Below, one piece after another: positions 1 through 64,000 of a DNA stretch of 64,000 nucleotides (its first letter is position 1; every line of letters starts with the position of its first letter). Both the position numbers and the translations under genes were made by a program. The notes beneath the pieces were generated by a model. That model was not told the origin of the DNA and made no database searches. It saw nothing but the letters and a program-made list of their open reading frames with translations. The stretch is from positions 2,880,001 through 2,944,000 of the forward strand of contig OZ220733.1 in assembly GCA_965116875.1 (NCBI GenBank), written 5' to 3'. This DNA comes from Candidatus Latescibacterota bacterium. GTDB taxonomy: Bacteria; Latescibacterota; UBA2968; GCA-2709665.

Positions 1-108
1 CAGCGCGCATTGATGAACCCCCCCTTCGCCAGCAGACGGCCGAGCCTCGTGCCGCTGATGGAAGAAGAGGAAACGCGCCTGGAAGCCGCATCCGGACGAA
101 AGGCCTGA
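1..108 (+). CDS. 3' end of an upstream CDS (partial, unknown product)
   Basis: Frame 1 is open from the window edge (QRALMNPPF...EAASGRKA) to TGA at 106-108, shortly before the RBS (GAGGT) of the next gene. Confidence 0.4.
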   Translation, partial: QRALMNPPFASRRPSLVPLMEEEETRLEAASGRKA

Positions 109-140
109 GTCGCTCGCCCGGTTTTTGCCGAGAGGTCCAT

Positions 141-2495
141 ATGCTCAATTCTTCATACGTGGACGCCGCGCTGGTGGAAATGATCATGCTGGCGATGCCT
201 CTCGTACTGCCCTGCCTGGGCGCGGTATTCTACCTTTCGAGGGATGGCGACGACTCGGGCCCGGGCGGACGCGAGTCTCCCTGGCGAAGCATCGATCGCG
301 CGAATGCCGGCGCGGGGCCGGGCGACACCGTGGTCTTTATGCCGGGGAACTACCAGGGCACGATCGCGCCGAAGTCCGATGGGAGACCGGATGCGCCCAT
401 TCGATTCCGGTCGGAAACGAGGCACGCGGCGGCGCTTGCGGGCGGAGGCGGGAAACGGCCGGCAGTGGATCTGCGGCGGAAACAGGACATCGGCATTGAA
501 GGCTTCCGGTTTGCACCCGGCGACGGGCGGTGGATGCGTGCCGATGAATGCCACCGCCTTTCCGTAACGGGTTGTTATATGGAGAAAGCAGGCGACGCAA
601 CGCCGTTCGTGTTGACCGGATGCGAGCATGTCCGGCTCATCGACAACGTGTTCCGCAAGGACCGCGTTGGCGGCAATATGTGCCAGGTCGTCGAATGTAC
701 GTACGTCGTCATCGAGGGAAACGCGTTCTCGCGGGTCGGGCATTGTCCGCTGCAGATTTCCATGACGAACAATCTGGTGGTACGGTCGAATTGCTTCCAC
801 AATCCGTGGGGGCGCAACTATGAATTCTGGGCTTCGGGAAGAGTCCTGGTTGAAGGAAATATCGTTACCGAGGCGCTCGACAGCGCGCATTCGGCCGACA
901 GCCGGGCAAAGAATCTGCTGATCGACGGCATCATCCGCTTCAACCGGGTCTTCGGCAACCGGCATACGCCGCTCAATTCATCGAGTTACGTCCCTGTTAA
1001 TTATCACGTACGGGATCCTTTCCGCTTCGTCAATTCCAGGGTGTACCACAATACGATCGCGGACAATCTCGGATACGGGTGGGAACTTGCCGGGATCAAC
1101 GTAAGCGCGAATGTGTTCGTCAACAATATTTTCTACCGGAATGACACGTACGGGGGCGGCGTCCAGATCGCGAGAGGCGCGGGAATCGCGGGTGACAACC
1201 TGTTTCTGAACAACGTGTTCCGGGGCACGGAGGCCGGACAGCGGGTGGTGCAGTACGGTGACCGGTCCCGCTCGGTGGACGAGGTCAACAGGGACTCGGT
1301 GGTCCGGGGACACTGGCGGGAATTCGAGGACAATCTCGACGTCGATCCCTGCTTTGTGGATCCGGAAAACCGCGATTTCCGCCTGCGCCCCGACAGTCCG
1401 TGCATCGACGCGGGACGTGCGCTGACGCGGACGAGACGTGCCGGGCGGAGTCGGAAGGTCCCTGTCGACGACGGCAGATACTTCTACGACGGGTTCGGGA
1501 TCGAAGGCGAGAAGGGAGACCGGGTCGCCATAGGGAGCGGCGATCGGACCGCCCGCATCCGGAAAATCCTGCTCAACTATTACCAGCCGGACGTGCTCGT
1601 TCTGGACCGGGAGATGGAATGGGACGCCGGCGCGCCGGTTAGTCTTCCGTGGTCGGGAGCGGCGCCGGATATCGGCGCGTACCAGCGTGCATCGGGGGCT
1701 CCGGGGCGTCTGATCGCGAGGGCCGAGCCGGTCAGGGTGGAACCAGGGGATGAAGTCAGATTTCACGTCGAGCCTGCGGAAACGGACGCCGCGGCAGTCC
1801 GGTGGGACTTCGGCGACGGCGACACAATGGAAGCGCGGAAAGCCGTTCACGTGTATGAGGACTGCGGCCACTATCCGTCTCGGGTCAGGGCGAGGAACGC
1901 GGACGGTGACGATGACGTAGACGTGGCGTTTGTCAAGGTGGAGCGGCCCCGTGATCCGCATGCGCCGATGCTTGTGGTCGATTTCGAAGAAGAGACAACG
2001 CTGGATTGGGGGTACCTGTTCAAAATCTACCGTGGAAACCGGCTGACAGGCCACAGTTTCGTTACCGGCGGTATCGGGGGTAGCCGGTGCGTTCGGCTCT
2101 TCGCTGAGGCAGACGGGTCCGACCTGGGGTGCAGTCTCGCTCCCGGGGAATGGGATATCGATACCTACCCCTTAATCAGGTTCGCCTACCGGATACCCGA
2201 GGGGGTTCCGGTGGGACTGTGGCTCCAACCGTTTCCGGCGGAAGCCTACGGGGAGGGGGTTGTGATTGCGGGAGGTACGTCGTCGCGCGATTGCGGTCCA
2301 TACCCGGATACGGACACATGCGCGTTGCTGGATGACGACCAATGGCACATTGCGGAACTGGATGCGCGGACGATTCGCGAACACATCGAGGAAGTCCGTC
2401 AGTTGCGGCGGTTCCGGTTCTATACGCACGGAAACGCAAGAGAAGGACAGCACTTCTGGTTCGACGAGTTCGCGATTCTACCGGCTGAGGGATAG
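141..2495 (+). CDS. Right-handed parallel beta-helix protein with PKD domain (probable polysaccharide lyase/hydrolase-like)
   Basis: 784 aa. N-terminal YLSRDGDDSGPG..PWRSI and PGDTVVFMPGNY motifs, Asn-rich beta-helix repeats, DFRLRPDSPCIDAG and APDIGAY, PKD signature WDFGDG. GAGGT RBS upstream. Confidence 0.8.
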   Translation: MLNSSYVDAALVEMIMLAMPLVLPCLGAVFYLSRDGDDSGPGGRESPWRSIDRANAGAGPGDTVVFMPGNYQGTIAPKSDGRPDAPIRFRSETRHAAALAGGGGKRPAVDLRRKQDIGIEGFRFAPGDGRWMRADECHRLSVTGCYMEKAGDATPFVLTGCEHVRLIDNVFRKDRVGGNMCQVVECTYVVIEGNAFSRVGHCPLQISMTNNLVVRSNCFHNPWGRNYEFWASGRVLVEGNIVTEALDSAHSADSRAKNLLIDGIIRFNRVFGNRHTPLNSSSYVPVNYHVRDPFRFVNSRVYHNTIADNLGYGWELAGINVSANVFVNNIFYRNDTYGGGVQIARGAGIAGDNLFLNNVFRGTEAGQRVVQYGDRSRSVDEVNRDSVVRGHWREFEDNLDVDPCFVDPENRDFRLRPDSPCIDAGRALTRTRRAGRSRKVPVDDGRYFYDGFGIEGEKGDRVAIGSGDRTARIRKILLNYYQPDVLVLDREMEWDAGAPVSLPWSGAAPDIGAYQRASGAPGRLIARAEPVRVEPGDEVRFHVEPAETDAAAVRWDFGDGDTMEARKAVHVYEDCGHYPSRVRARNADGDDDVDVAFVKVERPRDPHAPMLVVDFEEETTLDWGYLFKIYRGNRLTGHSFVTGGIGGSRCVRLFAEADGSDLGCSLAPGEWDIDTYPLIRFAYRIPEGVPVGLWLQPFPAEAYGEGVVIAGGTSSRDCGPYPDTDTCALLDDDQWHIAELDARTIREHIEEVRQLRRFRFYTHGNAREGQHFWFDEFAILPAEG

Positions 2496-2527
2496 ACTCC
2501 CCAACCAAAAAGCGGAATAATACGAAT

Positions 2528-4513
2528 ATGGACCCATCCGGGGTGAAATCCCTTTCGGATTCACAGCCTGCGAGAATGAGGGAAGGGATCACCCTCCGCG
2601 CGGTGGTTATCGGTGTGCTGGCCGTCGTCGCGATCAACCTCTGGGTAACCTATGCGGAAACGGTCGTACGCTCCTCCCGTCTCAATCTGAGTTTTTTTCA
2701 GCTGACGCTGCTGAGCATATTCATCGCCCTGGTGGGCGGGGTGAACCCATTGCTCCGGCGGATCCGGCCGCGCGCCGTTCTGTCTCCTTCCGAGCTGTTG
2801 ACGGTGGCGGCGATCGGGATGGTGGGCTCGGTGGTGCCGACGTCCGGGGTCACCGGGTTCCTGGTGGGTGTGATCGGCAGTCCGATCTATTTCGCAACGC
2901 CGGAGAACGGGTGGGCGGAGTACTACCATCCGCATCTTCAGGCGTGGATGGTCCCGTCCGACAGAGACGCGCTGCGGGCGTTTTTCGAGGGCGGCGCAGA
3001 CGGGGCCGACGCCTGGCAGGCGTGGCTGGCGCCGCTGGCGTGGTGGGGCAGCCTGGTCGCCGCGCTCCTTGTAGGTTCTGCCTGCGTTATGGTCATTCTG
3101 CGCAGGCAGTGGGCCGAGAACGAAAAGCTGGTCTACCCCCTTGCCGCCGTGCCCATCGAAATGGCGGAGGGCGCGTCGTCCCGGAGCGCGCTTCCGGATT
3201 TCATGAGGGGCCGGCTCTTCTGGTTCGGCGCCGTTTTCGCGTTCGCGCTGTTCGCCTGGCACGCAACGTCATGGTTCTTTCACGGGATGCCCGGCATCCG
3301 GTTCTTTCCCCACGCGGGCTACTTTCGCTTCACCCGCTATTCCCCGGGCGTCTATATCCAGCCCCTGCAGTTCTACACCATCGGGTTTGCGTATTTCGCC
3401 AACCTGCAGGTCCTGTTCAGCGTCTGGTTCTTTTTCCTTGTGCACGTGGTGGAAGGCGGCATCTTCAACCGCCTGGGGTACCAGATCGAGCGGTCCACCG
3501 ATACGTTCAGCGCGGATCCGCCCACGGAGGCGTGGCAGTGCTTCGGCGCGCTGGCATGCCTGGTCGCCTGGCGGCTGTGGGTCGCCCGCACCCATCTGAG
3601 GGACGTATTCCTCAAGGCGCTGCGGCCGGACCATCCGCTGGACGACGGCCGGGAGGTTCTTTCATACCGGGCATCGGTCCTGGGCCTGCTGCTGAGCGCG
3701 ATTTACGCGCTGTTCTGGCTCCATCGGTCCGGCATGGACGCGATTTCGGCGGCGATGTTCCTGTTTGCCCTCGGCATTATCTATATCGGGCTTGCCCGAG
3801 TGGTGTCCGAGGCCGGAGTGGCGTACGCGCAAGGCACGGTGACGCCGCAGGCTTTCGTGATGGACCTGCGGGGCACCTACGGACTCTCGGGCGCCTGCCT
3901 CACGTCCATCGCGCTCTCCTACGCGCTGATCGACTATATGCGAGGACTCTTCACGCCCGGGCTGGCGCAGGCGGTGCGGCTGGCGGACCGGATCCGGGGA
4001 AACCGGCGCCTCCTGCTGTTCTGCGTAACGGTGGGCGTGTTCGCGGGTCTCGTCTCATCGATCTGGTTCACGTTATACCTGGGCCACACGCACGGCGCGT
4101 ACAACTTCTCCCGGCTGTTCTTCAACGGGAATCCGAAGGCGGTCTTTTCCACCACGCTGGGGCAGATGCGCACGCCGGGGGCGCCCGAGTTGAGCCGGGT
4201 GTTGTTCTTCGGGATCGGCGCGGGCCTGATGGCTGTGCTCACGTTTCTGCGGTACCGCTTTTCCTGGTGGCCGATCCACCCCATCGGACTGGCCGTGGCC
4301 GCCGCGGATAACGTGTACAGCCTGGCGATGCCTGTATTCATGGCTTGGGCCGCGAAGGCGGTCGTCATGCGCGTGGGCGGGGTCGCCCTCTACCGCCGGT
4401 CCAAGCCGCTGTTCCTGGGTCTGCTGGTGGGATACACGGCTGGCGTCGTACTGGCCTTTACCGTCGACGCCCTCTGGTTTCCCGGGCAGGGCCACCAGGT
4501 GCACTGGTGGTAG
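2528..4513 (+). CDS. DUF6785/DUF6784-type polytopic membrane protein (putative transporter), paralog 1
   Basis: 661 aa, many TM segments. Motifs GITLRAV, YFATPEN.W, LRRQW..EKLVYPL, RYRFSWWPIHPIG, GGVALYRR..P.FLGL are shared with the paralogs at 4633 and 20109. Confidence 0.8.
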   Translation: MDPSGVKSLSDSQPARMREGITLRAVVIGVLAVVAINLWVTYAETVVRSSRLNLSFFQLTLLSIFIALVGGVNPLLRRIRPRAVLSPSELLTVAAIGMVGSVVPTSGVTGFLVGVIGSPIYFATPENGWAEYYHPHLQAWMVPSDRDALRAFFEGGADGADAWQAWLAPLAWWGSLVAALLVGSACVMVILRRQWAENEKLVYPLAAVPIEMAEGASSRSALPDFMRGRLFWFGAVFAFALFAWHATSWFFHGMPGIRFFPHAGYFRFTRYSPGVYIQPLQFYTIGFAYFANLQVLFSVWFFFLVHVVEGGIFNRLGYQIERSTDTFSADPPTEAWQCFGALACLVAWRLWVARTHLRDVFLKALRPDHPLDDGREVLSYRASVLGLLLSAIYALFWLHRSGMDAISAAMFLFALGIIYIGLARVVSEAGVAYAQGTVTPQAFVMDLRGTYGLSGACLTSIALSYALIDYMRGLFTPGLAQAVRLADRIRGNRRLLLFCVTVGVFAGLVSSIWFTLYLGHTHGAYNFSRLFFNGNPKAVFSTTLGQMRTPGAPELSRVLFFGIGAGLMAVLTFLRYRFSWWPIHPIGLAVAAADNVYSLAMPVFMAWAAKAVVMRVGGVALYRRSKPLFLGLLVGYTAGVVLAFTVDALWFPGQGHQVHWW

Positions 4514-4632
4514 CCGGCAGCGTTTGCGAGGCCCCCGCCGATTGAACCTGCCGATCTTCCGTTTCCGGCGCATGCGGAAGGATTTGCCACGCGCCGGGAT
4601 CTCTCGTCTGAAGCCCATTCGAAGTCATACCC

Positions 4633-6603
4633 ATGGAATCGTCGCCGATACACGACGCGGAGCCCCTGACCGGAACCCCGAGGGATACGAGAAGCGGAGT
4701 CACGCCGAGGTCCGTCGGAATCGGTCTGCTGATGGTGGTCTTCGTCAACTTCTGGATCCTCTACTCTCTGTACCTGATCCGGGCGTCGTGGCTGCAGGTG
4801 ACCCATTTTCCCATGGGGCTGTTCGTGCCCTTTATGCTCCTGGCGTTGTTCGTCAATCCCGTACTCAAGGCGCTCGGGCGCGGCAGGGGCCTGTCCCGGT
4901 CGGAGATTCTGGTGGTGGCCGCGATGGGGTTGACCGGTGCGATGGTCCCCGGCTTCAGTCTGATGACCACGCTGTTGGGAACCATCTCGGTCCCGTATTA
5001 CCTGGCCACCCCGGAAAACCAGTGGAGCGCTTTCTTTCATCTCCACATGCCGGACTGGATCGCGCCGCAGAACCGGGGCGGAACGATGCGGATGCTGTTC
5101 GAAGGCCTCCCTTCGAGGGATGCCCCGATTCCACTGGGCGCCTGGGCCGGACCGCTGAGCTGGTGGATGGCCCTCGTGGGCGCCTTCGCCTTCGCTTCGA
5201 TGTGCCTGATGGTGGTCCTGCGCCGGCAGTGGGTGGAATACGAGCGCCTGGTGTACCCGCTCGCGCAGGTGGCCGCCGACATGGCCGGCGATGTACGGGA
5301 CGGAGGCTCGTTTCCGGGGTTCACGCGGACCCGTGCGTTCAAGTTCGGATTCGGGGCGGCCACCCTGGTGATGACCTGGAACATGATGTCGCATTTCGCG
5401 CCGGGGTTTCCCGAGATTCCTCTCGGCATCCCGTCGCGATGGACCACGTTCTTCAAGGGGTTTCCACCGCTCCACACCACCATCAATTTCTATACGATCG
5501 GCTTCGCGTATCTGGCCAATCTGGACGTCCTCTTCAGCATCTGGTTCTTCCACTTCATGGCGATGTGGGAGGTCTTTGCCTTCGGGCGCCTGGGCGTCGG
5601 CGGGATCTCCGGCGGGGCGGCCGTGTCGTGGCAGAGTATCGGCGCGCTGTGTACACTGGTGGTGTGGGGGCTGTGGACCGCCCGGAAGCACCTGCGCCAG
5701 GTCCTCAGAGGGGCGCTCCATCCGTCCGGCGACGACGCCGAGGAGATCCTGTCCTACCGGACGGCCGTTTCCGGCGCGGCGTTGAGTCTGGTCTTCATCG
5801 TTGCGTGGTTTTATAATACTGGCATGGGTCTGCTTCTCTCTTCCGTGCTGGTCCTGCTCTTTTTCATTACCTATTTAGGCATTGCGCGGGTGGTGGCGCA
5901 GTCCGGCCTGCTGTACGTCAGCTCGCCCATGTTCCCGCAGACCGCGATCCTGCGCACCGTCGGCCCGGCCGCGATCCCCGGGCGCGCGATGACCGCGCTG
6001 GCATTCTCCTTCGCCCTGCGCAACGACGGCCGCGGGCTGTTCATGCCGGCGCTCGCGCACGTGGCGAAAATCGGCGACCTGATCGGGGGAAACCGGCGGC
6101 GGCTGGGCCTTGCCGTCGCGCTGGGCCTGGTCGGGGCCGTGGCGACGTCGGTCGGTCTGACGCTCTACTGGGGGTATACGATCGGCGCGTACAATTTCGG
6201 GAGCATTGCGCTTTTGCGGCGCACGGTGCCTACCTTCAATTCATTCGTGAGCATGATGTCCAGCCCGGACCCTGTGAAACCCGAGGTCTTCGGGTACTTC
6301 GGCGCCGGCTGCGCCGCGATGCTTGCGCTCACGTTTCTGCGTTACCGCGTTCCCTGGTGGCCGCTGCACCCGCTGGGCCTGGCCGTTACCTGGTCGGGAA
6401 TGACGGTGCATTCGGTACTCTCGGTATTTCTCGCGTGGTCGGTGAAGGCTATCGTACTGAAGGCGGGCGGCGTTTTTCTTTATCGGCGTTCCATTCCCTT
6501 TTTCCTGGGTTTGATGGTCGGGTATGCGCTGAACGTAGGGGTTTCGTTCGTGCTGGACATCACCTGGTTCGGAGGTGAGGGGCACGGGGTTCATGCCTAT
6601 TGA
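4633..6603 (+). CDS. DUF6785/DUF6784-type polytopic membrane protein, paralog 2
   Basis: 656 aa with the same motifs (YLATPENQW, LRRQWVEYERLVYPL, WWPLHPLG). Confidence 0.8.
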   Translation: MESSPIHDAEPLTGTPRDTRSGVTPRSVGIGLLMVVFVNFWILYSLYLIRASWLQVTHFPMGLFVPFMLLALFVNPVLKALGRGRGLSRSEILVVAAMGLTGAMVPGFSLMTTLLGTISVPYYLATPENQWSAFFHLHMPDWIAPQNRGGTMRMLFEGLPSRDAPIPLGAWAGPLSWWMALVGAFAFASMCLMVVLRRQWVEYERLVYPLAQVAADMAGDVRDGGSFPGFTRTRAFKFGFGAATLVMTWNMMSHFAPGFPEIPLGIPSRWTTFFKGFPPLHTTINFYTIGFAYLANLDVLFSIWFFHFMAMWEVFAFGRLGVGGISGGAAVSWQSIGALCTLVVWGLWTARKHLRQVLRGALHPSGDDAEEILSYRTAVSGAALSLVFIVAWFYNTGMGLLLSSVLVLLFFITYLGIARVVAQSGLLYVSSPMFPQTAILRTVGPAAIPGRAMTALAFSFALRNDGRGLFMPALAHVAKIGDLIGGNRRRLGLAVALGLVGAVATSVGLTLYWGYTIGAYNFGSIALLRRTVPTFNSFVSMMSSPDPVKPEVFGYFGAGCAAMLALTFLRYRVPWWPLHPLGLAVTWSGMTVHSVLSVFLAWSVKAIVLKAGGVFLYRRSIPFFLGLMVGYALNVGVSFVLDITWFGGEGHGVHAY

Positions 6604-6622
6604 AGGACGGGAGAAACCTGAA

Positions 6623-7876
6623 ATGAAGATGAGTCGATGGCTATCCGCAGGCTTGTTCTTCCTCTCCGCGCTTACGGCCTGCGGCGGGACCGATGATGGA
6701 TCGCCCGGCGGGAAGGTGACGCTCAGAATCGTATGGATGGGCCCGGAACGGGAAGCATTCCGTGCGTGGAAGAAGGGATTCGAAGCGGAACATCCGGATG
6801 TGAGGATCGAACAGAGGTTCATCCCGTACGATCAGGGTCCGACGGTCTACAATACCATGATTCAGGGGGGCACGCTGCCGGATCTCGGGTATCTGTTCAT
6901 GGGGATGATTTCGGAGTACGCGGAGCGGGGGGTGCTGGAGCCGCTGGACGACTACATGACGGCTGACGAACGCAACGCGTGGATTCCCACGGCGCTGAGC
7001 GCTGGCGAGTACAGGGGAAAGACGTACGGGGTACCGCTGTGGGGCGCGAACCGGGTTCTCTACGCACGCACGGACTGGATGGAAGCGGCGGGGGTGAGTG
7101 CGCCGCCCGAAACCTGGGAAGCGGTCCGGGACCTGGCAATCAAGTTGAACAAGCCGCCCGATCGCTACGGGATCTGTGTGGGAGCGGGAAGGCCGAAACA
7201 CCTGATGCAGGAGCAGATCGCCATGATGTGGGGCTTTGGCGCCGATTTCTTCGACGGCGACGGCAGGCTGGCCATCAACAGCCCCGAGGCGGTGGCGTAC
7301 GTGACGTTTCTCACGGATATGCACCTTGTGGACAGGGCCATGCCGCCGGGCATCCTGAATCTGAACGCGGATGATTGCTATGCGGTTATGGATGCGGGAA
7401 AGGCGGGTCTCACGTTCAGCGGTCCGTGGCAGTACGGGCGGTGCCGGGACGCAGGAGTCGTGTGCGAGCCGCTGATGACGCCGGCGGGACGGGACCGGAA
7501 GATGCTGCTGATTCTGGATATTTTCTCTGTGTTTTCCACGTCGAAGCAGAAAGACCTGGCGTATGACTTCATCCGCTTTACGCAGCGGCCGGAAAACCGC
7601 GAGTTGATGGACGTGGAGAACGGGGGCGTGCCCGTGACCGTGACGGTGTCGGAGCACGCGTATTACAGGACCGTGCCGATCCGCAATTACCTGGCGCAGG
7701 CGGACCTGACCAGGCTCACTCCGAAGCACCCGGAATGGACGAAGATCCAGGATGGATGGGGAGAGGCGATTCAGATGGTGCTGGCGGGTACGGCGTCTCC
7801 GCGGGAGGCGCTGGATACGGTTTATGCGCGTCTGATGAGAGAATTGGAAGACCCCGCGCTACCTCGCGAGGACTAA
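6623..7876 (+). CDS. Carbohydrate ABC transporter substrate-binding lipoprotein (SBP family 1)
   Basis: Lipobox LTAC, FEAEHPDVRIE, G.LEPLDDY, YRGKTYGVP and PPETWE motifs. Start moved from 6575 to ATG 6623, after the upstream stop. Confidence 0.9.
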   Translation: MKMSRWLSAGLFFLSALTACGGTDDGSPGGKVTLRIVWMGPEREAFRAWKKGFEAEHPDVRIEQRFIPYDQGPTVYNTMIQGGTLPDLGYLFMGMISEYAERGVLEPLDDYMTADERNAWIPTALSAGEYRGKTYGVPLWGANRVLYARTDWMEAAGVSAPPETWEAVRDLAIKLNKPPDRYGICVGAGRPKHLMQEQIAMMWGFGADFFDGDGRLAINSPEAVAYVTFLTDMHLVDRAMPPGILNLNADDCYAVMDAGKAGLTFSGPWQYGRCRDAGVVCEPLMTPAGRDRKMLLILDIFSVFSTSKQKDLAYDFIRFTQRPENRELMDVENGGVPVTVTVSEHAYYRTVPIRNYLAQADLTRLTPKHPEWTKIQDGWGEAIQMVLAGTASPREALDTVYARLMRELEDPALPRED

Positions 7877-7884
7877 GAAGCTAT

Positions 7885-8751
7885 ATGGAGCGGGAAAAAC
7901 GACGGCTGGCCTACCTCTACGTCGCCCCCGCGGCGGTGTGGTTGTTTCTATTTATGGGATATCCCATTCTGGACGTGATGGAGACCAGTCTCTACCATAC
8001 GTCCTACAGGGGAGAGACGTTTGCCGGGTTTGGGAATTACCTCGGACTCTTGGAGGACGATCTGTTTCTGCTGGTGCTGAGGAACACGGCGCTGTGGACG
8101 TCACTGGCGGTCGCGATGAACGTGGGATTGGGGCTGGGTGTGGCGCTGCTGTTGAGCCGCGAGTCGGTGTTGAGCGAATGGGTCCGGGGCATGCTGATCC
8201 TGGCGTGGGCAATGCCGCTGGTGGTGGCGGCGATCACCTGGAAGTGGATGTACAACGGCGAATACGGGCACCTGAATTCGCTACTGCTGGGCCTGCATCT
8301 CATCGATACGCCGGTTCAGTGGCTGACGGACGCTTCAACGGCCTTTGCCGGGGCGCTGGTGGCCCGGTTGTGGACGGCACTGCCGTTTACCACGTTCGCA
8401 TTCCTGTCGGCGCTGCAGTCCATCCCCGTCGATCTGTACGAGGCTTCCAGGATTGACGGAGCTACGAAATTCCGCCAATTCCGCCATATCACCCTGCCAC
8501 TCCTGCGTCCGGTTACGCTCGCGGTCCTGCTGGTCAGCGTGATCTGGTCCTTCAACAGCTTTGTCTTCATCTACGTGATCACGGCCGGCGGCCCGGCAAA
8601 CCAGACCCAGATTATGGTCACTGAAATCTACCGGCGCGCGTTCGGCTATTTCAACTTCGGGCAGGCCGGCGCCCTGACCGTTCTGGCGTTCTTCCTGCTG
8701 CTTGGGATCAGTCTTCTTCAGTGGCGGGTGTTCTACAGGCGGGAGGTTTAG
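7885..8751 (+). CDS. Carbohydrate ABC transporter permease (MalF/UgpA-like)
   Basis: EAA loop LYEASRIDGA, FRHITLPLLRP, TAGGP. Start at ATG 7885, just after the SBP stop. Confidence 0.92.
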   Translation: MEREKRRLAYLYVAPAAVWLFLFMGYPILDVMETSLYHTSYRGETFAGFGNYLGLLEDDLFLLVLRNTALWTSLAVAMNVGLGLGVALLLSRESVLSEWVRGMLILAWAMPLVVAAITWKWMYNGEYGHLNSLLLGLHLIDTPVQWLTDASTAFAGALVARLWTALPFTTFAFLSALQSIPVDLYEASRIDGATKFRQFRHITLPLLRPVTLAVLLVSVIWSFNSFVFIYVITAGGPANQTQIMVTEIYRRAFGYFNFGQAGALTVLAFFLLLGISLLQWRVFYRREV

Positions 8752-8753
8752 CG

Positions 8754-9590
8754 ATGAAACCGTCCCGAGTACGACCGGCCGAGGGTTTGCGGGCGCTGCT
8801 GATCGCGGGTGTCGCCGCTTTCGCGCTGTTCCCGTTTCTGGTTGTTGCGGGGACCTCACTGAAGACGTTGGGCGAAGTGTTCCAATCGCCGGCGACGCTG
8901 GTGCCCAGGCTGTTTGCGTGGCAGAATTACGTGGATGTCTTCGTCCGGATTCCAATGGCGCGCCATCTGGCGAACAGTCTGATTATCGCCACGGCAACCA
9001 CGATTTTGAACATTGCCGTGGCGACTCCGGCGGCCTACGCGATGGCGCGCATCAGGTTCCGCGGGCGCGGGGTGTTCGGTCTGGGCATCCTCGTGATGCA
9101 GATGTTTTCCCCGGTGATCGTCCTGATTCCCCTGTTCAAGGTGATGAAGGCGCTCCATCTTCTGGATACGTACGGCGGCCTGATTCTGGTGAATACCGCC
9201 GTTACCCTGCCGTTTTCGATCTGGATACTGGCGGGGTTTTTCAGGGGCATTCCGGAAGAACTGGAAGATGCCGCGATGATCGACGGCCTTTCCCGGACGG
9301 GCATGCTGTTCAGGGTCGCCCTGCCGCTGACCGGGCCCGGGCTGGCGACGACCGCGATCTTCGCGTTCGTGACCGCCTGGAACGAGTTCATCTTCGCGCT
9401 GGTGCTGGTCTCCCGGCGGGAGATGCAGCCGATCACGATGGCGCTCTATTCGTGGGAAAAGAACAACGTCGTGGAATGGAACCTGCTGATGGCGACCGCG
9501 GTGGTGGCGACGGTTCCCACCGTGCTGCTGTTTCTGCTGGTCAGGAAGCGGCTGACCGCGGGCTTGATGTCGGGAGCGGTAAAGTCCTGA
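8754..9590 (+). CDS. Carbohydrate ABC transporter permease (MalG/UgpE-like)
   Basis: IPEELEDAAMIDG, AWNEFIFAL, C-terminal GLMSGAVKS. Confidence 0.92.
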   Translation: MKPSRVRPAEGLRALLIAGVAAFALFPFLVVAGTSLKTLGEVFQSPATLVPRLFAWQNYVDVFVRIPMARHLANSLIIATATTILNIAVATPAAYAMARIRFRGRGVFGLGILVMQMFSPVIVLIPLFKVMKALHLLDTYGGLILVNTAVTLPFSIWILAGFFRGIPEELEDAAMIDGLSRTGMLFRVALPLTGPGLATTAIFAFVTAWNEFIFALVLVSRREMQPITMALYSWEKNNVVEWNLLMATAVVATVPTVLLFLLVRKRLTAGLMSGAVKS

Positions 9591-9616
9591 GCGCGTTCAG
9601 GCCCCGCATCCGTTCG

Positions 9617-10738
9617 CTATTCGGTCGTATCCCGGAGCAGCGCGGCTTCGGTCTCCCGATCGAAAAAGTGGACGGCGGAGAGATCGAATGCCAGCCGGAC
9701 GTCCTCGTCCACCGAGGGTACGGGATCCGCGGCTACCCTGGCCACGCAGGGGGCGCGCCCAACGGTCAGGTAGAGCCAGGTCTCATGTCCCATCGGTTCG
9801 ACGAGCTCGACTTTTGCGGTGACCTCTTCGGACTCGCCGGACCCGCTTGTTGAAGACGCGTAGTGGATGTGCTCGGGGCGAATTCCAAGGATGACGCGGC
9901 GGCCCACGTGTCCTGACAGGCTGTCCCGGCGCCGGTCCGGTATCGGGAGGCGAAGGCCGTCTCTCCGGAACGCGAGGCCGCCGTCCCGGACGAGTTCGCC
10001 CTCGAGGAAATTCATCGACGGGCTGCCGATAAAGCCGGCGACGAACCGGTTCGACGGTCTCCGGTAGAGATGAACAGGGGCGCCGACCTGCTGAATTCGA
10101 CCGTCTCGCATCACCACGAGCCGGTCGCCCATGGTCATTGCCTCGACCTGGTCGTGGGTGACGTAAATCATCGTGGCGGCAAGCCGGGTATGCAGCTTGC
10201 TGAGTTCCGTGCGCATCTGGACCCGCAGTCCGGCGTCCAGGTTGGACAGGGGCTCATCGAAGAGGAAGACCTTCGGTTTCCGAACGATGGCCCGGCCGAG
10301 GGCAACCCGTTGGCGCTCTCCTCCGGACAGTTCCTTCGGCTTGCGGCGCAACAGGTCTTCGATTCCCAGAATGTCCGCCGCTTCACGCACCCGGTCGTCG
10401 ATCTCCTCCCTGGGATATTTTCTCAGTTTCAGCCCGAAGGCCATATTCCGGTAGGCGTCCATATGGGGGTAGAGGGCGTAGTTCTGAAAGACCATCGCGA
10501 TATTCCGGTCTTTGGGCGGAAGGTCGTTCGCCAGGCATCCGTCGATGTGGATTTCACCGCCGGACACCTCTTCCAGGCCCGCAATCAGCCGAAGGGTGGT
10601 CGATTTACCGCATCCGGAAGGCCCCACCAGTACCACGAACTCTCCGTCCTCGACGCAAAGGCTGAAGTCGTCAACCGCGACGGTGTTCCCGTTATAGGTC
10701 TTTCGGACGTCTTTGAGATGTACGGTTGCCATACTCAC
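9617..10738 (-). CDS. Sugar ABC transporter ATP-binding protein (MalK/UgpC family)
   Basis: Walker A GPSGCGKST, VFQNYALYPHM, LSGGERQRVALGRA, DEPLSNLDA, YVTHDQVEAMT, C-terminal TOBE region. Confidence 0.95.
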   Translation of the reverse strand: MSMATVHLKDVRKTYNGNTVAVDDFSLCVEDGEFVVLVGPSGCGKSTTLRLIAGLEEVSGGEIHIDGCLANDLPPKDRNIAMVFQNYALYPHMDAYRNMAFGLKLRKYPREEIDDRVREAADILGIEDLLRRKPKELSGGERQRVALGRAIVRKPKVFLFDEPLSNLDAGLRVQMRTELSKLHTRLAATMIYVTHDQVEAMTMGDRLVVMRDGRIQQVGAPVHLYRRPSNRFVAGFIGSPSMNFLEGELVRDGGLAFRRDGLRLPIPDRRRDSLSGHVGRRVILGIRPEHIHYASSTSGSGESEEVTAKVELVEPMGHETWLYLTVGRAPCVARVAADPVPSVDEDVRLAFDLSAVHFFDRETEAALLRDTTE

Positions 10739-10892
10739 CCTTTCCCGGCCTGTGGCGCGATCAACCGGGTAAAGTAAGCATATCCTTTCGGAATGACAAG
10801 CTCCGCGGGATTCTTGCCGGCCAGCGTCTCGCCGATGGACCGGCCCTCCTGGCAGGCACGGACCGGGGTGCGATCACCGCGCTGAGTCGGGC

Positions 10893-13646
10893 ATGATGCG
10901 TATCTTTACGAAATCAGGATGGGCAGGGGTCTGCACACTCGCTGCCTCGATGGCGGTTTCATGGAGTTCAAGTTTCGGGGGCGAGCACGTGAATATCCGG
11001 GACCTGCTGGGAGACCGGGGAATCAGCGGGACGTTGCTGGAGGCCGAACGCACGCATCCCTATCTCTTCTTCTCGGCCGAAGACGTGCCGCGTCTGCGCG
11101 AAATGGCCGGGCGGGAACCGTACCGGACGTGCGCCGAGGGGATCGTCCGGGCGGCCAGGCTGACGTTGGGAAACCCGATTCCGAAAGAACCGCCTGCGGG
11201 AGCGGCCGACAGCCGTCTGCCCGATGGCCGTTACGACGAATCGTTTCTGAAGGCGACCTACGATTTCCTGTCCTATGCGTACGCGATGCAATACTACGGC
11301 CCATTGTACGCGTTCGCCTACCTGCTGACGGAGGAGGAGGTTTTCGCGCAGCGCGCCAAGGCGTGGGCGCTGGCGTACGCGGAATGGGAGAACTGGGGTC
11401 CGGCGGCCGATCCATGGGATATGGAGGCGGCCATGATCCTGTCCGGAGCGGTGATCGTCTACGATTGGATTCCCGATCGATTCTCGCGAGCGGAACGTGA
11501 ACGTCTGCTCGCGGGACTGCGCGAGAAGGGGCGGAAGCTGTGCGAGAAGGATGCGTATTGGCTGACGCAGGACCCGGCGGCGCGTCGGGGGTCGCTTGCG
11601 AATAACCACAGGTGGCGGAGCATACCGCTTGAGGGACTGGCGGGGCTGGGGCTGCTCTACGAAGTCGAAGAGGCGCGGGACTGGCTGGATATGGGGCTGG
11701 TGCTCACGCGGGATTACCTCCTGCCCGCGGCCTACGGGAGGGACGGAGAGCGGATGGAGGGACGCGGCTGGCTGGGGGTCTGTCTGAGCGACGGGGGTCG
11801 GTTTATGGAGGCGCTGGCGCGAAACGGCGGGCCGGACCTGTTCGATACCGGGCCGCTGCGCCGGTTGTCGCACTTTCTGACTTTCGGGATGGAGATGTAC
11901 AGGTCGCGCGGGCACTACAACGATCGGCCAGGCCTTCTGGCGCACGCCGCAAGATTGCGGGACCCGGCGCTTCAATGGCTGGCCCTGAAGCACGATCTGC
12001 GACCGGATATGAAGGGATACCCGGCGTACTGGTATAACCGGGATAAAGTGCTTTATCAGCCTCAGACCTTTTATACGGTTTCCCTGCGGTGGGATGCCGG
12101 GTCCGGCGGGATGCGGGTCGAAGTGAATGGCGTCGTGCGGGACCTGCAGGATATCGAACGCGTGGAAGGGATCGACAGGGTCACGCTTCAGGTTGAGGGC
12201 GACCGCGTCGACGTCGCTTCTCTGGAGGTCCTGGACGCCGCCGGGGGCGTCGTGGATCGGCTGGATGGACCGGTGGCGCTGACGGATGAACGGCGGGAGA
12301 CGGCCCTCGGATTCGCCGGCATGCGCGCCGGCGAGATCCGGGCTTCCCTGCGTAAGTACCGATCGTACACCGGGCAGGCAATGCTGATGCTGATGTCTGG
12401 AGCGCGGCGTGTGAGGGGAGTCGCATTCACAGGCGAACACGAGATTGCCAAGGCGGTTGAGGAGATGGACGGAACGTATACGCTGGGAGTTGCGGCGGCG
12501 AAGGGGCTCTATTTCCACGGGCCCTGGGAGTTCCTGTTCTACGACGAAAGCCTGGCGCCGGCGGCGCCGAAGCAGGATGCGACCGGGTTTCACTTCCGGG
12601 ACCTGGGGCTGGTGAAGTTCCACGACACGCTGCACACGGAAGGGGTGCACGTCACGTTCACGTCCGGACCCGAAGTGAGCAAGGAACAGGGGGACAAGAA
12701 TGCGTTTACGCTCAGCGCGTTCGGGGAGCGGCTGTTGGCGCCGCTACGGACCCCGAAGACGGGGGAGGCGGCGCTTACGCAGGCGCAGTACGATCTGACG
12801 GCCTGGTACCGGGGCACACCGGGGCGAAACACGATTCTGGTGGATGGACGGGGACAGCCGACGGTACACGAGGAAAGCCCTGTGCCGCGTGAGTACGAAT
12901 TGCAATGGCTGGGACCGGAGGACGTTGCGAAGAGCGGCCGGATCGAGGCGACCTTTTTCTCCAGGGACTACGACTACGCAAGAGGGGAGGCGGCGCACGC
13001 GTACCGGCCCCTGCTGGAGACCTACCGGCGCCACCTGATGTTCCTGAAGCCGCAGGGCGACCCGGACCTGCGGTACCTGGTGCTGTTCGATGAAATCGAA
13101 ACCGCCGGGAGGCAACCAAGACAGATCGAGTGGCGGCTGCTGAGCCCGATCGGCAAGGTGACAGTCGCCGGCGGGACGTCCAGAATCGAGGGACGCGCGG
13201 CATGGATGCACATCAGGCACCTCTGGCCTGAGGCGTCAACCGTCAGGATCGATTCCACGCCCGCGCCCCGGGATGCGGATCGGCAGCCCTATCTGCGGTT
13301 TCCGACGCCGGAACCCATGGAAAAGGCGCACTACCTTCACCTGCTTCAGCCGCTGCGTTCCGCTGAGGCCGAACCGGTTTCGGCGACGCGGGTGATGGGG
13401 CAAGGCGGGATCGGCATCCGGGTAAGCGGCCCTGATGGAACCGCTCTGGCGGTCTTCAGAACGGGAGAGGATACAGTCATCGCGGGCGAGCTGACCACGG
13501 ACGCCCTCGCCAGTCTGGTGCGAAGGGGAACGGACGGCGGCGGGTCGTTGGTCGTACACGGCGGGACGTTTGCCGAGTTGGACGGGAGACGCGTCTTCAA
13601 TTCCGAGGATCAAACGAGCGTTCGGGTCGAGTTACCGGTTGAGTAG
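10893..13646 (+). CDS. Secreted heparinase II/III-like (DUF4962-type) polysaccharide lyase-like protein
   Basis: 917 aa. Signal peptide, HPYLFFS, (alpha/alpha) region with YDWI and NNH, C-terminal D.N.F.L..FGE.L, NTILVDG.GQ and YARGEA..AY motifs. Confidence 0.75.
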   Translation: MMRIFTKSGWAGVCTLAASMAVSWSSSFGGEHVNIRDLLGDRGISGTLLEAERTHPYLFFSAEDVPRLREMAGREPYRTCAEGIVRAARLTLGNPIPKEPPAGAADSRLPDGRYDESFLKATYDFLSYAYAMQYYGPLYAFAYLLTEEEVFAQRAKAWALAYAEWENWGPAADPWDMEAAMILSGAVIVYDWIPDRFSRAERERLLAGLREKGRKLCEKDAYWLTQDPAARRGSLANNHRWRSIPLEGLAGLGLLYEVEEARDWLDMGLVLTRDYLLPAAYGRDGERMEGRGWLGVCLSDGGRFMEALARNGGPDLFDTGPLRRLSHFLTFGMEMYRSRGHYNDRPGLLAHAARLRDPALQWLALKHDLRPDMKGYPAYWYNRDKVLYQPQTFYTVSLRWDAGSGGMRVEVNGVVRDLQDIERVEGIDRVTLQVEGDRVDVASLEVLDAAGGVVDRLDGPVALTDERRETALGFAGMRAGEIRASLRKYRSYTGQAMLMLMSGARRVRGVAFTGEHEIAKAVEEMDGTYTLGVAAAKGLYFHGPWEFLFYDESLAPAAPKQDATGFHFRDLGLVKFHDTLHTEGVHVTFTSGPEVSKEQGDKNAFTLSAFGERLLAPLRTPKTGEAALTQAQYDLTAWYRGTPGRNTILVDGRGQPTVHEESPVPREYELQWLGPEDVAKSGRIEATFFSRDYDYARGEAAHAYRPLLETYRRHLMFLKPQGDPDLRYLVLFDEIETAGRQPRQIEWRLLSPIGKVTVAGGTSRIEGRAAWMHIRHLWPEASTVRIDSTPAPRDADRQPYLRFPTPEPMEKAHYLHLLQPLRSAEAEPVSATRVMGQGGIGIRVSGPDGTALAVFRTGEDTVIAGELTTDALASLVRRGTDGGGSLVVHGGTFAELDGRRVFNSEDQTSVRVELPVE

Positions 13647-13763
13647 GCACGGACGATCATACGTGTGGCAGGCAAATCCGGACGACGACGCGTGGTACGG
13701 AGCGGAGGTTGCCGAGGCCGCATCCTTGATGTCGTAGAGGTATTTGAGTATTTCAGAGTCCAT
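13632..13763 (-). pseudogene. Truncated HEPN/DUF86 toxin remnant
   Basis: ATG at 13763 overlaps the end of the MNT gene. The first ~16 codons (MDSEILKYLYDIKDAA) resemble DUF86 N-termini; the frame then runs into unrelated sequence and stops at 13632. Confidence 0.55.
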
Positions 13764-14049
13764 AGATGTTTACCCTTTCGTCAAGGATGCTGCGACGAAA
13801 GTAGGGGTTCTTGAGTCCGTTGAACGTAAGCAGGTCAACCTTGAAATTCAGCTTGTCCTCGAGATGGTGTAAAAGCCCAAAAAACCCCTTCGAAGGAAAC
13901 GAAGTAGGATCCTCGAACTCCACGATTAAATCCACGTCGCTGATCGCGGTACCCTGGCCCCGGCTCAATGATCCGAACAGATCCAATCTTTTTACCCTGA
14001 ATTCCCGACATGCAGGAACAGCGATTTCCTTTATTTTCTCTATCGTCAC
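13753..14049 (-). CDS. Minimal nucleotidyltransferase (MNT/MntA antitoxin family)
   Basis: ~98 aa from GTG 14049. LDLFGSLSRG...SDVDLIVEF...KVDLL motif; locally AT-rich. Confidence 0.85.
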   Translation of the reverse strand: MTIEKIKEIAVPACREFRVKRLDLFGSLSRGQGTAISDVDLIVEFEDPTSFPSKGFFGLLHHLEDKLNFKVDLLTFNGLKNPYFRRSILDERVNIYGL

Positions 14050-14184
14050 TGGATAGAATCTCCAAATTGAGGTAAAGACACTATTACCATTAAGATACGC
14101 GAATTGACGCAAGCTGTCACGCACATTCCGTGCATTCAAACGTGAATTCCTGCTGCGTTTGAATTCCACCTGAAGGAAAGTTCG

Positions 14185-16014
14185 ATGGTCGAGGGACGTC
14201 TTGACAGCTTGAAGGACATGCGCCTGACCACGGATCTTCGTGAAGGGGCGGAGATCGTGGCGCCTCTCGATTCGGACTGGGCGCCTCTTGGCCGGCGGCT
14301 GCGGGAGATGATCCGGACGGTTGCGGGCGTGGATCTTCCGATCGTGGATCCGGCCGCGCTTTCACCCGTGCCCGAGGGCCGGCACCGCGTGCTGCTGGGC
14401 AACGCGATGGTTAACGATTCGATCATGGCGCTTTACCGCCGGCAATATGCTTTCGTCGACGAATTCTATCCTGGCGGGGACGGGTACGCAATCCGTACGG
14501 TACACAATCCGGAGAATTGCGGCTATAACGCGTTGCTGGTGGGCGCAAGCCGGGTGGAGGGGGCGGTCGCCGCACTCGAGACGCTGCAGGGCGTCCTGGA
14601 AAAGACCCGGGGGCGTTTGGGATATACGAATCTGTCCCGGTCGGACGTCCACGAGACATTGCTGCCGGAAATGACGCCGGAGGACTTCCGCGAATGGGTG
14701 GCCGAGATGTACCGGGACAATCTCAGTTACTACCCTGTCGAACAGGGTACCTTCCTGGGTCTGGCCCACCACCTGACCCACGATCCCGGCTGCGCGCGCA
14801 TGTTCCGGGACGCGCTCTTCTACTACGAGGACCTGGTGAGGAACCGCTATGGCGGGAATTGGCTGTTCGAGCATATGCTGTTCATCTATTCCTGGGCGTG
14901 GCGGCTGTTCCTGGTCTGGGACCTGATCGAGGAGAGCGATGCGTTTACAGACGCGGACCGTCTCCGGATCACAAACATCCTGTGGGGGTTGGCGAACTAC
15001 GTGGCCGGCACCCACTATTTCAATGGCGATGCGCCGCCGGCTCCGGAGATCCGGCAGAACCACTGGACGTTTGCCGGACTGAGCGGGTCGATCAGCGCGG
15101 GTTATTTCGAAACCTACTACGGGATCACGCGATTCGAGACGCAGAAACGGTTCTCCAGGGCGGTTTTCGACGGGCAGGCGAAAAGCTACAAGCCGAACGA
15201 CGATGCGGGCGGAGGGTGGTGGGGCTATTGCTGGCTGGCGCCTTACCACCAGGTCATTTATGATCTGAAGCGTGACGATTTCCGCTTTCTTGAAGACGGC
15301 CAGCTCAAAACCTTCGCCGACTACGGCATACAGGTGACGGACAATCTGGGGGTTCCCGTGAGCTTCGGCGATATGTGGTCCTATATCGAGCCGGGGCGGT
15401 ATGCCGTGGCGCTCAGGAACAAGACCATCTCGCTTGAGCTCTCGATGGCGCTCTGTACGGCGGCATGGTACTACGAGGACAGCAGCTATCTCTGGGCGCT
15501 GGACTGGATGGGCGGCGCGCCGTATCCCGGCTGTTATTACCGTGCGCTTCCGAAACACGCGCCCGACAGGCTGGCCGGGGTCACCGTGGCGCCGTTCAAC
15601 CGTTCGCTTTACGATTGGGTGGAGCGGCACGCGCGCGGAGGAGCGAACGTGCCGATGGAGGAAGCGTTCGACAAGCTGGTTCTGCGCGGCGGGTTCGGCA
15701 GGGACGATGAATACCTCCTGCTGGACGGGACGTCGACGTTCGCACACGGGCACGAGGACGGCAACTCGATCGAACGGCTGACGTGGAAGGGGCGGATGTG
15801 GCTGGCGGAGTTGGACTACATCTGGAAACGTCCTCGTCATCACTCGTCAATCGTGTCGATCTGCGAAGGTGAAACCGCCGAGATGCCGCCGCTGGCGGCG
15901 TTGAAGTGGGCGGAGAGGTTCGGGAGCGCGGCGTTCACACGCACGGTCGTGCCGGGATACACGGGTTGGACTGGACGCGGGATATCTTCTGGGTCAAGGG
16001 CGGGTTCTTTCTGA
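14185..16014 (+). CDS. Heparinase II/III-like protein, N-terminal part of a frameshifted ~1220-aa gene
   Basis: QNHW and HGHEDGNSI motifs. Coding character passes into another frame at ~15961. Confidence 0.7.
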   Translation: MVEGRLDSLKDMRLTTDLREGAEIVAPLDSDWAPLGRRLREMIRTVAGVDLPIVDPAALSPVPEGRHRVLLGNAMVNDSIMALYRRQYAFVDEFYPGGDGYAIRTVHNPENCGYNALLVGASRVEGAVAALETLQGVLEKTRGRLGYTNLSRSDVHETLLPEMTPEDFREWVAEMYRDNLSYYPVEQGTFLGLAHHLTHDPGCARMFRDALFYYEDLVRNRYGGNWLFEHMLFIYSWAWRLFLVWDLIEESDAFTDADRLRITNILWGLANYVAGTHYFNGDAPPAPEIRQNHWTFAGLSGSISAGYFETYYGITRFETQKRFSRAVFDGQAKSYKPNDDAGGGWWGYCWLAPYHQVIYDLKRDDFRFLEDGQLKTFADYGIQVTDNLGVPVSFGDMWSYIEPGRYAVALRNKTISLELSMALCTAAWYYEDSSYLWALDWMGGAPYPGCYYRALPKHAPDRLAGVTVAPFNRSLYDWVERHARGGANVPMEEAFDKLVLRGGFGRDDEYLLLDGTSTFAHGHEDGNSIERLTWKGRMWLAELDYIWKRPRHHSSIVSICEGETAEMPPLAALKWAERFGSAAFTRTVVPGYTGWTGRGISSGSRAGSF

Positions 16015-17849
16015 TCGCGGACTCGCTGCGGCTGCTCAGGGAGGCGGATTACGATCTGAGGTGCCTCTGGCGGACGCTCGGGGATGTAAGGCAGCGCGAT
16101 CCCGAACTGACCGTGGAACAGGAGGGCGTGTATTTCCGCATTCTGAATGCGGATGATTCTGAAAAGTCGCTCCTGACGGAAGAAGCCCGCGTTGCGGGAA
16201 CCGACCCTTACGAACTGTATCCGTTTGCAGACGGCCCGATCCGGATCTTCAGCCAGCACAAGGCGCTGCACGGTCGACGCGGCGACGTGGAGCGTTTTTT
16301 CAACCTGATGGCGGCGGGGACGGAAGCGGAGATCGATTCCTGGCGGTTCGAGCGAATCGGCGAGGGCATGGTGCGGGTGGGGCATCCGGACGGCCCATCT
16401 GTATTCGGCATTGTCGATGGGGAGGCGCGGATTGGGGCCGTCAGGATTGTCGCCGGCGCTTTCGCGTTGACCAAATCGTCCCAGACGTTGCTTGACGCGA
16501 CGGGCCTTTGGGCCGATGGAGCGATGTTTGAGAGCGACGCGCCGGTGCATATCGTACTCCATCCGGGCGAGGGCGAAGTCCGCGCAGGAAAGGAGACTCG
16601 AGTGCGGGCGCAAGGGTTCCGTTTTGAGGGGGTGGCAGATGGTGCACCGGAGAGTCTTTCGACCGGGACGCATCGGATCTTTCTGGAGACCGGTATGGAC
16701 GACATCTTGCGTGAGGCGGTTCGGTGCGGCGCGCCCTATGTGCATCGGAAAGCGCCGGGGACGCACGGGTTCGTGCCAAAGGACACGCCGCTCAGGCGTC
16801 TCTGGGAGACAAACGTCGGGGGACCGGTCCGATGCGTCGGTGCGAGCCGTGACTGGATCGCCGTCGGAACAGCCGGCGGGCAGGTACTCTTGCTTGACCC
16901 CGGCGGGCGGGTCCGGTGGAAGCGCGAGACCGGTGGCGAAGTGCGCGCCGTGCACCTTGCGGACATGGAAGAAGGACGGCTTCTGGCCGGGGGACGGGAC
17001 CACGCGCTGACGCTGTTCGATTCAAAGGGTGAGGTCTGCTGGAAGCGCGCGTTTTCACAGTCGCACGGGGTGGACCAGAACGTGAACGCGGTGACCACGG
17101 CGGATCTTGCGGGAAACGGCAAGCCGGTCATCCTGACGGCAACGGACGGGTGGCTGGTGTGGGCGCTGGCGCCGGACGGAGAGGAGGTCTGGCAGCGGCA
17201 GATCGAACACCACGCCGCGCGGACGCTGGTGGTGGGGGACGTGGAGGGAGACGGCAGGCAGGAAATCCTGGTGGGTGCTGAATATTACACGTCGAATCTG
17301 CTGGAGTCCGACGGGAGGATCCGGTGGACCGTCAACGGGGGACCGTGTTTTTCGGCGCTAGCCCTCGCGGACCTGAATGGAGACGGCGTGAAGGAATCGA
17401 TCTACGGCGCCATGGACGGAAATGTCTATGCGGTCGATTCGATATCCGGAAGGACCCTCTGGACGGCCAACCTGGGGGACGACGTCCGGCATGGCGTGAC
17501 CGTTGGGGGAAACGGATTCGCGGCGGGAAGCGTAAGCGGGCACGTGGCGCTGTTGACCGGCGGGGGCGGGAAGCGCTGGCGCCGCGACCTCGACGGGGCC
17601 GTGACCGGGCTTCTCCTTATCGGGACTGGCGACTTGGGGATGATCGTGGCGGGGACTTCAGACGGCTGGATCGTGTTCCTGTCTCTTGAGGGGGAAGTTG
17701 TGGGCAGCCACCGCATGGAAGCCGGCGTGACCGTGTTAAAGTCCCTGACGGTGCAAGGAGAGTCCGCCCTTCTTGTTGGGACGGAGGGCGGCAGCGTGAG
17801 CGCCCTCAGTCCCGATCCGGCGGCATTCGATTTGCGCATCAATCCCTGA
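15906..17849 (+). CDS. C-terminal part of the same gene: beta-sandwich plus PQQ/FG-GAP-like beta-propeller
   Basis: Begins (G)LDWTRDIFWVKG.FFLIAD, which continues the lyase domain. Later ADLAGNG, GDVEGDGRQEI, ADLNGDGVKE and Trp-containing propeller repeats. No credible independent start. Confidence 0.7.
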   Translation: MGGEVRERGVHTHGRAGIHGLDWTRDIFWVKGGFFLIADSLRLLREADYDLRCLWRTLGDVRQRDPELTVEQEGVYFRILNADDSEKSLLTEEARVAGTDPYELYPFADGPIRIFSQHKALHGRRGDVERFFNLMAAGTEAEIDSWRFERIGEGMVRVGHPDGPSVFGIVDGEARIGAVRIVAGAFALTKSSQTLLDATGLWADGAMFESDAPVHIVLHPGEGEVRAGKETRVRAQGFRFEGVADGAPESLSTGTHRIFLETGMDDILREAVRCGAPYVHRKAPGTHGFVPKDTPLRRLWETNVGGPVRCVGASRDWIAVGTAGGQVLLLDPGGRVRWKRETGGEVRAVHLADMEEGRLLAGGRDHALTLFDSKGEVCWKRAFSQSHGVDQNVNAVTTADLAGNGKPVILTATDGWLVWALAPDGEEVWQRQIEHHAARTLVVGDVEGDGRQEILVGAEYYTSNLLESDGRIRWTVNGGPCFSALALADLNGDGVKESIYGAMDGNVYAVDSISGRTLWTANLGDDVRHGVTVGGNGFAAGSVSGHVALLTGGGGKRWRRDLDGAVTGLLLIGTGDLGMIVAGTSDGWIVFLSLEGEVVGSHRMEAGVTVLKSLTVQGESALLVGTEGGSVSALSPDPAAFDLRINP

Positions 17850-17934
17850 TCGTATACATTGGTACGTCTTTCAAACGCCGCATGAACGACATGTCATCAC
17901 GCCGTCCATACACCCGATTCCGGAGAACGATCCA

Positions 17935-18876
17935 ATGAGATTCGCACTCGTCCTGTCGCCCCTCGACGAAGAACGGATGGCCCTGGCCCGTCAGATCGGC
18001 GTGACCGACCTGGTGACGACACTCCCAAACGGCGGTCCGATCTGGGATTTTGACGCCATCGTACATCACAAGCAGCGCATTGCCGACGCGGGCCTGACGT
18101 GGTCCGTGGTGGAGTCCGTACCCATCTCGGACCGGATCACGCTGGGACTGGACGGACGGGACGAGGACATCGATGCGTACTGCCAGACCATTCGCAACCT
18201 GGGCGCAGCCGGTATCGGAATCATGTGCTGGAACTGGATGGCGGTGTTCAACTGGATGCGGACGTCCTTCACCACGCGCGGCCGGGGAAATGCGTTTGTG
18301 AGCAGCTACGATGATGTGCTGATGGAGGACGCGCCCCCAACGAAATACGGGGAAGTGAGCGAATCGCTCCTCTGGGAAACCCTGGAGTACTTTCTCGAAA
18401 GGGTCATTCCCGTGGCCGAGGAGGCCGGCGTCAAGCAGGCGCTGCACCCCGACGACCCGCCCCTCTCGCCCGTGCGGGGAATCGGCCGCATCATCACCAG
18501 CGTGGACGCGTTCCAGCGCGTCGTCGACATGGTTCCCAGCGACTGCAACGGGATTACCTTCTGCCAGGGTAACTTCGCAGCCATGGGCGCAGACGTGCCG
18601 TCCGCCATCTGCCGGTTTGCGGACAAGATCCATTTCTCTCACTTCCGCGACGTGAGAGGCACCGTACCCAGCTTCGAGGAAACCTTCCACGACGAGGGCG
18701 ACACGGATATGGCGGAATGCATCCGGGCGTACCGGGACATCGGTTTCACCGGTCCCATACGCCCCGACCACGTCCCGGTGCTGTCCGGCGAAGACAACGA
18801 TCCGCCCGGCTACACCCTGATGGGCAGGCTCTACGCCATCGGCTATATGAAGGGGCTGGTGGACGGAACGGCCTGA
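17935..18876 (+). CDS. uxuA: Mannonate dehydratase
   Basis: WSVVES.P, CWNWM..FNW.RT, LHPDDPP, GITFCQG, HFRDV, RPDHVP motifs. GGAG RBS. Confidence 0.93.
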   Translation: MRFALVLSPLDEERMALARQIGVTDLVTTLPNGGPIWDFDAIVHHKQRIADAGLTWSVVESVPISDRITLGLDGRDEDIDAYCQTIRNLGAAGIGIMCWNWMAVFNWMRTSFTTRGRGNAFVSSYDDVLMEDAPPTKYGEVSESLLWETLEYFLERVIPVAEEAGVKQALHPDDPPLSPVRGIGRIITSVDAFQRVVDMVPSDCNGITFCQGNFAAMGADVPSAICRFADKIHFSHFRDVRGTVPSFEETFHDEGDTDMAECIRAYRDIGFTGPIRPDHVPVLSGEDNDPPGYTLMGRLYAIGYMKGLVDGTA

Positions 18877-18963
18877 AACCGTTCCGAGTCTACGGAATCG
18901 TTGGTCCGGACGATTCCGCGACGTTGTCGTCAGACGTACGGTTGACTGCGAGATCGGGATTCC

Positions 18964-19932
18964 ATGCGTGAAATCAGAATCGGCGCCGCCCAGTTCGAAG
19001 CAAGAGACGCCGACAAGCCCTACAACCTTTCCCGGATCGACGCCCTTACGAGGCGGGCCGTTGACGCGGGCGCCGAAATCGTTTCCTTCCACGAGTGCTG
19101 TATTCCCGGTTATACCTTTCTGCAGACCCTCTCGCGTTCCCGAATCGCCGAGTTGGCCGAACCCGTTCCGGGCGGTCCCTCCACAAAATGCCTGATCGAC
19201 ATCGCGAGGAAATACAACGTCGCCGTCCTGGCCGGCCTCGTGGAAGCGGAAGGCGACGCCCTGTACAACACGTACGTCGCCGTGGGTCCGGATGGTTACG
19301 TCGCGAAGCACCGCAAGCTGCACGCCTTCATCAGCAGGTTCATCGACTCCGGCGATGCGTTCACCGTTTTCGAACTCCGCGGCTGCCGGGTGGGCATCCT
19401 GATCTGCTACGACAACAACCTGCCCGAAAACGTGCGCATTACCGCGATGATGGGCGCGGAGATCGTCTTCATGCCTCACGTTACCTGCGGCCTGCCCTCC
19501 GACATGCCAGGAAGGGGCGTCATCGACCGCGCGCTCTGGGAAAACCGCCATCGCGACCCGGTATCGCTCCGGCAGGAATTCAACGGCCCGAAGGGCCGGG
19601 GCTGGCTCATGCGCTGGCTGCCGGCGCGCGCCTACGAGAACGGTGTCTACGCCGTTTACACGAATCCCATAGGAGTGGATCACGATACCGTCAAGAACGG
19701 CAATTCGATGATCCTGGACCCGTTCGGCGAAATCCTGGTGGAGTCACGGGCGCTGGAGGACGACGTGGCGGTGGGGTTGCTCACACCCGACAAGATACCG
19801 GTCTCCTCCGGGTACCGCTATCTGCGCGCGCGCCGCCCGGACCTCTACGGCAAACTGGCGGAACCCCTTCCGCGTGACATGCAGGGCGGCACGAATCCGG
19901 GGTGGAAACTGAAGGTAACGGAGGACTTGTAG
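18964..19932 (+). CDS. Nitrilase/carbon-nitrogen hydrolase family protein
   Basis: Catalytic triad motifs SFHEC, HRKLH, ICYD; also ARAYEN and RRPDLY. Confidence 0.92.
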   Translation: MREIRIGAAQFEARDADKPYNLSRIDALTRRAVDAGAEIVSFHECCIPGYTFLQTLSRSRIAELAEPVPGGPSTKCLIDIARKYNVAVLAGLVEAEGDALYNTYVAVGPDGYVAKHRKLHAFISRFIDSGDAFTVFELRGCRVGILICYDNNLPENVRITAMMGAEIVFMPHVTCGLPSDMPGRGVIDRALWENRHRDPVSLRQEFNGPKGRGWLMRWLPARAYENGVYAVYTNPIGVDHDTVKNGNSMILDPFGEILVESRALEDDVAVGLLTPDKIPVSSGYRYLRARRPDLYGKLAEPLPRDMQGGTNPGWKLKVTEDL

Positions 19933-20108
19933 ATCCTTCGACGACCCTTCGACAGGCTTGCTTCGACAAGCTCAGCACGAGCAGGGCGAGTGTTCAGGGA
20001 GCGGCTCAGGAGCCCAGCTCGATGATTTTCGCTCCCTGCGTCGCGTGCGCTCCTGAACCCGGGCTCCGTATCCGTCTGACGGTACCCGAAATCCATTGAA
20101 AGGGAAAG

Positions 20109-22088
20109 ATGGCGCAGAGTTCCGCACCTCGGGTGGAGTCCGAACCCCGCACCGCACTGCAGACAGACGCGGTGACGCTTCGCGCCGTTGCAATCGGCCT
20201 TCTGCTCGTGCTTGTCGTCAATTTCTGGATTTCTACCACCGAATACGTCATCCACGCCTCGCGGATGCAGCTTTCCTTTTTTCCTCTCGCCCTCTTCGCC
20301 ACGTTTCTCCTGCTGGTCATCGTCAACGGATTCGTCCGCCGCCTGCGGCCGAACGGCGCTCTCCAGTCCTCCGAACTTCTCACGATCCTGGCGATGGGGT
20401 TCGTCGGTGCCGTGGTACCTACGTCCGGCATCACGGGCTTTCTTCTGGGCATTCTCTCCGGCGTCTACTATTTCGCCACGCCGGAAAACCAGTGGGCCAA
20501 CTACCTCCATCCCAATATGCCCGGATGGGCCGTACCTTCGAACGAAAACCACGCGATGACCTGGTTTTACGAGGGTCTGCCCGAGGGGCAGCAGGCGCCG
20601 TACCACGCCTGGATCGCCCCGCTCATCAGCTGGATCTTCTTTCTGCTTGCCCTTTGCACGCTCCTGTTCTGCATTGCGGTCATCCTCCGGAAGCAGTGGG
20701 TGCGGAACGAGCGCCTGGTCTTTCCGCTTGCGTCCGTGGGCGCCACGCTCACGCGTGGGGACCGAGGCGGATTGCTTCCCGATGCGCTTCGCGGAGGGCT
20801 TTTCTGGGGCGGCTTCGGCGTGGGCTTCGGCGCCATTTCCTGGAATATCCTCAACTATTTCTGGCCCGTCGTGCCCAGGATCCCTTTACAGGGCAAGTGG
20901 GTCGTCTTTGCGAAAGGCTTTCCTCGCGTCAACACCCGCATCAACTCTCTGACAGCCGGATTCGCGTACTTCGCCAACCTGAATATTCTTTTCTCCATCT
21001 GGGTCTTCTTCGTGCTGTTTTTCTGGTTCGAAAACGGCATTATCAACCGCATCGGGTACGTCATCCCGCGCAAACCGCTCAACTTTTCCGCCGAAACCGA
21101 GGTCACGGCCTGGCAGGGCTTCGGCGCGCTTACCGTGCTGGTTCTGTGGAACCTCTGGACCGCCCGCACCCATATCCGGGCCGTCTTCGCCAGGGCGTTC
21201 GGGAAGGGTGACGCCGACGATGCCGGTGAACTGCTTTCGTATCGTTTTGCCGTGTTCGGACTCATCGGCAGCCTCATCTTCATCTGCTCCTTCTTCTCCA
21301 AACTGGGCATGCAGGGCAAACTCGTCGCATTGCTCGTGCCCGCCCTGATCATCAACTACCTCTCCATCGCCCGAATCGTCTGCGAGACGGGCCTGGCCTA
21401 TATGCGTACCACGTTGACCGAACAGTACGCCGCCCTGTACACGATCGGCACCAGCTCACTCTCGCCCTCAAGCATGTCCGGCATCAGCCTCACCTACAGC
21501 CTTGTCTGCCAAGGCAAGGGCACCTTTATGGCGCCCTTTATGCACGTGGTTCGACTTGCGGACCTCATCCGCCGCAACCGGCGACGGCTCGTACCCGCTC
21601 TGGCCCTTGTTGTGGTCGTGGGACTCGCGGCCGACTTCGCCCTCACGATCATTCTGGGATACCGGACCGGCGCTTTCAATTTCAACGCCTGGCCCTTCTC
21701 CAGCGCCGGACGATTTGCCTACGACCTGACGGTTACCCAGATGAGAAGCCCGTTCGACACCAGCTGGGAGCGCCTGGCCGTATTCTGCGTGGGCGCCGCC
21801 GCGATGTCCCTGCTGACGTTTCTTCACTACCGGCTGCCCTGGTGGCCCTTTCATCCCATCGCATTTCCAATTGCCTTTTCATGGAACACCCAGCTCACGT
21901 TTTTCTCGATCTTCGTCGTCTGGGCGATCAAGGCCATCCTGCTGAAGGTCGGCGGCGTCAATCTCTACAGAAAATGGCAGCCCGCCTTTCTGGGCCTCCT
22001 GACCGGCTATGTCCTGGCCATCACGCTCTCCTTCCTCGTGGACGCCGTCTGGTTCCCCGGCCAGGGTCACGGGGTGCATAATTACTGA
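20109..22088 (+). CDS. DUF6785/DUF6784-type polytopic membrane protein, paralog 3
   Basis: 659 aa. YFATPENQW, LRKQWVRNERLVFPL, WWPFHPI, C-terminal WFPGQGHGVH. Confidence 0.8.
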   Translation: MAQSSAPRVESEPRTALQTDAVTLRAVAIGLLLVLVVNFWISTTEYVIHASRMQLSFFPLALFATFLLLVIVNGFVRRLRPNGALQSSELLTILAMGFVGAVVPTSGITGFLLGILSGVYYFATPENQWANYLHPNMPGWAVPSNENHAMTWFYEGLPEGQQAPYHAWIAPLISWIFFLLALCTLLFCIAVILRKQWVRNERLVFPLASVGATLTRGDRGGLLPDALRGGLFWGGFGVGFGAISWNILNYFWPVVPRIPLQGKWVVFAKGFPRVNTRINSLTAGFAYFANLNILFSIWVFFVLFFWFENGIINRIGYVIPRKPLNFSAETEVTAWQGFGALTVLVLWNLWTARTHIRAVFARAFGKGDADDAGELLSYRFAVFGLIGSLIFICSFFSKLGMQGKLVALLVPALIINYLSIARIVCETGLAYMRTTLTEQYAALYTIGTSSLSPSSMSGISLTYSLVCQGKGTFMAPFMHVVRLADLIRRNRRRLVPALALVVVVGLAADFALTIILGYRTGAFNFNAWPFSSAGRFAYDLTVTQMRSPFDTSWERLAVFCVGAAAMSLLTFLHYRLPWWPFHPIAFPIAFSWNTQLTFFSIFVVWAIKAILLKVGGVNLYRKWQPAFLGLLTGYVLAITLSFLVDAVWFPGQGHGVHNY

Positions 22089-22116
22089 TCGCGTTGGATC
22101 CCCGATATCCTGCCAC

Positions 22117-22149
22117 AAAAAAAGGCCGGCGATACTCTCGTCGACCCTT
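22117..22149 (-). terminator. Rho-independent terminator
   Basis: The minus strand reads GGTCGACGA-GAGTA-TCGCCGGCC followed by T7, between convergent genes. Confidence 0.6.
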
Positions 22150-22176
22150 CGTGTCTGCCCGCCTGTCGAGTGTGGC

Positions 22177-24210
22177 TCAGGGCATCACCCGGAACACCGC
22201 CGAACTCGCCGCCCTGCTTTCCGCCTGCCGGTCCTCCACGATCACCCGGAACGCCCATGGCCCGGGCGTGGACCCCTCCATATCCAGGGTGAGATAGTGC
22301 GGCTGCCAGTCCCTCGTCTCCCTGTATGAGTTGGTCACGGCCGTTGTCCATTCGGGAATGACCACGTCCTTTTCCTTCCATTTTTCAGGAAGCAGGCGGG
22401 TCTGGTACGTGATCCGGTAGCTTGTTGCGCCGAATTCGTCACGCTTCAGATTGTAAACCTCGAAGTAGAACGACATGCTGGCGTCCCGCTGGCACTGCTT
22501 CAACGGGTTGGGCAACACCATGAACCTGTCCCGTCCGAACGGGCGGTCGTCCTGTTCAACCACCCGTTGCGCCAGCAGCAGATCGCTGATTTGCAGCCTG
22601 TCCCTGCCGTACGCGCTGACCTTCAGCGAGTCGCGGAGGGTTCCAAGGCTTTTTTCGTTCAAGTCCTCCGTCTCGACCGCCAGGTGGTACGTTCCCGGAT
22701 CCATGGCAAGGCGCTCGCCCCAGAAGAGGTAGCCATCCCGTACGGCATTGCCTTCGATCCACGGCATTCTGTGAATGGGAGAAATCGTCTTTTCAACCTC
22801 CCGCCAACCCGCGTCGAATAGGAACAGGCCCTGCATGAGATCCACCGCCTGTATTCCCGAACTGACCTCACGATGCGCGACGTGTTCGCCTGAAAGCGCA
22901 TAGTACAGCTCCACCCGGGTCTTGCCGTTCTCGCCGCGAAACTGCGCGATCTCGAATGGCGCGTCGTACCGTTTCAGCCAGTACGGGTCGCTGTAGTATT
23001 CGGGAATCCGCTCCACGAGATCCTTGAATTTGCTCCGTACCGACCCCCGAATCGAAATGTGCAGCACATCCCAGTCGTTTTCCCCCAGGCGTTCGAATGT
23101 TACGCTGAACCCCGGATAGCTCCATGTCTCTCGGAGCAGCACGTAATTCATCCGGTCCAGATAGATGTTTCTCGCGTCGGGATGACCATATCGGATGTAC
23201 ACCTGGCCGCGGTCCGTCTCCCAGCCCTCCACGCCACGGTCCGGATCGGCAAACCTCAGATTGGCATACGCCACGCGCCTGCAGTGTTCAAGCATCCGCT
23301 CGTTTCCAGGGGTCAGAAACAACGGGTCCCGTCCCGTCCAGAACCGCCTCAGGGCGTCTTCATCCGGAAGTTCCCCCCCGTCCCGCAACGCCTCCCGGTC
23401 CGTCAATACCACCACTGACCTGATAAACTGCTGTTCCAGCCCGGACATCAGGCCCAGACCTTGCGAATAGGCGGCGAAGGCTTTGTCCAGTTCTTCACGG
23501 GTCTGGTAACCCAGCCCGGTGAAAAAGTACGCGTCCCAGTCTTCCGGATGGCGTTCCGTATATTCTTCGAACAGTTCCTGGAGTCGATCGGGCATATGTC
23601 CTTCGAGGTAGACCTGCCCCAGCAGAATACGCGCCGGACGATGTTCCGGGTCCACTTCCAGAACGCGGGTCAGATAACCGATCGCCTGCTCCCGCATATT
23701 CCTTCCATAACTCCCGTAGTGAAACCTTCGCTTCCGTTCCAGGCCGGATTTCAGGGTCTCCCGTTCCAGATTGTACATCATCTCCCGGGCGGCGTGCCTC
23801 CCCGCCAGATAGAGCGCGTCGGCGTCGTTCGGCGACAGCGCGATCGCGCGGCGGATCTGCTCGTAAAACTCGTCCCTCGAACCCGCCTGCCAGAAAATCT
23901 CCGCGTGGGTCTTCACGTAGGCGGCGTTTTCCGGTTCGCGCTTCATCGCCCGTTGCACCCACTGTCTCGCGAACCGCCTGGACAAGACGGTGCCACGACT
24001 CAGATAGTGCCTCGCCAGCGCGTGCATCGCCCGTCCCGATGGATCGTATCGGACCGCCCGCTCCATCAGCGACACCCGCTTCATGTGCGACAGCGAGGTG
24101 TCCGCCGCGGAGGCCAGCAGGGCCGCCACCTTGTATGCGTCCCGCTTCGCGGCTTCCGACGGTCCGGATACACAGAGGATGAATGAAAGCAAAATGGCAA
24201 TTCGCAACAT
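22177..24210 (-). CDS. Secreted TPR + GWxTD domain protein (paralog 5)
   Basis: Signal peptide MLRIAILLSF (start 24210, not 24546), TPRs, FW..RDPLFLT..NER..EH.RRVAYANLRF, GWETDRGQVYIRYG, C-terminal SDLLLA/PNP/YFEVYNL sandwich. Confidence 0.85.
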   Translation of the reverse strand: MLRIAILLSFILCVSGPSEAAKRDAYKVAALLASAADTSLSHMKRVSLMERAVRYDPSGRAMHALARHYLSRGTVLSRRFARQWVQRAMKREPENAAYVKTHAEIFWQAGSRDEFYEQIRRAIALSPNDADALYLAGRHAAREMMYNLERETLKSGLERKRRFHYGSYGRNMREQAIGYLTRVLEVDPEHRPARILLGQVYLEGHMPDRLQELFEEYTERHPEDWDAYFFTGLGYQTREELDKAFAAYSQGLGLMSGLEQQFIRSVVVLTDREALRDGGELPDEDALRRFWTGRDPLFLTPGNERMLEHCRRVAYANLRFADPDRGVEGWETDRGQVYIRYGHPDARNIYLDRMNYVLLRETWSYPGFSVTFERLGENDWDVLHISIRGSVRSKFKDLVERIPEYYSDPYWLKRYDAPFEIAQFRGENGKTRVELYYALSGEHVAHREVSSGIQAVDLMQGLFLFDAGWREVEKTISPIHRMPWIEGNAVRDGYLFWGERLAMDPGTYHLAVETEDLNEKSLGTLRDSLKVSAYGRDRLQISDLLLAQRVVEQDDRPFGRDRFMVLPNPLKQCQRDASMSFYFEVYNLKRDEFGATSYRITYQTRLLPEKWKEKDVVIPEWTTAVTNSYRETRDWQPHYLTLDMEGSTPGPWAFRVIVEDRQAESRAASSAVFRVMP

Positions 24211-24371
24211 GACGAATTCCACCTGATCGTGCGGGGACGGGCAACCGGCGAAGCGCGGGTTGCAGGCGCGAGCGGGAGCCTGTTCCAGTCCGACTCGCGC
24301 GTTACAATGTAGACCCTCAGGAGAAGGGAAAGGTTCCCCGGCGTGGGCGGCGTCTTCCTGTTTTCCGCGGG

Positions 24372-26483
24372 CTACCACCTGACGCGAAAGCGTGTCGTGG
24401 ATTCGGCCTCGGCGCCGGCCAGCAGGTCCTCGACGACCACCCGGAACGTGCGCAATCCCGGCGACGTTCCGTCCATGTCCACCCGCAGATACCGGGGTTC
24501 CCAGTCCCGGACGCCCCGGTACGTGTAGGACACCGCCGTCGTCCACTCCGGCTCCGGGTCCTCCAGCCGCCGCCTTTCCGGTATCACCTGAGTCTGATAG
24601 CCAATCCTGTAGTGCGTGGCGCCGAAGGTATCGCGCGCCAGGTTGTACACCTCAAAATAGAACCATGCGCTTCCATCGCGCGAGCACTCCCGCAACGGAT
24701 TGGGCAGCACCATGTACCTGCCTCGTTCCACCGGCCACTCGTCGCGTTCCACGATCCGGCGCGCCATCAGCAGGCTGCTGATCTCCAGCGAATCGGGATT
24801 GAACCGCCTCACATCCAGCGGTTCCCTGAACGTACCCACCTTCTTGCTTGGCTGGTCCTCCGCCTCTCCCGCCAGGTAATAATCTCCCGGCGCCAGCGTC
24901 AACTGCTCGCTCGCGATCAGGTATCCGCGTTTGGTCGAGACGTAGTGCAGCCACGGCATCCGCCGCACGCGGCCGACCTCCCGCCGAAGCGTATCCCACG
25001 CCGCGTCGAACAGGAACAGCGCCTGCACCACGTCCACCGCCCGGACACCGGGACCCACCTCTTCATGCCTGACCTGATCCCCGGAGAGCGCATAATACAC
25101 TTCCACGCTCGTTCTACCGCCGTCGCGCCGGAATTGCGCGATCTGATACGGCACGCTGTACTGATAGGGATAGCGATAGTAATCCGGGACCGACTCCACC
25201 AGTTCGCTGAAGGTCAGCGTCTGGCCGCCCAGCTTCGACTCTCCGAACCGCCACGAGTCCCAGGAGTTCGTATTCAGGAACGAAACCTCGAACCCGTCGT
25301 ACGTCCAGGTATCCTTTCGCGGGTGGAATTCGAAGATCCCGCCGGACGCGGTCCTCCTCATTCGCGCTTCTTCCTCGATGGATTTCGTCAGGCCCAGGTC
25401 GATGTCCGCCGGCGTCATGTTCCGCGCGACGGGGTCCCCGTACCGGATATAGGCCTGTCCGCGGTCGGTTTCCCACCCGGCGTACCCGTTGATGGGGTCG
25501 CCGAAACGCAGGTTCGCAAAGGCCACGCGCCTGCATTGCTCCAGCATCCGCTCGTTGATCTCGCTCAGATACAACGGGTCCTTCCCGAACCAGAATTTCC
25601 GTATCGTATCCTGGTCCGGCGGGGGTTCCTCGTTCTTCCACGATTTCCTGTCCCGCATCAGGAAGACCGATTGCATGAAGCGGCGCTGCCGGTCGGACAA
25701 ACGCGCCAGACCGTCCACGTACGCGCGGTACGCGGCTTCGGGGTCGTCCTTTTGCTGATAGCCGAGTCCCATGAAAAAGTAGGCGTCCGCACGACCCGGA
25801 TTGCGTTCGATATCGTCCCGAAACAGGGAAATCAGCGCATCCGGCTTTCGCGACATATAGTATGCCAGCCCGAGATGCACGCGGGACGGCCAGTGGTCCG
25901 CATCCAGCCACACGGCGCGGTCCAGGTATTCGATCCCCACGTCCACGTCCATGTCCGCGTACCCGCGCTGCGCGAACGTGCGCCCGGTCGTCACGTCACC
26001 GTCCCCGGACACACGCATGGCGTCCCCTGCGTCCTCCCGGGTGAAGAACGTCATTTCCCACGACCAGACCACGAACCGCCCCGCCCAATAGTATGCGCGC
26101 ACGTTCTTCGGGTCGAGCGAGATGGCCTCCCGCGCTCTCCTGTAGGAACCGGACCTCGGCCCGGTGCGCCAGAGCAGTTCCGCGAGGGTCGCGACATAAT
26201 TCCCGTTCTCGGGTTCCCGTTCCATCGCCCGCGTCAACAGGGAACGTGCCTGCTGCCGCGAATACGTCGTACCTTTTTCCAGGCGCAATCGCGCCAGCGC
26301 ATGCAGGGCTCTTCCCGTTCGGTCGAGCTCTATCGCCTCCTTCAGGAGGTCCCTGCGTCCGTCCATTCCAAGGGAGGTGTCGGCGGACGCATGAATCAGG
26401 GAGTCAACCATCGAGGGGACGGCGGATGCGCCCTGCGCCGCGGTCGTCAACCACATCAGGCCGCTCAAGATCAATGCAATCAT
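24372..26483 (-). CDS. Secreted TPR + GWxTD domain protein (paralog 4)
   Basis: Signal peptide MIALILSG (GGAG RBS, start 26483), GWETDRGQAYIRYGDP; clearly paralogous to 22177-24210. Confidence 0.85.
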   Translation of the reverse strand: MIALILSGLMWLTTAAQGASAVPSMVDSLIHASADTSLGMDGRRDLLKEAIELDRTGRALHALARLRLEKGTTYSRQQARSLLTRAMEREPENGNYVATLAELLWRTGPRSGSYRRAREAISLDPKNVRAYYWAGRFVVWSWEMTFFTREDAGDAMRVSGDGDVTTGRTFAQRGYADMDVDVGIEYLDRAVWLDADHWPSRVHLGLAYYMSRKPDALISLFRDDIERNPGRADAYFFMGLGYQQKDDPEAAYRAYVDGLARLSDRQRRFMQSVFLMRDRKSWKNEEPPPDQDTIRKFWFGKDPLYLSEINERMLEQCRRVAFANLRFGDPINGYAGWETDRGQAYIRYGDPVARNMTPADIDLGLTKSIEEEARMRRTASGGIFEFHPRKDTWTYDGFEVSFLNTNSWDSWRFGESKLGGQTLTFSELVESVPDYYRYPYQYSVPYQIAQFRRDGGRTSVEVYYALSGDQVRHEEVGPGVRAVDVVQALFLFDAAWDTLRREVGRVRRMPWLHYVSTKRGYLIASEQLTLAPGDYYLAGEAEDQPSKKVGTFREPLDVRRFNPDSLEISSLLMARRIVERDEWPVERGRYMVLPNPLRECSRDGSAWFYFEVYNLARDTFGATHYRIGYQTQVIPERRRLEDPEPEWTTAVSYTYRGVRDWEPRYLRVDMDGTSPGLRTFRVVVEDLLAGAEAESTTRFRVRW

Positions 26484-26547
26484 CCGTATCTCCGAAAACC
26501 CGGCGGGATTTTCTTTTTTGCCTCGCCGACACCTGACACACGAAATG

Positions 26548-27660
26548 CTAAGACGCCTGAACGGTCTCCCGGGCCCGGCTGTACCGTTCCACCGCCGCCA
26601 TATCCAGCTCGCATCCCAGCCCCGGCGCCATGGAGACCGGCGTGAATCCCTCCTCAAAAACCCTCGGCTCGCGGATCAGGCTGTGTTCCCGCACCCAGCT
26701 TCCCACGATGTCCGACGCCATGGTGCAATTGGGCGTCACGGATATTGCGTGCACGTAGGAGGCCTCCAGGATCCCCAGATCCACTCCGGAACCGTGCCAG
26801 CAGCGCAGCCCGGCCGCCTCCGCGACGGCGGCGCTCTTCGCGAAGCCCATCATGCTCCCTCCCAGGTTCACGCAGTCCACCACGCCGGCCTTCACCGCCC
26901 GGATGACGTCCGAGCCGCTTCCGAGGTGCATCGCAATCGGGATATCGGTGGCCTCGTAGATTGCAGCATAGCCGTCCAGGTCCGACTTGGGAATCGGGTC
27001 TTCGAATACCTCCACGTTGCCCAGGGCCTCGAGTTCGCGGGCGAGTTCAATCGTCTGCGCGGCCGTGCGAAAGCGCTCATTGGGGTCCACCGTGACCTTG
27101 AATTCCGGACCGGCGACGTCCCGGATGGCCCGCAGCCGTTCCACCATCGGCTCTTCGATCTTGCACTTGATCTTGATGCCCTTGAAGCCGTGCTCGAGCG
27201 CCCGCGCGACGGTCCGCTTGCCGTCTTCGGGCGTCTGGGACCCCATCCAGTAGTCCGCGCGCACCCGGTTGCGCACCGCGCCGCCCATCAGTGCGTGTAC
27301 AGGAATCCCGCGCGCCCTGCCGATCAGGTCGAAGACCGCCATCTCCAGGGCGTGATAGGCGGGCCCGGTTCCCAAGTCCAGCATCGTCTCCGTTCCGTCT
27401 CTTCGCGGCTCGTAGATGTTCTGCAGCGTCACCGTTTCCGGGTCCCGTCCCAGCACCCTGGCCGCGCCCGCCCGCACGTCCTCGATTGGCACGCCGCGGC
27501 CGGTCTCCCCCAGCCCGTACAGTTCGGTATCCGTGTTGATCCGGAGGATATGCTTGGGTACCACGTCCCACCCCACCTCCGGGACCCATTCGGGGCTGTT
27601 CACGCGCCCCGGACGACTCGGCACCACCACGGTCCACACGTCCATCGACGTCATCTTCAT
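26548..27660 (-). CDS. Mandelate racemase/muconate lactonizing enzyme (enolase superfamily)
   Basis: GLGE, AVFDL.GRA.G.PV..L.GG..R, KIK, DPN and EDP motifs. Confidence 0.9.
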   Translation of the reverse strand: MKMTSMDVWTVVVPSRPGRVNSPEWVPEVGWDVVPKHILRINTDTELYGLGETGRGVPIEDVRAGAARVLGRDPETVTLQNIYEPRRDGTETMLDLGTGPAYHALEMAVFDLIGRARGIPVHALMGGAVRNRVRADYWMGSQTPEDGKRTVARALEHGFKGIKIKCKIEEPMVERLRAIRDVAGPEFKVTVDPNERFRTAAQTIELARELEALGNVEVFEDPIPKSDLDGYAAIYEATDIPIAMHLGSGSDVIRAVKAGVVDCVNLGGSMMGFAKSAAVAEAAGLRCWHGSGVDLGILEASYVHAISVTPNCTMASDIVGSWVREHSLIREPRVFEEGFTPVSMAPGLGCELDMAAVERYSRARETVQAS

Positions 27661-27696
27661 TGTACGCTCCTCGGTTTTGGGATTTCCGAAAAAAGT

Positions 27697-27725
27697 TTGA
27701 CATTTACACTGTCATACTGTATATT
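27697..27725 (+). promoter_or_regulatory. Sigma70 promoter of the YtrA-type operon
   Basis: TTGACA (27697-27702), N17, TATATT (27720-27725). Confidence 0.75.
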
Positions 27726-27737
27726 GATAGTAATACA
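27718..27737. promoter_or_regulatory. Putative YtrA/GntR autoregulatory operator
   Basis: TGTAT-N10-ATACA palindrome overlapping the -10 box, matching the TGTA-N12-TACA pattern typical of YtrA-subfamily sites. Confidence 0.6.
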
Positions 27738-27761
27738 CTAATACACAATGGAGAATCCACA

Positions 27762-28154
27762 GTGCTGATCGCGATCGATCACCACAGCGGCGTGCCGGTC
27801 TACCGGCAGTTGATGGACCAGATCAAGTTTCATATCGCCAGCGGCCTGTTGAAGCCTGGAGAAAAGCTGCCGGCCACGCGCACGCTCTCCGCGCAACTCG
27901 GCGTCAACCCGATGACGGTCAGCAAGGCCTACGGCTACCTGGAGGCCGATGGCATCGTGGAGCGGCGCCGCGGGCGTCCGTTGACCGTCAGTCACCTGGA
28001 GCCGGAATTGGTCGAGGTACATAAACTCGACCGGCTCCGGCAGAACCTTGCGCCCGTTGTCGCCATGGCAAGACAGCTTGGCATCGAAAAGACCCGGGCC
28101 CAGGAAATCTTTGGCCGGATGCTGGACGATGCCGGCAATCAGGAGGAGCCATAA
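27762..28154 (+). CDS. GntR family transcriptional regulator, YtrA subfamily
   Basis: 130 aa from GTG 27762 (GGAG RBS). PVYRQL..QI...IASG.L.PGEKLP..R.L...LGVNPMTV.KAY; short C-terminus; precedes an ABC ATPase. Confidence 0.9.
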   Translation: MLIAIDHHSGVPVYRQLMDQIKFHIASGLLKPGEKLPATRTLSAQLGVNPMTVSKAYGYLEADGIVERRRGRPLTVSHLEPELVEVHKLDRLRQNLAPVVAMARQLGIEKTRAQEIFGRMLDDAGNQEEP

Positions 28155-28155
28155 T

Positions 28156-29040
28156 ATGGAATCCGCGTTCGAAGTCAAGAATCTCACCAAGTCCTTCGGC
28201 GACGTTACCGCGCTGGACAACGTGAGTGTGTCCGTCCCGAAGCCGGCTGTCGTGGGTCTCATCGGCAGAAACGGAAGCGGGAAGACCACCCTGCTCCGCC
28301 ACGTCATCGGCCTGTATCTGCCGACCAGCGGGCAATGCACGACCCTTGGTTGCTCCAGCGGCAAACTGGGTCCGGACGAACTCTCCCGCATTGGCGTGGT
28401 GCACCAGGAGAACCGGTTCCTGGAATGGATGAAGGTGGAGCAGCAGCTTCGGTACGTCTCTTCGTTCTACAAACATTGGGACCGGGACCTGGAAGAGCGC
28501 CTGCTGGCCGAACTGGAACTGGAATCTTCGGCGCGAGTCGGGACCCTATCGCCCGGCAACGTCCAGAAACTGGGCATCATTCTGGCCGTCTGTCACCGCC
28601 CCGACCTGCTGATCCTGGACGAGCCCGTCAGCGGCCTGGACCCCATCACGCGCGAGCAGTTTCTGAAATTCCTCCTCGAACTCTTGCAGCAGGACGCCAA
28701 CACGATCGTGATTTCGTCACACGTCCTGCACGACATCGAGAAGATCATCGATCGCGTAATCTGCCTCGACCGGGGACGGATCAGGGCGGATGCCTCGCTG
28801 GACGACCTCCAGGAACGCTACGCCGAATGGCGGGTAACCGCCCGGAACGGCAGGCTTCCGTCGCACTTCGAAGAGGACTTCGTCATATCCCGGGAGGGCG
28901 ACAGCCGCCAGGCCCGCCTGCTCGTGAAAGGGGCTTCGGACAACCTGGACGCGTTCAGCACGAAATATGGTGCGGACGTGGCCGGCAGCCCGCTGAACCT
29001 GGAGCAGATGTTCCCGCTCCTCCTGGAGGAGGCCGAATGA
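28156..29040 (+). CDS. ABC-2 type transporter ATP-binding protein (YtrB-like)
   Basis: GRNGSGKTT, LSPGNVQKL, ILDEPVSGLDP, ISSH. AGGAGG RBS. Confidence 0.92.
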   Translation: MESAFEVKNLTKSFGDVTALDNVSVSVPKPAVVGLIGRNGSGKTTLLRHVIGLYLPTSGQCTTLGCSSGKLGPDELSRIGVVHQENRFLEWMKVEQQLRYVSSFYKHWDRDLEERLLAELELESSARVGTLSPGNVQKLGIILAVCHRPDLLILDEPVSGLDPITREQFLKFLLELLQQDANTIVISSHVLHDIEKIIDRVICLDRGRIRADASLDDLQERYAEWRVTARNGRLPSHFEEDFVISREGDSRQARLLVKGASDNLDAFSTKYGADVAGSPLNLEQMFPLLLEEAE

Positions 29041-30368
29041 TTGGAATCTATTCGCTCTACCGCCTGTTTTGGCGTCCGGCGATTCTTGCATTCTACGTAT
29101 TCTTCACCGGGCTGATTGTGATGTTGCTCTGGGCCGCGGGCACGAAACTTCCCAGCCTGTCTGAACCGGGACGCCTCATTCTGATCACGATGGCACTGCC
29201 TTCAATTGCAGGCTTGTTCATCGGCCAAAGTGTTGGCGAGCTCCAGCACACGCTCCTTTCCTGGTCGCTTCCCCGTCTTCGCAGGCTGCTCTTTTCATTC
29301 ATATGTATCACGGGAATCGGACTCGCCGCCCTGACAGCCTGGGCCTACCATGGGATGGGCGGCTTCGCCCCCGCAATTCCGATTCTTGCCTCCTGTTTCC
29401 TGTGGTACAGCCTGGCATTTACGGTCGGGACCTACGAATTCGTCGACGCCCAGTCATTCCGGTACCGTAAATCCTCGGTCTTGTTTATCGCACTTCTGAT
29501 GGTTGTTATCGGCATCCTCTCGATCAATAGAATCACCGATTATTACATCGCCCAACCGGCGCTATGTACTCTTGCCGCGTTGATCGGCGCTCTGCTCTAT
29601 CTGAAACGTTGTTTCGCCATCAATGCCGCCCGAAGAAAATCGCTCGTCTCGTTGCCGGTGTTCCATCGGTACACGTTCGGACCTCACCAGACGGCGCGAT
29701 TGACCGCACGACGAGACTCCAGGCGGAAATGGAATCGAGCAGCTCCGCTCACCGGCCTGGTCGACTGGATCCGGGCTGGTGAATACGAGAACTATGGCAC
29801 GGTCCAGATTGGATGGCTTGGTTCGGCGTTCCTGTACTCGTCTGTCATTCTGGCTACCGTGGCGGTCCTGATTCAGTTATTCGGCGTGGCAGAAGCCGTT
29901 ATCGTTCCTATCACCCTGGGTCTTTGGATGCTGCAACTGTCCCTGTACGTGAAAACCGGATGGCTCTATCCTCTTTCGAGACTAGAACTGGCTAGGCTTA
30001 CGTACTGGTGTAGCCTTCTACACAACGCTCTGCATTGCGGGCTGATGTTGTTGACGTTTCTTCTGCTGGACGGCCTGACCGGAATCTTCGCCGGGCTCGA
30101 CCTCGCGCGTCCTGTCCTGCTGATATTTATCTGTAACCCGGTCATCCAATGGGTACGCTTTCGGAACGAACAATTCAGAGTGTTTTCATACGTAATCCTG
30201 GCAGTTTTCATCATCGGCTATTCAATCCTGATTACGATATGGCTCGAGTTTGGCTGCTGCATTTCTTTCGCCTACGAGGCCGCTGCGGTTGCAGGTCTCA
30301 TCCTGCTTTCCCAGTACCTCTTTCGTTGCAAAATCCGGCAACATTTCAAATTCGGCGATCTCGTCTGA
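29037..30368 (+). CDS. Putative ABC exporter permease, copy 1
   Basis: ATG overlaps the ATPase stop (ATGA). Polytopic hydrophobic protein, paralog of the next gene. Confidence 0.75.
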   Translation: MIGIYSLYRLFWRPAILAFYVFFTGLIVMLLWAAGTKLPSLSEPGRLILITMALPSIAGLFIGQSVGELQHTLLSWSLPRLRRLLFSFICITGIGLAALTAWAYHGMGGFAPAIPILASCFLWYSLAFTVGTYEFVDAQSFRYRKSSVLFIALLMVVIGILSINRITDYYIAQPALCTLAALIGALLYLKRCFAINAARRKSLVSLPVFHRYTFGPHQTARLTARRDSRRKWNRAAPLTGLVDWIRAGEYENYGTVQIGWLGSAFLYSSVILATVAVLIQLFGVAEAVIVPITLGLWMLQLSLYVKTGWLYPLSRLELARLTYWCSLLHNALHCGLMLLTFLLLDGLTGIFAGLDLARPVLLIFICNPVIQWVRFRNEQFRVFSYVILAVFIIGYSILITIWLEFGCCISFAYEAAAVAGLILLSQYLFRCKIRQHFKFGDLV

Positions 30369-30404
30369 TTGGCGTTTCTGCCTGATCCTTATGGGGATCA
30401 TCTT

Positions 30405-31727
30405 ATGGGTTTCTACGCAGTATTCGGTCTGCTGTTGCGTCCATTGCACATCGCGATGTCTGTGGCCATACTTGCATTCCTTCTATTGCAGATTGGATTG
30501 ACTGACAACCGTCTAACACTGTCGATACCGGCATTTATCGGCATACTGTTTGGTAGAGTCGTACAAGAACTCCGAAACACACTGTTGTCATGGACTTTAC
30601 CAAACCTGCGCCGGCGACTCTTCTTTTCGCTGCTCCTTGCCGGTGTTGTCACGGCGTTTTTCCTGACGTGGATTTATACAACCGCTGGTGGTATCGCCCC
30701 CTGGTTCCCCATCTTCTCATCCATTCTCTTTTGGTACGGTTTGGGATTGACTTCGGGTACGCATCCGGTTTCGGCGACGATGTCAATGGACATCCGGCGA
30801 TATGGTCCAGGCCTTCTCATGGGGATCCTGTTCTTAACCGCGATGTATACGATCGATCGCATCATCGCCTTCTACACTGCCCAGCCCGTTCTGTGCGTCC
30901 TCCTGGCATTGACTGGCGCGTCGCTTTGCTTTTGTCGTTTCTTCAACGTCAATGTTGCCAGAACTAACGCACTTGGTCCGCTGACGCACGCGCAGAGCTT
31001 GAAGGGTGAATCCCGTCGTCAATGGCAACATATGGGGCCGTTCACGGGACTGTTTGACTGGATTCGTGCCGGCGAATACGAAAACTTTGGCTTCAAACGA
31101 ATAGGATGGCCGGCCAGAGCGACCTTCGTCCCGGCCATAGCCATTCTTGGCGCGTCAGCGTGCATCTTTTTTCTGACGGACGTGCCCGGTAAAGCCTTGC
31201 AACAGAACTCCGTAGCCTTCCAGCGTGTGCTGAACATAATCGTAACCGTTGTTCCCGCGATTTGCGCTTTGATGTATTGCCTGGACGAATGTCTTTTCCT
31301 CCAGAAGGGTTGGGTCTATCCCATCTCACGGATGCAATTCTCAAGACTGATCTACTGGAGTGGGCTCCTATATAGCGTCGTCTTTTTTGGTACCCTGTTA
31401 CTTGCCTTTCTGCTCAGGGACATTCTGATGGAACAATATGCCGGTTACGACTTTATCCGTCCCGTAACCCTTATGTCCATATTGATACCTTTCTTCTTGT
31501 GGTTGCGCCTGCGATATGGCCCACTGTTTTCTCCAAACATCCGGGGATCTGTGTCGTCTTTCGGTCTTTTAATAGGCATTTCGGTATTAAGTTGGTATTC
31601 GCACAAAACGGCTCCACAGATACCCGATCTCTATGAGTTCGCAGGATTCGCTGCTCTCATCTTTCTCTCCCAGTTCCTTTTTCGCTACAAAGTGAACATG
31701 CATTTCAAGACAGGCGATCTCGTCTGA
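30405..31727 (+). CDS. Putative ABC exporter permease, copy 2
   Basis: Shares EL..TLLSW.LP.LRR.L, TGL.DWIRAGEYEN.G, GW.YP.SR and HFK.GDLV* with copy 1. Confidence 0.75.
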   Translation: MGFYAVFGLLLRPLHIAMSVAILAFLLLQIGLTDNRLTLSIPAFIGILFGRVVQELRNTLLSWTLPNLRRRLFFSLLLAGVVTAFFLTWIYTTAGGIAPWFPIFSSILFWYGLGLTSGTHPVSATMSMDIRRYGPGLLMGILFLTAMYTIDRIIAFYTAQPVLCVLLALTGASLCFCRFFNVNVARTNALGPLTHAQSLKGESRRQWQHMGPFTGLFDWIRAGEYENFGFKRIGWPARATFVPAIAILGASACIFFLTDVPGKALQQNSVAFQRVLNIIVTVVPAICALMYCLDECLFLQKGWVYPISRMQFSRLIYWSGLLYSVVFFGTLLLAFLLRDILMEQYAGYDFIRPVTLMSILIPFFLWLRLRYGPLFSPNIRGSVSSFGLLIGISVLSWYSHKTAPQIPDLYEFAGFAALIFLSQFLFRYKVNMHFKTGDLV

Positions 31728-31762
31728 TCTGTAGTGGAAGATAGAATGAATCCGAGGGTGCT

Positions 31763-34700
31763 CTACGGCAACGTGTCGAACTCACTCCAGACCGCGCCCG
31801 CCTTTCCTTCCTCGATGCTGCTGGCCGGCAGAAGGAAGTACAGCGCCTCGATCCGCTCTCTCGGTTTCATCCACCGGTCCAGGTTGCCCAGCAGGAAACA
31901 TCCGACCTCGCCCAGGGCGAACCCGGCGGCGCGGGCCCCCTCCCCGGTCGCGCTGAGGAACAACGCCTGTCCATCCTTCCCGACGATCCCGCCCCAGTGC
32001 CAGTTTCCGCCGCTGGTCCAGTGGGGCGCCGCAAATGTCGAGACGGATTCCTCGGTTGCGTTGTAGAACCTGGCCGTCCCGGGCGACGCGGCGAATGCGG
32101 GCCATACGCCGAAGCCCAGGTCCCCGTCGGCGCTGATGCCCAGTTCGTCGCGGCACGTCACGCGAATGGCCAGAACGTCCGCGCCGGGCGCCAGCAGGTA
32201 TTCCCATGCGATCGACTGACCGCGGGCGTGCTCCTGCGCGATCCGACAGTGGACGCGCACCCCGCGCCACACCAGGCCCTGGCGGCCCTTCCGTTCGATC
32301 ACCCGGTACCTGAACCGTTCCTTGTAGAGCGTATCCTCGAGCCGGTCGTATTCGGGTGAAAGGCCGCCGTACCATGGATTCATCCATGCGCGCGGTTCTG
32401 CATTGGGATACGGACAGTTGAGATACTCCATGCCGTCGCGGCTGAGAGAGATAACCGATCCCATGAAAGCCGGCGCGACCTTCGCGGACAATATCCCGTT
32501 GTCAATCGCAAGGACGCCGCCCTTCTCCCGGCGCGACACCGTGACCTCGCGAGCGTCGGCGGGGAGCACCAGCGCTTTCTGTGTGAACCGGTAGACCGCC
32601 TCTTCGGTCTCGAAACGCGCGCGGATATCTCTCGCGCCCGGACGGACTCGCGCCACGCGGCGAAAGACCACCTTCCGGACAACCGGTCTCGACTCGCAAA
32701 GCCCCGTGACCTTGACCGCCCCAATGTCAGGGCACAGACCGTCGGAATCCTCCAGGATCAGTTCCCCATCAAGCTTATACCGGCCCACATGGTCCAGGCG
32801 CAGTTTCGCTTCCACGGGAGCTCCCGCCACGACCGGCGGGCGCGGCTCGATGCGGCACTCGATCGGCCTTCGCGCAGGCGCCTGGGATGTCTCAACCTCC
32901 GGAACGCTGTCGCACAGGGTCCGCCACCAGGCCCTCACCGTCTGCCAGTTCCCGTCGCCCACAAAGGCGTAGACAGGGTCCAGGGACGTTGACGCGCCCG
33001 GCTTCACGCGAACGGCCCGGGTTCGTAGACTGCCCCAGGGGCCGGGGCTCACCCGATCGGCCCTGCCCCACAGAACGCCGGCGGCACAGCCATCGTCTCG
33101 CTCCACGCAGAACCATCCCTCAAGCCACGCGGACGCTTCCTCCGAAAGCCTGAGGTCATCCAGGTCCCGTCCGCCCGAACCGAACGCCTGCCGGGACACC
33201 CCCTGCTTTCCCGGTACGACGAGGGCCGCCGTGCGGCCCATTTGTATCCACCAGCTCTGCGTTACCGATAGGTCAAGCGGCAGCGATGTTCCGTTGATGA
33301 CCGTATCCAGCACCCTGACCAGCGGGCCCTTTCCAACCTGGACGCTTCGTTCCAGCCACACGCCCGGTCGAGTCACGGAAGGGGTCCGAAGCCGAAGCAC
33401 AAGCCCGAAGCCATCTCGTTCGACCCGTGCCTCGGCCTTCTCCTGAAACAGGTCGCCACCGGCGAAGGGCGGTCCCAGCCTCGGGGCCTGCAGCTTCAGC
33501 CGGCGGGACCTGAGCGCCCGCAGCGTGTGAAAGATGTATAGCTCGCCGTTGCGCAAATCGGCGCTGACCGTCAGCCCGCCGCCGCACAGCAGGGCGCTCT
33601 CCGTCCCTACGGCGCCGGACGCGCCTCCCGGCTCAACGGCCAGCAGATCAAGGCGTTTGGTCTTGACTGGAATTTCCTTACCCGCCGCCGCCGCGCTCGT
33701 CCGGACGTCAATCGAAACGGGCCCGGCGCCTGGGGCCTCAAGCGGTACCGTCAGTTCGGCCCCTCCCTTCGGATCGAGCATCATCTGCTGCTCATTGGCG
33801 TCGACGTCCACGCCGCCCGCCGGCATGACCCGAAGTTCCGCCGCACAGGCTTCGTCCAGGTTGGAACGAAGGGTCAGTCTGGCTTCGTGCGGCTTCCCCG
33901 GCGTCAGGATGGAGCGGGGCGCATCGATAGAGACATCCACGGCCTGGCGAACGTCGATCCCCGCCGCGAGTTCGATGCCCACGCCGTCGATCACCAGGTC
34001 GGTCCGCAGCACAGCCGCTTTGGGTTCCCGCGTCTTCTCCTCGATGTTCGGATCGATGACGAACGTATCTTCTATTTCGGCGGTGTCCGCAACGTCCAGC
34101 GCCTCGCGCTTTTCGACCCTGACGCCCGGATCGCCCGACGTGGCGAGAAAGACGTGTGCCGGGTGCGGCTTCTTGTTGACGATACGCCAGCGGACAGCGT
34201 GGGAGATTCCCGCGACCAGCTTCTCGTCGGGCAGACTGCACGACACAGTCAGGTCATTGTTCTCGATCTCGATGATCCCCCAGCTCTGGCGGTCGAACAC
34301 CAGCCTGAGCAGATCGCCGTCCGGGGCGCGCCAGAGGTATTCGTAGACCTTCACCCTGCCCCGCATCATCACGTCCTCTTCGGGCTCGAGTTCCCGAACC
34401 TGGGTCTCGTACCAATCGTGCTGGTCGAAAAAAGAGGCGGCGAGGGGATGCCGTCGGGCGGCGGGCGTGAAATTCTCCATGTGTACGGACGAATCCGGAC
34501 GCCACATGAAGCCCATCTTCTTGTACAGGGGAACGGCCTGCAGGTTCCCCGGCCACGTGTACAGGTCGACCCGCTGATAGCCCGCCTCGTACGCTCGTTC
34601 CATCGCGCCCCACAGCGCCGATTTCCCGTGCTTCTTCCCGTGGAAGTCCGGGTGGCAGTTGAGGTGCGGAATGAACGCCTGCGCCTTCTGTCCCGGCGTC

Positions 34701-34930
34701 GCTCGTATCGTACACAGACTGATAATGCGCTCTTCATTCTCCGTGACGATTGCCCCCAGCAGGTTGCTCTCTTTGATGTTTCGCTCCTGCTCCTCGGCCG
34801 TCGTCTGCCATCCGCCGCCGCCCGGCCATCCCACGTCCGCTTCCATCTCGAGCGCGGCGAGTTTCCGGGCGTCGCCTTCCCGCCAGTCCTCAACGAGATT
34901 TCTGGTCTTATGCAGCAATGACTCCTCCAT
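31763..34930 (-). CDS. Large protein with N-terminal GNAT acetyltransferase domain
   Basis: 1055 aa. LNCHPDFHGKKHGK (acetyl-CoA motif A) and N..AVPLYKKMGF (motif B), followed by a long beta-rich C-terminal region of unknown function. Confidence 0.8.
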   Translation of the reverse strand: MEESLLHKTRNLVEDWREGDARKLAALEMEADVGWPGGGGWQTTAEEQERNIKESNLLGAIVTENEERIISLCTIRATPGQKAQAFIPHLNCHPDFHGKKHGKSALWGAMERAYEAGYQRVDLYTWPGNLQAVPLYKKMGFMWRPDSSVHMENFTPAARRHPLAASFFDQHDWYETQVRELEPEEDVMMRGRVKVYEYLWRAPDGDLLRLVFDRQSWGIIEIENNDLTVSCSLPDEKLVAGISHAVRWRIVNKKPHPAHVFLATSGDPGVRVEKREALDVADTAEIEDTFVIDPNIEEKTREPKAAVLRTDLVIDGVGIELAAGIDVRQAVDVSIDAPRSILTPGKPHEARLTLRSNLDEACAAELRVMPAGGVDVDANEQQMMLDPKGGAELTVPLEAPGAGPVSIDVRTSAAAAGKEIPVKTKRLDLLAVEPGGASGAVGTESALLCGGGLTVSADLRNGELYIFHTLRALRSRRLKLQAPRLGPPFAGGDLFQEKAEARVERDGFGLVLRLRTPSVTRPGVWLERSVQVGKGPLVRVLDTVINGTSLPLDLSVTQSWWIQMGRTAALVVPGKQGVSRQAFGSGGRDLDDLRLSEEASAWLEGWFCVERDDGCAAGVLWGRADRVSPGPWGSLRTRAVRVKPGASTSLDPVYAFVGDGNWQTVRAWWRTLCDSVPEVETSQAPARRPIECRIEPRPPVVAGAPVEAKLRLDHVGRYKLDGELILEDSDGLCPDIGAVKVTGLCESRPVVRKVVFRRVARVRPGARDIRARFETEEAVYRFTQKALVLPADAREVTVSRREKGGVLAIDNGILSAKVAPAFMGSVISLSRDGMEYLNCPYPNAEPRAWMNPWYGGLSPEYDRLEDTLYKERFRYRVIERKGRQGLVWRGVRVHCRIAQEHARGQSIAWEYLLAPGADVLAIRVTCRDELGISADGDLGFGVWPAFAASPGTARFYNATEESVSTFAAPHWTSGGNWHWGGIVGKDGQALFLSATGEGARAAGFALGEVGCFLLGNLDRWMKPRERIEALYFLLPASSIEEGKAGAVWSEFDTLP

Positions 34931-35101
34931 TGATATCAGAATTGAATACTATTGAACATCCATTGCGAATAATTCAACAACAATTCGTAAAAATACAAGA
35001 TCAATTACGAAAAACACATACGTCGCCGATCAAAACGCAGCCTGGCTTCTCGACACACGAATAGCCGGCGTCCTATCCATTCCGTCCGCGGAGCCGTTCG
35101 T

Positions 35102-37513
35102 TCACTCAACCACCCGGAACACCACGTCCCGTTCCGCGATCTGACCGGTATACAGGTCCTTCAGTGTGACAATGAGCTTGTGGAAACCGGCGGGGGCGTT
35201 CGTCGCGTCGATCTGAAGGAAGGTGAAGTCGTCCTTCTGATTTCCCCGGTATTGCGCCGTGACCGTCGTCTCGGCGCCTTCATTCTCGCGGGGCGTATCC
35301 TCAATCTCTTCGGAGATCCTGTTTCGTTCCGGCAGGATGTATCTGACGCGATAGCTCACGGTCTCCTCAGGTTCATCCCGCCAGAGGTCTTTCTCGCTCT
35401 CGATGATCGATTCCTCCACGACGGTCTGAATTTCCACCGCGGCGCCCGCGTCCGGCGCATCCAGGGCAGTGAACTTCTCGGGTCGGATTTCCTCTCGATC
35501 GGGCCGGGTCAGCCGGTAGGAAATCCGGTATTTGGTTCCGCCGAATCTGTCTTTCTTGAGATTGTAGATTTCGAGATAGATGAAGACCGGCTCGGATCGG
35601 CCGTAGGTATGTATCGGATTGGGCGTGACGCGAAGGTCCTCGCGCCCCTCGGGAAACGCTGTCTTCGGCTCGATCCCGGACGCCAGCAGCAGATCGCTCA
35701 TGGCCAACAGAGAGTCCACGACCCGGAACTCACGGACTTCGCGAAACGTCCCGATCGATCCTGTTCCGCGGTCCCGGACCTCGACCACGAGCCGGTGCTG
35801 CCGGGGAGCGACCCGCAACGTTCGGAAGGAGACGACGTGGTTGCGCCGCAGGCTGTCGCTCTTTGATTCAATCGCCCGGTCGAAAACCGGCCATTGCATT
35901 GCGACGTCCATCTTCTTTCTGTATACTTCGTCCCAGCGTTCATCGAACAGAAACACGCCGTCCTCGAGATCCACAAATCCGTTCGGTTCGGATAACCGGA
36001 CCCGCGCCTTCGGAATTGCATAGGCGAATTCCACGCGAATACTATCGTCCTCATGAAAGGCCGCGACTTGACGAGGCAACTGATATTTCAGTTCGAGATA
36101 CGGGTCGATGTACCGCTGAGGCGTGTCGCGATACACATGCCGGGCCGGTGGTTCGAATGATCCCCCCAGTTTTTTTCTTCGTCCCTTGACGGAATAAAAA
36201 TCGCCGAGTTCGCTTCGCAGTTGTGTGATAAAGAAAATGCCACCGTCTTCTTCTTCAACCTCGACGCGCTCTGTCAGGCTTCTCGCACTTCCACCCCTGT
36301 GGCCCGATCCCAGTGCGAAACGCCATCTGTCCGCCCCGTCGTTTTTTTGGAAGCGGATGCGAAAGCCCTCGTAGAGCCATACATTTTTCCATATTCCCGA
36401 GGAAGATTGGAATATATGCTGTTTCAGATGCGGACCGAACTTGATGATCGTCTTGCCGGGATCGGTCTGCCACCCGGCAGTTTCCCTGAAGGGACGGCTG
36501 AACCTGAGATTTGCGTATGCAAATCGTCCGTAGTGCTCGATCTTTCTCTCGTTGAACTCGGTTAAAAACAGCGGATCCAGACTGCGCCAGAAACGGTCGC
36601 GCGCAACAGGGGTCCAATCGTCCGCATCCGTGTCTTGGTACACAATCGCCTGCTCCATCCGGCTGCGGTCGGCTTCCGAAGCAACCAAATCCAGCGACTC
36701 CATCCCGGACGCCTCGTCGACGGTCATCTGCTCGAGGGCTCGCCTGTAATAGTTGTGCGCGACGTCCAATTCGCCCAGCATCTGGTAACCCAGGCCGCAA
36801 TACAGAAGCGCGTCCTTATCCTCCGGTGCTCGATCCAGAAGGCGCTTGAAGAGGAGGATCATCTCATCGGGATGCCCGGTCTCCACGTGGAGGAGCCCAA
36901 GCAGGTTATATGTGCCGCGAAAATCGGGGTCCGCGTCAATACCGCGTCGAAAATGAGACTTCGCCAGATTGAGGTCCCGGTCGGCAAGATGGTTCCAGCT
37001 GTCGTTATCCAGGTAGGACAGATAGTCCTGCACCGCAAAATACCCGGCCCAGTACGCCGCCTCCGCGTTTTCCGGCTCCACTTTCAAAAGCTTCTCATAA
37101 TGACGCACCGCATGCCACAAGAACCCCTGCCTGCTGAGCAGTTCGCCCAACGTCATCTGATAGTCCTTGTTCTCCGGGTCGATACGCATCGCTTCATCCA
37201 GCGCCTTTCGGGCGCTCTGGCGGGTGAGCGGCGTGTTCAATTCCATATAAAGCTTTGCAATCTCATAGTGCGCGGGCGTGAATTTCCAGTCCAGCTTCAG
37301 GACCTGCTCAAACGCCTTGATACTCGCCTTCGGATGCACCTGGCCGACGTTCGCCAATGCCTCGCGATACAGCGAATCCCGTCGCGCATCGTTTGTCCCG
37401 GCTGATACTTCGGCTGTCGCCAGAAGCACCATTGCCAGGACGACCAGACCTGACATCAGCCAGACCGGCCGGAAATATACGGCAGAGTTCAAACCGTCCA
37501 TTTTCAAGACCAT
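35102..37513 (-). CDS. Secreted TPR + GWxTD domain protein (paralog 3)
   Basis: Signal-like N-terminus, TPRs, FW..LDPLFLTEFNER..EH..R.AYANLRF, GWQTDPG, SDLLLA, YLEIYNL. Exact start uncertain. Confidence 0.85.
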   Translation of the reverse strand: MVLKMDGLNSAVYFRPVWLMSGLVVLAMVLLATAEVSAGTNDARRDSLYREALANVGQVHPKASIKAFEQVLKLDWKFTPAHYEIAKLYMELNTPLTRQSARKALDEAMRIDPENKDYQMTLGELLSRQGFLWHAVRHYEKLLKVEPENAEAAYWAGYFAVQDYLSYLDNDSWNHLADRDLNLAKSHFRRGIDADPDFRGTYNLLGLLHVETGHPDEMILLFKRLLDRAPEDKDALLYCGLGYQMLGELDVAHNYYRRALEQMTVDEASGMESLDLVASEADRSRMEQAIVYQDTDADDWTPVARDRFWRSLDPLFLTEFNERKIEHYGRFAYANLRFSRPFRETAGWQTDPGKTIIKFGPHLKQHIFQSSSGIWKNVWLYEGFRIRFQKNDGADRWRFALGSGHRGGSARSLTERVEVEEEDGGIFFITQLRSELGDFYSVKGRRKKLGGSFEPPARHVYRDTPQRYIDPYLELKYQLPRQVAAFHEDDSIRVEFAYAIPKARVRLSEPNGFVDLEDGVFLFDERWDEVYRKKMDVAMQWPVFDRAIESKSDSLRRNHVVSFRTLRVAPRQHRLVVEVRDRGTGSIGTFREVREFRVVDSLLAMSDLLLASGIEPKTAFPEGREDLRVTPNPIHTYGRSEPVFIYLEIYNLKKDRFGGTKYRISYRLTRPDREEIRPEKFTALDAPDAGAAVEIQTVVEESIIESEKDLWRDEPEETVSYRVRYILPERNRISEEIEDTPRENEGAETTVTAQYRGNQKDDFTFLQIDATNAPAGFHKLIVTLKDLYTGQIAERDVVFRVVE

Positions 37514-37554
37514 TCAGAAAGCCATCTGACGTGTGCGTGTACCTACGGTCGGCA

Positions 37555-39888
37555 TCACTTCATCACGAATCCCGCGTCCTTGGTCACCGTCTCACCGCTG
37601 TTCAAATCCGTGACCGCCACCTGCAGCACCTGCCGGCCCTCGTTCCGCTGTCCCAGTTGCAATGCGACGTATTCCACCTCAGTGGGGTCGGTTCCCACCT
37701 GCTCCGATGCCACCTCGATCTCCACCTGCCGCTTCCCTCGCAGCCTGACGAGCCGAGCGATATTGCCAGCATCGGATTCTCCCTTTCTGCCCACGGTATA
37801 GGCAACCCGGTATCTCGTCCTCCCGAACGTATCCCTTGCCAAATTATATATTTCGTAGTACACGTAGACGCTGTGTCCCCTGCGGTAGGTGCGGGTCGGC
37901 ATTGGGACCACGTGCAGGTCTCCTTTGCTGAATTTGTCATCCAGACTGGTCTCCGAAATGCGCCAGGCCAGTTCAAGGTCGCTCATCCGAAGACCTGTCT
38001 CCGGGTAGGCCTCCAGGTGGATGATCTGGCGGTACCGCCCACGCCTGCCGGTTTGTTTGTCCCTGGTCTTCACCTCCATCCTGTAATGGCCCGGCGGAAC
38101 ATCCAGCCGAACCACGTCAGGAACAAACGCGCCCTGTTGTTGCCTCACGTCCCCGATTTGCCTGAACCGAATTGCGCCGCTCTTGCGGTAGACCTCACCA
38201 GTTTCCTTGTTCAGTAAAGCCACTGTCCTTTCGACGTCCAGCGTCGTTGCGTCCTCGGCCTCCAGGTACTGCGCTGCGTGCTGCGGAATTCCGGCATAGA
38301 TTTCCAGTGCGGATGCCGCTTCAGCCCGCCCTCGGAAATCGGCCAGATCGTAGTAGAATTCCAGCGGATCTTCGTTCACAGGCGGCTGGTAGTAGTCGGG
38401 GTATCGCGCCGCCGTCCGCATGCTCACGTTTCGGGGACTGAACCGGTTGAACGCGGCAAGCTTTTGGATGTCGATATCCACGTCGATCGGCGGCGGCGCG
38501 AAGTCGAATTTCCCGTTCAACATCTCATCCGTAAACGTCACCTCCATGCCGCCTCCCGCGCCGTTATTGACATAGACCCAGCTTTCCCATGGTACCATAG
38601 ATTCGTCCGGTCCATTCGCAATCACCGGTCTATATGCGGGAGCCGTGAATCCGCCGAAGTCGTGCCCCTCGGGGATACTGCGAACCGGAAAGGCAACCAG
38701 GATGTCTCCCCAACTCGCGACGTGTGCCGCGCCGTGGATCTGCCCTGCAAGCGCCTCCTTCACACGCTGGACGTCGAGATTCTGCTGGAAATTCACCCAG
38801 TCTGACCTGGAGCGATGGTCCGGCTCTCCGAATCTCACGTATACTTCTCCCCGCGTATCCCAGGGTTGCCGCGATTTGGAAAAATGCCGTCGCGCGAACC
38901 ACACCCGCCGGTAGTGCTCCAATTGCCGCTCGTTGGCGGCGGTTGTCAGATCCGGGTCCCGGTCTCCCCAGAACCGGGTCAGATAGGCGTCTTTATCCGG
39001 CGCACGAACAAAAGCGTCGTACTCGTCCGGAGAAGCCAGGAGACGGATATCCTCATACAGCATCCGCTCCGCCGGTTCGCAGGCTTCGAGATATCTCTCG
39101 AACGCGACCTCCGCCAGGTCCAGGGAATCTTGTGCGAGATAGGCGTTCGCGAGGACGGTCGACATTTCGATTGCATCGGGATGGCTGAGCATCTGCGTGC
39201 GCATCAGGTCGACAACGCGTGCATGGTCGCCGGTCTTACCGAGCGCGTTGGCCAGCCGTAGAGCGACCTCAAAATCATCGGGCTGTAGAGAGAGGAATCG
39301 TTCGTAGTGCTCGGCCGCGCGAAGATGATCTTCCTTGAATGTCACATACCATTCACCGAGCAGCCGGTGCGCCGGCGCAAACGTGGCATCCATCTGGAGC
39401 AGCTTTTCCGCTTCCCGCTTTACATCGTGTTCCCCCAATGCGTACCTCGCCTCGGCGATATGGTACCTCGCTTCGAGATAATTCCGATCATATCGCAACG
39501 CCATCTTGAAATAGTCTATCGCCGTGTACAGGCCCTTCGGTTTTTCTCGCCACACCAACCCGAGTCCGTTGTATGCCGGAGCGTATTTGTGCTGTCTCCG
39601 CCGCGCATTCATGAATGCCCGTTCGGCGGCTTTCAGATCGCCCGCCTTCAGGAATACGTGGCCCAGACCGACGTGAGAAGGCGCGTGTTTCCTGTCGATC
39701 TCGATTGCAGCCCGGAAATTCGCCGCGGCCGCGTCCAGACTGTCGCTTTCGAGCAGGTCCATCCCCTCGCTGTAAATTTCCTCAATCGACGCATGGTCCC
39801 TGGCAGAGATCGACGTCGCCGCGGCCTGCGCAAAGAAGAACGTTGCCGCCGCAACGACCAGAACCTTCAGAACCGTCGCTGGTCTCAT
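37555..39888 (-). CDS. Secreted TPR + GWxTD-like domain protein (paralog 2)
   Basis: Signal peptide, many TPRs, FWGDRDPDLTT..NERQLEHYRRVWFA, variant motif PWDTRGEVYVRFGEP, YYEIYNL. Confidence 0.85.
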   Translation of the reverse strand: MRPATVLKVLVVAAATFFFAQAAATSISARDHASIEEIYSEGMDLLESDSLDAAAANFRAAIEIDRKHAPSHVGLGHVFLKAGDLKAAERAFMNARRRQHKYAPAYNGLGLVWREKPKGLYTAIDYFKMALRYDRNYLEARYHIAEARYALGEHDVKREAEKLLQMDATFAPAHRLLGEWYVTFKEDHLRAAEHYERFLSLQPDDFEVALRLANALGKTGDHARVVDLMRTQMLSHPDAIEMSTVLANAYLAQDSLDLAEVAFERYLEACEPAERMLYEDIRLLASPDEYDAFVRAPDKDAYLTRFWGDRDPDLTTAANERQLEHYRRVWFARRHFSKSRQPWDTRGEVYVRFGEPDHRSRSDWVNFQQNLDVQRVKEALAGQIHGAAHVASWGDILVAFPVRSIPEGHDFGGFTAPAYRPVIANGPDESMVPWESWVYVNNGAGGGMEVTFTDEMLNGKFDFAPPPIDVDIDIQKLAAFNRFSPRNVSMRTAARYPDYYQPPVNEDPLEFYYDLADFRGRAEAASALEIYAGIPQHAAQYLEAEDATTLDVERTVALLNKETGEVYRKSGAIRFRQIGDVRQQQGAFVPDVVRLDVPPGHYRMEVKTRDKQTGRRGRYRQIIHLEAYPETGLRMSDLELAWRISETSLDDKFSKGDLHVVPMPTRTYRRGHSVYVYYEIYNLARDTFGRTRYRVAYTVGRKGESDAGNIARLVRLRGKRQVEIEVASEQVGTDPTEVEYVALQLGQRNEGRQVLQVAVTDLNSGETVTKDAGFVMK

Positions 39889-39983
39889 ATCGATACTCCC
39901 GAATATACGTAGCTCGCTCTGCTAATTTGCTGCCGATTCAGAAGAGCAGGATTGCGCGTACCCGCACTGTCTTGCTCCCTCTC

Positions 39984-40237
39984 TCGAGACCTACCCCCTG
40001 GCCCCCTTCCCACGGGAAGAGGGAATGGTGACGGTTCGATGTTCGCGGTCGTGCCGTGACAAAGTTGTCCTATCGATCAGGATGTTTTTAGAACACCTGT
40101 ACGCGACGCCAGCCTTTCTCGCCCTTTCCTTTAGGAGAGGGGGCCGGGGGGAGAGGTCTGCGAGGCCGGGCGGAGGGGTTGCTTCTGATCTTGCCTTTCG
40201 TTTTTGGCTGACGGCTAATGGCTAACAGCTGACGGCT
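39984..40237 (+). repeat. Dispersed repeat family A (MITE/REP-like), copy 1
   Basis: 39984-40158 is near-identical to the reverse complement of 54958-55131, with palindromic CCCCT..GG arms and a GGCTGAC-type heptamer tail. Confidence 0.85.
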
Positions 40238-40278
40238 TTGTGTAAAGCGCCGAGAGGAGAGGTTCGAAATCACGAACC

Positions 40279-43200
40279 CTATTCCAACACCAGTTCCACC
40301 GACTGCTCCCGCTCCGTGCCCGCGTGGACGTCGCGGACCTTTACCTTCAGCAGAAACTCTCCTGAGCCGGCTTTGTTCAGGTCCAGCGCCAGAGACTCCC
40401 GTGTGTCGGGAGAATCGCCGAGTCGCTCCACCGTGACGGTGGTGGCGGGTTTTTCGCCGCTGCCGAAAATCCTGAGCAGCCGCTTGATTCCCTTCCTCTT
40501 CAGCCGGGTCAACCCGTACGAGACATCGAACGAGGTCGTGCCGCGCGCATCGGGTGTCAGATTGTAGAGCTCGAAATAGATGTACACCGGATCCTTGCGC
40601 GAGAACCGAAGCGAGGGATTCGGTACGGCCTGAATACCTCGAAGATTGAACCCATGGGAACCCTCGACGTCGGCCCGGATCACGTGGGCCGGCACGAGGC
40701 TGCTCATGTCAAGAGTCGTCTCCGAGAATTCCGGTATTCGCAGGTCCTGCTTCCACCCGCCAAGTAGGTTGTCCCGCGAGGGGCGGAGGAAAAACGCCGC
40801 GTGGCCTGAATCGGGGTCCGCGGAAAACCGGAGCACGCCAAAGCTCCGGTCTTTGTAACGCGACCGTTCGACGTGGGATTTACCCACGTATCCGGTCAGG
40901 TTTTCGTACCGGTTCCATTGCATGTCATGCAACGCCAGGCCGTATTCATAGATCGCAGCCGTATCGGGCAATTGACGAATGTCTTTCTTCAGGGCATTGA
41001 ATGGCATTCCGTAATACAGTTCAACGTCGCCCCTTCCGCGTTCGCCCTTGAAATACGCCAGGTAGGACTCGTAATCGAGGTCATCCACGTCGTCCTCCCA
41101 GGTATGGCGGTCCGTCTGCAGCCCCGTCTCTACTGACCGTTGCACTTCGCGCCTGAGTTTCTCATTCTCCCACCGGAGGCGCCGTCCGTAGTTCCCCGAA
41201 CCGGACAGGGACTCCACAAGACGCCAGTTGGAGCCCATACTGCTGGGCGTTGCCGCGAAATTGAACACCATCTTCTGAAATGCATCCGTCTTCCAGTAGT
41301 GCCAGACTTCGGCCATGGAGAATTTCTGCGTATCCGACGGGCGGCCGTGACGTATATAGATGAGCCCCGGATCGTTGAACCGGTCGTTCAACTCAACCGT
41401 CGTCGGATACGGGATGTTGTCGCCCTGGTCCGGATCGTAGAACCAGGTACGAAATCCATCGTAAATGTAATACCGTTCGGCATACAGGATCCGCCGGTAG
41501 TGCTCCGCCAGCCGAACGTTGGGAGACACGGCCGGGGTGGGGTCCCGGCTCACCCAGATCTTGCGGAAGAATTCCCGATAGGACTCCGGCGTTTCGAGCC
41601 TGGAAAACGCATCCATCTCCTCGACGGTTACGATGTATTTCACGTCCTCATACATCAGTTGCGCGTCCAGGGAGTCCCGAATGCTTTCCACGGCCTTGTA
41701 GTAATGGGATTCTCCCGTTTCGACTTCATCGCTTCCGTAAGCGATGCGCGTCAGGGAAAGATAGGCGGGTATTGCGCTCAGGGAAGGGTCCGACGCCAGC
41801 CAGGACCGCAGGACCGTGTCGGCCCGCGCCGTCCGTCCGGCGAGTCGCAGGGCCTCGCCCTCGAAGTACTGCGCGTATTCGGTACCATGCCTGCGCAACC
41901 ACTTCAAGGCGTCCTTCGGATCCGTATTGTCCAGGAAATACAGGTATAGACGCCGCAGCCTGCGCCGGTGTATGAGTTCGTCCGGCTTGATCCGCACCTG
42001 ACTCTCGCCGAGTCGGATCGCCTTTCTAAACGCCTTGTCGTAGCGTCTGAGTACCGCAAACTGATACAAAACGTCCCGGTATTGCGGCGCTTTATCCAGA
42101 AGTTGCCTGAAGTGCCGCTCCGACCGTCGCCAGTCCAGCCAGCGCGCTACCGTCCCCTTGTGCTTGCCGGATTCCCGGTAGGCGATCGCCCGCCGGTAGA
42201 GCGCTTCCGGGTTTTGCGGATCCCGGGCCAGAATCTGCCCCGTCCACTTCTTCTGGTCCCCCCAATCCTCGCCCCGCATCGCCACGTCGCTGAGCGCCTT
42301 TAACGCCGAAGGAGACCCGGGCGACCGCTTCAGCGCCTTCTTCAGATAGTATTCCGCGTCCTCCCCGGCGCCCTGCTCCATATAGACCCTGCCCAGCCCC
42401 ACATAGGAAGGCGCGTACCCGTCGTCTTCGGAGATCGCATCTTCGAACCGCTGTCTCGCCTCATCGTATCTGCCGGCAACCAGCAGCCCGACGCCCTGGT
42501 TGAATGCCGTCGGCCCCCGGGGGTCCGTCGCCAGCGCCGCGCGCGGCGCAGTGCGTGGGACGACACCGGGTCCGGAAGAACCCGGCCCGTGCCTTGCCGG
42601 AACGGGCGGCACACCGCGTTGCGCCCAGTATCCCGCTTCAAAACCCGTCGTCCGCTTGAAAGCCGCGGTCCGCTTCCGCGGCGCGGCCTTCAGGCGCTCC
42701 AGCAGCTTGTCGCTGTTGACGAGGTGGACCACGTGGACGCCCTCCATGTCCCGGATCGCCACGGGCTCCGCACGATCCAGCAACAGCCGTTCGGGGCGGG
42801 GCACCATCGTGGACGGAAAGACCACCATCCCACGCGCGGGCGGGTCATCCGCGGTCGCCCCGGGCGGCGCGTACACCCCGGTGGGATCCGAGACCGAAAC
42901 CACGGTGATCGCACCGGAGATGCCCCCGCCCTGAGCTTCATCGAGCCCCTCGGTCGCCAGGGCTACCGCCGCGGCGCTATGTACGGAGACATCCGCATTT
43001 ACGTTCGCCGCCTTCTCCAGCGTATTCTCGTCCGGCATGGCCTCCTTCGCAAAACCGGAGAACGCGGGAACATACACCACGCGAATGGTATCGGCGTCCC
43101 AGACGTCCGCCGCCAGCTGTCCCCGGGTACGATTTACGATCAGGATGTTGGGCGTCGCCGGCGCCGCCGTGAACAGGCGCACGGGGTCGCCCCACAACCC

Positions 43201-43629
43201 GTACAGATCCTCATCCTGCGCAACGCGGTTCATAAAGCCCATCAGGTTCAGGCTCACCCGCGCGTCTATGCGGCGCATACGGATATCGGCCAGAAGCAAC
43301 CGGGTCTCGTCGGCGCCGACCGAGCCCGCTTCCAGCGCCACGTTCATCGCGTCGACGTCCCGTTTGAGCTCCAGAAGCGACTTGCGGTTCCGGACTCGCA
43401 GGTCCTTGAGCATCTCCCTGAAGTCGCCCGTGGAGGACGGTGTCTCCGGCGCGGGTATTTCCGTGGAAACAGGCCGCCTTCCATCCCACTTCAGATGGAT
43501 GCTGTCCACCGTTCCCCCCATACCCTGTACCTGCACGTCCACCGTATCCCCGCGGGCCGAATTCGTGCCTGCCAATAACGCAAAGCCCAGGACGACTGAA
43601 ATCACGTGTCGCATAGCCGCTATCTCCAC
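40279..43629 (-). CDS. Large secreted TPR + degenerate GWxTD-like protein (paralog 1)
   Basis: 1116 aa, signal peptide, extra N-terminal region of roughly 350 aa, TPRs, W.SRDPTP...N.RLAEHYRRI.YA, variant RFNDPGLIYIRHG.P, PNP/YFELYNL. Start overlaps or abuts the anti-sigma stop. Confidence 0.8.
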   Translation of the reverse strand: MEIAAMRHVISVVLGFALLAGTNSARGDTVDVQVQGMGGTVDSIHLKWDGRRPVSTEIPAPETPSSTGDFREMLKDLRVRNRKSLLELKRDVDAMNVALEAGSVGADETRLLLADIRMRRIDARVSLNLMGFMNRVAQDEDLYGLWGDPVRLFTAAPATPNILIVNRTRGQLAADVWDADTIRVVYVPAFSGFAKEAMPDENTLEKAANVNADVSVHSAAAVALATEGLDEAQGGGISGAITVVSVSDPTGVYAPPGATADDPPARGMVVFPSTMVPRPERLLLDRAEPVAIRDMEGVHVVHLVNSDKLLERLKAAPRKRTAAFKRTTGFEAGYWAQRGVPPVPARHGPGSSGPGVVPRTAPRAALATDPRGPTAFNQGVGLLVAGRYDEARQRFEDAISEDDGYAPSYVGLGRVYMEQGAGEDAEYYLKKALKRSPGSPSALKALSDVAMRGEDWGDQKKWTGQILARDPQNPEALYRRAIAYRESGKHKGTVARWLDWRRSERHFRQLLDKAPQYRDVLYQFAVLRRYDKAFRKAIRLGESQVRIKPDELIHRRRLRRLYLYFLDNTDPKDALKWLRRHGTEYAQYFEGEALRLAGRTARADTVLRSWLASDPSLSAIPAYLSLTRIAYGSDEVETGESHYYKAVESIRDSLDAQLMYEDVKYIVTVEEMDAFSRLETPESYREFFRKIWVSRDPTPAVSPNVRLAEHYRRILYAERYYIYDGFRTWFYDPDQGDNIPYPTTVELNDRFNDPGLIYIRHGRPSDTQKFSMAEVWHYWKTDAFQKMVFNFAATPSSMGSNWRLVESLSGSGNYGRRLRWENEKLRREVQRSVETGLQTDRHTWEDDVDDLDYESYLAYFKGERGRGDVELYYGMPFNALKKDIRQLPDTAAIYEYGLALHDMQWNRYENLTGYVGKSHVERSRYKDRSFGVLRFSADPDSGHAAFFLRPSRDNLLGGWKQDLRIPEFSETTLDMSSLVPAHVIRADVEGSHGFNLRGIQAVPNPSLRFSRKDPVYIYFELYNLTPDARGTTSFDVSYGLTRLKRKGIKRLLRIFGSGEKPATTVTVERLGDSPDTRESLALDLNKAGSGEFLLKVKVRDVHAGTEREQSVELVLE

Positions 43630-44093
43630 TGTTGCTCCAGTTCGGCTTCCATATCCAGGATTGACGCCTTGATCTGAGCCAGTTCCTTCCGCACCGGCGC
43701 CGTTCTTCCGTTCCCCGCCGGTGCGTTGGTTTCATACACCTCGATTCCCCAGACCGCAAGCATCAGCACCGTGGCCACCGCAACGGGCGCAAGCACCCCG
43801 CGAGGGATCCTCTCAATGAGGTCCTGGAGGCGCCATCGAACCCGTCCCGGCCGGGTCCCCAACCGTTCCGACAGACCATCCCAGAACCCGGCTGGCGCCG
43901 CCTCGTTCGCGACGGACGCCGCAAAATGGCTCCGGACCGCGTCCTCGCTTCGCTGCAGCCGCTCGAACGCAGGCGCGCAGTCCCCGCACCGCACAAGGTG
44001 TATTCGCATCGCCTCTTCTTCCGCCGGCGATAAATCGCCGTCCAGATAGCGGTGCATTCGCTTCCTTGTCATACGACATTCCAGATTCGGCAT
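43620..44093 (-). CDS. Zinc-binding anti-sigma factor (zf-HC2/ZAS) with a single TM helix
   Basis: C...YLDGDL......HLVRCGDC (HxxxCxxC), TM segment VLAPVAVATVLMLAVWGI, adjacent to the ECF sigma. Confidence 0.88.
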   Translation of the reverse strand: MPNLECRMTRKRMHRYLDGDLSPAEEEAMRIHLVRCGDCAPAFERLQRSEDAVRSHFAASVANEAAPAGFWDGLSERLGTRPGRVRWRLQDLIERIPRGVLAPVAVATVLMLAVWGIEVYETNAPAGNGRTAPVRKELAQIKASILDMEAELEQQWR

Positions 44094-44110
44094 GTTGCAA
44101 TCCTTTCTTA

Positions 44111-44190
44111 GAAGCTGTCTTAAAATTACCGGTGAGTTCCCGGCGCTTTTGCAGCCGCGCGAAGACCGCTGGGAATTTTAAGACAGCTTC
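44111..44190. mobile_element. 80-bp MITE-like element with perfect 17-bp terminal inverted repeats
   Basis: GAAGCTGTCTTAAAATT (44111-44127) and AATTTTAAGACAGCTTC (44174-44190); no ORF inside. Confidence 0.65.
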
Positions 44191-44199
44191 CTGTTTCGG

Positions 44200-44760
44200 T
44201 CAATCCAGCAGATCCTGCCTTTCGATCTCCCTATGCAGTTTTTCGCGCGCCCGGTGGAGCCGGGACTTGACCGTGCCTTCAGGGATGTTCAGTATTTCCG
44301 CGATCTCACCGCAGGCGAGTTCCTGCAGATAGGTCAACACCACAACCTCTTGGAGCTTTGCCGGCAAACGGTCGATGATCGCCCGCAGGCGAATTCGCGC
44401 GTCCCGTTTCGCAAACTGGGTGTCGGGCGCTTCTGTATCCGACGACGCCAGTCCACCGAACCACGCGGGCGGCGTCAGTCGCTCGAACAGACGCCGTCGC
44501 CTCCGCCTGCGCACGTTCAGGGCGGTCCGAATCGCAATGCGGTATATCCACGCCTGAAACGGGACCTTCGCTGAAAACGAACCCAGCCCCCGGTACGCGC
44601 GGACAAACGCATCCTGAGCGGCCTCTTCCGCCTCCTCCCGGCTGCCCAGAACCGCGAGCGCAACGCGGAAAACGAAGTCCTGGTGGGGTTCGATCAACCT
44701 CCGGAACGCGTCCTGATTTCCTGTGAGACATTGCTGGATCAGGAACCGTTCCTGGGGCAT
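44200..44760 (-). CDS. ECF RNA polymerase sigma factor (sigma24/RpoE/SigW-like)
   Basis: Region 2 AEEAAQDAFVRAY..F.AWIYRIA; region 4 EIAEILNIPEGTVKSRLHRAR. Likely start ATG 44760 (GGAG RBS). Confidence 0.92.
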   Translation of the reverse strand: MPQERFLIQQCLTGNQDAFRRLIEPHQDFVFRVALAVLGSREEAEEAAQDAFVRAYRGLGSFSAKVPFQAWIYRIAIRTALNVRRRRRRRLFERLTPPAWFGGLASSDTEAPDTQFAKRDARIRLRAIIDRLPAKLQEVVVLTYLQELACGEIAEILNIPEGTVKSRLHRAREKLHREIERQDLLD

Positions 44761-45028
44761 TCGGGACTCCGGCGTATCGGCGCGCTGAGGAATCGGTATC
44801 GTGAGTTGATTTTGTAGTTCTACGGATAACACTTTTTTACCCGCAATCGGCAGAAGAAGCGCGATATTCCCTGTTTCACACTTTACAAGACACAGCTCGA
44901 GTGGAGCCGGTTCAGTATAAATTCGCCAGTTCGTCCGAAAAAGCAACAGTTATTGCGTGGAAACGAAACGCATTCCTGCAGATTCCGTTCACCTCGAGGC
45001 TGCCCGCCGCCCGCCGCAGAATAATCCC

Positions 45029-45057
45029 TTGACGCGTATTACCCATGTCCGTACTAT
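45029..45057 (+). promoter_or_regulatory. Sigma70 promoter
   Basis: TTGACG-N17-TACTAT upstream of the gene at 45127. Confidence 0.6.
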
Positions 45058-45126
45058 TTCGTTGTTGAGGCGCAACAGAGCGAACACGCCCCGCCCCTGT
45101 TCACCAACATCTCGGAGATTTGACCC

Positions 45127-46497
45127 ATGCCGGACCCCAAATACCTTCTCGACGACCGGAAAATGCAGGAATTCATCGCCAATGGGTTCATCACGATCAA
45201 GGTGGACCTTCCGCCGGAGTTCCACGAAGAAATCTACCGGAAGACCGACGAAGTCTTCCTGAAGGAAGGCAACCCCGGCAACAACGTCCTGCCGCGCATT
45301 CCCGAAATCCAGACCGTATTCGACCAGCCGGAAGTCAACGGCGCCTTTTCGTCCATCCTCGGGCATGATCACACCATGCACGTCCACCGGCACTGCCACT
45401 TCAACAAACCCAACGGCCCGGGCGGAGGATGGCACAAAGACAGCTACTGGGGTTATTACAAGCTGCGTTATCATCGCAACCGGTGGGCGATGGCCTTCTA
45501 TTATCCCCAGGACGTGGAATTGATCAACGGACCGACGGGCGTCATTCCCCACACGCATTGCTACATGGACCGCCTCGAGGATCCGGACGACGCCGGAGTT
45601 TCCGTATGCGGAGAAGCGGGTACGATCGCAATCGTCCATTTCGACATCTGGCACAGGGCCATGCCCAACCAGGTGGACTTGAGACGGTATATGATGAAAT
45701 TCCAGTTTACCCGCATGTCCGATCCCACGCAGCCGGAGTGGAACCACACCGACGAGGCCTGGAGCAACACGGACGTGGGCGACAGGCACCCGTTTGTCTG
45801 GAACAGCATCTGGGAGTGGTCGCGCGGCTCGAACGCCAACGGACACGCCGGCAACGTGGACGCGCTCACCCGGACGCTCCGCGACGGCGACGAACATGCC
45901 CGGCTCAACGCGGCGTACGAACTGGCCGCTACCGGAGAGCCGGCTGTCGGTCCGCTTTGCCGGGCCCTTCAGGCCGAGGATGAAAACGTCAAGCTCAACG
46001 CCGCCTACGCGCTGGGCGCGGTTGGAGAACCCGCAGTATCCGAACTGGCGGCTGCGCTTGGTGATGACGATGAGAAGGTGCGCGGCCATGCCGCCTTCGC
46101 GCTGGGCGACGCGGGACCGGCGGCCGCGGAAGCGGTGTCAGCACTCGCGAATACGTTGAAGGATCCGTCTGAATGGGTACGCCACCACGCGGCCGAGGCC
46201 CTGGGCACCATCGCCGGCAATCCGGACGAGGCCGTGCCCGCATTGGCGAACGCGCTGAAGGACGATGACAGCCAGGTCCGCTACACCGCGGCCTACTCGC
46301 TGGCGCGATTCGGGGCGGACGCCGAAGGCGCCATTCCCGCGCTGGGCGAGGCACTGCAGGATGAGAATCGCTACGTCTCCGGGCATGCCGCGGTGGGGCT
46401 GCAGTATATCGGCACGCCTGAGGCGCTCAACATCCTTCTGGACCATCTCTCCACGGCGCGATGGTGTCCGATAACGACGAGGGAAGATCTGTATTAG
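45127..46497 (+). CDS. PhyH-family Fe/2OG dioxygenase fused to HEAT (PBS-lyase) repeats
   Basis: WHKD, GPT.VIP.TH and WHRA motifs; C-terminal L.D.D..VR..AA.ALG repeats. Confidence 0.85.
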   Translation: MPDPKYLLDDRKMQEFIANGFITIKVDLPPEFHEEIYRKTDEVFLKEGNPGNNVLPRIPEIQTVFDQPEVNGAFSSILGHDHTMHVHRHCHFNKPNGPGGGWHKDSYWGYYKLRYHRNRWAMAFYYPQDVELINGPTGVIPHTHCYMDRLEDPDDAGVSVCGEAGTIAIVHFDIWHRAMPNQVDLRRYMMKFQFTRMSDPTQPEWNHTDEAWSNTDVGDRHPFVWNSIWEWSRGSNANGHAGNVDALTRTLRDGDEHARLNAAYELAATGEPAVGPLCRALQAEDENVKLNAAYALGAVGEPAVSELAAALGDDDEKVRGHAAFALGDAGPAAAEAVSALANTLKDPSEWVRHHAAEALGTIAGNPDEAVPALANALKDDDSQVRYTAAYSLARFGADAEGAIPALGEALQDENRYVSGHAAVGLQYIGTPEALNILLDHLSTARWCPITTREDLY

Positions 46498-46557
46498 ATA
46501 TGTTCCCAATCGGGACACCATCTGCGCGTTGCGGTGCCGGGTTTCGCATGAAGCGGT

Positions 46558-46650
46558 GAGACGGTAGAAGAAACCCTTGCCCGGTATGTTTTTCCTCCTT
46601 GCCTTCGGCACGAAAAGAATTCTCACGAGGCAGGCGATCTCCTCCCTCTT
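46558..46650 (+). repeat. Dispersed repeat family B, copy 1 (abuts a family-A arm at ~46640-46690)
   Basis: AGAAGAAACCCTTGCCCGG..TCCTTGCCTTCGGCACGAA..AGGCAGGCGATCT is similar to 59213-59337 and to the reverse complement of 51946-52065. Confidence 0.75.
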
Positions 46651-46717
46651 TCCTTTAGGAGAGAGGTCTGCGGGGTTGGGGGCAGAGGTCTCCCCGGGGT
46701 GCATACATGAGGTGTTT

Positions 46718-47851
46718 ATGCCAACAACATTGTCCAGAACGCTCATCTGTCTCGTCGTACCGATTCTCCTTGCGGCCTGCGGCGGGGAGGAAAAACCCGC
46801 GCCCCCTGCGTCGGCGCCGGCGCCTGCAGAGACCACGGACAACACCCCCCGGCAGCCCAGACCCCTGCTGTCGGACAGCACGTTCGGCGCCGACTCGAAC
46901 CCCACGGGCAATCCCATCGGCGGGGGAGACGGATACGACCAACTGGTCGAGGAATACGACTACTTCGTCACCGGCCGGGCGGAGCTTCTCGACGCGCTCA
47001 AGCAGGCGACCCAGGGCCAGGTGGTCTATCTGTCGGACACCTCCAGGGTCGATCTGACGGGCGATCAGAATATCGAGATCCGCGCCGGCGTGACGCTGGC
47101 CAGCGGGCGGGGCAAACCGGATTCAGAGGGTGGTCTGGTCTTTTCCGACGAACTCGAGACCATTCCCCTTTTTTTGGCGACGGGTCCAAACGTCCGTGTG
47201 ACGGGCCTGCGGCTTCAGGGTCCGGATACGATGAGGCGCACCGAGCAGATGAGGCAACTGTATTCGGAGGACAGGTACTACAGCATACCCAACTCGCGCG
47301 CCATCCAGACCGCGCATCCGAAGCTTGAGGTGGACAATTGCGAACTCTGGGGCTGGAGCCACGCCGCGGTTTTCCTCCGGGCCAATTCCACGGAGAACCA
47401 CATCCACCATAACTTTTTTCACCACAACCAGCGCAGCGGGCTGGGTTACGGCGTCTCTATGGACCGATCCGATGCCCTCATTGAAGCCAACCTGTTCGAC
47501 TGGTGCCGTCACCACATCGCCGGTACGGGCAGGCCCGGCACAAGCTACGAGGCCCGCTACAACCTGGTCCTGGAAAACGCCAACAGCCACAGCTTCGACA
47601 TGCACGGCGGCAGGGACCGGGACGACGGTACGGACGTCGCCGGCACCGTTATTGCCATACATCACAACACGTTTCTGGCGATTGACGTGGCGGCTGTTGT
47701 CATCCGGGGCGTTCCCGAGGAATATTGCGACATCTACAACAACTGGTTCATCCACGCTGTCCCGGGCGTCGCCGTCAAACAGACCAACGCCAAGGGCAAC
47801 GTCCGCCACTACTCAAACCAGTACACCAACGATCGGGTCGTCAAGGATTGA
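46718..47851 (+). CDS. Lipoprotein with right-handed beta-helix, copy 1
   Basis: Lipobox LAAC, Pro-rich linker, NPIGGG.GY, HIHHN..HHNQR.GLGYGV and FDMHG. GAGGT RBS, start 46718. Confidence 0.8.
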   Translation: MPTTLSRTLICLVVPILLAACGGEEKPAPPASAPAPAETTDNTPRQPRPLLSDSTFGADSNPTGNPIGGGDGYDQLVEEYDYFVTGRAELLDALKQATQGQVVYLSDTSRVDLTGDQNIEIRAGVTLASGRGKPDSEGGLVFSDELETIPLFLATGPNVRVTGLRLQGPDTMRRTEQMRQLYSEDRYYSIPNSRAIQTAHPKLEVDNCELWGWSHAAVFLRANSTENHIHHNFFHHNQRSGLGYGVSMDRSDALIEANLFDWCRHHIAGTGRPGTSYEARYNLVLENANSHSFDMHGGRDRDDGTDVAGTVIAIHHNTFLAIDVAAVVIRGVPEEYCDIYNNWFIHAVPGVAVKQTNAKGNVRHYSNQYTNDRVVKD

Positions 47852-47929
47852 GATAAATACGATGGACGATCTGTTAAAGAATAACGCGATGGTGAGCGGA
47901 TCGATCTTCTCCACGGGATGAGGTCAGAT

Positions 47930-49057
47930 ATGACAACGTCCGTTATCAAGCTGCTTGCCTGTCTCGCGGTTCTTTTTTGTGTCGCGTCCTGCGGCGGCGA
48001 GGAAACGCCGCCTGCGCCCGAGCCGGAGCCCACCGAACCGACGGGCGGACGGGACCTGAGCGACCGCGCACTGTTATCGGACGACAAGTTCGGGGCCGAC
48101 TCGAACCCCACCGGAAATCCCATCGGCGGCGGCGAGGGATACGATCAGCTTGTCGAGGAGTACGACTACTTCGTCACCAGCCGGGCGGAGTTGCTGGATG
48201 CGCTGAAGCAGGCGACGGGGGGGCAGGTGGTCTACGTGGCGGATACCGCGAGGGTGGACCTGACCGGTGACACGGACATCGAGATCCGGGCGGGCGTCAC
48301 GCTTGCCAGCGGCCGGGGCAAGCCCGATTCCGACGGCGGCCTCATTTTTTCGGAACAGCTGGATACGGCCCCGTTGTTCGTCGCCATCGGTCCGGACGTT
48401 CGCCTTACCGGACTCAGGCTGGAGGGACCCGACTCGATGAGGCGTACCGAACAGATGACGCAACTCCTGTCGGAAGGGCGGTTCTACAGCATACCCAACT
48501 CCAGGGCCATCGAGACCTTCCAACCAAGGCTGGAAGTGGACAACTGCGAACTCTGGGGCTGGAGCCACGGCGCGATTTTCCTCCGGAGGAATTCAACGGA
48601 CAACCACATCCACCACAACTATATCCACCATAATCAGCGCCACGGCCTCGGCTACGGCGTGGTGATGGACAATTCCGAAGCGCTTATCGAAGCCAACCTG
48701 TTCGACTGGTGCAGGCACCACATCGCGGGCACGGGCAGGCCGAACACCAGCTACGAGGCCAGATACAACATGGTCCTGGAAAATGCCAACAGTCACAGCT
48801 TCGATATGCACGGCGGCAGAGACCGAGAAGACGGAACGGACATTGCCGGGAACGTCATTCTCATCCACCACAACACGTTTCTCGCCGTCGACGTGGAGGC
48901 GGTGGTCATCCGGGGCATACCGCGGGATATCTGCGAAGTCTACAACAACTGGTTTATCCACTGGCTCCCGGCTACGGCAATCAGACAGGTCTACGCCACG
49001 GGAAATATGAGAAACTACTCAAACCAGTACACGCACACCCGGGTCGTGAAGGACTGA
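47930..49057 (+). CDS. Lipoprotein with right-handed beta-helix, copy 2
   Basis: Lipobox VASC; long identical stretches with copy 1. Confidence 0.8.
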   Translation: MTTSVIKLLACLAVLFCVASCGGEETPPAPEPEPTEPTGGRDLSDRALLSDDKFGADSNPTGNPIGGGEGYDQLVEEYDYFVTSRAELLDALKQATGGQVVYVADTARVDLTGDTDIEIRAGVTLASGRGKPDSDGGLIFSEQLDTAPLFVAIGPDVRLTGLRLEGPDSMRRTEQMTQLLSEGRFYSIPNSRAIETFQPRLEVDNCELWGWSHGAIFLRRNSTDNHIHHNYIHHNQRHGLGYGVVMDNSEALIEANLFDWCRHHIAGTGRPNTSYEARYNMVLENANSHSFDMHGGRDREDGTDIAGNVILIHHNTFLAVDVEAVVIRGIPRDICEVYNNWFIHWLPATAIRQVYATGNMRNYSNQYTHTRVVKD

Positions 49058-49181
49058 GCAACGAACCGTTGTTCGCCCGAATTGCAGGGTAACGCGACGT
49101 TTACGGCCTGCGAACCCGAGCGATTCAGAGCCGGGAACCACGCATTCAGGTCGCGCACGATTGCATACAGGAGTCCTGAGA

Positions 49182-49634
49182 ATGTCGAAGCAGTGGAAGG
49201 TGTACCTGGCCGGCGAAATCCACAGCGACTGGCGGGACCGGATCGTAAGCGCCGCAACGAAAAGGGATCTTCCGGTTTCCTTCACGGCCCCGGTGACCGA
49301 CCACGCCGCCAGCGACAACTGCGGCGTGGACATCCTGGGCCCCGAGGAATCCTCATTCTGGAAGGACCACAAGGGCGCGAAGATCAACGCCATCCGGACA
49401 CGGACGCTCATTGGCGATGCCGACGTGGTGGTTGTGCGCTTCGGAGGCAATTACCGGCAGTGGAACGCGGCGTTCGACGCGGGCTTCGCCGCCGCCCTCG
49501 GCAAACCCATTGTCGTGATCCACGACGCGGGCATCGCCCACGCGCTCAAGGAAGTCGACTCGGCGGCGCTGGCGGTGGCGGAGACACCGGAACAGGTGGT
49601 GGACGTACTCGCTTACGCGATCCGGGAGACCTGA
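49182..49634 (+). CDS. YtoQ family protein (nucleoside 2-deoxyribosyltransferase-like)
   Basis: VYLAGEIHSDWR, PVTDH.ASD.CG..ILG.E, YRQWNAAFDAG, HALKEVD. Confidence 0.85.
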   Translation: MSKQWKVYLAGEIHSDWRDRIVSAATKRDLPVSFTAPVTDHAASDNCGVDILGPEESSFWKDHKGAKINAIRTRTLIGDADVVVVRFGGNYRQWNAAFDAGFAAALGKPIVVIHDAGIAHALKEVDSAALAVAETPEQVVDVLAYAIRET

Positions 49635-49695
49635 ACGGCGTATTCCGAAATTGGTTTTTTCCCCGCATCCGCCGTGCCGGCGCACAAAAAACACC

Positions 49696-49724
49696 TTGAA
49701 AGATGAACAAAGATGCACTATATT
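49696..49724 (+). promoter_or_regulatory. Sigma70 promoter of parE
   Basis: TTGAAA-N17-TATATT. Confidence 0.6.
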
Positions 49725-49865
49725 ATGGTGTTGTCTTTCCCCTTTATTTCCCCACAGTTAAGTTCGTTTTCAGCTCCTTGACCCCACGTTGGGTGCGTCT
49801 TCCTCCCCTGATTGTACGGTCTTCAAGCGGGGTTGCGTTTTCCTGCGATCCCGAGAAGGTATGTT

Positions 49866-51767
49866 ATGCCTGAAACAAAATCGACACTGCGCGGTTCGGG
49901 TCAGCTTTCGCTTTCCATAAACGGGAAGCCCGCGCCTGCCCGTCGATCCTCCGCCAGGAAGAACAACGGCGAATCCCCCGAACACGGGTACGACGAGTCC
50001 AAGGTCAAAACACTCAGTTCGCTGGAACACATTCGCCTGCGCACCGGCATGTACATCGGCCGGCTTGGCGACGGTTCCAATCCGGACGATGGGATCTACG
50101 TCCTGCTGAAGGAAGTCATCGACAATGCCGTAGACGAATTCATCATGGGCTACGGAAAAAAGATCGACGTCAGTATCGAGGACAACCGGGTCCGGGTCCG
50201 TGACTACGGCCGCGGCATTCCGCTGGGCAAGGTCATCGACTGCGTTTCCATCATCAATACCGGCGCGAAATACAACGACGACGTCTTCCAGTTCAGCGTG
50301 GGCCTCAACGGCGTGGGCACCAAGGCCGTCAACGCCCTCTCTTCCGACTTCAGGGCAGTCGCGTACCGGGAAGGAGAATACTTTGAAGCCCGCTTTGAAC
50401 GCGGCCGATTGAAGAAGAAGATGAAGGGCCTGAAGCCGGGCGAACCCGACGGGTCGTTTTTCGAGTTTCTGCCCGATGTTCAGATCTTCGGCGATGACTT
50501 CGCGTTCAACTTCGATTACGTCCGCCAGCGGCTGTGGAACTACGCCTGCCTGAACAGCGGACTTTCCCTCGTCTTCAACAGGGAACGATTCGTATCCAGG
50601 AACGGTTTGCTGGATTTCCTCACCCGCGAAGTCGGCGAGACGGCCCTCTATGAGCCCTTGTATCACAAGTCCCAATACCTCGAGTTCGCGTTCAGCCACA
50701 CGGCCAGCTTTGGGGAAACGCATTTCTCTTTCGTCAACGGCCAACACACCAGCGACGGCGGGGCCCACCAGAGCGCCTTTCGCGAGGGCATCCTCAAGGG
50801 CGTGAACGAATTCTACACGAAGAATTACAACGGCATCGACGTTCGGGAGAGCATCTCCGGCGCCGTCGCCGTCAAGCTCAAGGCGCCTGTATTCGAGTCG
50901 CAGACAAAGAACAAACTGGGGAATACGGATATTCGGGGGTGGATTGTCGCGGAGGTCAAGAGCGCCGTGGTCGACCTCCTGCACAAGAACCAGACCGCGG
51001 CCCAGAGGCTGTCCGATAAAATCGCCCAGAACGAAAAGTTGAGGAAGGAACTCAACGCCGTCAAGAAAGAGGCGAAGGAAGCCGCCCGGAAAATCGCAAT
51101 CAAGATTCCGCACTTCAAAGACTGCAAATTCCACCTGGGCCACAGGAAGCATGGCGACGACTCAACCATCTTCATCACCGAAGGTCCTTCGGCGGCGGGA
51201 TCCATGGTCTCCGCGCGCGACGTCCTCACCCAGGCGATCTTCGGCCTGAAGGGTGTTCCTCTGAACGTATTCGGCAAGAATAAGGCCGCCGTGTACAAGA
51301 ACGAGGAACTCTACAACCTCATGATGGCGCTCGGTATCGAAGACGGCATCGAAAACCTGCGGTTCAATAAAATCGTCATTGCCACCGACGCCGACCACGA
51401 CGGTTACCATATCCGGTACCTGCTCCTCACGTATTTCCTGAACTATTTCGAGGAACTGGTGCTGGCCGGCCATCTCCATATCCTGGAGACACCGCTCTTC
51501 CGCATCCGGAACAGCAAGGTCACGCGCTACTGCTACAACAACCGGGAGCGCGACAGCGCCCTGGAAGAGGTCAAAAACCCCGAGATTACACGGTTTAAGG
51601 GGCTCGGGGAAATCTCGCCGAAGGAATTCGGTCAGTTCATCGGCGACGATATGCGGCTGGTCAAAGTCAATATCCGTTCCATATCCGAAATCGCCAACAC
51701 GCTCAGCTTCTACATGGGCAAGAATACCCCCGAACGCAGGGACTACATCATCGAAAATCTGGTTTGA
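49866..51767 (+). CDS. parE: DNA topoisomerase IV subunit B
   Basis: HIRLRTGMYIG, EVIDNAVDE, VGLNGVGTKAVNALS, FESQTK.KL, ITEG.SA, IATDAD.DG, TRFKGLGEI, MGKNTP.R; Chlamydia/spirochete/Bacteroidota-like type. Confidence 0.88.
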   Translation: MPETKSTLRGSGQLSLSINGKPAPARRSSARKNNGESPEHGYDESKVKTLSSLEHIRLRTGMYIGRLGDGSNPDDGIYVLLKEVIDNAVDEFIMGYGKKIDVSIEDNRVRVRDYGRGIPLGKVIDCVSIINTGAKYNDDVFQFSVGLNGVGTKAVNALSSDFRAVAYREGEYFEARFERGRLKKKMKGLKPGEPDGSFFEFLPDVQIFGDDFAFNFDYVRQRLWNYACLNSGLSLVFNRERFVSRNGLLDFLTREVGETALYEPLYHKSQYLEFAFSHTASFGETHFSFVNGQHTSDGGAHQSAFREGILKGVNEFYTKNYNGIDVRESISGAVAVKLKAPVFESQTKNKLGNTDIRGWIVAEVKSAVVDLLHKNQTAAQRLSDKIAQNEKLRKELNAVKKEAKEAARKIAIKIPHFKDCKFHLGHRKHGDDSTIFITEGPSAAGSMVSARDVLTQAIFGLKGVPLNVFGKNKAAVYKNEELYNLMMALGIEDGIENLRFNKIVIATDADHDGYHIRYLLLTYFLNYFEELVLAGHLHILETPLFRIRNSKVTRYCYNNRERDSALEEVKNPEITRFKGLGEISPKEFGQFIGDDMRLVKVNIRSISEIANTLSFYMGKNTPERRDYIIENLV

Positions 51768-51945
51768 ATACAGGGTCGAATTAACGTCCCCTAAAGTTGA
51801 CGAACCGAGGTTAACCAGGATTCGTAATTCTCCGTGCACGTTAATTCAAATATGTGCTTGTAAATAAAGGCGATTAGACGGCGAATTATCAGGATACACC
51901 AGGTCACTGGAAGCGAACAGGAACTTTCTTCCGGGCCCCTCAGAA

Positions 51946-52065
51946 ACGGGTAGACGGGAGACGGTAGAGGGGAGAGATTTCCTGCCTAGTGGAGTTTCTT
52001 CTCCTGCCGGAGGCAAGAAGGAATAGAGTAGCGGGCAAGGGCTTCTTCTCCCGTCTTCCCTCTAC
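51946..52065 (-). repeat. Dispersed repeat family B, copy 2
   Basis: The reverse complement aligns with 59213-59337; AGACGG(G/T) heptamer arms at both ends. Confidence 0.75.
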
Positions 52066-52178
52066 ACTCTACCCGCATTCAGGCTTTTTCGAACCAAGGT
52101 TAATGCAGGGGTCAGGAGAAAACCGAGGTCCCATCTTTCCCTGACCCCTGAGTTCTTACGCGGTAAAGAGGAGAAGCC

Positions 52179-54068
52179 GTGGCATACGTCGATACGCTTT
52201 ACGACAAATACTATCTGGAGTTTGCGTCCTATTCCATCAAGAACCGGGCGATCCCCAGCATAGACGACGGCTTCAAGCCGGTTCAGCGGCGCATTCTGCA
52301 CGCCCTCCACGAGATGGACGACGGCAAGTACCACAAGGTCGCCAACGTCGTGGGCCAGACGATGCGGTATCATCCCCACGGGGATCTCTCCATTTTCGGC
52401 GCCCTCGTCAACCTGGCCAACAAGGAGCTGTTCATCGACAGGCAGGGCAATTTCGGCAACATCTTCACGGGCGACGAGGCCTCCGCGGCGCGCTATATCG
52501 AGTGCCGGCTCACGCCTCTGGCCAGAGAGGTCCTGTTCAACCCGGAGACGACACAATTCGAGGATTCGTACGACGGCCGCAACCGTGAGCCGCTCGCCTT
52601 TCCCGCGAAGATCCCGGTCTTGCTGGCGATAGGCTCGGAGGGCATTGCGGCGGGAATGACCACCCGCATTCTCCCGCATAACCTGATTGAGCTGCTCGAG
52701 GCGCAGATCGCCTGCCTGCAGGACCGACCCTTCCGACTCAATCCCGACTTTCCCACGGGCGGGATGGTGGATGTCTCCGGATATGACGACGGAAACGGAA
52801 AGGTTCTCGTCCGGGCAAAGCTGGATACGAAAGACCCGAAGCGCATCATCGTGCGGGAACTGCCTTTTGGCACGTCAACCGAGACCCTCATCGCCTCCAT
52901 CGAAGACGCTTCCAAAAAAGGGAAGCTCAAAATCTCGGGTATCAGCGACTATACGACCGATCAGGTGGAAATCGAAATCCAGCTCGCGCGCGGCGTGCAC
53001 ACCAAAGATACCGTAGACGCACTCTATGCATTTACGGACTGCGAGACGTCAATTGCGGCGAATCTGCTGGTCATTCGCGAGAACCGCCCGCAGATCACAA
53101 CCGTGACCGACGTGATTCGATACAATACGGACCGCCTGGTCGAGCTGCTCAGGACCGAACTCAAGCTGGAAGAGCGCCGGTTGACCGTCCGGCATCACGC
53201 GAAAACGCTCGAACAGATCTTCATTGAAAACCGGATTTACAAGCACATCGAGGAGGAGACCACCTCCGAGGACGTCTACCGCGCGGTGTTCGACGGGTTC
53301 GAACACTTCAAGGAAAACATCAGGGCGGAAGTCTCGCGTGAGGACGTGGATAACCTGCTCAAGATCCCCATCAGGCGCATCTCGCTCTACGATATCAACA
53401 AGGCCCAGGAGGAAATGCAGGAAATCCGCAAGCGCCTCAGGGAGGTCCGCGCCAACCTTCGCGGCATCCAGGCCTACGCTATCGGGTTCGTCGAAGGGAT
53501 CATAGAGAAATACCGGGCAGATCACCCCCGGAAGACAGAGATCGCGAGCATCCAGAGAGTCGACGTCCGGGAGGCGGCTCAGCGAAATCTCAAGCTGCGC
53601 TACGACAGGAATACCGGTTACCTGGGCCACGAGGTCAACGGCGTCGCCCTTTTCGACGTGTCGCCTTACGACCGTGTTCTGGTCATTCGCAAGTCCGGAA
53701 CCTACTCCGTGGTGGACGTCCCCGAAAAGCTCTTCGTGGACAAAGGTATGCTCTTCTGCAATTTCATTGACGAAGACCGCGTCTACAATATCTTCTACAA
53801 AGAGAACAAGACCGGATATCTCTACATCAAACGGTGCAAAATCGACAAATTCATTCTGAACCGGGGATACGAACTGGCGCCGGAAGGCTGCCGCATCCTG
53901 AAACTCACCACCAACTCCAAACGTACGATCCAGGCCAAATTCAAGCCCAAACCGCGCGTGCGAATCACCGAAGAGGAATTCAACATCGGCGACTATCCCG
54001 TTCGCGGCAACAGGGCGAGGGGCATCCGCCTGGCCAACCGCGAAGTCAAGAGCGTGAAGTTCATCTGA
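52179..54068 (+). CDS. parC: DNA topoisomerase IV subunit A
   Basis: RAIP...DGFKPVQRRIL, YHPHGD, QGNFG, active-site AARY, PDFPTG; short C-terminal domain with no GyrA box. Confidence 0.88.
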   Translation: MAYVDTLYDKYYLEFASYSIKNRAIPSIDDGFKPVQRRILHALHEMDDGKYHKVANVVGQTMRYHPHGDLSIFGALVNLANKELFIDRQGNFGNIFTGDEASAARYIECRLTPLAREVLFNPETTQFEDSYDGRNREPLAFPAKIPVLLAIGSEGIAAGMTTRILPHNLIELLEAQIACLQDRPFRLNPDFPTGGMVDVSGYDDGNGKVLVRAKLDTKDPKRIIVRELPFGTSTETLIASIEDASKKGKLKISGISDYTTDQVEIEIQLARGVHTKDTVDALYAFTDCETSIAANLLVIRENRPQITTVTDVIRYNTDRLVELLRTELKLEERRLTVRHHAKTLEQIFIENRIYKHIEEETTSEDVYRAVFDGFEHFKENIRAEVSREDVDNLLKIPIRRISLYDINKAQEEMQEIRKRLREVRANLRGIQAYAIGFVEGIIEKYRADHPRKTEIASIQRVDVREAAQRNLKLRYDRNTGYLGHEVNGVALFDVSPYDRVLVIRKSGTYSVVDVPEKLFVDKGMLFCNFIDEDRVYNIFYKENKTGYLYIKRCKIDKFILNRGYELAPEGCRILKLTTNSKRTIQAKFKPKPRVRITEEEFNIGDYPVRGNRARGIRLANREVKSVKFI

Positions 54069-54146
54069 CCGCGGGTGTCAGACGGGATCGGTCGATACGG
54101 TCGGAGGTGTCCTTCACCTCCCCGCCTCACGCAGAAAGAGAACCTG

Positions 54147-54911
54147 ATGTCCCCAAAACCCCTTGCCGGCCTTCTGGACCTGTCCGGACAGGTCGCCATT
54201 GTTACCGGCGCGAGCCGCGGCATCGGCAGGAGCATCGCCGAAATCTTCCATCAGGCGGGCGCCAGTCTCACGCTGGTCGCGCGCAACGCGGGTCCATTGG
54301 AAGCGGTAGCCGATGCGCTGTCTGACGGAGGAGACGTACTCGCCGCGGCGGCCGACGTTGCGGACGAGGCACAGGTCAACGCGTTCGTACAAAGAACCGT
54401 GGACGCGTTCGGCCGTGTCGACATCCTGGTCAACAATGCCGGGGTGTCCAGCCCGGGACCCTATACGGGCGTGGACCACGCCGAATGGCAGCGTGTGATC
54501 GGCGCCAATCTCACCGGCGCGTATCTCTGCTGCCGGGCGGCGGCCCCGTACATGGAAAAACAGAAAAACGGCCGTATCATCAATATTTCCTCCATTAGCG
54601 GCCAGACGGGAGGTGTCGCAGGCGGCGTCCACTACGGCAGTTCGAAGGCCGGAATGATCGGGATGACCAAGACGCTCTCTCGCGACCTGGCTGCGAGCAA
54701 TGTCACGGTCAATGCCATTACCCCGGGCGTCATCGAGACCAGCATGCAAATCCCGCCAGAGACCCGCAGCCGGATCAACGAACTCATTCCTCTGGGTTAC
54801 GTCGGCCAACCCGAGGAAATCGCGTACGCCGCACTCTTCCTGGCCTCGCGGATGGGGGCATATATCACCGGCGCCACGATCGACGTGAACGGCGGGATAC
54901 TTAAGCGGTGA
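54147..54911 (+). CDS. Short-chain dehydrogenase/reductase (FabG-like)
   Basis: TGASRGIG, NNAG, YGSSK, VNAITPG, YITG..I.VNGG. Confidence 0.92.
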   Translation: MSPKPLAGLLDLSGQVAIVTGASRGIGRSIAEIFHQAGASLTLVARNAGPLEAVADALSDGGDVLAAAADVADEAQVNAFVQRTVDAFGRVDILVNNAGVSSPGPYTGVDHAEWQRVIGANLTGAYLCCRAAAPYMEKQKNGRIINISSISGQTGGVAGGVHYGSSKAGMIGMTKTLSRDLAASNVTVNAITPGVIETSMQIPPETRSRINELIPLGYVGQPEEIAYAALFLASRMGAYITGATIDVNGGILKR

Positions 54912-54917
54912 AAAAAA

Positions 54918-55131
54918 CAGCTATCAGCGGTCAGCCGTCTGCAATCAGCGAAAGGCGGACCTCTCCCCCCGGCCCCCTCTCCTGAAGGAAAGGGGGAGAA
55001 AGGCTGGCGTCGCGTACCGGTGTTCTAAAACATTCTGATCGATGGGACAACTTTGTCACGGCACGACCGCAAACATCGAACCGTCACCATTTCCCCTTTC
55101 TTCAGAAAGGGGGCAAGGGGGTAGGTCTCGA
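54918..55131 (-). repeat. Dispersed repeat family A, copy 2
   Basis: Reverse complement of 39984-40237, apart from a ~35-bp segment present only in copy 1. Confidence 0.85.
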
Positions 55132-55157
55132 TAGGTGAGAAAGCAAAGGAGATCGAT

Positions 55158-56348
55158 ATGACAGCACGTTTAGATGAATGGAAACCTGGTCCCGAGACGA
55201 TTGAATCTCTGTCCTCGCTGATCCGGTCAAAACCCGAGGAAGTCCGGTGGACGGAAATCGGATGGGATACCGACCTCTGGGCGGCCCGCCGCCGCGCGGC
55301 CGCGGTGCGGAGACCGTTGTTCATCTGGGCGATGAACGGCAACCCGCTCGGCTGTGTCTGAAACAACGGCATCGCGGGCCGTGAGTCCGTTTTCTCCCAT
55401 CCCGACATTATCCGGATCCTCAACGAATCCTACGTTTCGGTTGCGGACAACTGCAGCTATACCCAGACGCAGAAGGACGCCAAGGGCGAGTTCTTCCGCC
55501 TCGTGGCCGAACAGGGCCATTATGGTGGAGTCACCGAACCCACGGCCACCCGGCAGGGCCTGTACGCGTGCACGTCCGACGGCGAGTTGCTGGGGTCCAT
55601 CAACACGCGGGACGCCGCCCCGCTTCTGGAAGTGCTCGAGCAGAGCCTGGAAAGGTGGCGGAAACGCCCGGATGGCGGCGATTCGCCCGACATTTCCGAA
55701 ACCTATCCCGTCGATCCCAGGCTCGGATGGTCCTATCCGGAAAACGGCCTTGTGCTGAGAGTCACGGTTCGCGACCTTCCGCGGAACTCCGGCGACGTCG
55801 ACCCCCGGCACAACATCGACTTCGCGTGGTTTACCCGGGAGGAGACCCGGTCTCTCGCGCCCGGGAATGTCGTGCCCGGCCAGACCTGGCGCGCGCCGGA
55901 TTTCTTTACCAGACGTCTCGCCCTGCGCCACTTCATCGACACGGCACGCGGTCAATCGCCTGGATGGAAGGAAGAAAATCTGAAGGACGCGGAGATCCGC
56001 CTGACCGTCGAATCCGTCGAAACCGACTGCGTCCGGCTTCGCATGGAAGGACGCATCCACCTGGTGGGGGAACCCAGTTTCGAATCCAATCCCCACAGCG
56101 GCCTGACGGTTGACAAGCCGCGGGGTCTCGATTTGACCCTATATGGGCGCCTCGCGTACGATCCCCTGCGGCGGAGCTTTAATGCCTTCGATGCCGTTGC
56201 GACGGGCGACCGATGGGGCTGCACTACCTACAACGTTCGCTTCGACGACCCCGGCCCCGCGCCCATCGGTTTCGCCTTCGAACTCGCGTCGGACAATCCC
56301 ATCGAACGCACCCCTCCCGCATCCATCAGGCAAAATTACTTCGATTGA
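55158..56348 (+). CDS. Putative selenoprotein, thioredoxin-like fold, CxU motif (TGA at 55359-55361 read as Sec), 396 aa
   Basis: ORFs 55158-55361 and 55503-56348 are in the same frame. The 47 codons between them are open, giving ...RPLFIWAMNGNPLGCV-U-NNGIAGRESVFSHPDIIRILNESYVSV, a continuous Trx-like pattern. AAGGAG RBS at the 5' end. Confidence 0.8.
55365..55391 (+). promoter_or_regulatory. Candidate bacterial SECIS element
   Basis: Hairpin AACGG-CA-TCGCG-(GGC)-CGTGA-GT-CCGTT directly 3' of the TGA, with a G-initiated apical loop ~15 nt after the UGA. Confidence 0.55.
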
Positions 56349-56413
56349 CATTGCCATTGGGATGCTTCAGAAATATCGGATTGATGCAGCAGCCATTATC
56401 GCATACAAACGCG

Positions 56414-56446
56414 AAAAGCGCCCCGGTGAAGAGCCGAGGCGCTTTT
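56414..56446. terminator. Bidirectional intrinsic terminator
   Basis: AAAAGCGCC...GGCGCTTTT hairpin downstream of the putative selenoprotein gene. Confidence 0.6.
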
Positions 56447-56677
56447 GGTGTCAATTATACATGCCGCACATACGCCCAAACTGTCATCCTGAGGAAGCCC
56501 CCCAGGCTGACGAAGGATCTCCTGCGGCATGGTCGGATGTCCTGGCTACTTTGAATCGACAACACATCAGAAGCAGCACAAACGCGCAAGATTCGCGGGA
56601 GGCCGGCGAACATCGGGCGATCTGTGTCCAATCGGCGCCGGTGCGGGGTGAATAATGGCGCGAAACTTCCAAGCCTG

Positions 56678-56699
56678 GGGCGGACATTCCTGTCTGCCC
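56678..56699. repeat. REP-like palindrome
   Basis: GGGCGGACA-TTCC-TGTCTGCCC preceded by TG. Confidence 0.45.
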
Positions 56700-56834
56700 T
56701 TCTAATCGTCTTCTCGCCGGACTGTATGCAGTCGTAGACCTCGCGCCAACTGATTTCCTCATACCCGCGCGGCGGGGCGACCCGGAGCCTGAGCGGGCTC
56801 CTCGAAACGTCGTATTCGACAGGACTTTGGTGCC

Positions 56835-57002
56835 TCAGGCGGTTCCGTCACCAACCGACCGGTGTTCCTGTTCCAATCTATCGCCATAGCGCTCGCTCGC
56901 CTCGTCCAGCTTTCCGCGCACTTCGGGCGGCAATTCCAGCGCCTCACCGGCGATTGTCTCATCCACGTGGGCTGTGTTCTCGGGGCCGGCCAGTACCGAC
57001 GT
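56835..57002 (-). pseudogene. C-terminal remnant of an aldo/keto reductase
   Basis: TSVLAGPENTAHVDETIAGEALELPPEVRGKLD matches the AKR C-terminal pattern. Upstream it runs straight into the RBS of the opposite-strand Ldh gene. Confidence 0.55.
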
Positions 57003-57021
57003 CCAATCAAGGAGATTGTCC

Positions 57022-58002
57022 ATGAACGTCCCACCGACAGACGGGTTTCGCGTCCCCGTCGAAGACCTGCGTCGCCTCGTATGCGCAATCTACGAAGCCG
57101 TGCCTCTGCCCGCGGAGCACGCTCGGCTGATCGCCGATCTGCTGGTCGACACCGAACTGCGCGGCGTGGTCAGCCATGGCGTGATGCAGGTGGAGCGCTA
57201 CGTCCGCTCGTTCCAGGAAGGACGCGCCAATCCCGATCCCACCATCCGGGTGCTCCACGAAGGCCCCACGACGGCCGCGCTCAGCGGTGACGGCGGCCTG
57301 GGGATGATCGTCGCCACACGCGCGATGCAGATGGCCATTGCCAAAGCCAGGGAACTGGGCGTCGGCGTGGTCACGACGGTCTATCACGACCATCTGGGCA
57401 GTTCGGGGAAGTACGTGCGGATGGCCCTGAGGGAGGACCTCGTCGGCATCAGCCTCTCCGGCCGGAACGCCGCGCCATCCTACAATCGTGCCGACAGCAT
57501 CCGCGGCTCGATACAGGGCAGCCCACCGCTGTCGTTCGGGATGCCCGCGGGCCCCGGTCGGCCCAACTTCCTGCTCGACTATGCCAGCCATTTCGAGGCG
57601 GACGACGAGGACGTCCACAGGAATCCGGCGGTATTCGTGAAGGCCATCGGCATGTCCCACGTGGCCAACATTCTCTCGGGGACCCTGGGGGGACAAATGC
57701 TGCCCGAATTCGACCGGCGAGCCACGAGGTTCCAGGGCGCGGACCAGTCCGGTTTTCACATGGCGCTGGACGTGAGCCGCTTCACCTCACCCGACGCGTT
57801 CAAGGCGGACGTGGACTACCTGATGGACGAGACCGCGAAGATGCAGCCGCTGCCCGGACTTACGGAAGCGGGTCTGCCGGGGCAGAGGGCCTGGTCCAAG
57901 GAGGCGGGCTATCGGAAGAACGGCATTCCCGTCAGCGCGAATGCGATAGCGGCGCTTGAGGGCCTCGCCCGTGAGTTTTCCCTTCCGGTCCCGTGGGCGT
58001 AG
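57022..58002 (+). CDS. Ldh_2 (malate/L-lactate dehydrogenase, AllD/ComC-like) oxidoreductase
   Basis: A..IAD.LV..ELRGV.SHG, AM..AI.KA...G.G.V, H.G..G.Y, LPG. AAGGAG RBS. Confidence 0.88.
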   Translation: MNVPPTDGFRVPVEDLRRLVCAIYEAVPLPAEHARLIADLLVDTELRGVVSHGVMQVERYVRSFQEGRANPDPTIRVLHEGPTTAALSGDGGLGMIVATRAMQMAIAKARELGVGVVTTVYHDHLGSSGKYVRMALREDLVGISLSGRNAAPSYNRADSIRGSIQGSPPLSFGMPAGPGRPNFLLDYASHFEADDEDVHRNPAVFVKAIGMSHVANILSGTLGGQMLPEFDRRATRFQGADQSGFHMALDVSRFTSPDAFKADVDYLMDETAKMQPLPGLTEAGLPGQRAWSKEAGYRKNGIPVSANAIAALEGLAREFSLPVPWA

Positions 58003-58039
58003 GGTTTGGCCGCGCGATCCGGAACCCAGATTCTTTTCT

Positions 58040-59161
58040 CTAGCGGAACCAGTCATAGTTCAGCCCGAGAGACCGGTCCTCCAGCGGCAGTTCCACGCGC
58101 TCTCCGCCGCGGGCGGATGAGAGTTTCAGCGCAATCTCGACTTCCAGGGCCACAGCAATCCGCCGGCCCGAGTTCTTCGGTTCGTCCAGGCGGCCTTCCA
58201 TGCAATCGATCACGTCGTTCAGCGAGTAGACCGCGCCGTACGGGTGCACGAACTGCGGCTCCGGCCACGGCATCTCCACGCGAATGTTGCCGGTCGTCTC
58301 CAGTTGCTGTCTCAGGTGCCATTTGCGGCCCGCTCCGAACTCGATCTCACCCGTACTCCCCGCCAGCCGGACCCCGGGCGCTCCCGCCCGAAAATGCACG
58401 ACCGTCCGGTCCGCCGTGACCATGATTCCCTGGCCCCTGAATTCGTCGCTTCCACCGGGGCCGTCGAATTCGTCGGTGCCGGCTCCTCGACGGGGGAGGT
58501 CTCCAATGCCCGAGACCCACGCGGGGGCGCTGTCCAGGAAATACGACCAGTTCTGATGCTGCGCGAACGGCGAGTTGGCCTCAATGGACAGGATCTCCCC
58601 GATGGCCCCGCTTTGCACCAGTTCTCTGGCTTTTCCAAAAGAGGGGTGGGTCGTCGAGATCGCACCGCAATTGAGGGGGACGCCCGCATCAGCGCAGGTT
58701 GAAACCATGCGATCCGCCTCCTCGAGCGTGTGGCACATCGGCTTGTCGGTAACAATGCCGCGCGCCCCGTGTTGCACCGCGAGACAGGTCAGGTCGACGC
58801 GTCCCTTGGTATTCGTGGCGATGGCCACGATGTCAGGACGCTCGGCGCGAAACATCGCTTCGGCATCCTCGTAAGTCGCCTCGATCCCGTAGCGTTCGCT
58901 GAACGCCGCGAGTCGTTTGGGGTCCCGGTCGGCCGCCGCCGCCAGTTCCACCTCGGGACGGTTGTGCAGCGCTTCCGCGTACGTGGAGGGGTTCCCCTCC
59001 GTGCCCGGGTGGTCGTGGTGATAAAACCGGCGATGGATATCCAGTTCGGGCGTCGGGCGGTCCACGTCGTCCACGTCGAACAGGTCGGGGATGCGCTCTG
59101 CAAGATCGTACAGCATGCCCATCCATCCCAGGCCGATCACTGCTGCTCGGTATTTCGCCAT
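58040..59161 (-). CDS. Gfo/Idh/MocA family oxidoreductase
   Basis: AAVIGLGWMG, PDIVAIAT, (D)KPM...LEEA..MV. Confidence 0.88.
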   Translation of the reverse strand: MAKYRAAVIGLGWMGMLYDLAERIPDLFDVDDVDRPTPELDIHRRFYHHDHPGTEGNPSTYAEALHNRPEVELAAAADRDPKRLAAFSERYGIEATYEDAEAMFRAERPDIVAIATNTKGRVDLTCLAVQHGARGIVTDKPMCHTLEEADRMVSTCADAGVPLNCGAISTTHPSFGKARELVQSGAIGEILSIEANSPFAQHQNWSYFLDSAPAWVSGIGDLPRRGAGTDEFDGPGGSDEFRGQGIMVTADRTVVHFRAGAPGVRLAGSTGEIEFGAGRKWHLRQQLETTGNIRVEMPWPEPQFVHPYGAVYSLNDVIDCMEGRLDEPKNSGRRIAVALEVEIALKLSSARGGERVELPLEDRSLGLNYDWFR

Positions 59162-59212
59162 AAGATTCTCCAATCGTAATGATTTGAAAAGTAGCGGTCA
59201 GCCAGAGTCGGT

Positions 59213-59337
59213 TAGAGGTAAGAAGGTAGACGGGAGAAGAAATCCTCGCCCGGAATGTTTTCCCTCCTTGCCTGCGGCACGAACGGAATCCTCACAAGGC
59301 AGGCAATCTCTCCCCTCTACCGTCTTCCGTCTCCCCG
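59213..59337 (+). repeat. Dispersed repeat family B, copy 3
   Basis: Aligns with 46558-46650 and with the reverse complement of 51946-52065. Confidence 0.75.
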
Positions 59338-59463
59338 CTCTTAAGGAACACGCCGTAGGCAGGGAATCTGGGGAAGAGGGGATTCCTGGTTTTGGTCTTT
59401 GCGATCAGCGATCAGCCGTCAGCCATAAGTAAAGCCGTCAACACCTGCGCCTGTTGCGCGTCT

Positions 59464-59488
59464 GTAGGGGCACCCCTTGTGGTTGCCC
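59464..59488 (+). repeat. GTAG-class REP element
   Basis: GTAG-GGGCACCC-CTTGT-GGTTGCCC: a GTAG tetranucleotide followed by a GC-rich imperfect palindrome. Confidence 0.6.
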
Positions 59489-59656
59489 GCCTTTTCGCGG
59501 TTTCCTCAAGTCAGAAGTTTCTGGTGTTCCTGTCGCGTATCCTGTATGGTATACACCTGTACGAGAAAAATATCAGTCCAATTTCCCGGTCCCCTTGTTC
59601 AAGGTCCAGATCGCGGGATCCGGAAGGATTCAATCCTTACTCCAGGAGTCACCAAT

Positions 59657-60433
59657 ATGCGCAAAAGCAAACTGCTCGCGAAGCTGCGCGATGGCAAACC
59701 GGCCAAAATCTGCGGACTCGGTCACTTCATACCCGCGTACATCCGCATGGCCGCGAACGCGGGCTACGACTGTATCTGGCTGGACGGGGAGCATCGCTGT
59801 TTCACCGACCGGGAAATCCAGTCGATGCTCGCCTACTTTCACCTTTTCGACATCGACTGCATGTTCCGACCGCCCACCACGGAGAAAACGAGGCTGTATC
59901 GTTATCTGGAGGACGGTGCGACGGGCCTGATGATCCCCCACGTCTCGACGCCGGAGAAGGCGCGGATGCTGGTGGACGCCGTCAAGTTCCCGCCGGTTGG
60001 CGACCGCGGCCAGGACGCGGCCGGGCTCGATGCGGACTTCTATATGTCAGGCGGGGAAACATACGTGGACGATGCCAACCGCGAGACCTTCCTCGTGGTT
60101 CAAATCGAAACGCCCCAGGCTATGGAAAACCTGGACGCGATCGTATCCGTGGAGGGCGTCGACGGGCTGTTCATCGGACCCGGCGACCTCGGTTTGAGGA
60201 TCGACCGGCTGAAACCGGGATTTACGCTTGACGAGGCCGTTCGAAGGGTCGCCGCCGTCGCGGGCGAACGGGGGATGGCGTGGGGCTGTCCGGCGGCGTC
60301 TCCGGATCACGTAAGAGAACTCTACGACATGGGAGCCCGGCTGATCGCCCACGGCAGCGAGTTCTTCGCCCTGACACAGATGCTTGAAGCGTGTTCGGAC
60401 GACCTGGACCGGGTCTACGGCGACGTCGACTGA
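59657..60433 (+). CDS. HpcH/HpaI class II aldolase
   Basis: WLDGEH, GL.IPHV, KFPPVG.RG, QIET, LFIGPGDL. AGGAG RBS. Confidence 0.9.
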   Translation: MRKSKLLAKLRDGKPAKICGLGHFIPAYIRMAANAGYDCIWLDGEHRCFTDREIQSMLAYFHLFDIDCMFRPPTTEKTRLYRYLEDGATGLMIPHVSTPEKARMLVDAVKFPPVGDRGQDAAGLDADFYMSGGETYVDDANRETFLVVQIETPQAMENLDAIVSVEGVDGLFIGPGDLGLRIDRLKPGFTLDEAVRRVAAVAGERGMAWGCPAASPDHVRELYDMGARLIAHGSEFFALTQMLEACSDDLDRVYGDVD

Positions 60434-60450
60434 AGTCCGCGGCCAGTCAC

Positions 60451-61476
60451 TCAGTTCTCCTCGAACCGGGCCAGCAATTCCGCCGCCCGTTCCTTCATCG
60501 CGGGATCGTTGTGCCGCGCGATGATGCGCTGGAGCGCCGAGATGGCGGTTTCGTCTCCCTGCTCGGCCATGTCGAAAGCCATCCGGTCACGCATGTCGTG
60601 GTACCTGTTGTCGTATTCCCTGATCTCCAGTTCGTATTTCTCCCAGTAGTACTTCAGCGATTCGTCCTTCCAGCCCCGATAGATGTTCTCCCAGGTGTTC
60701 GGCTGGCTGTGGGGGAGTATGCTTCCCGGCGCGATGGGATCGCCGGTCCTCTGATATCGCGCGTCGATGGACATGCGGAGCAGGTCGGAACGGTTCGGAA
60801 GGCCCTTGTGAACGAGCATGCTGTGGAAGAAGAGGACGTCGCCCTGCGCGAAAGGACTGTTGACCCATGCGCCTTCGAGGGGATCGGTAATCTCAATACC
60901 CCCGGCTCCCATGGCCGGCTTGAAGTCATACACCCCTTTGCTGTGAGATCCTGCGGCAACCTGCAGGCCGCCCATTTCGGACGGCAGGTCGCTGAGCGGT
61001 ATCCACGCGGTGTACGTTTCGGCCGTCCCCTGGATGGGAATGAAGTCCTGGTGGGCGGGGGTCGTATAGGCCTCCCGTTGAGGAAAGATGGTCCTCGCGA
61101 TAATGCGCGAATGCGGCAGCATCGGCTCACGCGCCATTCGCTCAAGAAGCCTTACGATGTTCGGATGATGCTGGAGCGCGTGAAACGCCTCGATGCTGTA
61201 CATGTCCGCGTACACGTCCATGTAGGCCGGCTCCGGCTCAACGCAGAAACCGTTCAGGTCCGCGATCCCGTCCTCCGGCGGCGTGTCCTTCCTCGCCCAT
61301 CCGGCCTTCCGTGCAATCTCGAGGAACGCCGATCGCAGCGCTTCCAGGATCTCTCGGGGCAACAGGTTTCGGATGAAGAGGTATCCGTCCTCCTGCATGC
61401 GTTCTCGCAGCAGAGGTCCGTTTCCCGCGATGTCCGTTGCATCGTTGAATGGATTCAAAGCCAGTCCTCCCGTCAT
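60451..61476 (-). CDS. Phytanoyl-CoA dioxygenase (PhyH) family protein
   Basis: DGYLFIR, TPAHQD, WIPL, GSH, GDVLFFH...VHK..PN, R.S.D.RY. Confidence 0.9.
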   Translation of the reverse strand: MTGGLALNPFNDATDIAGNGPLLRERMQEDGYLFIRNLLPREILEALRSAFLEIARKAGWARKDTPPEDGIADLNGFCVEPEPAYMDVYADMYSIEAFHALQHHPNIVRLLERMAREPMLPHSRIIARTIFPQREAYTTPAHQDFIPIQGTAETYTAWIPLSDLPSEMGGLQVAAGSHSKGVYDFKPAMGAGGIEITDPLEGAWVNSPFAQGDVLFFHSMLVHKGLPNRSDLLRMSIDARYQRTGDPIAPGSILPHSQPNTWENIYRGWKDESLKYYWEKYELEIREYDNRYHDMRDRMAFDMAEQGDETAISALQRIIARHNDPAMKERAAELLARFEEN

Positions 61477-61502
61477 GCGCGTATGAGACGTATCGTGTGC
61501 GA

Positions 61503-62360
61503 TCAAGTCAGATTGCGGAAGAAGAAGCCCTGTGCCGTTCCCCAAAGAATGGCGTCTTTCTCCGCTGGGCTGAGGAAATCCGCGTGGTCCCGGATCAGCG
61601 CCACGGCAGCGGGGTAGTCGGTCATCGGGTCCTCCATCTCAATGGGTCCGCCGCTGTCGGACTCCCACATGCAGCGATGGGCGCCGTACGCTTCCACCAC
61701 CCTGCGGATCAGCGGCAGGACGTCCAGGTAAGGCGCCCGGCGCGAGCACAGCGCCTGGAGCGGACCGATCTTGACCATCACGTTCCGATGCCGGGCGAAC
61801 CGGAGCAGGGCTTCCAGGTCTTCTTCGCTGTAGTCGGCTTCCCGGATCCCCACGTGGCACACGTGGTCGAGAATGACCGGCGTATCCGGAAATCGGGTAC
61901 ACAACCGGTCCAGGTCCGGCAGCAGATCGACCTGCATATTGAAGCTGAGTGCGAGCTCGTGTTCTGCTCCGGCGGCGAACATCTTTTCGAATGCCGGGTG
62001 ATCCAGTGCGTCGGGCGGTTCGCGAAAGGCCAGACACCCCTGTTGCGAAAGTTCGAGCATGGTCCTGTCCGGCTCCGGATCGTCCAGACTGATCATGCCG
62101 GTGCCCGCGAACGTCTCCGGGTCGCCGGCGATGAGGTCGAGGATGTAGCTGTGATCGTAGTCGTACCAGATCATCTGTACCAGGTTGATGCGCACGTCGC
62201 CCACGGACCGGCTGTAGCTGAAGTACTCCTCCGGCGTGAAGGTTGGATGCCAGAGGTCCTCTTCCCTGACCCTGGGTGACAAAGGGTAGCGGTCGAAATC
62301 GTCCGTCCAAACGTGGATGTGCGCGTCGACGATCCGATGGGAGGATGTCTGGTCTGCCAT
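61503..62360 (-). CDS. Amidohydrolase family protein (Amidohydro_2, possibly a sugar-acid lactonase)
   Basis: IVDAHIHVW, VILDH, YG..RCMWESD. Confidence 0.88.
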   Translation of the reverse strand: MADQTSSHRIVDAHIHVWTDDFDRYPLSPRVREEDLWHPTFTPEEYFSYSRSVGDVRINLVQMIWYDYDHSYILDLIAGDPETFAGTGMISLDDPEPDRTMLELSQQGCLAFREPPDALDHPAFEKMFAAGAEHELALSFNMQVDLLPDLDRLCTRFPDTPVILDHVCHVGIREADYSEEDLEALLRFARHRNVMVKIGPLQALCSRRAPYLDVLPLIRRVVEAYGAHRCMWESDSGGPIEMEDPMTDYPAAVALIRDHADFLSPAEKDAILWGTAQGFFFRNLT

Positions 62361-62504
62361 TGGAACACCCCGTTCGTGGTTCCCTTTGGGGCGCGACACA
62401 TCCGCGACCCTGGTCAACCTTTCCGCCCCTTTTGCGTTGTGCGATCGTATTGGCTATATTTGTCGGTCCTGAAAGAACCTGAATCACGTCGCACGGACTA
62501 CGAT

Positions 62505-63263
62505 ATGGCAAAAGCAAAATACGAAGGCTTGTGGCAACCCGATATGCTGGACCGTTTTCCAATGAATCCGAACGTCATGGTGCGCGACCTGGACCGTGAG
62601 CGGCTGGACCTTCTCCTCACATACGTGGCGGAGACCGGCCGAAGCGAGTCCCTTTCCGCTTTCATATCGGGGATCGTGGATCGTCACCCGAAATATCTGC
62701 GCGTAAAAGAACTCTTCGAGACGTTCGAGGCATACCGGCGCATCGGCCAGGCCGTCTACGAACAGTGGCGCGCGGGCAACGTGGAGACGATATACGACAT
62801 GGCCTGCGGCCACGGTCTGCTGGGCATTCTGCTGGCCTGGCGGTTTCCCGCGCTTCGCGTGGTCTGCGTAGACCTGGAGCGCCGGCCGGCCTTCGACCAC
62901 TACCTGGAGATCGTACGCGAGCAGGCGGTGCCGATGGAGAACGTGGAATACATCGAAAGGGACTTCAATGACGTGGAGTTGGGCCCGAGGTCCTACGTCA
63001 TCTGCATCCATGCCTGCAACGAGGGTACCCGGGATGCCCTGGAGATGGCCGGCGCGGCGAACGCGTGTTTTGCGGCCATGCCCTGCTGCATCCGGGACCG
63101 GCTGTACCTGCGCCGGATCAACCACCTGGACGATGACGCGCGATACACGGCGGCCGTTGGCGTTATCGCAGGCAGGTACGGGGCCTACAAGATCACCGCG
63201 ATCGACGATCGCATCACCAACCGCAACCTCATCCTCCTCGGCGCGCCCGCGCCGTCATCGTGA
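62505..63263 (+). CDS. SAM-dependent methyltransferase (Methyltransf_32-like)
   Basis: DMACGHGLL, IHAC, MPCC motifs. Confidence 0.8.
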   Translation: MAKAKYEGLWQPDMLDRFPMNPNVMVRDLDRERLDLLLTYVAETGRSESLSAFISGIVDRHPKYLRVKELFETFEAYRRIGQAVYEQWRAGNVETIYDMACGHGLLGILLAWRFPALRVVCVDLERRPAFDHYLEIVREQAVPMENVEYIERDFNDVELGPRSYVICIHACNEGTRDALEMAGAANACFAAMPCCIRDRLYLRRINHLDDDARYTAAVGVIAGRYGAYKITAIDDRITNRNLILLGAPAPSS

Positions 63264-63344
63264 CCCACGAAACGCAATGCCGCCCCGGACTGCCGGCCTC
63301 GTCCAGTCCCTCGCGCCGCATCGGTCTTACCCGAACGCCGTCTC

Positions 63345-64000
63345 TCACCACCGGAAGTCCGGCGCTCCCGCCTCGAAGGCGGCGGCCGACGCCATCATTG
63401 TCTCCAGGTCTCCCCTGGGACGGTACCCGATCAGGGATTTCGCTTTCGTGACGTCGTGATCGTACATCCAGCGCACGGGTACCGTTACTTCCAGGGGCTC
63501 CCGTCCCCTGATCTCGCCGAGCAGCCGTGCGCCCTCCGGATACGTGAAGGGAGCGGGGGCGCCGCCGTTGAACGACTCGCCAACCGCATTCGGAGACCGC
63601 AGGGCGCACACGATGCACTGCGCAATATCCCGCGCGTCATTCGGCTGATAGTACCAGGGTCGCCCGGCCTCGTCCCGGACGGCGCACGGCTGATCAGGAT
63701 CTTCGGCCCGCGCCTCGATCTCGTGCCAGAGTTCGGTACCGTCGTGCATATACATTTCCGTACGCGGACCCGCCTGTCCCGCTTTCAATATCGCGCAGAC
63801 CCGTCCAGCCGTGAACTGATCGAAAATCGCGCTGCCGGACAGCACGTGGCTGGGCCGAACGATGGAAATCCGCAGCCCGGTCTCACGGGACGTCCGTTCC
63901 GCCATCAGTTCCCCGATATACTTGGACAGGGAATACTCGTTATCGGGCCGCTTGGGATGCAACTCGTCCACGGGATGGTAGGCGCAGGCGATGTTCTCGC
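63345..64000 (-). CDS. NAD-dependent epimerase/dehydratase, 3' part (5' end outside the window)
   Basis: DE.HP..P...YSLSK..GE, RPSHV, D..KAK.LIGY.P. Confidence 0.85.
   Translation of the reverse strand, partial: ENIACAYHPVDELHPKRPDNEYSLSKYIGELMAERTSRETGLRISIVRPSHVLSGSAIFDQFTAGRVCAILKAGQAGPRTEMYMHDGTELWHEIEARAEDPDQPCAVRDEAGRPWYYQPNDARDIAQCIVCALRSPNAVGESFNGGAPAPFTYPEGARLLGEIRGREPLEVTVPVRWMYDHDVTKAKSLIGYRPRGDLETMMASAAAFEAGAPDFRW

Follow-up and report, generated by a model that had tools for sequence, protein, structure and literature searches.

The window (the whole stretch of DNA that was analysed, 64,000 nucleotides) contains on its plus strand a single reading frame, 55158-56348, which is interrupted solely by a TGA at codon 68 (55359-55361). 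Two ORFs share this frame: one codes for 67 residues (55158-55361) and ends with ...GNPLGCV directly before the TGA, the other codes for 281 residues (55503-56348) and starts with GTG at 55503. The 47 codons between them (55362-55502) are free of stops. This layout had been described in the initial annotation and was confirmed by reading of the sequence. Translation through the TGA results in a protein of 396 residues, with the sequence WAMNGNPLG-C-V-U-NNG around UGA-68; the gene itself also ends on TGA. As an AAGGAG motif precedes the ATG and a strong hairpin with a U run follows the stop codon, the gene resembles a self-contained unit (Table 1).

Table 1 Features of the interrupted gene and its immediate surroundings (positions refer to the window).
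Feature	Position	Strand	Evidence and remarks
Shine-Dalgarno-like AAGGAG	55146-55151	+	sequence reading; 6 nt upstream of the ATG
Full CDS, predicted 396-residue selenoprotein	55158-56348	+	ATG at 55158, terminal TGA at 56346-56348; homologues align over residues 1-396, with one internal TGA each
Thioredoxin-like domain, residues about 25-175	55230-55682	+	strand 54-59, Cys66, Sec68, helix 69-78
UGA codon 68, predicted to be Sec-decoded, motif G-C-V-U-N-N-G	55359-55361	+	TGA in all 98 distinct homologous genes readable here; other homologues with Cys instead
SECIS-like hairpin	55374-55390	+	stem 55374-55379 (GCGGGC) with 55385-55390 (GUCCGU), loop 55380-55384 (CGUGA)
C-terminal beta-meander domain, residues about 190-396	55725-56345	+	conserved RDLPR, NxDxxW, HxxDxxRG, GxRWG and NxRxDD motifs
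Terminator-like hairpin, followed by UUUUGG	56409-56451	+	RNAfold -28.1 kcal/mol; about 60 nt 3' of the stop

The neighbouring genes code for a topoisomerase IV/gyrase A-like protein, a short-chain dehydrogenase, an Ldh_2 dehydrogenase and a GFO/IDH/MocA oxidoreductase. When neighbouring ORFs from 54 loci were clustered, none was conserved beyond the source genus (at most 13 loci), and thus the genome context does not give a clue to function. The hairpin downstream of the gene has an A run on one side and a U run on the other and so resembles a bidirectional terminator; it is absent from the sites listed by the consensus scan. An antisense ORF of 289 codons (55227-56096, minus strand) overlaps the gene and was seen again in 31 loci. 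This ORF most likely arises as a side effect of the GC-rich, conserved coding strand and does not represent a gene.

The codon at which the frame is interrupted was compared among homologues, as had been proposed together with the initial annotation. Six-frame translations of 61 genomes (the source genome and 60 relatives) were searched, and the gene was found in 42. Every match that spans the site has exactly one internal stop, which is always TGA, and it occupies the identical codon in all 46 such matches. The context is G-C-[V/T]-U-N-N-G, with S-V-U in one copy. A second scan covered one genome per prokaryotic species; as its patterns were derived from the C-terminal domain, the Sec site had no influence on what was found. 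Of the 80 loci obtained, four do not cover the site, and TGA is found in all of the remaining 76. The two sets overlap by 24 genes and together represent 98 distinct genes which can be read at the site. UGA-68 is kept in every one of them, at identities to the window protein down to 26%, and conserved protein columns occur on either side of it.

According to the labels in the database records, the gene is carried by members of at least seven phyla. The source belongs to the Latescibacterota, some records of which are labelled Gemmatimonadota, and 52 of the site-covering loci fall outside this group. They are from Armatimonadota (21), Planctomycetota (17), Poribacteria (7), Chloroflexota (2), Verrucomicrobiota (2), Kiritimatiellia (1) and Myxococcota (1), with one unclassified record. 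Within the phylum of the source the gene is present in 43 of 168 genomes and is concentrated in three families.

That the TGA is a true stop, reflecting either a nonsense mutation, a pseudogene or two adjacent genes for proteins of 67 and 281 residues, is suggested by the behaviour of gene callers, which split the gene here, and by the database entries, nearly all of which begin past the TGA. This reading is nevertheless the least probable of all and hardly credible. A TGA at the same codon in 98 genes cannot be accounted for by a recurrent mutation or read error; it is found in several phyla, with the protein conserved on both flanks, and the 47 codons between the two ORFs are likewise conserved and lie within one predicted domain. 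An arrangement as two genes with an unconserved spacer, and a lack of selABCD, had been named as evidence that would speak against a selenoprotein, and neither was seen.

The search for selA, selB, selC and selD in the source genome detected tRNA-Sec, selA, selB and a Sec-type selD, all of them above curated cut-offs. The genes for tRNA-Sec, SelB and SelA form one cluster on the minus strand of contig C1 (184343-187552), arranged head to tail, while selD is encoded elsewhere and is a selenoprotein gene too (...ARTCG-U-AAKV...). Of the 61 genomes searched, 56 have a selB match, as do 41 of the 42 genomes which hold the gene; the lone exception is an assembly that is 80% complete. Among the five genomes that gave no selB match, four are also devoid of the gene.

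TGA might also be decoded without insertion of Sec, by reassignment to Trp or Gly or by unspecific read-through, and two database proteins, P0047 and P0066, do show Trp in place of Sec. Scans of metagenomes for the DNA behind these two proteins found no relative. Their nearest genomic relatives (L090-L092, 41-45% identity) carry TGA, and we assume that the Trp may have arisen because genes were called with TGA set to Trp, as is done by some metagenome gene callers. TGA is the commonest stop codon of long ORFs in the source genome (652 of 1194, this gene included), and among the tRNAs found in this genome only tRNA-Sec has the anticodon UCA. For these reasons reassignment can be counted out. 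With selA, selB and selD present and with a covarying hairpin at SECIS distance, decoding by means other than Sec is considered very improbable, and the internal stop codon, as judged from the sequences, almost certainly encodes selenocysteine.

Bacterial SECIS elements are hairpins which lie adjacent to the UGA on its 3' side, at a defined spacing, and which carry G-U in the apical loop. The stem of 6 bp that was detected here begins 12 nt after the UGA. Covariation was analysed in an alignment of 60 nt around the TGA from 46 relatives, representing 39 distinct sequences. Standard pairs are formed in all 234 of the 234 cells (100%), and three of the six pairs vary on both sides (G-C/G-U/A-U, C-G/U-A and G-U/G-C/C-G). 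The observed score was reached by none of 500 shuffles, and in controls with a slid position only 23-59% of the cells were paired. The loop is CGUG[A/C], with the bases CGUG invariant across the alignment. Pairing is maintained despite changes of the encoded residues (IAGRES, VVGRAL, VVRRER, VTGRAL). All 46 sequences use CGT for the Arg in the loop, a codon that accounts for only 14% of the Arg codons in long ORFs of the genome. A single-sequence fold of 55350-55420 is no more stable than shuffles (z 0.61), so that the case for the hairpin lies wholly in the covariation. A search of Rfam with 55300-55480 gave nothing at E <= 10.

The initial annotation had also placed a hairpin directly after the TGA and was right insofar as the conserved stem of 6 bp is nested inside the one drawn there, but the drawn pairing itself (55365-55391) is not conserved. 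Its outer stem, AACGG/CCGTT (55365-55369 with 55387-55391), pairs in 73% of the cells, which equals the value for shuffles, and was rejected. The apical loop had been described as starting with G; the conserved loop CGUGA starts with C. A terminator-like site reported at 55372-55384 by the consensus scan was dismissed, as it consists of the SECIS stem and a T run, and the scan gave three sites compared to 2.3 in shuffles.

The selD gene of the source genome provides an internal comparison. Its in-frame TGA is followed by a stem of 7 bp with a GGUC loop, which starts 10 nt after the UGA, and the G-U of the loop is found 19-20 nt after the UGA in selD and likewise in the gene for the 396-residue protein. 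In the Planctomycetota and Armatimonadota subfamilies (L093-L142) other hairpins, with loops of the GGUC type, are seen at the same place, over conserved V-W-S-D codons. The Armatimonadota-type hairpin, GGUCU-GGUC-AGACC, is paired in 96.8% of the cells and has two covarying pairs; the Planctomycetota-type stem, a candidate, is paired in 89%, without covariation. Judged from these alignments, the SECIS element appears to have been moved or remodelled within one gene family.

The protein structure was modelled by AlphaFold2 from an alignment of 42 sequences (pLDDT 91.7, pTM 0.90). The model shows two domains (Table 1). In the N-terminal one, strand and helix next to the site are connected by the loop N-G-N-P-L-G-C66-V-U68, and the order of secondary structure elements is that of the thioredoxin-like superfamily, beta-alpha-beta...beta-beta-alpha, in which the active site is found at the N-terminal end of helix 1. 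In the model Sec68 is located just before helix 1, which is the active-site position of the thioredoxin fold. The second Cys of a CxxC enzyme corresponds to position +3 from Sec, which is a Gly here. The best structural matches of this domain were a DsbD-C-like domain (3f9u_B, score 13.2, rmsd 2.8 over 120 aligned residues), AGR3 (3ph9_B, 12.0), DsbH (2ju5, 10.7) and the UAS domains 2dlx and 2ec4 (9.9 and 9.3), and the Foldseek results are consistent with these. Model and structural matches agree with the earlier proposal that the TGA falls on the redox-residue site of a thioredoxin-like beta-loop-helix unit, two residues past a Cys. For the C-terminal beta-meander domain structure searches gave no clear match in the PDB, in line with the unfamiliar beta-rich fold that had been proposed for it, and a profile search of PDB sequences gave one match at chance level (E 0.35).

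The thioredoxin-like domain is thus akin to those of the Thioredoxin_7, DsbD-C, DsbH, AGR-ERp19 and UAS groups (3f9u, 2ju5, 7tkv, 3ph9, 1sen, 2dlx, 2ec4). It differs from them in having C-x-U instead of CxxC, in the beta-meander of 210 residues that is appended, and in the lack of a Pfam match at E <= 1.

Taken together, the conserved UGA, the homologues with Cys, the covarying hairpin and the complete Sec machinery bear out the selenoprotein of 396 residues that had been postulated. We consider it highly probable that 55158-56348 is one selenoprotein gene, that the short hairpin directs Sec insertion at UGA-68, and that the Sec resides in a thioredoxin-like domain with a presumed redox role of Cys66 and Sec68. 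SelB carrying Sec-tRNA(Sec) would bind to the hairpin by way of the G-U in the apical loop, and upon this binding the ribosome would read UGA-68 as Sec. Cys66 and Sec68 would be placed in the loop before helix 1, where thioredoxin-fold enzymes bear their redox-active residues. The presumed redox couple would cycle between the selenolate/thiol state and a Cys66-Sec68 selenenylsulfide, making the protein an oxidoreductase, and the conserved C-terminal beta-meander domain may bind a substrate or a partner protein.

Homologues without Sec were inspected at the motif in 14 full-length entries. Three have the form C-x-C (P0039, P0145, P0232), among them P0039, which reads GCVC and shows 47% identity over 307 residues across the Sec site. 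Cys is present only at the Sec position in P0092, P0149 and P0156. Only the first Cys is retained in P0131, P0141, P0172, P0201 and P0169, which have A, G, R, D and A, respectively, at the Sec position, and neither Cys is found in P0136, P0159 and P0261. The expectation that homologues have either TGA or Cys at position 68 thus holds for all 98 genes and for the Cys forms, with conservation on both flanks, but other residues, which had been named as counter-evidence, do occur: Trp in the two database proteins mentioned above and A, G, R or D in some of the non-Sec relatives. As many of the full-length non-Sec relatives are devoid of one or both motif Cys, the fold appears to be used also in non-redox roles.

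This leads to the main rival of the redox interpretation, in which Sec is real but the module is a ligand-binding, metal- or metalloid-binding or sensing unit without thiol-disulfide oxidoreductase activity, where Sec (with or without Cys66) ligates or traps a small molecule. The two-domain module is found C-terminal to Ser/Thr protein kinase domains in P0145, P0146, P0148 and P0169, one of which also has Kelch repeats, and behind a FecR domain in P0258. Fusions to kinases, to FecR and to other modules are typical for sensor domains, and they suggest that the module is used as an extracytoplasmic sensor or binding unit. Furthermore, eight of the 14 non-Sec relatives have no Cys at the Sec position while the polar motifs of the C-terminal domain are still conserved, and the spacing is CxU, not CxxC. 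On the other hand, Sec occupies the site at which thioredoxin-fold proteins classically have their active centre, C-x-C and single-Cys forms exist, and most of the selenoproteins with such motifs that are catalogued in a May 2026 review (PMC13188914) are redox proteins. We therefore regard a purely binding or sensing role as unlikely, and prefer the interpretation of Cys66 and Sec68 as a redox couple.

A hydrophobic N-terminus is absent from the window protein and from its Latescibacterota relatives, and in the source genus the protein should be cytoplasmic. Leader-like hydrophobic N-termini occur in most members from Planctomycetota, Armatimonadota and Verrucomicrobiota and in some from Poribacteria; most of the relatives in other phyla should thus be exported, and the family as a whole is predicted to be largely extracytoplasmic.

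Scans of the read-through protein against Pfam and NCBIfam, which include curated thioredoxin families such as Thioredoxin_7, gave no family at E <= 1. Table 1 of the review lists 119 prokaryotic selenoprotein families (PMC13188914); none of its entries that are defined by Pfam, TIGR or NF identifiers matches, while entries defined solely by cd- or PTHR-models lie outside the scan. Among the catalogued CxU selenoproteins are the thioredoxin-like Sec.1 (PF13192), the rhodanese-like form 3 (NF041203), an UshA-like protein (NF041198) and the ferredoxin-thioredoxin reductase (NF041072) (PMC13188914). These bacterial or archaeal proteins share with the window protein a Cys two residues before Sec and the bacterial type of decoding, but the domain architecture differs and none of their models matches at E <= 1. 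Table S9 of PMC4807772 contains a Sec candidate named "hypothetical" with a Cys homologue in a planctomycete, which may or may not belong to this family. In SELENOF (Sep15), a protein of the ER, the redox motif CXU is part of a thioredoxin-like domain (PMC9304195). This combination is common to SELENOF and the window protein, but size and architecture are very different. No Pfam model matches the window protein at E <= 1, and the models scanned include the Sep15/SelM family.

In full-text searches of the literature no description of the family, of its motif or of a bacterial SELENON relative was found. Searches that return protein names gave only "hypothetical protein" among the matches listed, with no SELENON among them. 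The family is large; 1615 cluster representatives match at E <= 0.001, and 164 still do so at E <= 1e-30. It is a new and widespread family, absent from those catalogues that can be checked, with cd- and PTHR-defined entries outside this comparison; the kind itself, a thioredoxin-fold bacterial selenoprotein with a SECIS element, is well known and ordinary. With the family recognised, the selenoproteomes of several poorly studied phyla would gain a widespread selenoprotein, and a new C-terminal domain would be defined, one that also makes up the outer portion of Ser/Thr kinases and of FecR-type proteins.

The family is systematically mis-annotated, since gene calls end at the Sec codon. In public protein sets it is represented almost solely by fragments which start just downstream of the TGA and are named "hypothetical protein", as had been foreseen for automated annotation. 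This is evident from a query coverage of 82% in one search and from matches that start at query residues 72-90 in another.

Selenoprotein N (SELENON, SEPN1) has adjacent Cys and Sec in the motif SCUG, an EF-hand and a membrane anchor. The thioredoxin-like "CU" domain to which its Sec belongs is located in the ER lumen (PMC8148124), and SelN is listed among components that were added at the base of Metazoa (PMC7016017). UAS-type thioredoxin-like folds, counted here as a point of likeness to SELENON, are among the structural matches of the window protein. The latter has C-V-U where SELENON has adjacent C-U, Pfam detects no EF-hand, and a hydrophobic N-terminal segment is absent. In the ESM Atlas the nearest cluster to the non-Sec homologue P0131 was the eukaryotic "Selenoprotein N" (score 0.89, 188 of 256 features), which is just below the line of 0.9 set for the tool, while the truncated homologue P0029 had only uncharacterised clusters from Planctomycetota as neighbours. 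A likeness to the SELENON-type redox motif had been suggested before. The Atlas neighbour of P0131 is a lead in this direction and no more, and the C-x-U spacing and the lack of EF-hand and anchor speak against it. The proposal that the CxU family, many members of which should be exported in Planctomycetota, Armatimonadota, Poribacteria and Verrucomicrobiota, is the bacterial sister of the SELENON thioredoxin-like domain, with homologous Sec, is therefore evenly balanced between true and false. If it is true, a selenoprotein deemed to be a metazoan accretion would have a prokaryotic origin, and the chemistry of a human muscle-disease protein could be approached in a soluble bacterial protein of two domains. 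As a bacterial model the family would be suited to the study of C-x-Sec chemistry and perhaps of selenoprotein N.

A few further observations concern gene copies and domain combinations. In some genomes (G017, G029, G043, G054, G056) there are two or three paralogues, each with a TGA of its own, and the paralogue pairs in G029 and G043 are spaced by about 18-23 kb. In a set of fusions that includes P0232 and P0133, the module is also found ahead of a SecDF_P1_head domain or of a PQQ/BamB-type propeller. In L109 and L093 the open frame extends far upstream of the thioredoxin-like domain, by 1215 and 363 residues, respectively. These two loci may represent long N-terminal fusions that still bear the TGA.
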